Assembly (NCBI RefSeq): GCF_963853765.1
Contig: NC_088858.1
Coordinates: 6,324,001-6,388,000, forward strand
Length of the DNA stretch: 64,000 nucleotides
Source: Magallana gigas
Taxonomy: Eukaryota
Reading direction: 5' to 3'
The translations under genes were made by a program, and so were the position numbers. The notes beneath the pieces were generated by a model. That model was given only the letters and a program-made list of their open reading frames with translations, did not search any database and was not told where the DNA came from. Of the stretch, positions 1 through 64,000 are shown piece by piece (positions within the stretch are counted from its first letter, which is position 1; every line of letters begins with the position of its first letter).

Positions 1-1032
1 GCATGCTATGCATCGATTGTAAAGAAAGCAAACTTCAGAAATATTAGCGAACAAAACACATGTTTATTTGTAATTTGTCTCATTATTTCGACCTTTATTT
101 AATATGATGTCAAAGTCGTAATACAAATATGACACCCGTCTTGTCGTCAGGGGTGAAATTTAACATGAGGCGAAATAACGCGGTACCCTTTTATATCGTT
201 TGTTTGTTAACAAATTTTGTACGGTTTTTTTCTTCATTGAAATTTGGCATAATTGACTAGAAAAAAATACTGCAAAGTCTATTATTATAAATATACTAAG
301 CATAACCATCGTTTAAAAGCGTGCATAAAATTTGATATAAAATCAGACCAAGCAGCTTTAATGAAACTGCCGCGACTGAATATTGTATGATTTTTTTTTT
401 CAAATTTTTATTCACTTTCGTTGTGAGCAAATGGAAATAATCCACCACTTAAGTCGAAGATAAAATATTGATTGACTCTTCTGTTTCATGATGACGTGCA
501 TTCCTAAAGCAATACCAGTTTTATCAAACAGGTTCTTGTAAACCATTCCGTTTTCTGTATACCTAAATGTATTAACTGACTATGAGGACAAAAGCAAGTG
601 TGATGGTCCACGAGACTGCAACTTTTCCCCCGTGAAGAAATTGAGGGAAAATGCTGTCGAGAGGGACAATAAACATACTACATGTATGCCTAAATAGTTA
701 GTAAAAACCTGATAAGTATTTTATCATACCAAAGCCTTTTTTGTTCTCGTTACTTTGAAAAATCTACAATATCTTTAAAGCACAATAATCCAATCCACAC
801 TTTTCAAAAGTTGTTCCCCTTTGCGGTGTCAACCCAAAGGTCAAAAAGGAAAAACCAAAATTCCTCTTCTTTATACAATATGGGCGTACTGTGATGAAAT
901 CGCTTTGGATTTGATTTATTCATTCAATATGTGGTGGCAACCCACAAATTTAATGAGTCATTCTGGGGCAATCAAAATACATAATATGTAGTACATGTAT
1001 TAACGAAAACGGAGTTTTAATGTCAATATTAT

Positions 1033-1104
1033 ATAGATGCAAACATAATTATAGATACAAACATATAGATACAAACATATAGATACAAACATATAGATAC
1101 AAAC
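1033..1104. repeat. 14-bp minisatellite (ATAGATACAAACAT) about 5 copies
   Basis: Unit read directly. The first copy is imperfect and followed by a 4-bp spacer. Confidence 0.9.
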
Positions 1105-1664
1105 TTCTATACTACAAAGGCTACTGTGATAAATCTATGGGGTTTCCCCAAAAGATGACGATAAAGAGACACAACATTTGTAAAGTGTGGATTGTAATCA
1201 CAACTACGATTTCCACAGAATTATTCATGCGGGAAACTCACGACCAGTTGTGCGAGTATGCGTAAAGTATTCGTACATGTATGAGATACTGGCTGTGGAT
1301 TTTCGACAACAATAATTACCATACATGTAATCTGTCACTTTCGAACGGCACCACCGTCTAACAGTACTTTCAGTACTTTGATTCTGCATTGTCGCTACCT
1401 TCATAACCCGCATGAATCACGAAAAAAAGCATTCTATTGTTTACATAACTACCAAAGAAGCATAATGATTCTACTATCTAGGTAAGTACAGTCAAATCAA
1501 ACATTCCAAACCAATGCCTGATTAGTGCAGTGAATCGAGAACAAAAAGAGAAAATAAAGCAGGTGCTGTAAACTTCAGTTAAACTGAGTTTTACTTATTT
1601 TACAATGATTGATAACTTCAACTTATATTAAATTAATATCTCTTATTTGCATGAATATAAGTGT

Positions 1665-1835
1665 AAGGGAGTCATTGACGTGGGAGGAAGCCAGAGTGCC
1701 TACAGAAAACCCATGTGTCTAAGTGGGTGACCTGTCATACCCTTCCACATACAACCACTGCCAATCATGGGAATCAAACCTGGGTCACATCGCTGAGAAG
1801 CGAGTGCATTGTCCACTGTGCTACTTTGGACAACC
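1665..1835 (-). mobile_element. tRNA-headed SINE with V-domain-like core, degenerate
   Basis: Minus strand has an A-box-like GTAGCACAGTGG and a B-box-like GGTTTGATTCCC, then GGGTTTTCTGTAGGCACTCTGGCTTCCTCCCAC. The latter resembles the V-SINE core GGGTTTCCTCCGGGTGCTCCGGTTTCCTCCCAC (recalled). Confidence 0.65.
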
Positions 1836-2148
1836 CTGTGAAGTTCTTATTATTATCAATTTATTCTATTAAACTGAGTTACAGTATATCAATTTGATAA
1901 ATTGTATGCAACTTTTCAAATGAAAGTAACAATTAATGCCTCTATCTGTCTATTGAATTTCACAGCATAAAGCCCGTTTAATTGCTCTATGAATATTTGA
2001 TATTCATTTCCCCCTGTGAAGTTATAACTATCGCTATTTATTTATCATTTAAACTGCATTATCAGATGGATTTCTGAATTCTAAAATTCACCACTGTTCC
2101 AATTTAAGCTAACATCCAACTCAATGAAAGCAATGGTAAGAGACAAAC

Positions 2149-2372
2149 TACTATGATTTCAACAATAGTTGTTGAATAACATTACCAATTTTGGTGGATT
2201 TTGTTGTTAAGTTGATCAACAAAAGTTAATGTTCGTATTGAAGTGCAATTTCTACTAACATTTTGTATTGATAGGAACATTGGCCATGAAATTACGTATC
2301 CTTGAAACTGTGTTTTTCATTGAACCCACCAAAGTTGATACCATACCCAAGATTATTAATGAAACTACAGTA
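2149..2372. mobile_element. Degenerate TA-flanked MITE (TACTGT...ACAGTA type)
   Basis: Right end ATTAATGAAACTACAGTA, decayed left end TACTATGATTTC. The same end architecture occurs at 21883-22103. Confidence 0.5.
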
Positions 2373-3054
2373 CATGGAGCTCTTCAGCCTTTCAAGTTGA
2401 GAGCAACAATCTGCTGCATACCCATAATATGAACTTTTCATCTAACCATGGTTATATGAACCATTTGGGTCAGAACAATATGAAGGGTCCTTATGTCATT
2501 TATTTAACACTCAATCCCTAAAAAGCACATTTCATTTTTTCCTTCTTGACTTTTAAGCCCACTTCTGCAAGTATGAAACTTTCACCATTGGTCATAAGAC
2601 CAAACACATTGGTAGAAGGTTGACCGTCACCAATGACTTTTTCCTTTCACCCAATCCCTTTTATCAATTTTTGTGAGTCAGAGAGTAAATAAAATGATTA
2701 CTATCAAATGTAGCAATAAGTATCTAATAGCTAATAGCTAAACAATCACAGCTAAACATAACTTCTAAGAAAGGTCTTATAATCTTTAAAATCTAATAAC
2801 CATTACCGGTATACATGAACTTCAATGTAATTTTATAGTTAAATCTGATATGTTGTGAGCATTTGATAAACAAGAAATGTTTTAGAGACATAAATGAACC
2901 CTGATGTAGCAAAATTGAAATGAGTCAACTTGAATGGACAAGCAACAGGTTCTTCAAAATCACATTCAAAAAGATGTTTCTGTGTGATATACTACAATAG
3001 TACTAGCTAGATTATTTCTACTTGTGTGAAAAGTACAAAAAGCATCTACAGACT

Positions 3055-3166
3055 TAGTCCTAAATACCTGACGTTTTTCTGGCTTTTTTAACGATTTTGA
3101 TATTTACTTGCCAGTAAATATCAAAATCGTTAAAAAAGCCAGATAAACGTCAGATATTTCGGACTA
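3055..3166. mobile_element. 112-bp palindromic MITE with 9-bp TSD
   Basis: 54-bp inverted arms with a few mismatches and a TGCC loop. CTACAGACT is duplicated at 3046-3054 and 3167-3175. Confidence 0.85.
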
Positions 3167-3378
3167 CTACAGACTCTGCAGACAGTAAATATGTGCTAGT
3201 TAGTTGTTAATAAAACCACACTCCATAAATCAATAGAACAAGTGAAATAGCTTTTAGTATGGTGCATATTATAATGAGTTTTAACATATGTCAGGTCTGT
3301 CCCAAATTAATTGATTTCTCCAAATATCAAGTAATTAGTACATGTACATTATAGACAATCCAACTTGTGTATACTATA

Positions 3379-3531
3379 CTGGCGTGCGACCAGTTCTCGC
3401 CGAGTACCATTTCTGAATTCTCGCCAGTACATTGTGACGTCATGTTATCAACACATAAAATTATAGACGAAAAATGACGTCACAATGTACTGGCGAGAAA
3501 TGGTACTCGGCGAGAACTGGTCGCACGCCAG
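3379..3531. mobile_element. 153-bp MITE with long TIRs and TA flanks (Tc1/mariner-like)
   Basis: CTGGCGTGCGACCAGTTCTCGCCGAGTACCATTTCT...GACGTCAT is inverted at the right end (one 7-bp indel), with TA on both sides. Confidence 0.8.
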
Positions 3532-4310
3532 TAGACATATAATTAGCAACCAAGTTTTAGTCTGGAAAAGGATTATTATTGCCCTTTAACATAATAATTA
3601 CAAATTGAATGAATAATCTGATTTTGCAATGTATTGACCCATGGAAGACTATTATATGATGTACAAGTATGCAGAATTTGTCTCGCTGAGCATTAATACA
3701 ATGTACATGTAAATAAATGTTATAAACATAAAGAAAGAGGGCAAAAACATTATCCATCAGATGGCATAACCAATTAAGTTCTTAACACGATAATTAATGT
3801 GTGTAGATTAAAATAAGTGTAAAAGCCTATGTGTTACACATTTATAACATTTTGAAATTTATTTTCAAGACATACCAATTATTATTCAGTAGCCACTCGC
3901 CACTGCATATATAGGCGTGGGTGACAGGAGCCTGACAGATGATAAGAATCTCTTTGATTAGTATCTATTTGTGTGCTGCGTTATCTAAATAATCTACGTT
4001 AATCTGATGATGTATTGATTTTAGTATGTCACCTTGCATTTCGACCATTTTCTTCGTTTAATGATCTAGTACTGCAAAAAAATACACAAAGTTTAAGCAT
4101 AACTGAAGGAATAAAATATAAATAACACGCTCAAATACTAAAAGAAACTTACGAAAGCTCATAGTCTGCAAACGAGCTCAATAGGAAAGGGGACCTCCGA
4201 CGTCGTCTCCATTTATAAACAATATGTTAATTTCCTGGGTGCGTTCGAGACACCAGTAGTCAATTCGTACCCAAGCGAACTCGTATCCTGGAGAATTTGT
4301 ACCCAACAAT

Positions 4311-4323
4311 GAAGAAGAAGAAG

Positions 4324-4353
<30 letters not shown>
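4311..4353. repeat. (GAA)14 microsatellite
   Basis: Read directly. Confidence 0.95.
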
Positions 4354-4354
<1 letters not shown>

Positions 4355-5233
4355 TAGAATGATATCATTACATGTCTTAAAGTTTTTTCATCCACAAAAA
4401 CTTCATCAAAATGCATTAATTCAGTAATATAACGTTATACTTTGTCCCGAGTTTTTGCTTCCTCCACTTTTCGCTTGATATTTAAATAATAATAAATACC
4501 TTTGTGCTCAAACTAATTTCATCCACTAATATGAAAAAAGTACAGATTATCTGTTTTCAAACTCCCCTCTACCGCTTCGGGTTTCAATACACATCCCAAA
4601 ATAGAAAGTCGACGGGGATTTAGCATTGCATCAGCCATTAATATGCCCGGATGATAACGTTGAAAAATTGCGCGAGGTGTCCTGAGTACTCCCGAATGGA
4701 GAAAAGGTGTAAACATTTCTCATTGTAAATCTCCGTAAGAAATTTGTTTTCGTTCCTGTAAACTTTTATGAGTGAAAAGGGATAATTTGTTAATGAAGAT
4801 ATCTTGGATATTTTCCATTTCATCGATTTCAACTGTACTTCTTTCAAAGGTATGTGCATTTTTATAAAAATCGTCAAAAAGTGATGGAAGCAATAACTTG
4901 GGACAGACTCGAAACTACGTGTTTGTCAAATCTTCAAGATACAATATATCAATCATTTCATTTCATTTTGAAAGAATCAAATGTTCATCAGTAAGTGTGC
5001 GATGGTGTTCGATTGTACAACTCTTTACAACTTCAACAACTTCCACATTTTGGTTAAAACTTAGTAGTTATTTTGGAGTCTTCAGTCTTTGTTTGTTTGT
5101 ATGTGAATATGTATCTAAATCTAAACAGTAGTAAATCAAATATGTATTCCAAAATTACCCTGGTTTGCTTTGGTTTAATTAATTTTGATGTAAATAATCT
5201 ATAAATGGCACCCAAAGCCGCAGGCTTAAAGAG

Positions 5234-6140
5234 GTTCGATCCTCTGATTTTGGGTAGCCATTTTGGATCACCTCTAGTCTGCAAATTCTGTGTCATACAT
5301 GAATTCTAATTATAAATTCTTTTTTTACAATGCCAAATAAACTATATTGAATAAAATAGTGGAGGAAAAATTATATATTTAGAGAGTGTGGTAAGGGACT
5401 ATATTTTGTGGCGGAAGGTTTTTTGGAAGAAAATGAACATTTTTCAGTTGTTTTAGAGTACTGTAATTTTAGCTTTCTTATTTTCCGTGCAGACCAAATT
5501 TTCAGATAGTTTATGCATTGGGATATCTTTGTGTTGTTTCAAAAAACATATTTCAATATTTCTATCGACAAATATTGGCATATTTAAGTGATATTTCATA
5601 AAGGTAAAGAAAAAATCAACTCCAATTTTCCCCTAAAATTAGCTTATTTCATGCCATATCTCAAAATTTACATTATAGACCCATACTTTTGGTTTTATTA
5701 TCTGAATATTTAAGTTTCTTTTGACAAGTCTGTCATAATTTGAGAAAAAGTTTGAGACTTTTAAATTATTTGATTGCATGTTGATTATGAATAATGAATA
5801 TGAATATGAATAAAAATAGTGGGGTTTTTTTCAGTGCAAAAAGGTCAAATTATCAATAAGGTGATTTCTTTATGATAATTTTATTAATTCTAAATGATAT
5901 AAATTTGTATTTGATACCATGGTTAATTTCGATAAAAAATCATAGAGGGAAAGTTATTTATGTGCAATTTGCACTTTCAGTGCAGAAAGGTCATATTAAA
6001 TACACCGTAGCATCGAAAGGAGCATATAGACCCCAAAATTTTGTTTTGAGTTTTGGTTTAGATTTGTGTGTACGTGTTAAAAAAATAAAAAAAATACTTT
6101 ATATAGAAAAAAAACTAAAAGACTTTTGATTACAGGATCC
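5234..6140 (+). mobile_element. About 0.9-kb interspersed repeat, copy 1 (non-autonomous element, class unresolved)
   Basis: Alignable end to end with 17307-18223, from GTTCGATCCTCTGATTTTGGGTAGCC to GACTTTTGAT..CAGGATCC. Short imperfect TIR GTT(C/G)GATCCT. No ORF. Confidence 0.8.
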
Positions 6141-6409
6141 CGAGATGATTTTGCACCACATTTTAATTTATCATTGAATATTCAATAATATCCGAGGATC
6201 CAAACAATTTATCGACTTCATGTAGATTTTTTGTTTAAATCTTCTTTTGCAATTTCTTGATGCATATTGGGTACGAGTTATTTTTGTCAGAAATTGATAC
6301 GTGATCGGGCTCGGCATCCCTGAAATACAAAACACCAAAACCCGAGAGCGTTGCTGCTCAAGATTGTTCTTTTATTTGCCGGTTGATTCTCTTTGACTGA
6401 ATTTGCAGA

Positions 6410-9400
6410 ATGTCTCGTCGTCGAAGAGACTCCAGCGATGAGGAAGACGGTAACTGCAAATAGTGTGACCTTTGTATTGTTATAAAAAGAATACAACTAA
6501 ACAAAAATTTACGAGAAAATGCAGACAAATTATTCACAATTGCTATTGTAGAAATTTCACCCTCAGTCTCATATGATTTTTATTTATCATTATTCTCCTA
6601 TTTAAGGAATTTATTGATGAATGTTATTCATATTTTGCATGCAACGTGGTAAAACTTTTTCCAAAGGTCTTACCTGTTAAAAAAAAATTAAACAGAATAT
6701 ACAGATCAGGTTCTACCAAATTACTGCTTATTGTATACCATTGCCCTATGGCCATTACTTTCTTTGAAGTTATCATGATTATTATTATAACTTTATCATT
6801 CACTTATACAGACTGTGATTGTTGGATGGAGAATAATTCAACTTTCTCTTTTAAATTTCTGTCTATTTGGCCCTCAGCTTATTTGTGATTCGTTATGGTA
6901 CTTTGTTTAGACCTATTCTCTTTTGAGAAGTGGACAGGCATAGCCTACATCCACTTCTCTTCGCAAGCCCTCATATTTTGATTCTGGAAAACGTGTAAAT
7001 GTCGGAACCAAAGACGGTTTACACTTCGACCCATGTTTCGACTCCAGTTTCCCTGAATTTTTGTAACAGACCTATTATTTCTACATTTTAAACATAAATG
7101 CATCCATATATTACAAACAAATCACCACTAACCCGCTTTCAAATCATTTTCTCAACTTCTACATTCCGGTTTTAAACTATGAGATCATTCGCTATAGGTG
7201 GTTTAAAAAGTAGAAAATTTAGAGTCGGAAAAAATGGAAAATAGTGTTTCGATTGTAGACTTTAGATTAAAGGTATTTTTCTTAAAATTTACAAAGCTAT
7301 ATAGAACGGTTTTACAATTTAAGACAAATTAACAAAATGCATACGATAAAACAAGTAACTTTGTCACATAAAACAATGAAAACTCTTTTATTTTAATCTT
7401 TCTTGTATGCTATATTAATCAATGTTCGTTTTATTGTTAAAAACAAATGTAGAACAAAATTTGTCACCATAAGAGATGATTAAAAAGGGAAGAAATACCA
7501 CTTTGTAATTATTTAACTCAGTATTTGTTTGCACATTGTAAGATTAAGTTGATTCAGTTACGTTTTCGACATTATTGTTTTAAATATGTTTCCAATTTTA
7601 TCCGAAACATAAACATTTAATCTGCACTGACCTAGATAAACAATGTGATGCACAAAATTTAAACCCGGGATGTAGAAGTTGCGAAAATGATTTGACAGCG
7701 GGTTATTATTGATTTTTTGTGATATATGGATGCAATAATGTTTAAAATGTAGAAATAGTAGGTCTGTTACGAAAATTCAGGGAAACTGGAGTCGAAACAT
7801 GAGTCGAAGCGTAAACCGTCTTTGGTTCCGACATTTACACGTTTTCCAGAATCAAAACATGAGGGCTTGCGAAGAGAAGTGGATGTAGGCTATGCCTGTC
7901 CACTTCTCAAAAGAGAATAGTTTAGACCCATTGCGATATATAAAAAAAGGAATATTGTAGTGTTTCTGATTCTATTGTAACTGAGTTAGAGCTTCCTGTG
8001 AGCAGAAACTGGTGTATTATGAATTCAGTGGAGATGCAATAATGCTAATGCAATTGTCATCGATATCTCTTTAGTTGGTCATTCTGCAAGAAAGCGCAGA
8101 AGGGGATCGGAGAATATAGACATTGAAGAAAGACTGGAATCCCTCATCACCCGAGTAGGAGAAAAGGTAAATTACCATAAACCTTAGAGTTATCGTCTTC
8201 ACCTTTGTATATAATTGGATTTTTACACTGCTTTTAATATCACTTGAAATTACATGACACAATATTATAAAATGTAGTTTTGCCTGTAGCTAAAGTAACA
8301 TTCAAGTACATGTATATTGATCTTTCCTAGAGTACTTCTTCTCTGGAAAGTAACTTGGAAGGACTAGCAAGTGTGTTGGAGGCAGATTTGGCGAATTATA
8401 AAACAAAGATAATGAGGATTTTATGTTCATGGTAAGTAATTGATAGAGTGTGATGAGCAATTTCCATACAATTGGTTTTTTTTTTAATATTAAACCAGAA
8501 TAAGCATTAGAGGATGAAAAGGAAATGTATTAGACTATAATCTAAAAATTTTAATTAGGAGATGACAAGCTGATTAAAAAAGGCAATAACAGTACACAGC
8601 TGCAAATTATTCATGTTAATTTTTTGTTGCTTTCTCTTTGCTAGCTTTTATGATAAATAAAATTTTACTTGCAGTGTTGTTAAGCTCCCAGAAAAGATGG
8701 CCGTCTATACCACTTTAGTTGGACTTCTGAATGCCAAGAACTATAACTGTGGTGGAGAAGTAAGTTACCTTTAAAATTTTAGAGAAAAAATATCTTTTAA
8801 TTTCATAAGTGGATTATACAGTTACATTATGCAATATTGAGCATCTGGATGATTGCAATCCAGTTTAAACCACTGGTATTTCTGGAAATTTTGTAGGAAT
8901 TCTTGAAACTTGAAGATAATAGGTTATACTCCATCATATTATTGTAGTTATTCTTTTCAGTTTGTAGAAATGCTAATCAGAAATCTAAAGGAATCCTTGA
9001 AGACAGGAGAATATGACAATGCAAAGTTGATTGTAAGTACTGGGTTTTTTTCACTAAAATTTGTAAGTAGTTAAAAAAGCATGTGACTACCATGAATGAA
9101 GTTGATTAAGGTAACAAAAATTGAGAATTTTCCTCAAAATTTTGTTTTTATTCTTGACAGTGGCAACAACCATGATCTTTGGTTAATATCTAAACAATAA
9201 ATATGACCTTTTAGATACAAACAGAACTGTTTTGAACTTTAGAACATCCTTGAACAGAATTTGAACATCATCATTAAGGCATTTTGGCCATTTTTGAACC
9301 TCAGAATGTTGGTTCAAGGTCAAAGATAACTTGGGTTGACTAAATCATATATTTGTTCAGTAATGATGTTGTGTTCACTCTTCTCTTGCAGGTTCGATTT

Positions 9401-12400
9401 TTAGCTGATTGTGTCAACTGTCATGTAATTGTAGCTGGTTCCCTCCTCTCCATGTTCGACAATTTCATAGAAGTAACACTGGAAGACAACATTCCTCAGG
9501 TAAATGAGCAAGTCATCCCTATTTAAATATATGTGTCAATTTTAAAAATAACATCAAGTTAGTGTTTTTATGCTTTTGAGTCATCATTATTTAAAATATG
9601 ATATTACAGGATTTTACATTTTAAATTGTTTTGTATAGTACTTTATGTAATTGTTCATAAGTGATAACAAATGAACTTTGTATATCTTACCTTGATTCTT
9701 TTGATTTCTTCACCTGATACACCTTGATTTTGTGAACAGGTGCGATCTGATTGGTATGTGTATGCAGTAATGTCTGCCCTACCCTGGGTAAGTACCAAGA
9801 CTCCCAAGTCATGTAATATTCTAGTAGTTGTAAGGAAAATGATGATAATGAATAAGGATAAATGATTAATGGTAAAATTTTATTGACCATTACAATGATA
9901 CAGTGAAGAGTATGTATTTAACAGTGAATAAAGATAAGTATTCAGGTAAAAATAATTCTGTTTTCTTGGTGAAATGGATTTTTGGGCTGTAGGTTGCTAA
10001 AGAACTGCATGAAAAGAAAGAAGCTGAATTCAACAAACTCCTATCAACCATTGACAACTATATCAGGTTTGTAAATGTAACGTCAGGAAATTTTGTTTTC
10101 AAAGAGTTAAAAGTAGAAAAAAAATTAAGTGAGTATACTGAGGTATTTTAATCAGGTGAAAATTTCTTTCGATTGTATAAGGCTGAAAGAAGACTTAATA
10201 TTCAGAATTCTCCACATCATAACATACATGTTCAGTATATTATAATAAGGTTCCTCAGTGGAATATTAAGATTGTATAATAATTGGTTTGCTTGTCAACA
10301 TCTTATTCCTGCAGCAAGAGACAAAAGATCCATGTCCCGGCCCTGAGAGTGTGGACATCTGATTTTCCTCACCCCCAGGAGGAGGTTTGTTTGCTATTTC
10401 ATTTGTTGTGATACATGTACTTGTTTGATTGACCACTGAGGCAAACATTAAAAGTCTTTAATCTACTTTAAGATAACATGTTTGTCTTTGGTTCAGTATG
10501 GTTGGTTGTAATTATTATTTCCTATTGCTCATTCATTGTGAATGAAATGTATTTAAAAACATGCGTGGTGAGATATTTTTCTCTTCCTCTATAGTATCTG
10601 GATTGCCTCTGGGCCCAAATCAAGAATCTGAGGGCCAACAAATGGTCAGAGAAACAAATAGTGCGGCCGTACCTGGCCTTTGATGGAGTGTTATGTGAGG
10701 CTTTGCAGCACACTCTTCCCCAGATTATACCCCCCTCACACAACGAGGAAACTACCTACCCCCTCCCCAGGGTCGTCTTTAGGATGTTTGACTACACAGA
10801 TGTACCTGAGGTAGGGGCTTGTTGACAGAATCACTTGAATGTTGGCAAATGGTACCAATATTTAGACACATGTATATGTATTTCAACTTCTGTTCCATGA
10901 CATCCCCTGTAGTACTGTAATTACTAGACAGAAATACCCTCCTGAAGTGGTTAGGATTTTTGACTCTTGCTGTTTTTGTCTTAAATTATTCATATGTAAG
11001 TATCTGTGAAAAAAAATTGGTGCAGCAAAAAAAATGGTTACCGTTAATTGTTTAAAGTAAAATATACTTTATTCCAATCTATTGTACAATAAAAACAAAA
11101 GTTTTTGAAGAGTTGTCAGTGCAATGGTTTATTTATACATGTACTAAGTGTGAATCAGTAAACGATATCATACTAGGTCTTATTTCTTAAGATGGAGTGT
11201 TCTTTTATTTCAGGGTCCTGTGTTACCCGGGAGCCACTCCATTGAGAGATACTTGATTGAGGAACAGATTGACAGGATACTCCGTACAAACTTTGCAGAG
11301 CGCAAGGATTGGTAAGTCATTCTAATGGATATATTAGTACATGTACATGTAAATGATACATATTGATACAAAAGAAGCTTAGATTTGATGTGCTAATTAA
11401 TGAGTAAGCTAAACTATGAATGAGAACGTTTGCAATAAATTTCAAGTGTTTTAATTTATGTACGTTAACAGTACGGTGTATATTTCAAACTTATTGTCAC
11501 ATGTAAATTTTGAGCTTTGTATGTCAGGCATGTTGCTAAATGTTATATAATTTACAAAAGCATTGTGATTTGTAATGTACAAATGTACATTGTACATGTG
11601 TTTGTGAGATAAGCAGTTTTATTCTTATTATTTCAGTGCTGCAGCATTACTCAGCTTTCCTTCTAAGAACAAGATTCCCCTGAATTACATGATTGTAGAG
11701 GTATGACCTACACTTGTCCATTTATCTTATTGCTTATATATTTTATATTTACTCTGTATGATGTGCATTACATTTCTGGGGTGTGTTTTACAGGTGATGT
11801 TTTCTCAGCTGTTTCTGCTGCCAGTGCCCCCCTACCTAGAGATCTTCTATGGCTCCCTACTGATTGAACTCTGTAAACTACAGCCAGGATCCATGCCCCA
11901 AGTTGTATCCTTTTTACAGAGTTGCATTATTTTGTCACAAAACATAGTAAATAATTCTACAGTAAAAGTAGAAGTTACGTTATTGAAAATACAGATACCA
12001 GCAAGTGGTCTGACTCAGTAAGAGAAAACTTTGTGTGGAATATTACGTATGAATGACTTTTTCTTTGATTTTCTTAACCGTCATAGTTAGCTCAAGCCAC
12101 AGAAATGTTGTATGAGAGAATTGACACCATGAATGTGACTTGTATTGAGAGGTATGTAAATCTAGATCAGATGTGGTGTTATTCATATACATTTATCAAT
12201 AAGTTAGCCAGTAAATGGGATACTGTTAAACTGAGGTGATATTGATATTAAACAAATATTTGATTATTCTCCCTAGATTTTCTAATTGGTTTGCCTACCA
12301 CTTGAGTAACTTCCAGTTCCGCTGGAGCTGGGATGACTGGTCCACCTGTTGTCAGATGGACCCAGAGTTACCCAAACCCAAGTTTGTGAAGGAAGTGCTT

Positions 12401-39012: not shown

Positions 39013-40396
39013 CATTGGCGGATCCAGAGGGGGGGTTCCGGGGGTCGGAACCCCCCCTTTCTCTGGGACATATGAATTTTTTTGAAAACGTTTAATGCCT
39101 ATTTAAAGACAATTTTTCCCATTTATAATAGAAATACTGTAATTATCTCAAATAAATGCTTTTAAAATTGCTTATTTAAATAATTTCGTATTACGTCCCA
39201 TAATTTTTTTCTTATATAAAAAAAAACCCTATCGATTTTTTATCGAAATAAAGTACATTGTACTCCCCTTTAGCATCCGGTGTTTACTACACTGAGTAAA
39301 CATGTGGAAAATTAAAGAAAAAATACATAAAATTAAGCAGTATCATAGATTTATAATAACATTTACAATGTATCTTCTACTCTATTTCTTTTTTTTTTAA
39401 TCGAATATAGTTCGTACAGTTTTGAACTGACAAGCCATCGAGTAAAACGACTTAACGGTTCAAATACGAGTACACGCATTCGTTTTACTTTAAAAAGCCG
39501 CTTTCAAATGTATTGTTTAGTTAATTAACCTAAATAATTATAATAGATGAGTTTTACTTCGTTTCATACGAAAAATACAAAGAAAACTACATGACCCGCT
39601 TATGCGGGTTATGCTATTTTTCTGGAATGCTAGCTACCTTCATACCCACTTTTAAACACAAAAGAAAGCCTTTTTTGTTTTGTTTCCAAGAATAGGAAAT
39701 TCTGTTACAAACATACCTTGTAAAGGGTTTATATGTAAACCATTATGAAAATGCACAACTTTTCAAACTTTTCTTTTTTAAAATGCTCGCGTCTGTACCA
39801 GTCCGGATGATGTAGCGCACCCATTACAGAGGTCACATCAAGTTCCCTGGGACGACAATTGCTTTTACCATTGTATTACACACGTACCATATTTTCAGCA
39901 GATAAATTATCCCCATTCTTTTGTCATATCATGTCATTTAGACCTTTATTTAAGAAGGCAATCAATAGAAATCAAAATCGATAAATAGTTCAGAATTTAA
40001 AAACATCAAAGACATAAAAAACATTACCAAAATATCCATTTATTAATAGTTTGTCATAATTAGTCTGAGTTGTGTTTTGTTTCTTAGTGTTTCTTTTCTA
40101 TCAAGCAAAGACGCACTGAATTTATCATTGCTGGAAAGTTGGGTTTCTTAAGGCTAGATATAATGCAAATATTCCTTATCTAAACCAAAAAGGCAAAACA
40201 CTCAATAATGCAGTGCACTCTGCTGTTGATATAGATGTGAAATAGATGGTGATGAGATAAATGTTTATTAAATACAGTTGTATACGCACGGAAAACGTTC
40301 AAAAAGTCCTTGTTTATTGACAAATGATGAATTTTGCACATATTGATTTTCATCAAATGGAACCCCCCCTTTTCCAAATTGCTGGATCCGCCTCTG
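39013..40396. mobile_element. About 1.4-kb TIR element (CA..GGCGGATCCAG ends), non-autonomous
   Basis: CATTGGCGGATCCAG / CTGGATCCGCCTCTG termini. GC hairpin GGGGGGGTTCCG-GGGGT-CGGAACCCCCCC just inside the left end. No intact TSD seen. Confidence 0.6.
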
Positions 40397-40879
40397 CGGT
40401 TTATCGACTGTAATCTTTACGAAACGCAAACTAGCTGTAGTTAACGATTCGTTAACTGTAGTTTTCATTTTTAAAACTATTTAACGGTTGTAACTTGAAT
40501 AATAAATTACGAATGCTAATCCGTCAGTAAATAAACAGATAGATAGATAGATTTTGCCGGTAAATATACATTCACATCTGTAAACTATAAATTAAATTCT
40601 TAAACTATAGTAAAGAGTTGTTGATCATAGTTTCACAAATCGTAAAACTATTAAAATTATATCAGATAGTAAACTGTTTTTTAGGTGCAATGATTGTTTT
40701 CTGCGCCATGACACTTCAAATTAACAAAAATGAGCTAAACATAGTTTCACAGCTCATAAACTACGTTTATCTACTGTTAAATATAGTTTACGAACCGTAA
40801 ACTACAATAAAAATTCGTTAAAAAATAAGCGAGTTAAGTTTAAAGTACTGCAAGGACAACAACGGAAACTTCTTCCAAG

Positions 40880-41640
40880 ATAAGTAATGGAGGACCGATA
40901 TTGACATCTCTTTTGTAATGCAAAGGAATCTCAAATGAGGCTGGAGAACTGGTCCAAAATAATAGAAGGCAATTCAAACGCAATCAGAGAAGTTGGTGGC
41001 TACCTTCAAGTTTATCAAGATACAACGCTTCGGATTAATAATCTTTAATTGTCAATCATTGAATATTAAAAATTGTTCATTATAGTAAACGACACAGGTT
41101 TAAAGTTCTAGAAGACTTCTAGTAAACTTCCAAACTAGGTTGCAATGCGTCTGCATCGGAAAGATCAGGAAAGCATTGCTACAACTGGTGGCAATCCATC
41201 CTTCTCTAAACTTGTCGATTTTGTCGCTAAAGGAGACAGTATTGCTTGCAATCAAGTGTCATCGTTAGACTTTGCTCTCAACGACACCTGTATGAGACCT
41301 GCCAAACATCACAGGAAGTCCAGTTGTGTAGTGAATGTCCTTGCGACAACCTCAACCAACCAATCAGCAGAAGGTTATAGGAATTGACACAAGGCCCCAC
41401 CTTTGTGAATGTTGTAAGATAAGAAAAGTTCAACAATTGTTTAAGTGTGAGATATTTGATGCATTGTCTATGATCGATAAACAAGATGATCATACTCAAG
41501 AGACACCTTTGTTTTGGATGCACAAAAAATAAATGCACAAGCTAAGGGACTCAGAAACAACGATTGCAAACGGACACATATGTGACATATGAAAGGGAAA
41601 CATCGAAGTTGTCTTCCTGAATAAAAATCACCAGTGAGAA
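40880..41640 (+). pseudogene. Degraded BEL/Pao LTR-retrotransposon gag relic
   Basis: Interrupted frames give RLENWSKI..AIREVGGYL, SKLPN, PSFSKLVDFVAKGDSIACNQVSS, a decayed C-x2-C knuckle region (LCECCK..QLFKCEIF) and KHRSCL. These resemble recalled Pao gag motifs. Confidence 0.55.
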
Positions 41641-42504
41641 GGCAACAGTTTGAATTCCAGCAAGCCATTTCCTGATAATAAAGCTTTTCTAAATAATAAA
41701 ACAGTAGTGAAGGAGGTGCACGGCTATACACGCAATGTTGTTATAAATATTCTAGAAAAGCTCTTTGCACGTGGTAAGAATGAAGATGGAAAGACATTGC
41801 ATTTTTTACTCTATGGAATAGAGCGTATAGCAGCAAGGAAATATGCATTAAGACTTGCCTTTCAATAGGTTAAAGGAAAACTCTTCTAATTCCATTATTA
41901 TTACCAAACAAACAATCAAACAAAAGGAGATGCTTTCATGTGACAAAAATATTGATTCTCTTGACCTTAGTCTTTGATATCTTCTTAACTTAATCTCCAT
42001 GCAAATTAAATAATCGTGGACATTAGAAGAGCTAAATTCATCTTAACAGCTATATACGTGAATGTTCATTTTTCTGGCATGACATTATCATTTTTTTGTT
42101 ATCGAAAAAAGAGCAATGCCTGTCAAAAAATAAGTGTGAGAGAATGGTTTAAGATCTGGAAGAGAACAGTTGGGCTAACTGTGCTGGAACCCCGCACGTT
42201 AGTGGAGTATGTGAGATATCGGACTAGCTGTGCTGGTTTTCCGCACGTCATTGTCGATGTCATATTTTTAAAGATATCAGTTAATCAAGAATTTCAAAGT
42301 AGTACAAGTTACATTAAAAGACGCTTTTTTATGTAAAACTAAAATCATTTTTTTTTATCAATTCACTATAGTATTCACAATTCACAATTAACCATGGCAA
42401 ATAGTCAACACATTTTTGAAAATAAAACAATGAATAATCAACACTTACAGTAGTCTTATTATTTATATTGCACTTCATCACAGTATAAAAAAGTGTTAAA
42501 ATGT

Positions 42505-44128
42505 TCAGGCATATAAAGACATAAGGTGCTTTCGCTTATCAATTCCTATGTTCCCTCCACAAGCAACCACAACTACTTTCTTCCCGCTGAATCTCTCGGG
42601 GTTCTTCATGTAGGCACCAAGTGTCATGCCAGCCGCTCCTTCCACAACCTGATGGAACCAGAGCAAGATTGTGTTGAAAATTAAAAAGAAAACATCAATA
42701 GCATCAAACTAACAAGAATGTCCGAAATATTAAAGAACAGTCCACAAGCGAACATATTTGTAGGAAACATTAATATCTCTGACCAAGATGTCCATATTAT
42801 AGAAGCATAGGTAATCAAAGATTACAGAGCTTATATCACCCACATGAAGCGAACCCAACATCGCCCCCTTTTCTGAATATTAGATGGAGAGAGGATCAAT
42901 TCTTACCTTACAACCCTCACCCCTACCCAAACGATAGACCCATCTTGTGGTGATGTTGTAACATGAAGATTATGGCTTTCCCTATTTCCTCCTCATCAAC
43001 CAAAATCCAGTCATCCACGTATTCAGCACAAATAGGAAAAGTAATCTACATGAAGAAATATAGGAAACAGAGCGTATCTTTCAAATTCAAAATGAATATA
43101 ATACAATACACACTATAAACTGCATGCTACCGAGTTTTTGTCTACTCCTCCAGAAGTTCCGTCAGACAGCGTGTCCAGGGATTCTTTAAACACCCCCCTG
43201 CCTGCCTTCACACTCTCGTACATCACTTTGGAATTCTTGGGCTGCCATCCTATTATCTACAAACAATGGCTGGATTTAAAATTATGAATTTATGTATTCA
43301 TAAACGTTACTGAAATAAAGATGACTTCTACTTACTTCTACAGATGTTCGGACTTGTTTGACGTATCTGGATATTCCAGATAACAAGCTTCCGCCCTCCG
43401 ACAGGAACTAAAATACAGCCAACATCAGGACAGCTCTCTAAAATCTCTATTCTGTAAAATTTTATTTAAAAGATCACTTGCATATCATTTTATTGAATTG
43501 AACCTTTTAAGCCTTTTCAAAGCTTTTTATTACATTTGCTGTTTTCCAGAACAGCACGTGAACTTTTTACACATGTTTTATTGCAAACTCGTTTTTGAAG
43601 GAATTTTTTTACAGTAATCAGTACACACCTTGAGGTTGTTCTTCATATCATGACTTGTTAATTGCCGCAGTATTTCCAAGTATATTGAGTATTAAATCAA
43701 CATATATCTGTTATGGATCAAAATTCATTGAATCTGGGGCTATTATGGATCGGATACCTTAATAAGGCCTTTGATAGTACACAGTTTACTACAGAACAAC
43801 TTGCCCAACGGTTCCACAGCCAGCTATGATATCTACGTCATTGTATGATGACACAAATTCTTTTTGCTCCCTCTAGATAAATATAAACAAAAAAGATTAT
43901 GATAATTATTCTGATTTTCTAGTATTCAGTATGTTTCTGCATCTTTTGGCACCAATACACGTGGTTCACCTTTGCGTCGGCTCTAGCCTCGTTTTCAGCC
44001 TCCACATAGTCGTTTCCACGTAGCACCACTTGAACCCCTCTGTCCAGGAGAGCCTGCTTCTTGTGTTCGTCCACACATTGCCTACAGTATACAGTCAATG
44101 GAATACTCAAGGTCCCTCTGGCTTCAAC
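42505..44128 (-). pseudogene. Tandem partial duplicate (exons 3-8) of the dehydratase gene, pseudogenising
   Basis: Exon-by-exon homology with 45289-47512, including the 3' UTR. It has a +1 insertion in the GGGG loop exon (about 43395), a GC exon-4 donor, and an exon-7 donor GT changed to AT (about 42942). No copies of exons 1-2 found. Confidence 0.85.
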
Positions 44129-45288
44129 CTGTTAAACAAATATATTGGTTTTGGGATAAGATCTGAGGCAACTTGTTATAGAGTACACTGTTAGATAGCT
44201 GTTATGCTTTTGATCCGTTCACGAAAATTACTTTACATTGTAAAAGCTTTACACTAGCAGGTCGCAGGATCTAAGAGTTCTCAAAGCAAGTTCGCTAGAA
44301 ATATTAGGATTTCATTCCAGTTATTCTTTTATCAATAAATGATACTCGTTTCTTCACTGATTTTAAGATAATTTTCAAACTAATACATTTAAACTTTAAT
44401 TGTTGTAAACCATTTCATAATTAGTATCAATATCAGACAAAAACAGATTAGTTGTACTGTCCTTGGGTGTTCCCACTGATGTCCACCTCTTGATCGTCAT
44501 ATACATTGTATAGGCCTATACAACTGTCTCCAAAATGTCTTATGCCATCCAATATTTCCGCAGAGTTTTTATTTTTAGATAGAAAGGCGTTTCAAAGGTA
44601 AAATCTTGGGATTGTTTTACACATTTATGAATGAACATCGTTTTAACCCATGGGTAATTATGAATATCAAATAATTTATGAAAATATTGCATAAATATCT
44701 TAAGACAGTAAAATCATGTGCATAGCATTGTATAAATGTTGATGTGCCTGCCTTTCAATCTTGCGTCTATGGTCTATGGGATTCCATTACAGCGGGCACA
44801 GCTCTACACCTTTTTCCGGGGATGATGGCTCCTCCTCCAGATCTATTCCTGATATGAAGACATCAGTGACTTTGGATGAAAGGTGTCCTCACTTCTGGAC
44901 GCCAAGAATGCCGTTCACTGGTGAGCAAATGGTTTCGCATTGTTTTGTCCGAGACGTATTCCAATAGATACCGATATCTTAGTTCAGACAGTCTAGAGAT
45001 TCCTGATTCTGATATTTGTGTTATTTATTTATTTAAATAAAACTAATAACTTTTAGAGGATACAGCTTATAGAGGAATTAGAGGATACTGATGGGTTATA
45101 AAGGTCAAGTAATTCATGTAAGTTTAATAGCCAGTTTTTGAAGACAAAACTAAGAACATTTTATTCTTTTATTTTTTAAACATGGCAAATAGTCAACATA
45201 CATTTATGAAAAAAAAATAATCAACAGTAGTCTTATCATTTATATTGCACTTCAGCACCAATATAAAAAATAAAGTGTGTTAAAATGT

Positions 45289-48200
45289 TCAGGTATATAA
45301 AGACATAAGGTGCTTTAGCTTTTCGATTCCTATGTTCCCTCCACAAGCAACCACAACTACTTTCTTCCCGCTGAATCTCTCGGGGTTCTTCATGTAGGCA
45401 CCAAGTGTCATGCCAGCCGCTCCTTCCACAACCTGATGGAATCAGAGAAAAATTGTTTTAAAAATTTATAAAAAACAATAGCATGGAATTCAAAATAATG
45501 ATTACCGTAATTAAATAAATGGTATTTGCATTCATGCATTTGGGAATCTTGATCCCAACTTTAATATAACTTCAGTATTTAGAATAAAATTTGGTTTATT
45601 TCAATAATTCTAATCTATTGATCTATTCATTTCAAAATTTTGGACAGATAGGTGCTGCCCACTACTTATGAACTTTTGAGGGAAAGGCTCAACTCATATT
45701 TCACAACCCCTTATCCCTACCAAAACAATAGACCCACCTTGTGGTGATGTTGCAACATGAAGATTATGGCTTTCCCTATTTCCTCCTCATCCACCAAAAT
45801 CCAGTCATCCACGTATTCAGCACACAGAGGGAAAGTGATCTAAATAGGGAAATATCAGATAAAAAATCTCCCTTTAAAACAAATACATGTAATATAGAAG
45901 ACAAAACAAACTATAAATAGAATGCTACCGAGTTTTCTTCTACTCCTCCAGCTGTTCCTTCTGACAGGGTGTCTAGAGATTCTTCAAGCACGATCCTGCC
46001 TGCCTTCACACTCTCAAACATCACTTTGCTATTCTGGGGTTGGCATCCTATTATCTACGATAAAAGATTAAACTACTGTTACAAAAGGATTGTGACTGGT
46101 TTTATACTGAAAATAAAGAAAATTACTGAAAATATGAGAATATTATTGAAGAAAAAGAGATAAAATGGAAAACAAAAAGTTAAAAAGGTTCCCAGTGACC
46201 TCTACAGAAGGTCGGACTTGTTTGACATATCGGGCTATTCCAGATATCAATCCTCCACCTCCAACAGGAACTAAAATACAGTCAACATCAGGACAGCTCT
46301 CTAGAATCTCTTTCCTGTAAGAATATTTAAGATTATACAAGCTTATATTAATACTACGTTACACATAAATTCCTTGATATTTAAAGATTTTAATACGTAA
46401 AATTTTGGATGTACATGTAGAACATTTCTTGAGCTTATCAAAGTTTTTATATATGTAGTCAAAATGCTAGTAAACAGAATTTTTTTTATTGATAATCAAC
46501 ATATGACAGAAGAATGTTTTAATCAATGACAGGCTACTAATTAGACACTTGTGCATTTTAAGGTTGTTCTTGACACACAAAAAAATTGTTTGGTTTGAAA
46601 ATGAATATAATAAAAACTTAGACAAAATTCTTAAGAAATCTTTGGAAAATTTTGCAATTAAAACAAATTCTTTTATAAAGAATATTTCAAATTGATTTCA
46701 TGTCCTTCAAATTGTTTCATAGTTTAAAAATGTAACAATACATGTACAAAATGACACAAGTGTTTGAATGAATTTATTTCTACATAAATCTTTTATTTAC
46801 AATCTGATTATTTTAGAAGTTTCAAAGAAGGTATTTTATTTCATGCCTCAATAGCCACAAATGGTAGTCATGAGGAAAAATACATGTATATAGGGAATTT
46901 GCTATGCTTATTATTATGAATTTGTTGTATGGAAATAAAAAATTATGGGTATAGTGAAGTAAATCTAGTGGTCCCTAGGACTTCACTATATGTATAACAG
47001 TTTTTTACAGCAAATATATTGTATTTATGTGAAGTAAATCTAGTGGTCCCTAGGACTTCACTACATGTATAACAGAGTTTTACAGCAACTAGATGAATGT
47101 CCTTTAAATTTTCAATTATTAATTGCAAGCAAGTTTTTTAGTCTAAATGAATATTTGAGCTTTATACTGATTTTACAAAGTTTACAATACAACAACTTAC
47201 CCAATGGTTCCTTGGCCAGCTATGACATCTACATCATTATATGGTGACACATATTCTTTTTGCTCCCTCTAGAAAATAAAACAAAGGATTACAAAAATAA
47301 CTCTGATATATTTCATGTTTCTGAATTTTCTGGCATCACTCCACATAGTTTACCATTGCGGCGGCTCTAGCCTCGTTCTCAGCCTCCACACAGTCGTTTC
47401 CGTGTAGCACCACTCGAACCCCTCTGTCCAGGAGAGCCTGCTTCTTGTGTTCGTCCACACCTCGCTGACAGTACACAGTCACCGGGATACCCAGGGTCCC
47501 TCCAGCCTCAACCTGTCAACACCAGTGAAGTTGTGTCAGGGTATGATTTGAGGCAATTTGTAATATATCAAACTGTTAAAATACAGTTGTCAGACTTCCT
47601 TTGAAAGGCACACAAAAAACAATATATAAAGAATACCATATGCTAATCAATGTGGATCTACATGTAATTATAGTCAGACCAAGTTCACAAAAATTGTTAT
47701 GATTTAATATAACATATGTCACCAGGTTAATAGGTGTGTGACTGTCAGTCAATATATCGGGTCTTAATAGCTCAGTGGTTAGAGCGCTAGCACGGTATGC
47801 CAGAGGCCCTGGGTACAAGTCCCTGTTGAGACTTGACTATTCACCACCTGTTACACATATATTACAGGCATGGATCTAGCCCCCCCCCCCCCCATCACCT
47901 TTGGGAAATCTAAATTCATATCAAAATAACCAAAAAAGGCCTTGGTGCCCCCACCCAAAGAAAAACATTCTGGGCCAAAGAATGCATTTCTAGCAGTTCT
48001 CCTTATTCTAATAAATGGGGCATCTTCACTGATTTTAAAATTTATCATCAACATGATCAATGTTCAAACTTGAAGATTATGATTCAGTCGGTGCGAGTAA
48101 ACCATTTTACAAATAGCATCAGAAATATTGAATTTACACAAGCCATGCCATGGTTTCCAGAGGATGCTGTGATTATTCCTGAGTGTTTGACTACGTCTCC

Positions 48201-49064
48201 AGCAGATGACAACTTCAACAGCTTGTTGAAAGCACCACGAATCTTAAATGATCCCGTCAACTGTTCACTTTCTAAAAGGATGAAAAAAATATGCTTTTCT
48301 TAATGCATTGAAGTGAATGCCAAGTTCATCATGTTTGATACTAAGAAATGCTTTAGATGACTTGTGCCTGGTGAAAATTTTTTGGCTCTAGTTCAAATGT
48401 CATCAACTCAGGTTATGTACATGTATCATTTCTATGTAGACATTTGGAGGCATCTCATTTATTCTTTTTTCAGGCATTTCATATTTAAAAATTATCTAGA
48501 TTGATCATTTATATCAAAATTATTGCATATTTAAAATCGAAAGTTATAAAAGGGTTTCATGGAAATGTCTTTTAATTGCTCATGTTATAGGAATTTAATT
48601 CTCATCAATTTTTTTTAAAAAATATGTCTGCTTCAGTATGGTATGGATGAATAATTGTTCTCTCAATGTAATAAACAGACCTACATATAACTGCTGTTTG
48701 ACACAAACTGATCAAAACTCAGAGTCTTATTAAAATGGCGCTAAATCTAATACAACAGAATGCTTACAGGAGAAACAGACAATCAAGGAATGCATACTTT
48801 CAGCAAGGGCATGCATAAAAACAAACAAGACTAAGATATAAACTAAAATTCATAATGTTGACCCACCTGAATCAAAATATTAATTACAGTATAGCAGAGA
48901 GTACATTCCTTAAACAAGATGCAATTAGACATACCCAGTTTGATGAAGACTTTGCAGTCAATGCTTTGTTTACTGAGGGGAATGGAGTAAGTGAGAGGCG
49001 TCTTGTAGATATATTGTTGGATCCTCCCATGTGCTTCCAATGTTCTCTGAACCAAACTTTCCAT
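45289..49064 (-). CDS. PLP-dependent L-threonine/serine ammonia-lyase (fold type II, serine racemase/TdcB family), about 325 aa, 8 exons
   Basis: Exons 49064-48935, 48271-48138, 47512-47354, 47268-47201, 46314-46200, 46054-45929, 45839-45738 and 45432-45289 join in phase. Motifs: TGSFKIRGA (PLP lysine), TASSGNHG, YVSPYNDVDVIAGQGTIG, VPVGGGGLISG, VVEGAAG, CGGNI. Confidence 0.93.
46954..47089. repeat. 75-bp tandem duplication containing a small hairpin
   Basis: GTGAAGTAAATCTAGTGGTCCCTAGGACTTCACT..TATAACAG occurs twice with period 75. Confidence 0.85.
47717..47855 (+). mobile_element. 139-bp solo LTR containing a tRNA-like sequence (Helenus-like TRIM)
   Basis: TGTCAC...GTTACA termini with a 4-bp TSD CATA on both sides. 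Internal A-box TAGCTCAGTGGTTAGAGC and B-box-like GGGTACAAGTCCC. Confidence 0.75.
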
Positions 49065-49553
49065 AGTCTCTCTGTAAGCCGTCAGCTAAAATAGATTTCA
49101 AAAGTATGGTGAACATTGCCAAAAACAACATTACTTGTTATATTTGTATTTGCCTATCTATGGAAATACATGCATATTGGATTGATAATTCTCATTCACA
49201 ATGTAGATTTTAATAAACAGTAGGAAAACTAATTAGTAAATGTAATTCATGTTCTCAAAGACAACAACATAACAGACAGAAATTACACAAAAAGTGATTA
49301 TCATTACCAGCTTGGTATAGTGAACATAATTCATTCTATCATTAATGTTTTTTAATAGTCCTGTTTTTTGACAAAAATTCAGATAATTTTTAACAACAGT
49401 CAACAGTGTCACCAATTAACTGGCAAGAGCTTTCTTAGCAACAGACTACAATTTCAACTTTTGGACAGTGAGCATAAAACCCACCCAAAACTAAATTGTT
49501 CTGTTCCTCTCACTTAAAAGATTTTTTTTGTGTTAATAAAATGTTAACAATAC

Positions 49554-51581
49554 TTATTTTATGGTACTACATGTATTACAAAAATAAATTGGTTTTAATA
49601 GTCTCTTCTGTTTTACTTGTGCATCATAATCTGTAAATGGTGGCTCTGTCTTTATACTGGTAGGATCGCATTCCATGATCTGGGCTTCACTGTGTGTTGC
49701 TACTGCTTCTATCTGCGATGTCTCCCAAGTGGTTGTGGAGCCAGCTATGATAGTAGGCCTATCTACCCTTGAAAATATCAACAATCGGGGGGTAGGTACT
49801 GGATTTACACAGAGCGGCTGGATGATTTGTGTGTCACTTACTCGACGAAGAACATATTCACTAATGCTCTGAACAGGCAAGTGTCCTGCGCCTGTCATTG
49901 TTTGCGAGTCATGCGTACACTTTGATTGAATTGATGCCCCGGTCACTCTTATGGATTGGTTTGAATACACTCGAGACAAGTTGGTGGCTCTGCTCAAAGA
50001 ACTGAAAAATGTGCTTAACTTCTTCTCACCGACTGGGAGATTGCAGTACCACACTGATTCAGAATCTGTGATGTTTTCTTTAGGTCGCTGCCAAAGTCTG
50101 TAGATGAAAAATATTCATCCTTTAAACTTGACCTTTATAACATATCACAATCTAATTAAACTCTTACCTCGCTCTTTGTTATCTGGTTGCCACTCGCAAC
50201 AGAGTGAGATAAAAGGTCTGATTTTAATTCGATTGTATGAGATCATGGACCCCCTCTCAGTTACTACAGTACTGCTCTTTTGCAACAAATTGAAAGAGTA
50301 TGGTATCATAATACAATGACAATTGTTAAATCTTTGATTTAATTATCTACCAAAACACTTCACCATAATGAAGTAAGGTATGATATGAAATTATGACAAT
50401 TGTTTAATCTACGATATAATTATCTACCAAAACACTTTACCAAAATGGATCAATTTGCCCTTCAAGAGAGCAGTATTCCACAGTTATCATAAAAGCATAC
50501 TGTGAAAGTATCATATTTAGCAGGTTCAATATTTGGCAGAAATGATTTTCAGCCAATTAGCGTGGATTTGATTTAGAGCGTTTCAGCATGTACCTATTTA
50601 CCTACATGTACTGACAGTATGACATTTGGTGATGTACTTGATATAGCAATTCCAAGCTGCATTCTGCCAAAAACACTAAATACAGTGTCATGAGATTATT
50701 CTACTGGTTTTTCAAAGCTGATCAACTTACTTATCACAGTTTGGATGTAGCTTCGATAAATACATCTCAAAAGAAAGAACTGGGCAATATTTGGATCCTG
50801 CAAAAAAAAAAAAAAAATTATAGTGCTCTATAGTCACAAATGATCTAATTTAAGAAATTTTCTGACTCAATTCAAAATTAAAATATAACCAACAATATAA
50901 ACCTTGAATTTCTGGCATTATCCCCGAGGAAGCTTCTTTGTTCACATGACAATTTTCTGTGAAATCATTTAAGTTTTTTGTTACAACTTTACGACCAGTA
51001 TTCTCATCTATTTCTACTCTGAATGTATTCTTGGTCATGGTATGCATGTTTTCTATTCCCCTTCGACAGAAAAACATTCGAATGTCAAACTGCACTTTGT
51101 TGAAGAGACCCCGTGGTGTGGCTATAGAAAGGTTATTACTTGTATACAGTAAGCTTAAGTCAGTGTCCGAAATAATAGGGTGATGAACTTCCACCATCCC
51201 CAGTCTTTTGGCTTCAGCTAACACAGCTTTAAAGCAAGTGTTGCTCTCTATAAACAAGGAATCCTTCACTATGTCAATTTTCCTGTTAAAAGGGGGCGAT
51301 TTTAAATATCTGCTGATTCCATGGCGGATCGTCTCCATTGAATTTACTTTGTAGTATGTTCCATCCTCTCTTCGCAAGTCCATGTAAAATCGTCCCAACA
51401 TCTCATCCAGTTTGGCATTGTCAAATTCTTCAAAATTCTTACTTTCGCCTTGTACCTGTAGATAATCTTTAAAAATCTTTGCAGCACCTTTGTTTGCTTT
51501 TAATGTTTTCTTGCTGTTTATTTGCATACGTTTTTTATCCCTCTCCTCCGCAGAGGTTTGAGCGAACCTGGACGCTGCCAT
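49554..51581 (-). CDS. Crypton/DUF3504-type tyrosine-recombinase-like protein, 3 exons (about 429 aa if unspliced after exon 3)
   Basis: Exons 51581-50903, 50797-50731 and 50097-49554, with GT-AG junctions in phase. Motifs: LGRFYMDLRREDGTYYK, FFCRRGIENM, CPVLSFEMYLSKLHP, LWQRP, VWYCNLPVG, YSNQSIRVTG, AGHLPVQSISEY. The 3' end is uncertain. Confidence 0.85.
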
Positions 51582-52313
51582 TCAATCTGTTGCAGACACA
51601 AAGGGACACTACTCCAGTTTATCAAATATTACGGAACGCGGTTTCCGTAATAAATGTTTTGTTTGGTCAGTTTTAGTAGCCGAAAGGAAAACGGTTACGT
51701 TAGATAATTGAATTCAATAAAATTGTTTTTTTGTGAAATCAAGAATATATAAATCACATTTGAACCGTTGAAAGTTTTAAATTCAAGTTTTTATAAATAT
51801 ATTTCTTTCAATTCAATTCAGTTCATCGACATCATCATGTTGGCACTGTATACTCACTACAGTCAAATGAAATCAAATGACAGACAAAAGAATATTATAA
51901 CAAAAAGGTTATTAACATAAAGGTTATTATATAGTTATAGACAAACCAATGATACAGAAGTCAAGAGTAGAATGCTTTTTGGTGTTTTAATTCGGTCTTT
52001 GTCAGTCAACATTGTTATAACATCGGGAAACCACAATTATCTAATTATACCTGATTATACTCTGATTATACAGAGACACTTGCCTTAGATTATGACCGGA
52101 TATAGCCTATACAAAAACCAAACAACGCCTTCGGCAATAACATCCTGAATAATGCAGCCCATAACGCATGTACGTTACGCCGGTCGCCGGGAACTTGAAA
52201 ACAACTTGAACGCACCAATTCACGCAACTGAACAAACGTTCAAGCATCACGTGTTCGCGAATACAAGACATCACGATGTTTAGATCTGTTGCTGTTCCGA
52301 ACAATATAGATTG

Positions 52314-52437
52314 AATGATTTATTTTTGACGTCGTCGTGTCAATAATTAACTGCCGTCAGGTGATGAGCAGACAAATTGAATAACGCGCGTTAGCTGACG
52401 GCAGTTATTGACACGACGACGTCAAAAATAAATCATT
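52314..52437. repeat. Inverted repeat with about 43-bp arms and 34-bp spacer
   Basis: AATGATTTATTTTTGACGTCGTCGTGTCAATAA(TTAA)CTGCCGTCAG ... CTGACGGCAGTTATTGACACGACGACGTCAAAAATAAATCATT. Confidence 0.88.
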
Positions 52438-53800
52438 TAATGCTTATATTTACATTCCCTTACTGATGAAATCAATTGTTTAGAAATAAATCGATATAAA
52501 GTGCAGATCACGGAGGGAGTAAATTAGTAACAGCAAGAACAGCTGATTTGTAAAACCGGTTTAAACTGGTTTTCCCAGGGACCGTTGAGCATGAAAATAT
52601 AATCCATAACTATTGAAATGTTGCTTTTAACAATAAAGTCAACTGTTTTGTTGAATAATTATAAAACATGGTGTTTTGACAACATTTATGAAATACATTT
52701 TTAACCGATAACATAGAAATCACTGTTTGAGAACTAATTATGTAAATTACATGTAAATTCATACGCAGTGAATAGATGTTGCATTTAGAGGCATTTAAAC
52801 ATCACGGAATCTAATGGAAAAACACAGTAGAATGTAAATATTTTTGATTTGACAGACCACCACAGTTCCGCAGGCATATTTCGTTTCTGGAATCAAAGAA
52901 AATTAAAGTTCCAGGCACAGTGATAGTGTACATGTATTTTACTACAGATGTCGTTGCTTTCCTTGCCACTGAAAGTCTTTTGATTGTTGCTATATTATAA
53001 AATACTTAAAACACTTACTCTAAAACTTACATGTACATTTACTTTCTTTCCCCAGTGTGCTTTGTTATAATTGGTAGTTATAGTGATCTGACGTGAACTT
53101 TCACTTAATAATTTAGGGGTAGGTGAAGGTATATTACAGCAATAAGATGCTTTCTTTTTTGGTGTTTCATGCCGATATGAAGGTAACAGACTGGAGAAAA
53201 AAATCCGCTTACGTCAGTGCTCTCATTGTAGCTTTAGTTTCGATTGATCAAGAATAATCCACACAACGGTCAACAGTTAAAGTACAAAGAAGACATCAAT
53301 GAACGAGTTAAAAATCATTTATCATAGCTACTATAGATAGAATTAAATTTGTCATTTAACAACGCCAGTTTAGAATGCGTAATATTATTCTTACGCCGAC
53401 TGCTGGATCGCGTGAATTTCTGTCTTATCATCGACTATCGTAGAAAAAAAATATAGAGAAAAACTACTTACATGTAATGGATGTCAAAATATTAAATTTA
53501 AGAGTTAGTCTTAGTCAAATAAAGAAATAAGTTCAGTAGCCATGTATGTTTAATGAATCATTCCGTATCATTTTTAAAACTTATGAATCCAAATTTCCAC
53601 GAAGAGCAACAGATCTGCAGCTAAACTTCCTGCAATACACTGGTTGTAGCGCAAAATCGAACATACCCAACTTCGCAAAAACGCAGTCGCGCAAGACGTC
53701 GCTGCGTTGTCATTGCACACAACGCCAAGTGGTACGAGCGCAATGGCGTGTTCTGTGATTTGTGACAGCGTGTTTTCCTCAACTATTGAAAGCACTACTC

Positions 53801-53871
53801 CATCGTCGGAACCCACGGGTTTTGTACCCGTTACACTGCTTTCAAAGAAAAATCCGTGGGTTCCGACAATG
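53801..53871. mobile_element. 71-bp mini-MITE with 9-bp TSD
   Basis: 18-bp TIR CAT(C/T)GTCGGAACCCACGG. GCACTACTC is duplicated at 53792-53800 and 53872-53880. Confidence 0.85.
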
Positions 53872-54301
53872 GCACTACTCGTTCACCATACTTTAAAAGG
53901 CTTTTTTAGACCGTCGACGACTTGACAGGGACGAGTTGTCTATAGATATACTTTTAAAAGCCGCCGCTGCGCCTCGTTTATGAATCCAAAACAAAGTGCT
54001 ACATTTCATTTCTACTGTCTGTCTTACGGTGTGTAGTCACATGTCGTCGAAGTTCCTGTCACTTACCTAAAAAAGATAGCAATATACAAACCTGCTGCTC
54101 TGTCTATATCACCCGCAACGATCAGATACCTATGTACACTAAAACTTTTAACTAGAGGCCCATGGTCCACATCACTCATGTGGTAGCAGTGTACATAACT
54201 AGCTTTATATACAATTTATCAAAACATTGAGAAATGTTCAGTTGCATTTTGATATTTTAAAAAATGCACATTTGTGAAATTTTTTTTATATGATCTACGA
54301 A

Positions 54302-54917
54302 CAGTGGCGTAGCTAGACCAGAATCGAAGTGCATGCTTAAAATGTCAGTGGGTCCAGGACGAAGCCTGGTGGGGACCCAGGGGGCGAAGGCCCCGGAAGC
54401 TCATGAATTCTGACGATTTTTAACACTAACAATCATCGCAGAAATTGAAAGGAATGCTCACTATTTAAGCATTTTTAGGCAATTAAAATCACAAAACTTA
54501 TTAAAAGCTTATTAAAAGAAGAAAAAACTTTTGACGCTTGTTTTTGACCCACTCAAAGCTTTTATTCTTAAGTTCATTTTCACCTAGTTTATGCTAATGA
54601 ATATCTCAATAAAGCTGTGATATTCTATTGGGGGGGGGGGGGTTTAAAAGGTACATGCATTGTGTACTGTTATTTAATAATTATATTATAAGACCACATT
54701 GCGTGTCTATATTTGGTACTTAAGACGTCTTTGTTTAGCATTGATTCCGGATAAAGTAGGACCGGGTGACGGAAACCGTTGAAGAGATAACTAAGTATGG
54801 ACCTTAATACTTGAATTCTTTTTTTTCTTTCTCTATTTTTTTACTGAGTTTTTTCCTTTTCCCCCCAAATGATGTGCATGCTCAGGCATATAAGCATACA
54901 TGGTAGCTACGCCACTG
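54302..54917. mobile_element. 616-bp MITE with CAGTGGCGTAGCTA TIRs (hAT-like)
   Basis: Perfect 14-bp TIR. TSD not preserved. Confidence 0.7.
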
Positions 54918-55474
54918 AGTCGAAAACCAATTGAAATCATTTCGTAGCTTAAAATGCGACACTTTCTCGAATAAATCCGAGTAACCTTTGCCGAGTGACT
55001 GAATTTCATAAGCCATTCCTATAGTATTTCATAAACTTAAGAAGTCTTATTAAACAAAATAATAAAACATAGAACAATGTCAATAGCAGGCTGTGCATTT
55101 TGCTAAAGTTTCGCATTAATTGGCGACATATACGCGTTTATCTGATAAAGTAACACGATTATTTCAAATTTGCGCACGTTTTTTTCTTTAAATAATTGCG
55201 GAATTTACGTATTGTTTATTCGCGAAACAACGTTTTCCTAATTATACGAATTTAATGCGCTAAATGGGCTTTAGTTTTGATCAACACAAGCCATATTTTT
55301 TATAGACGTTCGAAGTGGGAATTATTCAAAACCAACAAAAACTTCTATTTTATTTATTTATTCCTCATATTTCTGTTTATTTTAAACACTTTTTGCATGT
55401 AACATCTGTAGGTTATGACGGCGTATAAGTGCACTTTCAAATTGGCAGAAAAAAATAATATAATCGTTATTACG

Positions 55475-55702
55475 GTTTTCTAAATCGTTTGACAGAATTT
55501 AAAAAAAAATCGTTTATAGAAAATCATTTTGTACAATTTAAAAAAACGTTTGTACGATTTAGAAAATTGTTTGTAAGATTTAAAAATTCGTTTAAACGAT
55601 TTTTAAAATCGTTTGAACGATTTTTTTTAAATTTTACAAACGATTTTCTAAATCGTACTAAGAGGATTGTGAAATTCACGACTGTAGTTTAATTAGAAAA
55701 CC
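55475..55702. repeat. Foldback-like array of degenerate about 21-bp units whose orientation flips mid-array
   Basis: AAATCGTTTGTAC-type units on the left and ACAAACGATTTT-type units on the right. Outer IR GGTTTTCTAA / TTAGAAAACC. Confidence 0.6.
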
Positions 55703-56626
55703 TCTGTCAAAGTCGCAATTTCAAAGTTAATCTTTCGATGGCAATTTGTGCGTAAACGAATACTAGTAGCTTAGATATGTACGCGCGTAGTATGGTATAC
55801 ATTTGTACATAGCACAAAACATAAACAGAAATCAAATGTTATAGCAGGATATTTCAGTTGTAGCTATTAATAAAAATATGTTTCTATGTCACCAATTTTT
55901 TTTCACTTAAAAAGAAAGTGAAACTTATTTTTACTTTTGAAATTATTTCTCTCAAGTTTCCAAATTGATTTCACACATCAGCCTAATTGCTTTAGTTAAA
56001 ACAAGTACATTTTTAATATTAGTTACATTCAATATTAACTTCGTTTTTTCCAGTTCCGGGATAGGGAATGTATCTATAAATTACAAACAAATCTATAGTC
56101 ATATAAATTATATAATAGCATTTACATCTCCGTTAGAAAATCATGTAGATAATTTGTCATTAAACTGCAACTCACTTTATGACAATAGAAGGCTGAGTAT
56201 AAACAATAAACACTTTCTAGGTGTAAGGGACTATGCTTCTGTGTGCAGTGAAGATTCCAGCACAAATATTGAATTACAAAGATGAATGGAAGGTTTAGCA
56301 TAGGAATACAGGTATTTAGAAAATGTACACCAATGGGTATCTTATATATATATGTGTGTCAGACATCTTTTCAGGTAGTATGTTAATTATATTAATTAAT
56401 GTGAAAATAAATTAGGAGCATTAAAATACAATCTTCAAACACTCACGATCACATTTCAAGGAAAGATTTAAAAATTTCAAACCATCAGGCCTTCAAGACA
56501 AGGTGTTTATTATGATTAAAATGAAGTCTAAAGGATAAACAATTCAATTTAAATTAATTTTATTCAATTCTATAATATCCAGGAATATGAACAATACAAT
56601 TCTTGACATACTGGTATATTAAATGA

Positions 56627-58132
56627 CTACATACTTAATTGTAAAGCATCAGATAAAATACATCTACAGCTCTGTGGTATGTCAAGCTTGATGATATTCT
56701 GCAAGCTTTTTTCAACATACTCCAAATTGACATGTTTGATAAGTATTAAGCACTGGGTACTCAGCTCCTCTAAAGTATGTACAAGTTCAAAGTCATACAT
56801 TTCCTTGGATGAAATGTCAATTAGCAATCTGACCAAGACTTTCAAAATGAAATCCACATAACGAGACATTCGTGGCCATGTGGCAATGATCACTGATTTC
56901 ATCAGTCTTAAAATCTGTGGTTTAGCAGAATGTCTTTTTCCATCATAACTCTCTAAGTATTCTTCAATCACTTTGAAGAGAAGGTTTGTGTGTCGTAGGG
57001 TAAGAAGGCCTAGTTTTTCCACAAAATGAGTTAAGTATCCAGTAAGAGACATACGCAATGCCAAGTTCTGCTCCCCATAAGCATCTGCAAGAATAGTGTG
57101 AAATATCTCATCATACTTGTTTGGCACTCGCATGAGTCCCTTCGAATCAGTGCAGTACTGGGGATCTTTTTCAACCACTGATAATATATAAAGTAATGCA
57201 GGATGCAAAACATCAATTAGTTTTGCTTCTCTAGTATACATTTGATGTTTCAAAGCCTCATAAATGACATCCGCCTGTCCATACCAGCGCAGTTCTTCCC
57301 TGCTCGTGTTTTGCATGATGTGATAGAGACAGCTGACACCTAAGATCTTGTTTTCCAAAACATGATCATCCGTAAACAGAAGAGCGGTAGGAAGGAACTT
57401 TGGGAAGACTTCACTCATGTTTGGAAACCTTGTATTGGAAACACACCATTTATACACCATTTTGAGGGAAGGAAAGCACACCCATGTGTCTCTTTTAAGC
57501 TTTTCACTGAGGTGTTTTTGAATATGTACCAAAATGGATGACAGATGGTTTTGTGAAATCTGGTACTGCAGAAGTTCTTCATTGCCACTTACTGAGAGTA
57601 CGTCCTTGACCTTTCTAAGCACTTCTTTTGACAAAGAAAGTGATGATTTTGATGTCCACAAATTGGGCTGCTCATGTTCAATCACCAAAATTAAAAGATG
57701 TGGTAAAGCTCCTGCAACCAGATGTTTCACGTTATCCTCGTCAGTATCTAAGGACAGTAAAGAACAAACTAATTCTAATACGAACTCTGCTCTTTCAGGT
57801 AAATTTCCCACATCCTCCTTGTCACATGGCTTATGTTCAAGTTCTTTAATGCACGGAACACATGCACGGCCAATCAAATGCTGCAACTTTTCTTTGACGT
57901 TTGATGATTTTAATATTTCACAAAAGTAGTCTTCTAACCACTTTTCTGGAGCAATTTTGATTAATTTTGTAATTCTCTTTATATTTGTAGGAAATTCTTT
58001 GTCTGGAAGGTCTCCTACTACTTCAATTAACTTCCCAAGGCTGTTTGCTGACCTGGAGAAAATGAGGTCCTGAAGTTTGGTGTAGTCATTTTCTGAAACA
58101 AGGCTTTCAAGCACAGCTTTGGCAGATGACAT
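56627..58132 (-). CDS. TTI2: TELO2-interacting protein 2 (TTT complex), 501 aa, single coding exon
   Basis: Open 501-aa ORF with LPTALLFTDDHVLENKILGVSCLYHI and WYGQADVIYEALKHQMYTREAKLI, matching the recalled TTI2 core. Acceptor about 25 bp upstream of the ATG and a UTR donor near 59030. Confidence 0.88.
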   Translation of the reverse strand: MSSAKAVLESLVSENDYTKLQDLIFSRSANSLGKLIEVVGDLPDKEFPTNIKRITKLIKIAPEKWLEDYFCEILKSSNVKEKLQHLIGRACVPCIKELEHKPCDKEDVGNLPERAEFVLELVCSLLSLDTDEDNVKHLVAGALPHLLILVIEHEQPNLWTSKSSLSLSKEVLRKVKDVLSVSGNEELLQYQISQNHLSSILVHIQKHLSEKLKRDTWVCFPSLKMVYKWCVSNTRFPNMSEVFPKFLPTALLFTDDHVLENKILGVSCLYHIMQNTSREELRWYGQADVIYEALKHQMYTREAKLIDVLHPALLYILSVVEKDPQYCTDSKGLMRVPNKYDEIFHTILADAYGEQNLALRMSLTGYLTHFVEKLGLLTLRHTNLLFKVIEEYLESYDGKRHSAKPQILRLMKSVIIATWPRMSRYVDFILKVLVRLLIDISSKEMYDFELVHTLEELSTQCLILIKHVNLEYVEKSLQNIIKLDIPQSCRCILSDALQLSM

Positions 58133-58455
58133 ATTTTTACTTAAATGTCAGTTTCTAAAAAGGAAAAAAAACCTATGGTTATTGTTATGATAGAATTATG
58201 AGTTATTATAATGTTAGTTTAGTTATATATCATAAAAGATATACATAATACAACATTTAAATGCAATTTTGCAATATACATAGCTCCTCTAGCCAATCTT
58301 AGGCAGCAAATTCATAGTTTTATAATGGTGCTGGTTCTGACATTTTCCTTGCTAGTGAAATATCAAAATCATCAAAATAGCCAGGAAACATCAGATATTT
58401 TGGATTAACACTACCCAAGCAAACCAAAGGTCTAAATCTTATTTTAAAATATGTT

Positions 58456-58724
58456 GGGCCAATAAAAAAATTGTGTGTTTAGTGTAACACTGATGAAGAA
58501 ATTAGGTTAGGTAAATAGGGATTTAAAAAAAAAAATTATTATATTTTTTTCTGGATGAATCCTAAGAATGTTTGTTTGTGTCATATTTAAAAACAGTCTT
58601 TTTAATAGAATTAATATAAAATCCACAATTGGATAAAAACAGACACCTAAAAATGGTAGGATCGGGGCATTTTTGTAGGTAAGGTTGGGTTACCCTAAAC
58701 ACACAACTTTTTTTTTTTAGGCCT
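58456..58724. mobile_element. MITE with GGCC-A-tract-TTGTGTGTTTAG TIRs in TTI2 5' UTR intron
   Basis: GGCCAATAAAAAAATTGTGTGTTTAGTGTAAC versus the reverse complement of GTTACCCTAAACACACAACTTTTTTTTTTTAGGCC. Confidence 0.65.
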
Positions 58725-59031
58725 TGTCAAAGTTTTAAAACTAAAGTCAATTTTAAAAGATGATTGCAGAGAAGATGTTCCATTAACAGATGGTGGCAGA
58801 GGAATTTTTTTTGGTCGAGGAAATGTGAAGAAGATAGTCAGATAGTAATCACACTGTCAGTTCAATGCTTGTCAGTTTACCATTTAAACAATTTAAGAGT
58901 TAAAAATTATCTTTAAGGTAAATATTTCATTTAGGAACAATTAAAATTATGTATTCTCTTTGAAAAAAAATCAACAATAATTCTGATTTATTAGTTTGGA
59001 CTATCGATTAACATCCGGGGCTTATACATAC

Positions 59032-59344
59032 CTCTCACCTCTGATAAACATGAAAGATGAAAAGAAAAAGGCCAAGTTTTACTTTTGGTGTCCAAAGTGA
59101 AAGTAGACGAAATTCGATCTCTTTTGTCTTTGTCAATTTGTACCAGTGTACATTTCGTGTATATCTATTTCATTTGTCCAATATTATAATGTTTTTCTTC
59201 TGATTCTGTTTTTCCTTTTACTCTCAATGATTTGCTGTTTATTTCCTTTTTATTTTGATATCATTTTATGCACACTGCTGTCATACGTTACCATTAAATG
59301 AACGAGTTATTCTACATTCTTATGACGTCATCTTCAACGACAAC
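59032..59344. promoter_or_regulatory. Probable bidirectional promoter of TTI2 and RNF115/126
   Basis: Only about 310 bp separate the TTI2 first-exon donor (minus) from the RNF ATG (plus). A TGACGTCA (CRE-like) site lies at about 59323. Confidence 0.6.
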
Positions 59345-62300
59345 ATGGCGGAGGCTGCCATTGAAAGGCAATCCGAGACGAGCAAATTTTACTGCCATAG
59401 CTGCTCAGAAGAAATAAACCCAAAACCAGTATGTACAGTGTCCATATACACAAGGTTTAATTTATCTGTGTATGGTTACCACATTGTTTAATAACTTCGT
59501 TACGTATAGTCTGACCTATCTATTATCTTATTATTTTTAATTACCAGAGACGTAAATAATATAGTTTTCTGTCATTTATGACGCTCTTGGGATTAAAAAT
59601 AAGTAGGGGAATTGGGTTGTTTGTTCAATTTCAGCGTTATAACCTTAAAAACTACAAAGCGATGTTCGAATGAATCATTCAAACTTGTTTTATGATTTGA
59701 CAGTTTGTCCCATAATAAGTTTATGTAGAATATTCTAGACTGAAAACATGCTTTTAAAATTGTATAATGGGGCTTGCTGTTTTGTTGTTCCACTGCTTTT
59801 ATATTTATGATTGAAATAGTGACTGAACAACTTGTGTAGAATGTTGCTTGTTGGGATGGATACTTAAAAAAGATGAAACGACACGATGCCGATGCCATTA
59901 TACCAATATTTTTAAACAATACAGAACTATTTAGTAATGAAATACCTTAATAAGAGTATTTTTTATAACAGAAGAGCTTTCACTAGTCTTCCAGCTTTAT
60001 AAATGAGCAAATTATGTTTGTATGATTATTGAAACCTTAGATAAGAGATTACAAACAGATTTTAAAAGAAAATTACTGGTAAATGTTTAATATCTGGTTA
60101 ATATTGTAAAACAAAATCATTCTACTAGATTCATAATAACAAAGAAATTTGCATAACCTCCTTTTTCTACTTTCTGTTTCAATACATTGAACATGGAGCA
60201 TGGGCTTTATATCTATTCCATGTTTGATGCGTACATGTAGATGTTTGAGTAAGTTAATTGTGTTTCCCTTTTCTTTGGCAAAATGTTTGACAAACCGTTT
60301 GATTTTCATGTAAAGTAAGACCATACTTGTTGCTGGTTCACACATTTTGCAGGCCCCATGTTGTTCGAGTTTGGTTATACTGCACAAGGAAACATCAAAA
60401 TGCATATTTCACATTAAAATATCTAGCATCAGTTTCATCGCTTCATACCAGTAACCAACAAAATTGGTTTCTCAGTGTAAACTTTATAAAAAATCATACT
60501 TATTGATTATCAGCAGTTGGAAACCTAACACACAAGTTACTTGCCTCACATTAATTGTTGATTAGCCTGTCCTTACAACAAGGTGTACTCAGATAATTGT
60601 TAAAAATCTGAACTACTTTGTTGATCATTTTTAATGCATTACAATAGTACTCAACAGATTATCTAATTGCGTTATTGGTGATTTTTTCAAATGAAACAGT
60701 ATTAATCCAGTTATTTTAAAGCAGCTTTTTACACCTGGATATTTATTAATAAGGTGATAATTAATAAAGGTGAAAATGTAGAATCCTGTAAATTGGTGAA
60801 TTTTTATGCTTTTTTCAGTTCTGCAATATTTTTTTTTTTGGCTATCAGTTTGTGTTTGATATTGACTCTCTGGACTTCTACAAAGTAAAGAACTAGGTTA
60901 ATTGCAATGATTGTGGAAATAAAGCAAAAAGTAGCCAATTAAAATTAGGACATCATTGAAAATAGGCTGTTGCACAATCAATGAATATAATATTTAAACA
61001 CTAAAGTCTACCGTATATATTTTTTTCCATCTTATTACAGGATTTTACGTGTCCCAAATGTGAAAATGGATTTATAGAAGAACTAACTGAGTAAGTGTTT
61101 CACATAAATACATTAACATGGGTGATTCTTAAAAATTTGGATTCTTACCCATAATGGGCCATTGCAACCTGAATATTGATTTTGTAAATGCAAGAATGGC
61201 TGTATTGACAAGTAGATTTCAATATACATTACCTGTATTTAAACAAGGTTTATTACTGTTGGCCTCCATGCATTAAGATTTCTTCATTAATCAAGTAACA
61301 TTAACTTTTCATTGGTTTAGATAAAACTAAGTACATTTTAATGATTAGGAAATCAGTATTTGTATCCCTAAATTGGGAGTGAAACTCAAACCCACTCAAA
61401 TAGCATCATTATATTGAATCAGCGTGTAGATTGATTAATCATTGTGACTTTGGGATGTACCAAATTGAGCAACTCGACCATGTATTGTAGAGATTTAGCT
61501 GAGACCCCCAGTCCCCAACCAGCTCAACAGCTTGATCCTGCTGCACAGTTTACAGAAGTGAGTAAAAAAGGATGAACAGAGTGCCTACAAAATGAACATA
61601 CCGATTCTTGATAAAGTCAATACCCAAAGAAGGAATATTTTAAATGAATTTATGAATAATGAATTAAGAAACTACAACCACCAAAAATAAATCAGAAAAG
61701 GAACCTTTTTCTTGGTTCAAAGGGAGGATTTATATTTACACAAACTTTTAAAACAAATCCAGTTTTACAAGAAACACTCAGGAGTGAAGATGTATCATAA
61801 CTAGCATTTGAACAAACATGCAATCATATGCAAGTCTGTAAAGTACATATTTGAAAAAAAAATAGCTTTTTTTTTTTCAGTATACCTTTGATTTAATGGT
61901 GACAAACATACATGTATATAATGTAATTGGGAATAGAGAAGACTGCCTAGTTAATACTCATCACTGTAGATGTAGTGGTGTTTATCATTTAGATTGGCAA
62001 GTTCTGGACCAGGTTAACATTTCAATCCTTGACATTGATCTCAGAATTTGTGAAATAAAGCTCCAAGATTTCATGACGTCTGCACTCTTTTGAAATTGAT
62101 GTATATGCCTTCATTTTATCTTTATGTGATATTTACTTAAGGTCGAATTCACTTTTTTCAAACACAATACCTGCATCAATTGACCTAGATATGAAAAAAA
62201 AAATATGAAAAATCATCTTTTAAGTGAACTGCTCTCATTTTTATTTCACGGAATATCTTCTTTACCAGCTATGGGGAAGAGCCTTTTTAGAAAGTTTTGA

Positions 62301-63771
62301 AAATCATTCTGGATCTGGTTCCTCAAACGCCACACAGAATGGAGTGGAGTCCGAGTCGGAAGAGGAAGAAGGGCGACCGAGGACGCGTGGCCATGGCCTG
62401 AGACCACTGACCCGGATATCTGTCAGAACAGGGGCGGGGAGGAACCGACCAATGAGTCAACCACAATATTTACATGGGTAAATGACTGATGTAGTCTTAA
62501 CCATCTTAAAGCTGAACACCGCTCATAAATAGGCACTGTCCGCCATATTTCTTTTCCATCACTGCTGTCCCTACAACCCCTTTATAAGGCACAGACCTCT
62601 AAACAGTTCAAAGTACTTTACTGTAGAGGTCTCCCCTGTGTGGATGTACATCTTGCCTAGCTCGCTGTGTTAGTCGGTCGCTATGATATTAAATTTTATG
62701 CAATTTTTTTTAACCAGGAGAATATTTGCATCAAATAAATTGGTCAATGCATTATTTACAAACAGATTATGCATATAGAATAAGAGATAAATGCATTAAA
62801 TCGAAAGACCACGAGAGTTATACTACATGTTGGCCACGAGTTTCAGTGGTGCAATTGGGTGTAACGAAATCGAATGATTTATATACAAGGTACCGGTGTG
62901 ACGGTGCCTATTTACAAGCGGTGTTCAGCTTTAACTCTTTAAGAATGAAGTTTTTATCAGCTGTTTTGAATATATGCACCTTTATTGATATTTATTTTTA
63001 AGTCCTTGATTAGAGATTTTGTAATTGTTATGGGGAATGTAATTCACAAGATTGTTGAAACTTTCAGTGCAATGATCAGACTCATCAGAGTATCCCTGAT
63101 ATATGATCATCTGAATATTTTAGTTTACAATATGATGTATAATCCAAGGATAGAGAGACCTTGGCAACATTAAGATAAGACAGAATGAGCTCTTCCTAAT
63201 TACACATACAATGTATTGATAAAGATATTCAAATCAGTACACACCTGTCAGATTGAAGTATTTATGATATCTTGGTAATTGAGTACTGATATACATGTAC
63301 ATTTGTATATTGCAGGCTTTTGCAGTTATTTGTTGATAGATTAACTGGGGAAATGGGACAACCCATGTAAGTATAGCTATAAACCTCATCTGTGCTTGTA
63401 AAGAAAGTTCTACAAAATGAGAAATTATATAATTTAGACAAAACATTGTATGCTCCTTTTCTTGATTTAGGAACTTTATGACACTTCATGGGAACCCTGC
63501 TGATTATGCTTGGGGTGTAGGAGGTCTCGACAACATTATAACACAGGTAGGTTTTATTAAAGATGCTTCATCCAACATTTAGGGCATTGAAATGTTAATG
63601 ATTTAACAGTGATCCATGTTAAATGTCTAAATATAAAAGGGAAATGTTTTTAATTTTTGATTCATCATTTATTTCAGTTGCTTAATCAATTAGAGGGATC
63701 TGGGCCAGCACCAGCTGAAAAGAGTAAAATAGATTCATTACCAAATGTTAAAGTAACCCAGCCTCAAGTTG
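59345..63771 (+). CDS. RNF115/RNF126: E3 ubiquitin ligase RNF115/RNF126 family, 5' part (RING exons beyond window)
   Basis: MAEAAIERQSETSKFYCHSCSEEINP plus DFTCPKCENGFIEEL (zf-RING_3 knuckle), then LHGNPADYAWGVGGLDNIITQ and LLNQLEGSGPAPAEKSKIDSLP. Seven exons in window. Confidence 0.93.
62510..62930. mobile_element. 421-bp TTAA-flanked MITE (Kolobok-like) in RNF intron
   Basis: TIR AGCTGAACACCGCT(CA/TG)TAAATAGGCAC with TTAA on both sides. The AG start differs from piggyBac CCC ends. Confidence 0.8.
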
Positions 63772-64000
63772 GTAAGACAATTATGAAACATTACCAAATT
63801 ACATTTTTTTAATACATTTATTCTTACTTGATTATTTAAGGAATGAATTTATTTCTATGTACGTTATAAGATATAACATAACTATGGGCAGTTTACGCTT
63901 TATAAACTGCAAAGCGGATTATAAAAAAAGCATAAACTCTCCCAAGTTATACTCGTATAACATTCGTAGAAATTAAATTTATTCCTCATGATATAATTTT

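What the first reader, a model, noticed from the sequence alone, without database searches (positions are those of the whole stretch)
49064..50097. Possible in-frame splice fusion of the recombinase-like gene to the PLP dehydratase
Seen: the dehydratase ATG exon is preceded by an acceptor (TCTATTTTAG, exon start 49085) and 21 stop-free in-frame bases (LTAYRET-MESLVQ). Upstream on the same strand, the YR frame has a strong phase-0 donor CGA/GTAAGT at 49841, five codons after the catalytic-Tyr position, and a second phase-0 donor CAA/GTAAAA near 49616. Either would join YR to the enzyme in frame, giving about 670-740 aa. I saw no canonical AATAAA on the minus strand between the YR stop and the acceptor, only ATTAAA variants. 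Inference: this could be a chimeric DNA-binding plus metabolic-enzyme protein, or a TE-donated promoter or 5' exons. I know of no such described fusion. Phase agreement alone has about a 1-in-3 chance.
Basis: partly seen in the sequence, partly recalled or inferred. Interest (0 to 1): 0.72.

Follow-up and report, generated by a model that had tools for sequence, protein, structure and literature searches.

The report
Recombinase–dehydratase fusion gene in oyster
In the Pacific oyster, a transposon-derived recombinase-like gene lying in the first intron of a threonine/serine dehydratase gene is spliced in frame onto that enzyme, giving a conserved 741-residue hybrid protein, while the enzyme is also made alone from an upstream promoter.

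Summary

- **Splice seen in RNA.** The stronger-looking donor at 49842 has no RNA support.
- **Predicted product.** The 11-exon open reading frame gives 741 aa. It is 100% identical to RefSeq XP_011428755.3, "uncharacterized protein [Magallana gigas]". The same model exists in C. angulata. A 742-aa version from a third lineage (dS about 0.2) keeps the junction.
- **Assembled transcripts.** Single 2.3-kb RNA contigs cover every exon.
- **N-terminal half.** It is a Crypton/DUF3504 module with a Cre-like fold. It is single-copy here and is under purifying selection (dN/dS 0.16). It has lost the family-conserved His of the HxxR motif and three other conserved residues.
- **C-terminal half.** It is a complete TdcB-type PLP threonine/serine dehydratase.
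- **Other isoforms.** Two RNA contigs splice a non-coding exon at 54126-54092 to the same acceptor and encode the enzyme alone (325 aa). One run retains the 49086-49616 intron, which gives the recombinase-like protein alone (429 aa).
- **Closest precedent.** Vertebrate KCTD1 isoform b arose from a Crypton inserted upstream of a host gene.

I found no paper on this gene. The scan's only other note lies on this same stretch, not on other DNA. There is no long-read and no protein-level evidence yet.

The parts
54092..54126 (-). Non-coding first exon of the dehydratase-only transcript. This is the minimum extent. The donor is CAG|GTTTGT at 54091, and a TATA-like tatataaag lies near 54210.
   Evidence: RNA contigs L020 and L021 begin with this sequence spliced to 49085, with an in-frame TAG upstream of the ATG. 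Sequence read.
49086..54091 (-). Intron of about 5 kb in the dehydratase-only transcript. It contains the whole recombinase-like gene in the same orientation.
   Evidence: Junction 54092|49085 in L020 and L021.
50903..51644 (-). Recombinase-like exon 1. The ATG is at 51581 and the coding part is 51581-50903. The transcript 5' ends lie at about 51591-51644.
   Evidence: RNA contigs reach 51644, 51599 and 51591 followed by adapter. L017 starts at 51595. ORF.
50731..50797 (-). Recombinase-like exon 2 (67 nt).
   Evidence: Spliced in X1, X10, X7, L017 and L018. Boundaries are GT..AG.
49617..50097 (-). Recombinase-like exon 3 up to the fusion donor. It carries NQSIR (His to Gln), GHLP and Tyr330, then a tail predicted to be disordered.
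49836..49841 (-). It lies in phase 0 but is not seen in use.
   Evidence: The sequence is present. No joint from it appears.
49086..49616 (-). Alternatively removed 531-nt GT..AG intron. When retained it supplies the ancestral 20-codon tail and the stop (49554-49556) of a 429-aa recombinase-like protein.
   Evidence: Joint 49085|49617 in X1, X10 and X20. It is retained in X7 record 12, and at low depth in X1 and X10. The tail is homologous to the transposon copies.
48935..49085 (-). Shared acceptor exon. It holds the 21-nt in-frame leader (49085-49065), the dehydratase ATG at 49064 and the first 43 codons of the enzyme.
48138..48271 (-). Dehydratase exon 2, with the PLP-lysine motif SFKIRGA and the SSGNHG motif.
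47354..47512 (-). Dehydratase exon 3.
47201..47268 (-). Dehydratase exon 4.
46200..46314 (-). Dehydratase exon 5, with the GGGG phosphate-binding loop.
45929..46054 (-). Dehydratase exon 6.
45738..45839 (-). Dehydratase exon 7.
45159..45432 (-). Dehydratase last exon. The stop codon is at 45289-45291 and the 3' UTR reaches at least 45159.

Best explanation
This is one real chimeric gene of the Pacific oyster.

Origin (inferred). A Crypton-type tyrosine-recombinase gene landed, in the sense orientation, in the 5'-UTR intron of a threonine/serine dehydratase gene. It kept its own promoter and has no canonical poly(A) signal.

Splicing (shown). A donor 20 codons before the recombinase's ancestral stop (exon end 49617) is spliced to the host's exon-2 acceptor (49085). 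Both are in phase 0, and the 21-nt host leader has no stop codon. The mRNA therefore encodes a 741-aa protein with three parts:
- residues 1 to about 312: a folded, Cre-like, transposon-derived module;
- residues 313 to 416: a segment modelled with low confidence (pLDDT below 50), read as a flexible linker;
- residues 417 to 741: a complete TdcB-type PLP dehydratase.

Two other products (shown at RNA level). The enzyme alone (325 aa) comes from an upstream promoter and a non-coding exon at about 54.1 kb. The recombinase-like protein alone (429 aa) results when the 49086-49616 intron is retained.

Conservation (shown). The fusion is kept in three Magallana/Crassostrea lineages. Its recombinase half is under purifying selection and has lost family-conserved active-site residues.

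Function (inferred). The N-terminal module no longer transposes. It most likely serves as a DNA-, chromatin- or protein-binding or regulatory appendage that gives the enzyme a second promoter and a second location or partner set. Which of these it does is not shown.
For: - RNA junction. The joint 49085|49617 has GT..AG ends. It occurs in RNA runs X1 (depth 50.5, against 7.75 for the unspliced path) and X10 (33.3 against 4.43), and in one raw poly(A) read of X20 with 45 nt on the shorter side.
- Full-length contigs. L017 and L018, 2.3-kb RNA contigs from two further runs, cover all 11 exons from 51595 to 45209.
- Database models. My spliced prediction (741 aa) is identical to XP_011428755.3 of M. 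gigas. C. angulata XP_052701477.1 differs at 9 residues. The 90%-identity cluster has 107 members, most of those listed being 741 or 742 aa from Logan RNA assemblies.
- Third lineage. The 742-aa form is 93% identical, keeps the junction in frame although 4 of the 7 leader residues differ, and is not encoded in this genome.
- Selection. dN/dS is 0.16 for recombinase residues 1-335, 0.38 for the tail and 0.08 for the enzyme, at dS about 0.2.
- Transposon origin. More than 150 family matches occur in the genome. Four copies of a 2.18-kb unit are 98% identical to one another and have the same two intron positions. The window's copy is only 74% (exon 1) and 46% (exon 3) identical to them in protein.
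- Family and fold. Pfam DUF3504 scores above its cut-off. The model is Cre-like, and the nearest solved structure is QRICH1.
- Lost residues. K209E, H296Q, K322L and S323P are found only in the fusion lineage among 46 relatives.
- Enzyme half. It matches Pfam PALP over the full profile, and the NCBIfam model NF005292 from Met417 above its cut-off. The nearest solved structure is TdcB, 2gn0.
- Enzyme-only isoform. L020 and L021 show it with the exon at 54126-54092.
Against: - No long read shows one molecule from exon 1 to the stop. Logan contigs are assemblies.
- Only one raw read crosses the junction, at about 1% sampling of run X20.
- In run X7 the intron is retained and no fusion junction was seen, so use of the fusion splice varies.
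- There is no peptide or other protein-level evidence.
- Purifying selection on the recombinase half could act through the 429-aa protein made alone, not through the fusion.
- The leader and tail evolve fast.
- R174, R299, H321 and Tyr330 are kept, so residual recombinase chemistry is not excluded.
Confidence: 0.85

Rival explanations
1. The fusion mRNA is real, but the hybrid protein has no function of its own. The transposon-derived gene mainly donates a second promoter to the enzyme. The selection seen on the recombinase half acts through the 429-aa protein made when the intron is retained.
For: - Intron retention is the only form seen in run X7.
- The 21-nt leader (dN/dS above 1 on few sites) and the tail (0.38) are poorly constrained.
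- The linker region is modelled with low confidence.
- The enzyme is also made alone.
Against: - In X1 the junction depth (50.5) is about that of the recombinase exons (45.2). In X1 and X10 the spliced form exceeds the unspliced about sevenfold, so the fusion is the main fate of these transcripts there.
- The frame and the stop-free leader are kept in a lineage at dS about 0.2.
Confidence: 0.25
2. These are two independent neighbouring genes. The apparent fusion is read-through noise or a mis-assembled chimeric contig.
For: - Contigs built by k-mer overlap can join neighbouring genes.
- Read-through with the retained intron does occur.
Against: - The junction has exact GT..AG boundaries.
- It occurs in a raw read, in runs from different studies, and in a cluster of 107 sequences whose listed members are mostly full-length assemblies from different runs.
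- It is in RefSeq models of two species.
Confidence: 0.02
3. The recombinase gene is still an autonomous, active Crypton transposon that merely sits in the intron. Its splicing to the host exon is a side effect.
For: - A closely related family has four 98%-identical copies, so it was active recently.
- R174, R299, H321 and Tyr330 are kept.
Against: - This copy is unique in the genome and only 74% (exon 1) and 46% (exon 3) identical to the nearest copies in protein.
- Nucleotide similarity to the active copies is limited to coding parts, and its introns are enlarged.
- It has lost four family-conserved residues and no longer matches the Pfam Phage_integrase model.
- It sits in the same fused arrangement in three lineages.
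Confidence: 0.04

Closest known systems
Vertebrate KCTD1 isoform b, a Crypton-derived DUF3504 domain fused to a BTB/POZ domain (Kojima and Jurka 2011, PMC3212892)
   Same: - A Crypton copy inserted upstream of a host gene created a new transcript variant.
- The long isoform has the DUF3504 module at the N-terminus and the host domain at the C-terminus.
- A short isoform encodes the host domain alone.
   Different: - The host partner here is a complete metabolic enzyme, not a protein-interaction domain.
- The event is young, so far seen only within one oyster genus at dS about 0.2, whereas KCTD1b is over 500 million years old.
- The catalytic Tyr and both Arg residues are still present here, whereas the vertebrate DUF3504 genes have lost the catalytic Tyr and the second Arg.
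- A related transposon family looks recently active in the same genome.
Host-transposase fusion genes formed by splicing ('transposase capture', bioRxiv 10.1101/2020.05.07.082677)
   Same: A new protein architecture is assembled by splicing transposon-coded exons to host exons (abstract seen).
   Different: - From my own knowledge, the vertebrate cases mostly place host KRAB, SCAN or BTB domains at the N-terminus and a DDE transposase DNA-binding domain at the C-terminus.
- Here a tyrosine-recombinase element is N-terminal, brings its own promoter, and captures an enzyme.
QRICH1 in the Zincore complex with SEPHS1 (PDB 9hjt; Bianchi et al. 2025, cited in PMC13538652)
   Same: - QRICH1 is the nearest solved structure to the N-terminal module.
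- It is a Crypton-derived domain that works together with an enzyme-family protein.
   Different: - In Zincore the two are separate polypeptides, and the partner is a selenophosphate-synthetase paralogue.
- Here the link is covalent and the partner is a PLP dehydratase.
- No coregulator role has been shown for the oyster protein.
Catabolic threonine dehydratase TdcB (PDB 2gn0) and NCBIfam NF005292
   Same: The C-terminal 325 residues match over their full length and carry the PLP-lysine, SSGNHG and GGGG motifs.
   Different: None of the solved dehydratase relatives listed (311-533 aa) or the nearest Atlas dehydratase clusters carries a recombinase-like N-terminal extension.

Membership tests
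Crypton-type tyrosine recombinase / DUF3504 (PF12012) | Pfam DUF3504 match above the gathering score | tested here: met
   35.6 bits against a cut-off of 29.7, residues 143-282.
Crypton-type tyrosine recombinase / DUF3504 (PF12012) | Two-domain Cre-like fold | tested here: met
   The model has pLDDT mostly above 90 for residues 11-312. Foldseek hits are QRICH1 (E 3e-8) and many Cre structures (E about 1e-5, TM by target 0.53-0.62).
Crypton-type tyrosine recombinase / DUF3504 (PF12012) | Complete catalytic tetrad R-H-R-Y | tested here: not met
   R174, R299 and Y330 are kept. The His of HxxR is Gln at position 296, against His in 43 of 46 relatives. K209E, K322L and S323P are further changes specific to this lineage.
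Crypton-type tyrosine recombinase / DUF3504 (PF12012) | Mobile: several near-identical copies in the genome | tested here: not met
   This copy is unique, and the nearest copies are 74% identical in exon 1. A sister family does have four copies at 98% identity.
Fold-type II PLP threonine/serine dehydratase (TdcB-like, NF005292) | Full-length match to the family models above their cut-offs | tested here: met
   PALP scores 238 bits over profile positions 1-295. NF005292 scores 386.6 bits against a cut-off of 371, residues 417-737.
Fold-type II PLP threonine/serine dehydratase (TdcB-like, NF005292) | PLP-binding lysine motif, SSGNHG motif and glycine-rich phosphate loop | tested here: met
   SFKIRGA, SSGNHG and VGGGGLISG are present and align to TdcB.
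Fold-type II PLP threonine/serine dehydratase (TdcB-like, NF005292) | Deaminates threonine or serine | not testable with these tools
   Needs an enzyme assay.
Host-transposase fusion gene (KCTD1b type) | Transposon-derived and host domains joined in one reading frame by splicing | tested here: met
   The 49617|49085 junction is seen in RNA, and the 741-aa ORF is continuous.
Host-transposase fusion gene (KCTD1b type) | A host-only isoform from a separate promoter coexists | tested here: met
   L020 and L021 carry the exon 54126-54092 spliced to 49085 and encode 325 aa.
Host-transposase fusion gene (KCTD1b type) | Conserved between species under purifying selection | tested here: met
   Found in M. 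gigas, C. angulata and a third lineage. dN/dS is 0.16 for the recombinase half. Breadth beyond these three lineages was not tested.
Host-transposase fusion gene (KCTD1b type) | The fusion protein is made and has a function | not tested
   No proteomic or experimental data were available.

The most novel reading that the evidence does not exclude
The Crypton-derived module brings a PLP threonine/serine dehydratase to DNA, chromatin or transcription-factor partners. That would make a covalent counterpart of the QRICH1-SEPHS1 'Zincore' pairing. The enzyme would then act, or serve as a scaffold, in gene regulation, and alternative splicing would switch it between a free metabolic form and a tethered form.
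Probability: 0.15. Interest if true: 0.8.

Novelty: new member of a known kind. Interest (0 to 1): 0.5.

Why it matters
- It is a young and well-supported case of a host gene capturing a tyrosine-recombinase transposon by splicing.
- All three products are still made: the fusion, the enzyme alone and the recombinase-like protein alone.
- A related transposon family looks recently active in the same genome.
- This makes it a usable model for how fusions such as KCTD1b arise.
- It also offers a test of what a domesticated Crypton module does when attached to a metabolic enzyme.
- The gene is so far only a RefSeq 'uncharacterized protein'.

Tried and rejected
- First donor (49842). It is present and in frame, giving 666 aa, but no junction from it appeared in four runs. 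No 666-aa form was among the 15 cluster members listed out of 107.
- Apparent non-canonical joint 50100|50734. This is an aligner shift of 3 nt. Contig X10 record 8 ends at 50097, and the RefSeq protein has Lys249, which only the canonical 50731|50097 splice gives.
- Scan of JGI metagenome contigs with a 20-nt junction word. The single hit is a chance match with unlike flanks.
- Search for DUF3504 plus PALP in other taxa. None was found among about 340 fetched relatives or the nearest Atlas clusters. Other partners do occur in database models: BTB, KRAB, DDE transposase and zinc fingers. The searches were limited by query length and by candidate caps, so absence elsewhere is not shown.
- Ostrea edulis P0196. 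It ranked just below the fusion protein but is only 50% identical, so it is not an orthologue.
- Dehydratase paralogues for comparing the first exon. There are none, only a partial tandem copy.
- Literature. Searches for the accession, the run ids and oyster dehydratases found nothing on this gene.
- K209 as the catalytic lysine. I do not claim this. K198 and K202 in the beta-hairpin are better placed by spacing from R174, and both are kept.
Full report
**The observation**

Everything here lies on the minus strand. The dehydratase ATG (49064) is preceded by the acceptor TCTATTTTAG, so the exon starts at 49085. Twenty-one in-frame, stop-free bases (LTAYRET) lie between the acceptor and the ATG. 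A TAG sits immediately upstream in the unspliced sequence.

The recombinase-like frame has two phase-0 donors:
- CGA|GTAAGT, with the exon ending at 49842;
- CAA|GTAAAA, with the exon ending at 49617.

Either would join in frame, giving 666 or 741 aa. There is no AATAAA between the recombinase stop (49554-49556) and the acceptor, only ATTAAA at 49356 and 49214.

**RNA evidence**

I laid two oyster RNA contig sets (X1, X10), a third set that is spliced and therefore RNA (X7), and raw poly(A) reads (X20) on 47900-52300.

A joint 49085|49617 that skips 531 nt, with GT..AG ends, is present in three runs:

| Run | Fusion junction | Unspliced path | Recombinase exons | Dehydratase exons 1-2 |
|---|---|---|---|---|
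| X1 | 50.5 | 7.75 | 45.2 | 91.9 |
| X10 | 33.3, inside the 1003-nt dehydratase contig | 4.43 | 71-92 | 33.3 |
| X20 | 1 raw read, 45 nt on the shorter side | almost none | - | - |

- The X20 reads all have the first mate on the + strand, which fits minus-strand RNA.
- In X7 a 1422-nt contig runs through 50100-48935 unspliced. That run shows a retained intron and no fusion joint.
- No joint from 49842 was reported.
- The recombinase contigs end at 51644, 51599 and 51591 followed by adapter, which marks that gene's own 5' end.
- A joint listed as 50100|50734 is a 3-nt aligner shift of the canonical 50097|50731 splice. Contig X10 record 8 ends at 50097, and the database protein has the Lys that only the canonical splice gives.

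**Gene model and databases**

Splicing 11 exons gives an uninterrupted 741-aa ORF: 51581-50903, 50797-50731, 50097-49617, 49085-48935, 48271-48138, 47512-47354, 47268-47201, 46314-46200, 46054-45929, 45839-45738 and 45432-45289.

A profile search that included my exon-1 and exon-3 translations found P0286. It is 741 aa, carries DUF3504 plus PALP, and represents 107 sequences from Logan assemblies. Its cluster contains:
- XP_011428755.3, "uncharacterized protein [Magallana gigas]", identical to my prediction;
- XP_052701477.1 of Crassostrea angulata, with 9 differences;
- a 352-aa UniProt model, "L-serine ammonia-lyase", which starts inside recombinase exon 3 and contains the junction;
- 742-aa variants;
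- a 325-aa enzyme-only form.

Contigs L017 and L018, each 2.3 kb and from two further runs, cover all exons from 51595 to 45209 with exactly these junctions.

**A second promoter**

The contigs that encode only the 325-aa enzyme are informative.
- L020 and L021 begin with sequence from 54126-54092 spliced to the same acceptor, 49085. An in-frame TAG lies upstream of the ATG.
- That exon has the donor CAG|GTTTGT and a TATA-like box near 54210.
- L019 starts in the unspliced intron.

The recombinase-like gene therefore lies inside the 5-kb first intron (54091-49086) of the dehydratase-only transcript, in the same orientation. This isoform probably accounts for the extra dehydratase depth in X1. 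That point is an inference, because the exon lay outside the stretch I laid.

**The N-terminal half**

- Family size: the family has over 150 matches in this genome.
- Recently active relatives: four copies of a 2.18-kb unit are 98% identical to one another. Their introns are at the same two positions, and they have the canonical HSIRATGA and TGHKSVQSLSVY motifs.
- The window's copy: it is unique and is 74% (exon 1) and 46% (exon 3) identical to those copies in protein. It resembles them at nucleotide level only in coding parts.
- Origin of the donor: the 20 codons after the fusion donor align with the C-terminus of the transposon protein. The donor is therefore a site inside the ancestral coding region. 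The active copies read CCA|GTTGAA there, a poorer donor, with two extra codons.
- Family membership: Pfam DUF3504 is matched above its cut-off. Pfam Phage_integrase, which a transposon-like relative still matches, is not.
- Conserved residues: among 46 relatives only the two fusion orthologues have K209E, H296Q, K322L and S323P. R173, R174, R299, H321 and Y330 are kept.
- Fold: an AlphaFold model has high confidence over nearly all of residues 1-312 (brief dips at 206-217) and pLDDT below 50 for 313-416. Its nearest solved structures are QRICH1 in the Zincore complex and Cre recombinase.

**The C-terminal half**

- Residues 417-741 match Pfam PALP over the full profile. They match NCBIfam NF005292, "threonine/serine dehydratase", above its cut-off, starting exactly at Met417.
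- The nearest solved structure is Salmonella TdcB.
- The gene is single-copy, apart from a partial tandem copy.

**Conservation**

- The 742-aa form is not encoded in this genome. It is 93% identical and keeps the junction in frame, although the leader reads VTDNRKT instead of LTAYRET.
- Comparing L017 with L022 gives dS of about 0.2. dN/dS is 0.16 for recombinase residues 1-335, 0.38 for the tail, 0.08 for the enzyme and above 1 for the seven leader codons.
- Of the polymorphisms seen in the RNA runs, all four in exon 1 are synonymous. In exon 3, four are synonymous and five are not, three of the five lying in the tail.

**Interpretation**

The shown facts are the junction, the three transcript forms, the continuous conserved ORF, the transposon ancestry, the loss of conserved active-site residues and the intact enzyme half.

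The inferred points are:
- the order of events, namely insertion into an existing 5'-UTR intron followed by use and improvement of an internal donor;
- translation of the fusion;
- the role of the N-terminal module.

I favour a non-catalytic binding or regulatory role. Residual recombinase chemistry cannot be excluded, because three of the four tetrad residues remain.

**Comparison with what is known**

- The closest precedent is KCTD1 isoform b. There a Crypton inserted upstream of the host gene gave a long isoform (DUF3504 then BTB) beside a short host-only isoform (PMC3212892).
- The general mechanism is the capture of transposase exons by splicing (bioRxiv 10.1101/2020.05.07.082677).
- The QRICH1-SEPHS1 complex shows a Crypton-derived domain working with an enzyme-family protein (PDB 9hjt; PMC13538652). 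I treat this as a lead only.
- I found no DUF3504-PALP protein outside this cluster and no paper on the gene.

**Limits**

- There are no long reads.
- Only one raw junction read was seen, at about 1% sampling.
- There are no protein data.
- The species of the third lineage is unknown.
- More distant oysters were not examined.

Noticed in passing
window 42447-44128 (minus strand): Partial tandem copy of dehydratase exons 3-8, 81-94% similar to the real exons. It lacks exons 1-2, and its glycine-rich loop region is disrupted. It looks like a pseudogene.
   Followed up: partly
window 47760-47834 (+ strand): A tRNA-Thr(GGT)-like sequence inside dehydratase intron 2. I kept it out of the stretch given to the reads tools.
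   Followed up: no
window about 52320-52440: Inverted repeat of about 120 bp (hairpin) upstream of the recombinase-like gene. It may be a small non-autonomous element.
   Followed up: no
window 51865-51908: A 44-nt piece with very high RNA depth on both strands and loose ends on both sides in every run. It is probably a repeat expressed from elsewhere.
   Followed up: no
L025:4789-6965, with matching parts of L026, L027 and L028: Four copies, 98% identical, of a 2.18-kb Crypton-like unit with two short introns and intact HxxR, GHK and Y motifs. This looks like a recently active transposon family.
   Followed up: partly
proteins P0002, P0060, P0119, P0133, P0022, P0223, P0194: Database gene models in other animals join DUF3504 to BTB, KRAB, DDE-transposase or C2H2 zinc-finger domains. 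Whether these are real fusions or merged gene models was not checked.
   Followed up: no
fusion residues 417-741 (window 45289-49064): The enzyme half passes the cut-off of an NCBIfam model used for annotating bacterial and archaeal genomes. Its nearest structural clusters are bacterial, and it is closer to Salmonella TdcB than to animal serine racemases. Its deeper origin was not examined.
   Followed up: no

What the first reader, a model, noticed from the sequence alone, without database searches (positions are those of the whole stretch)
49554..51581. Intact spliced Crypton-type tyrosine-recombinase gene with substituted catalytic residues: candidate domesticated transposase
Seen: three exons join in phase through canonical GT-AG sites, with no stop or frameshift over about 429 codons. 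Against the recalled Crypton/DUF3504 layout (RRGxEN...TKNH...TNHSIRAT...GHKS...Y), R, the second R, H and the nucleophilic Y are kept (RRGIEN, SIRV, AGHLP, SISEY). The catalytic K reads E (FTENC) and HxxR reads QxxR (SNQSIR). Known: vertebrate ZMYM2/3/4, QRICH1, KCTD1 and KIAA1958 derive from Crypton recombinases. Inference: an open frame with eroded catalysis, no clear element termini, and a MITE-like fragment in intron 2 (about 50489-50590) fit an old, possibly host-co-opted gene better than an active transposon.
Basis: partly seen in the sequence, partly recalled or inferred. Interest (0 to 1): 0.78.

Follow-up and report, generated by a model that had tools for sequence, protein, structure and literature searches.

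The report
Oyster Crypton recombinase fused to dehydratase
A single-copy, catalytically altered Crypton transposon recombinase in the Pacific oyster is spliced in frame onto the neighbouring serine/threonine dehydratase gene, and selection has kept it, so it is a young example of a host gene capturing a transposon protein.

Summary
RNA contigs from four studies confirm both junctions.

The gene does not end at 49554. A donor after codon 409 (49617) splices to an acceptor at 49085, 21 nt upstream of the ATG of a TdcB-like PLP dehydratase. The result is an 11-exon, 741-aa in-frame fusion. NCBI lists it only as an "uncharacterized protein" in Magallana gigas and M. angulata.

The Crypton-derived gene lies inside the dehydratase's 5'UTR intron. 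Host-only transcripts also exist, starting from a non-coding exon at 54092-54126.

This copy is unique in the genome. Its nearest relative (about 73% aa identity over exon 1) is a young 2.19-kb Crypton with canonical residues, 98-99% identical copies and over 100 short derivatives.

A second oyster lineage (dS 0.20) carries the same fusion. dN/dS is 0.13 for the N-domain, 0.28 for the catalytic remnant and 0.08 for the enzyme.

Verdict: a domesticated Crypton module captured by splicing. Its function is unknown. The scan's note s1-375724 had proposed the fusion on this same stretch.

The parts
54092..54126 (-). Non-coding first exon of the host dehydratase gene. Only its 3' part is seen. A GT donor lies at 54091-54090. 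It is spliced to the acceptor at 49085 in host-only transcripts.
   Evidence: RNA contigs L055 and L056 carry this sequence joined to exon 4. It has a unique exact match in the window. The donor was read and the mapping is.
50903..51732 (-). Exon 1 of the fusion mRNA. The 5'UTR reaches at least 51732. The ATG is at 51581 with an in-frame TGA just upstream. It encodes codons 1-226: the N-terminal (QRICH1-like) domain and the start of the catalytic domain, including RRGIEN (R174) and TENC (E209 at 50955-50957).
   Evidence: (the X16 contig reaches 51732). Pfam QRICH1 domain E 3e-5.
50798..50902 (-). Intron 1 (105 nt, GT..AG, poly-T tract). The same intron is present in the young paralogous elements.
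50731..50797 (-). Exon 2 (67 nt), encoding GSKYCPVLSFEMYLSKLHPNCD.
50098..50730 (-). Intron 2 (633 nt, GT..AG). It is enlarged relative to about 80 bp in the paralogues. It holds a dispersed MITE-like repeat at about 50481-50682 and a local duplication of about 75 bp at about 50310-50440.
49617..50097 (-). Exon 3 as used in the main mRNA (481 nt, codons 249-409). It carries the rest of the catalytic domain: Q296 at 49956-49958, R299, H321 and Y330 at 49854-49856. A disordered linker follows. The exon ends at the donor CAA|GTAAAA.
   Evidence: (joint 49617 to 49085 in X15, X16 and X20).
49554..49616 (-). It is the remnant of the ancestral recombinase C-terminus and is intronic in the main mRNA.
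   Evidence: It is covered only by low-depth contigs (4.4 and 6.7), at the same level as the contig lying inside intron 2. It carries 3 non-synonymous and no synonymous polymorphisms in codons 410-429.
49086..49616 (-). Intron 3 (531 nt, GT..AG), which joins the recombinase-derived part to the host gene. It holds a marginal remnant of the ancestral element's 3' palindrome at about 49122-49195.
   Evidence: (E 0.003, weak).
48935..49085 (-). Exon 4, the host gene's ATG exon. The acceptor is at 49085 and the host ATG at 49064. The 21 nt before the ATG are translated as the linker LTAYRET in the fusion.
45209..48271 (-). Exons 5-11 of the dehydratase: 48271-48138, 47512-47354, 47268-47201, 46314-46200, 46054-45929, 45839-45738 and 45432-45209. 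The stop codon ends at 45289. They encode a complete PALP domain with the SFKIRG lysine motif.
   Evidence: (PALP E 1.4e-70).

Best explanation
This is a domesticated CryptonA tyrosine-recombinase gene captured by a host gene through splicing.

Inferred origin: a Crypton of about 2.2 kb inserted, in the sense orientation, into the 5'UTR intron of a TdcB-like serine/threonine dehydratase gene.

Shown: transcription starts in the element's own 5' region. The element's two ancestral introns are removed. A donor formed at a Val codon near the end of the old recombinase ORF (after codon 409) splices to the host's exon-2 acceptor, 21 nt upstream of the host ATG. The product is a 741-aa protein: the two-domain recombinase fold (about aa 1-340), a disordered linker (341-416) and a complete PLP enzyme (417-741). 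The host-only mRNA (325-aa enzyme) still exists.

Shown: the recombinase module has lost the general-acid lysine (K to E) and the tetrad histidine (H to Q). It keeps both arginines, the third histidine and the tyrosine. It is single copy and has evolved under purifying selection since before two oyster lineages split.

Inferred: the module no longer recombines DNA. It probably serves as a non-catalytic DNA-binding or protein-binding/assembly module that gives the dehydratase a new location, partner or oligomeric state.
For: Gene structure:
- All 11 exons have GT-AG borders, and the reference genome itself gives an intact 741-aa ORF.
- The 49617-to-49085 joint appears in RNA contigs of three studies, and one contig spans exon 1 through dehydratase exon 7, 47268-47196.
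- Full-length 741-aa ORFs are assembled from RNA runs (P0196, cluster of 107 members). The same 741-aa model is in RefSeq for M. gigas (XP_011428755.3) and M. angulata (XP_052701477.1).
- Host-only transcripts with a different 5' exon at 54092-54126 show that the element sits in intron 1.

Domains and fold:
- Pfam gives DUF3504 at 35.6 bits (cut-off 29.7) and PALP at E 1.4e-70. There is no Phage_integrase hit, unlike canonical relatives.
- In the AlphaFold model, residues 1-310 mostly score above 90 pLDDT and 337-400 score below 50.
- The best fold matches are QRICH1 and then Cre.

Transposon origin:
- The module nests with 100/99 support inside a clade that also holds a young 2.19-kb element. 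That element has canonical TKNH, NHSIR and GHKS motifs and four copies that are 98-99% identical.
- Several sampled loci are deletion derivatives of about 700 bp sharing that element's ends, and over 100 loci in the genome match the same 5' fragment.

Selection:
- Against the orthologue in a second lineage (742 aa, dS 0.20), dN/dS is 0.13 for aa 1-226 (binomial p 7e-8), 0.28 for aa 227-340 (p 0.005), 0.42 for the linker and 0.078 for PALP.
- All 20 genomic alleles are free of stops and frameshifts across the exons their contigs cover, and the 10 that span all three exons keep the full 429-codon frame.
- In the unbiased part, codons 227-340, there are 5 non-synonymous and 8 synonymous polymorphisms (p 0.002).
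- Ten RNA haplotypes show 0 amino-acid variants in aa 1-226 against 9 in the enzyme.
- E209 and Q296 are invariant in every allele and in both lineages.
Against: - No protein-level evidence for the fusion was available.
- Isoform ratios rest on contig k-mer depths, which are a poor measure.
- Only two lineages could be compared, so the age of the capture and selection on single residues (R, R, H, Y) are unknown.
- The species identity of the second lineage is unknown.
- Nothing tested here shows DNA binding, protein binding or any effect on the enzyme. The functional part of the statement is inference from the fold, the lost residues and analogy with other domesticated Crypton domains.
- H-to-Q alone might be tolerated by a tyrosine recombinase, so loss of activity rests mainly on K-to-E.
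Confidence: 0.8

Rival explanations
1. The functional product is the stand-alone 429-aa protein the reader described (three exons, stop at 49554). On this view the splice into the dehydratase is a side product.
For: The 429-codon frame is open in the reference and in the 10 allele contigs that span all three exons; the other 10 cover only exons 1-2. Low-depth RNA contigs run unspliced across the donor at 49617 (X15 49216-49636 and X16 49425-49646).
Against: - Those unspliced contigs have depth 4.4-6.7, the same as the contig lying inside intron 2 (4.3). The spliced junction contigs have depth 33-89.
- Codons 410-429 carry 3 non-synonymous and no synonymous polymorphisms.
- The family's conserved C-terminal P-x-F-x-N-C motif is degenerate here.
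- RefSeq and 100-odd RNA assemblies give the 741-aa form.
- The reading frame across the junction is kept in a second lineage even though 4 of the 7 linker residues differ.
Confidence: 0.07
2. The module is still an active tyrosine recombinase, either as the transposase of a low-copy element or as a host site-specific recombinase. On this view E209 and Q296 are tolerated or compensated.
For: R174, R299, H321 and the nucleophile Y330 are retained in both lineages, and the fold is intact to about residue 310. The known old domesticated DUF3504 genes have all lost Y and the second R (PMC3212892), so this one looks less eroded.
Against: - The lysine is K in 46 of 50 family members, and the tetrad histidine is H in 46 of 50.
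- There is no Phage_integrase Pfam hit, unlike canonical relatives.
- The segment around H321 is modelled with low confidence.
- The copy is unique in 564 Mb, with no near copies and only marginal remnants of element ends.
- Its position and splice junction are the same in two lineages, so it has not moved.
Confidence: 0.05
3. The fusion is transcriptional noise from a dead transposon lying in an intron. On this view the recombinase-derived residues have no function and the open frame is chance.
For: Chimeric transposon-host transcripts are common. No functional data exist for this one. So far the fusion is seen only in Magallana.
Against: - dN/dS is 0.13-0.28 with strong binomial support.
- Synonymous-site diversity in exon 1 (about 11%) equals that of intron 1, while non-synonymous diversity is far lower.
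- There are no indels in any exon of the 20 alleles, while the introns hold many.
- The frame is preserved across the junction in two lineages.
Confidence: 0.04

Closest known systems
Domesticated Crypton (DUF3504) genes of animals: KCTD1, KIAA1958, ZMYM2/3/4, QRICH1, WOC (Kojima and Jurka 2011, PMC3212892)
   Same: - It is a Crypton tyrosine-recombinase domain kept by the host as part of a larger protein.
- Pfam DUF3504 scores above its cut-off, and a QRICH1-type N-domain is present.
- The best solved-structure match is QRICH1 (9hjt_H).
- The catalytic set is incomplete.
   Different: - The known genes are ancient (vertebrate-wide or bilaterian). According to that paper all have lost the tyrosine and the second arginine.
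- This one is so far confined to Magallana oysters and keeps R, R, H and Y, having lost only K and the tetrad H.
- Closely related mobile elements are still present in the same genome.
- Its partner domain is a metabolic PLP enzyme, not a zinc finger, BTB or Q-rich region.
- No other DUF3504+PALP protein was found among 5.8 billion sequences.
Host-transposase fusion genes born by transposase capture (Cosby et al., bioRxiv 10.1101/2020.05.07.082677)
   Same: All three steps of that model are seen here:
- a DNA transposon inserted inside a host gene;
- fusion by alternative splicing while the parental transcript persists;
- selection that maintains the fusion.
   Different: - Those cases are tetrapod DDE-type transposases. 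They are usually captured through an acceptor upstream of the transposase ORF and placed C-terminal to host regulatory domains such as KRAB.
- Here the transposon protein is a tyrosine recombinase in a mollusc and forms the N-terminus.
- The transposon supplies the promoter and a donor, and the host part is an enzyme.
- Crypton is not mentioned in that paper.
Active CryptonA elements of Crassostrea/Magallana gigas (known from Repbase; diversity noted in PMC13465315)
   Same: - The three-exon gene structure and intron positions are the same.
- Amino-acid identity is about 73% over exon 1 and about 63% over the conserved part of exon 3 (46% over all of exon 3).
- Both fall in the same well-supported clade.
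   Different: - The active family has canonical K and H, copies that are 98-99% identical, defined ends with a 141-bp terminal palindrome, and many short derivatives.
- The window copy has none of these.
Catabolic threonine dehydratase TdcB / serine racemase family (fold-type II PLP enzymes)
   Same: The C-terminal 325 aa match TdcB (2gn0, E 1.6e-56) and serine racemases (E about 1e-41) over their full length. They carry the SFKIRG lysine motif and the SSGNHG and GGGG loops.
   Different: None of the solved or database relatives carries an N-terminal recombinase-derived module.

Membership tests
Crypton-derived DUF3504 / tyrosine-recombinase fold | Pfam DUF3504 (PF12012) match above the curated cut-off | tested here: met
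   P0196 scores 35.6 bits against a cut-off of 29.7, over residues 143-282. Single exons alone scored below the cut-off.
Crypton-derived DUF3504 / tyrosine-recombinase fold | Two-domain tyrosine-recombinase architecture (N-terminal helical domain plus catalytic domain) | tested here: met
   In the AlphaFold model nearly all of residues 1-310 score above 90 pLDDT. Foldseek matches QRICH1 (E 5e-8) and many Cre chains (E about 1e-5, TM 0.47/0.58).
Crypton-derived DUF3504 / tyrosine-recombinase fold | Phylogenetic placement among transposon-encoded Crypton recombinases | tested here: met
   It sits in a clade with 100/99 support together with the young multicopy element of the same genome.
Active tyrosine recombinase / autonomous Crypton transposon | Complete catalytic set (R-H-R-Y tetrad plus the general-acid Lys) | tested here: not met
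   K209 is E and H296 is Q. R174, R299, H321 and Y330 are kept.
Active tyrosine recombinase / autonomous Crypton transposon | Several near-identical dispersed copies with shared ends | tested here: not met
   This copy is unique in the 564-Mb genome, and the next best match is about 73% aa identity over exon 1. Its flanks do not match the young element's ends, apart from two marginal hits at E 0.001-0.003.
Host-transposase fusion gene (transposase capture) | Transposon inserted within a host gene, with the fusion made by alternative splicing alongside the parental transcript | tested here: met
   The host's non-coding exon is at 54092-54126 and the host acceptor is at 49085, so the element lies between them. 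The fusion mRNA (L048) and the host-only mRNAs (L055, L056) use the same acceptor.
Host-transposase fusion gene (transposase capture) | In-frame ORF across the junction that is maintained by selection | tested here: met
   The 741-aa ORF can be read from the reference exons. The frame is kept in a second lineage, and dN/dS is 0.13-0.28 in the transposon-derived part.
Host-transposase fusion gene (transposase capture) | The fusion protein exists and has a cellular function | not testable with these tools
   No proteomic or functional data could be reached.
TdcB-like / serine racemase-like fold-type II PLP enzyme | Full-length PALP domain with the PLP-binding lysine motif | tested here: met
   PALP scores E 1.4e-70 over profile positions 1-295 of 295. 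SFKIRG is present. The best solved relative is TdcB 2gn0 at E 1.6e-56.
TdcB-like / serine racemase-like fold-type II PLP enzyme | Dehydratase or racemase activity | not testable with these tools
   This needs an enzyme assay.

The most novel reading that the evidence does not exclude
The fusion would be a mollusc counterpart, in a single polypeptide, of the vertebrate Zincore pairing, in which the Crypton-derived protein QRICH1 partners with the enzyme-like protein SEPHS1 on DNA. On this reading the disabled recombinase clamp binds DNA or chromatin, perhaps at sequences derived from the ends of its many Crypton relatives, and carries an amino-acid-metabolising enzyme there. That would link serine/threonine (or D-amino-acid) metabolism to gene regulation or genome defence in oysters.
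Probability: 0.1. Interest if true: 0.85.

Novelty: new variant of a known kind. Interest (0 to 1): 0.66.

Why it matters
The known domestications of Crypton recombinases are ancient, and their origin can only be reconstructed. Here the whole path can be read at one locus:
- the parental host transcript still exists;
- the fusion transcript is driven from the element's own 5' region;
- a donor recruited from a codon of the old ORF joins the two genes;
- two of the six key catalytic residues are already replaced, while the nucleophile and both arginines remain;
- close mobile relatives with intact residues still sit in the same genome.

This extends the transposase-capture route from vertebrate DDE transposases to a tyrosine recombinase in a mollusc. 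It also pairs the captured module with a metabolic enzyme, an architecture found nowhere else in the databases searched.

It offers a tractable system for asking what a recombinase fold is kept for once catalysis is lost. It also gives a name and origin to a RefSeq "uncharacterized protein" of a major aquaculture species.

Tried and rejected
- **Exon-by-exon Pfam scans** were nearly uninformative: QRICH1 E 3e-5 and DUF3504 E 0.15. The domain became clear only on the spliced protein P0196.
- **The search for homologous proteins with the 243-aa exon-1 ORF** could not see the real product because of its length window. An alignment headed by a 482-aa homologue plus the two exon pieces found it.
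- **Polymorphism in exon 1** from the 20 genomic allele contigs is biased, because those contigs were picked by their exon-1 protein. For selection I therefore rely on exons 2-3, on RNA haplotypes and on the between-lineage comparison.
- **The stand-alone 429-aa isoform** was rejected as the main product.
- **The Saccostrea echinata protein XP_061190714** (P0307) is 63% identical and shares H-to-Q. It groups with the fusion at 96/94 support. However, the alternative topology is not rejected (AU p 0.086). Its locus holds several Crypton fragments, no dehydratase, and no homologue of the window's upstream ORF. It is therefore not shown to be an orthologue. P0307 itself was not on record for a locus look-up.
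- **Remnants of the ancestral element ends** gave only two marginal matches, at 51629-51684 and 49122-49195. No convincing palindrome was found.
- **The first sequencing-run run** failed because the machine was busy. It was repeated unchanged.
- **Literature searches** found no paper on this fusion.
Full report
**1. The observation**

The feature lies on the minus strand. The three exons are 51581-50903, 50797-50731 and 50097-49554. They join through GT..AG introns into 1290 nt, which is 429 codons plus TAA, with an in-frame TGA just upstream of the ATG.

RNA contigs from four runs in four different studies, under two species labels, skip exactly 105 and 633 nt. One contig has piece lengths of 481 + 67 + 705 nt, which equal the predicted exon parts. 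A full transcript contig maps to the same borders. So the frame and both junctions are real.

**2. The catalytic residues**

The closest relative in the same genome was aligned directly. It reads RRGNEN, TKNH, TNHSIRAT, GHKS and SLSVY. The window gene reads RRGIEN, TENC, SNQSIRVT, GHLP and SISEY.

In a 50-sequence family alignment:
- position 209 is K in 46 sequences and E here;
- position 296 is H in 46 sequences and Q here;
- R174, R299, H321 and Y330 are kept.

E209 and Q296 are invariant in all alleles and transcripts examined.

**3. Copy number and relatives**

The genome has 564 Mb in 29 contigs. Contig C6 is 56,905,015 bp long, the same length as the contig that carries RefSeq XP_011428755.3 of Magallana gigas.

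The genome holds more than 150 matches to exon 1, but none closer than about 73% aa identity. The closest matches are four dispersed copies, 98-99% identical to each other, of a 2,188-bp element with sharp ends and a 141-bp palindrome at its 3' end. This element has the same three-exon gene with canonical residues and an intron 2 of about 80 bp.

Sampled loci also show elements of about 700 bp that join the first ~510 bp of that element to its last ~190 bp. These are non-autonomous derivatives, and they explain the 100-odd matches to codons 1-73. The family is therefore a bona fide, recently mobile CryptonA. The window copy is a unique, diverged member.

The flanks of the window copy no longer match the element ends, apart from two marginal hits in the expected places. 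Its intron 2 has grown to 633 bp through a dispersed repeat at about 50481-50682.

**4.

RNA contigs of three studies join 49617 to 49085. The skipped 531 nt begin with GT and end with AG on the gene strand. The donor follows codon 409 (..DYDAQ|GTAAAA). The acceptor lies 21 nt upstream of the ATG (49064) of the next gene, and the reading frame is continuous (LTAYRET, then MESLVQ..).

One contig runs from exon 1 to dehydratase exon 7, 47268-47196. A search with an alignment then recovered P0196, a 741-aa ORF assembled from RNA runs.

Its cluster has 107 members. Among them are XP_011428755.3 (M. gigas) and XP_052701477.1 (M. angulata), both 741 aa and both named "uncharacterized protein". The reference exons themselves give the same 741-aa ORF: 11 exons, all with GT-AG borders, stop ending at 45289.

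Pfam and structure comparisons on this protein:
- Pfam gives DUF3504 at 35.6 bits (cut-off 29.7) and PALP at E 1.4e-70. There is no Phage_integrase match, whereas canonical relatives have one.
- The enzyme part is closest to catabolic threonine dehydratase TdcB (2gn0, E 1.6e-56) and to serine racemases.

RNA running unspliced past 49617 has the same low depth as the contig inside intron 2. The 429-aa form therefore looks like pre-mRNA, not a product.

**5. Architecture of the locus**

Some transcript contigs encode only the 325-aa enzyme. They carry a different 5' exon spliced to the same acceptor. That exon maps uniquely to 54092-54126 and is followed by GT.

The recombinase-derived gene therefore lies, in the sense orientation, inside the 5-kb 5'UTR intron of the dehydratase gene. 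The fusion mRNA starts in the element's own 5' region; its 5'UTR is contiguous with the genome to at least 51732.

The donor sits on a Val codon that the young element also has (GTT GAA there, GTA AAA here). So the GT itself is probably ancestral, and the surrounding context has changed.

This matches the three-step transposase-capture model described for tetrapods in bioRxiv 10.1101/2020.05.07.082677: insertion into a host gene, fusion by alternative splicing, then selection.

**6. Selection**

Three cluster members of 742 aa are 93% identical to the M. gigas protein. They come from other RNA runs. There is no such copy in the M. gigas genome, and dS is about 0.2 along the whole gene. They therefore represent the orthologue in another oyster lineage.

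dN/dS by the Nei-Gojobori method:

| Region | dN/dS | Binomial p against neutrality |
|---|---|---|
| aa 1-226 (N-domain) | 0.13 | 7e-8 |
| aa 227-340 (catalytic remnant) | 0.28 | 0.005 |
| Linker | 0.42 | 0.04 |
| PALP enzyme | 0.078 | 2e-17 |

The junction frame is kept although 4 of the 7 linker residues differ.

Within M. gigas, 20 genomic allele contigs are 97.5-99.5% identical. They have no stop and no indel in the exons they cover, while the introns hold many indels; 10 of them span all three exons. Exon 1 of this sample is biased, because the contigs were chosen by exon-1 protein. In the unbiased part:
- codons 227-340 have 5 non-synonymous and 8 synonymous sites (p 0.002);
- codons 341-429 have 6 non-synonymous and 1 synonymous site;
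- three of those non-synonymous sites fall in codons 410-429.

Ten full-length RNA haplotypes show no amino-acid variant in residues 1-226, against 9 in the enzyme. Selection acting on alleles of one fixed locus is host-level selection.

**7. Structure**

In the AlphaFold2 model built on 50 relatives, nearly all of residues 1-310 score above 90 pLDDT. The loop 210-215 next to E209 and the segment 313-322 around H321 score below 50. Residues 337-400 are disordered.

Foldseek's best solved match is QRICH1 in the Zincore complex (9hjt_H), followed by many Cre chains. The fold of a two-domain tyrosine recombinase is therefore retained. The part that carries the third histidine and the tyrosine is less certain.

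**8. Mechanism**

Shown: the promoter and splice architecture, the fused ORF, the lost K and H, the single-copy status, and purifying selection.

Inferred: recombination is lost. The lysine is the general acid of this enzyme class according to PMC13465315. K-to-E reverses its charge, and the histidine of the R-H-R-Y tetrad is also gone. What selection keeps is then a binding function of the recombinase clamp, towards DNA or towards a protein partner. That function would alter where or how the dehydratase acts. I give the structural and evolutionary reading about 0.9 and the functional reading much less.

**9. Comparison with what is known**

Kojima and Jurka (PMC3212892) described the DUF3504 genes as ancient Crypton domestications. 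In those genes the tyrosine and the second arginine are always lost. They also predicted, without mRNA evidence, a YR-ATF7IP fusion in birds.

The present case is a much younger domestication and is caught with transcripts. Four of the six key residues are still present and mobile relatives are still in the genome. The partner domain is unprecedented: no other DUF3504+PALP protein was found. No paper on this fusion was found either.

The Saccostrea echinata protein that groups with it shares H-to-Q but is not syntenic. An older origin of the inactive lineage is therefore possible but not shown.

**10. Verdict**

This is a new variant of a known kind. It is of real interest to people who study transposon domestication and gene birth. 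Its cellular function remains open.

Noticed in passing
L025:3546-5733 (G000:C10), L026:3593-5773 (C4), L027:4142-6309 (C9), L028:4140-6225 (C10): A young autonomous CryptonA family. The element is 2,188 bp, and four dispersed copies are 98-99% identical. It has a three-exon recombinase gene with canonical residues and a 141-bp perfect-like palindrome at the 3' end. One copy (L028) has a stop in exon 2.
   Followed up: partly
L058:1210-1910, L059:1195-1884, L060:1242-1862, L061:1213-1908: Non-autonomous derivatives of that Crypton, about 700 bp long, made of its first ~510 bp plus its last ~190 bp. The sampled copies are 86-96% identical to each other. Over 100 loci in the genome match the same 5' fragment.
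   Followed up: partly
window 42493-44110 (minus strand): A tandem partial duplicate of the dehydratase's 3' exons. ORFs there closely mirror exons 6-11, and the last exon is 98% identical. No first exons were seen between 44110 and 45209. It could be a pseudogene or a set of alternative exons.
   Followed up: no
window 50310-50440 and 50481-50682: Intron 2 holds a local tandem duplication of about 75 bp. It also holds a dispersed MITE-like repeat with dozens of genomic copies at 73-78% identity.
   Followed up: partly
L057:9896-17833 (Saccostrea echinata, GCA_033153115.1): The gene model LOC133198711 (1021-1023 aa) is strung together from several Crypton-derived fragments. Its first module has the same three-exon structure, shares H-to-Q, lacks the lysine loop and has Y-to-F. 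Another DUF3504 gene lies just upstream. The region may be a cluster of inactive or co-opted Cryptons.
   Followed up: partly
proteins P0035, P0308, P0239, P0238, P0232 (other molluscs): Relatives of the same Crypton clade occur fused to BTB/POZ, to C2H2 zinc fingers, or to DDE_Tnp_4/HTH domains in gene models and RNA assemblies. These are possible further capture events.
   Followed up: no
window 56627-58132 (minus strand): An intronless 501-aa ORF lies upstream of the dehydratase's first exon. It was not characterised and has no homologue in the Saccostrea locus.
   Followed up: no
window 51722-51918 and 52313-52500: RNA contigs of high depth with many loose ends and repeat-like behaviour lie just upstream of the fusion gene's 5'UTR. 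These are probably expressed repeats. One contig end at about 51907 looks like a plus-strand GT donor.
   Followed up: no
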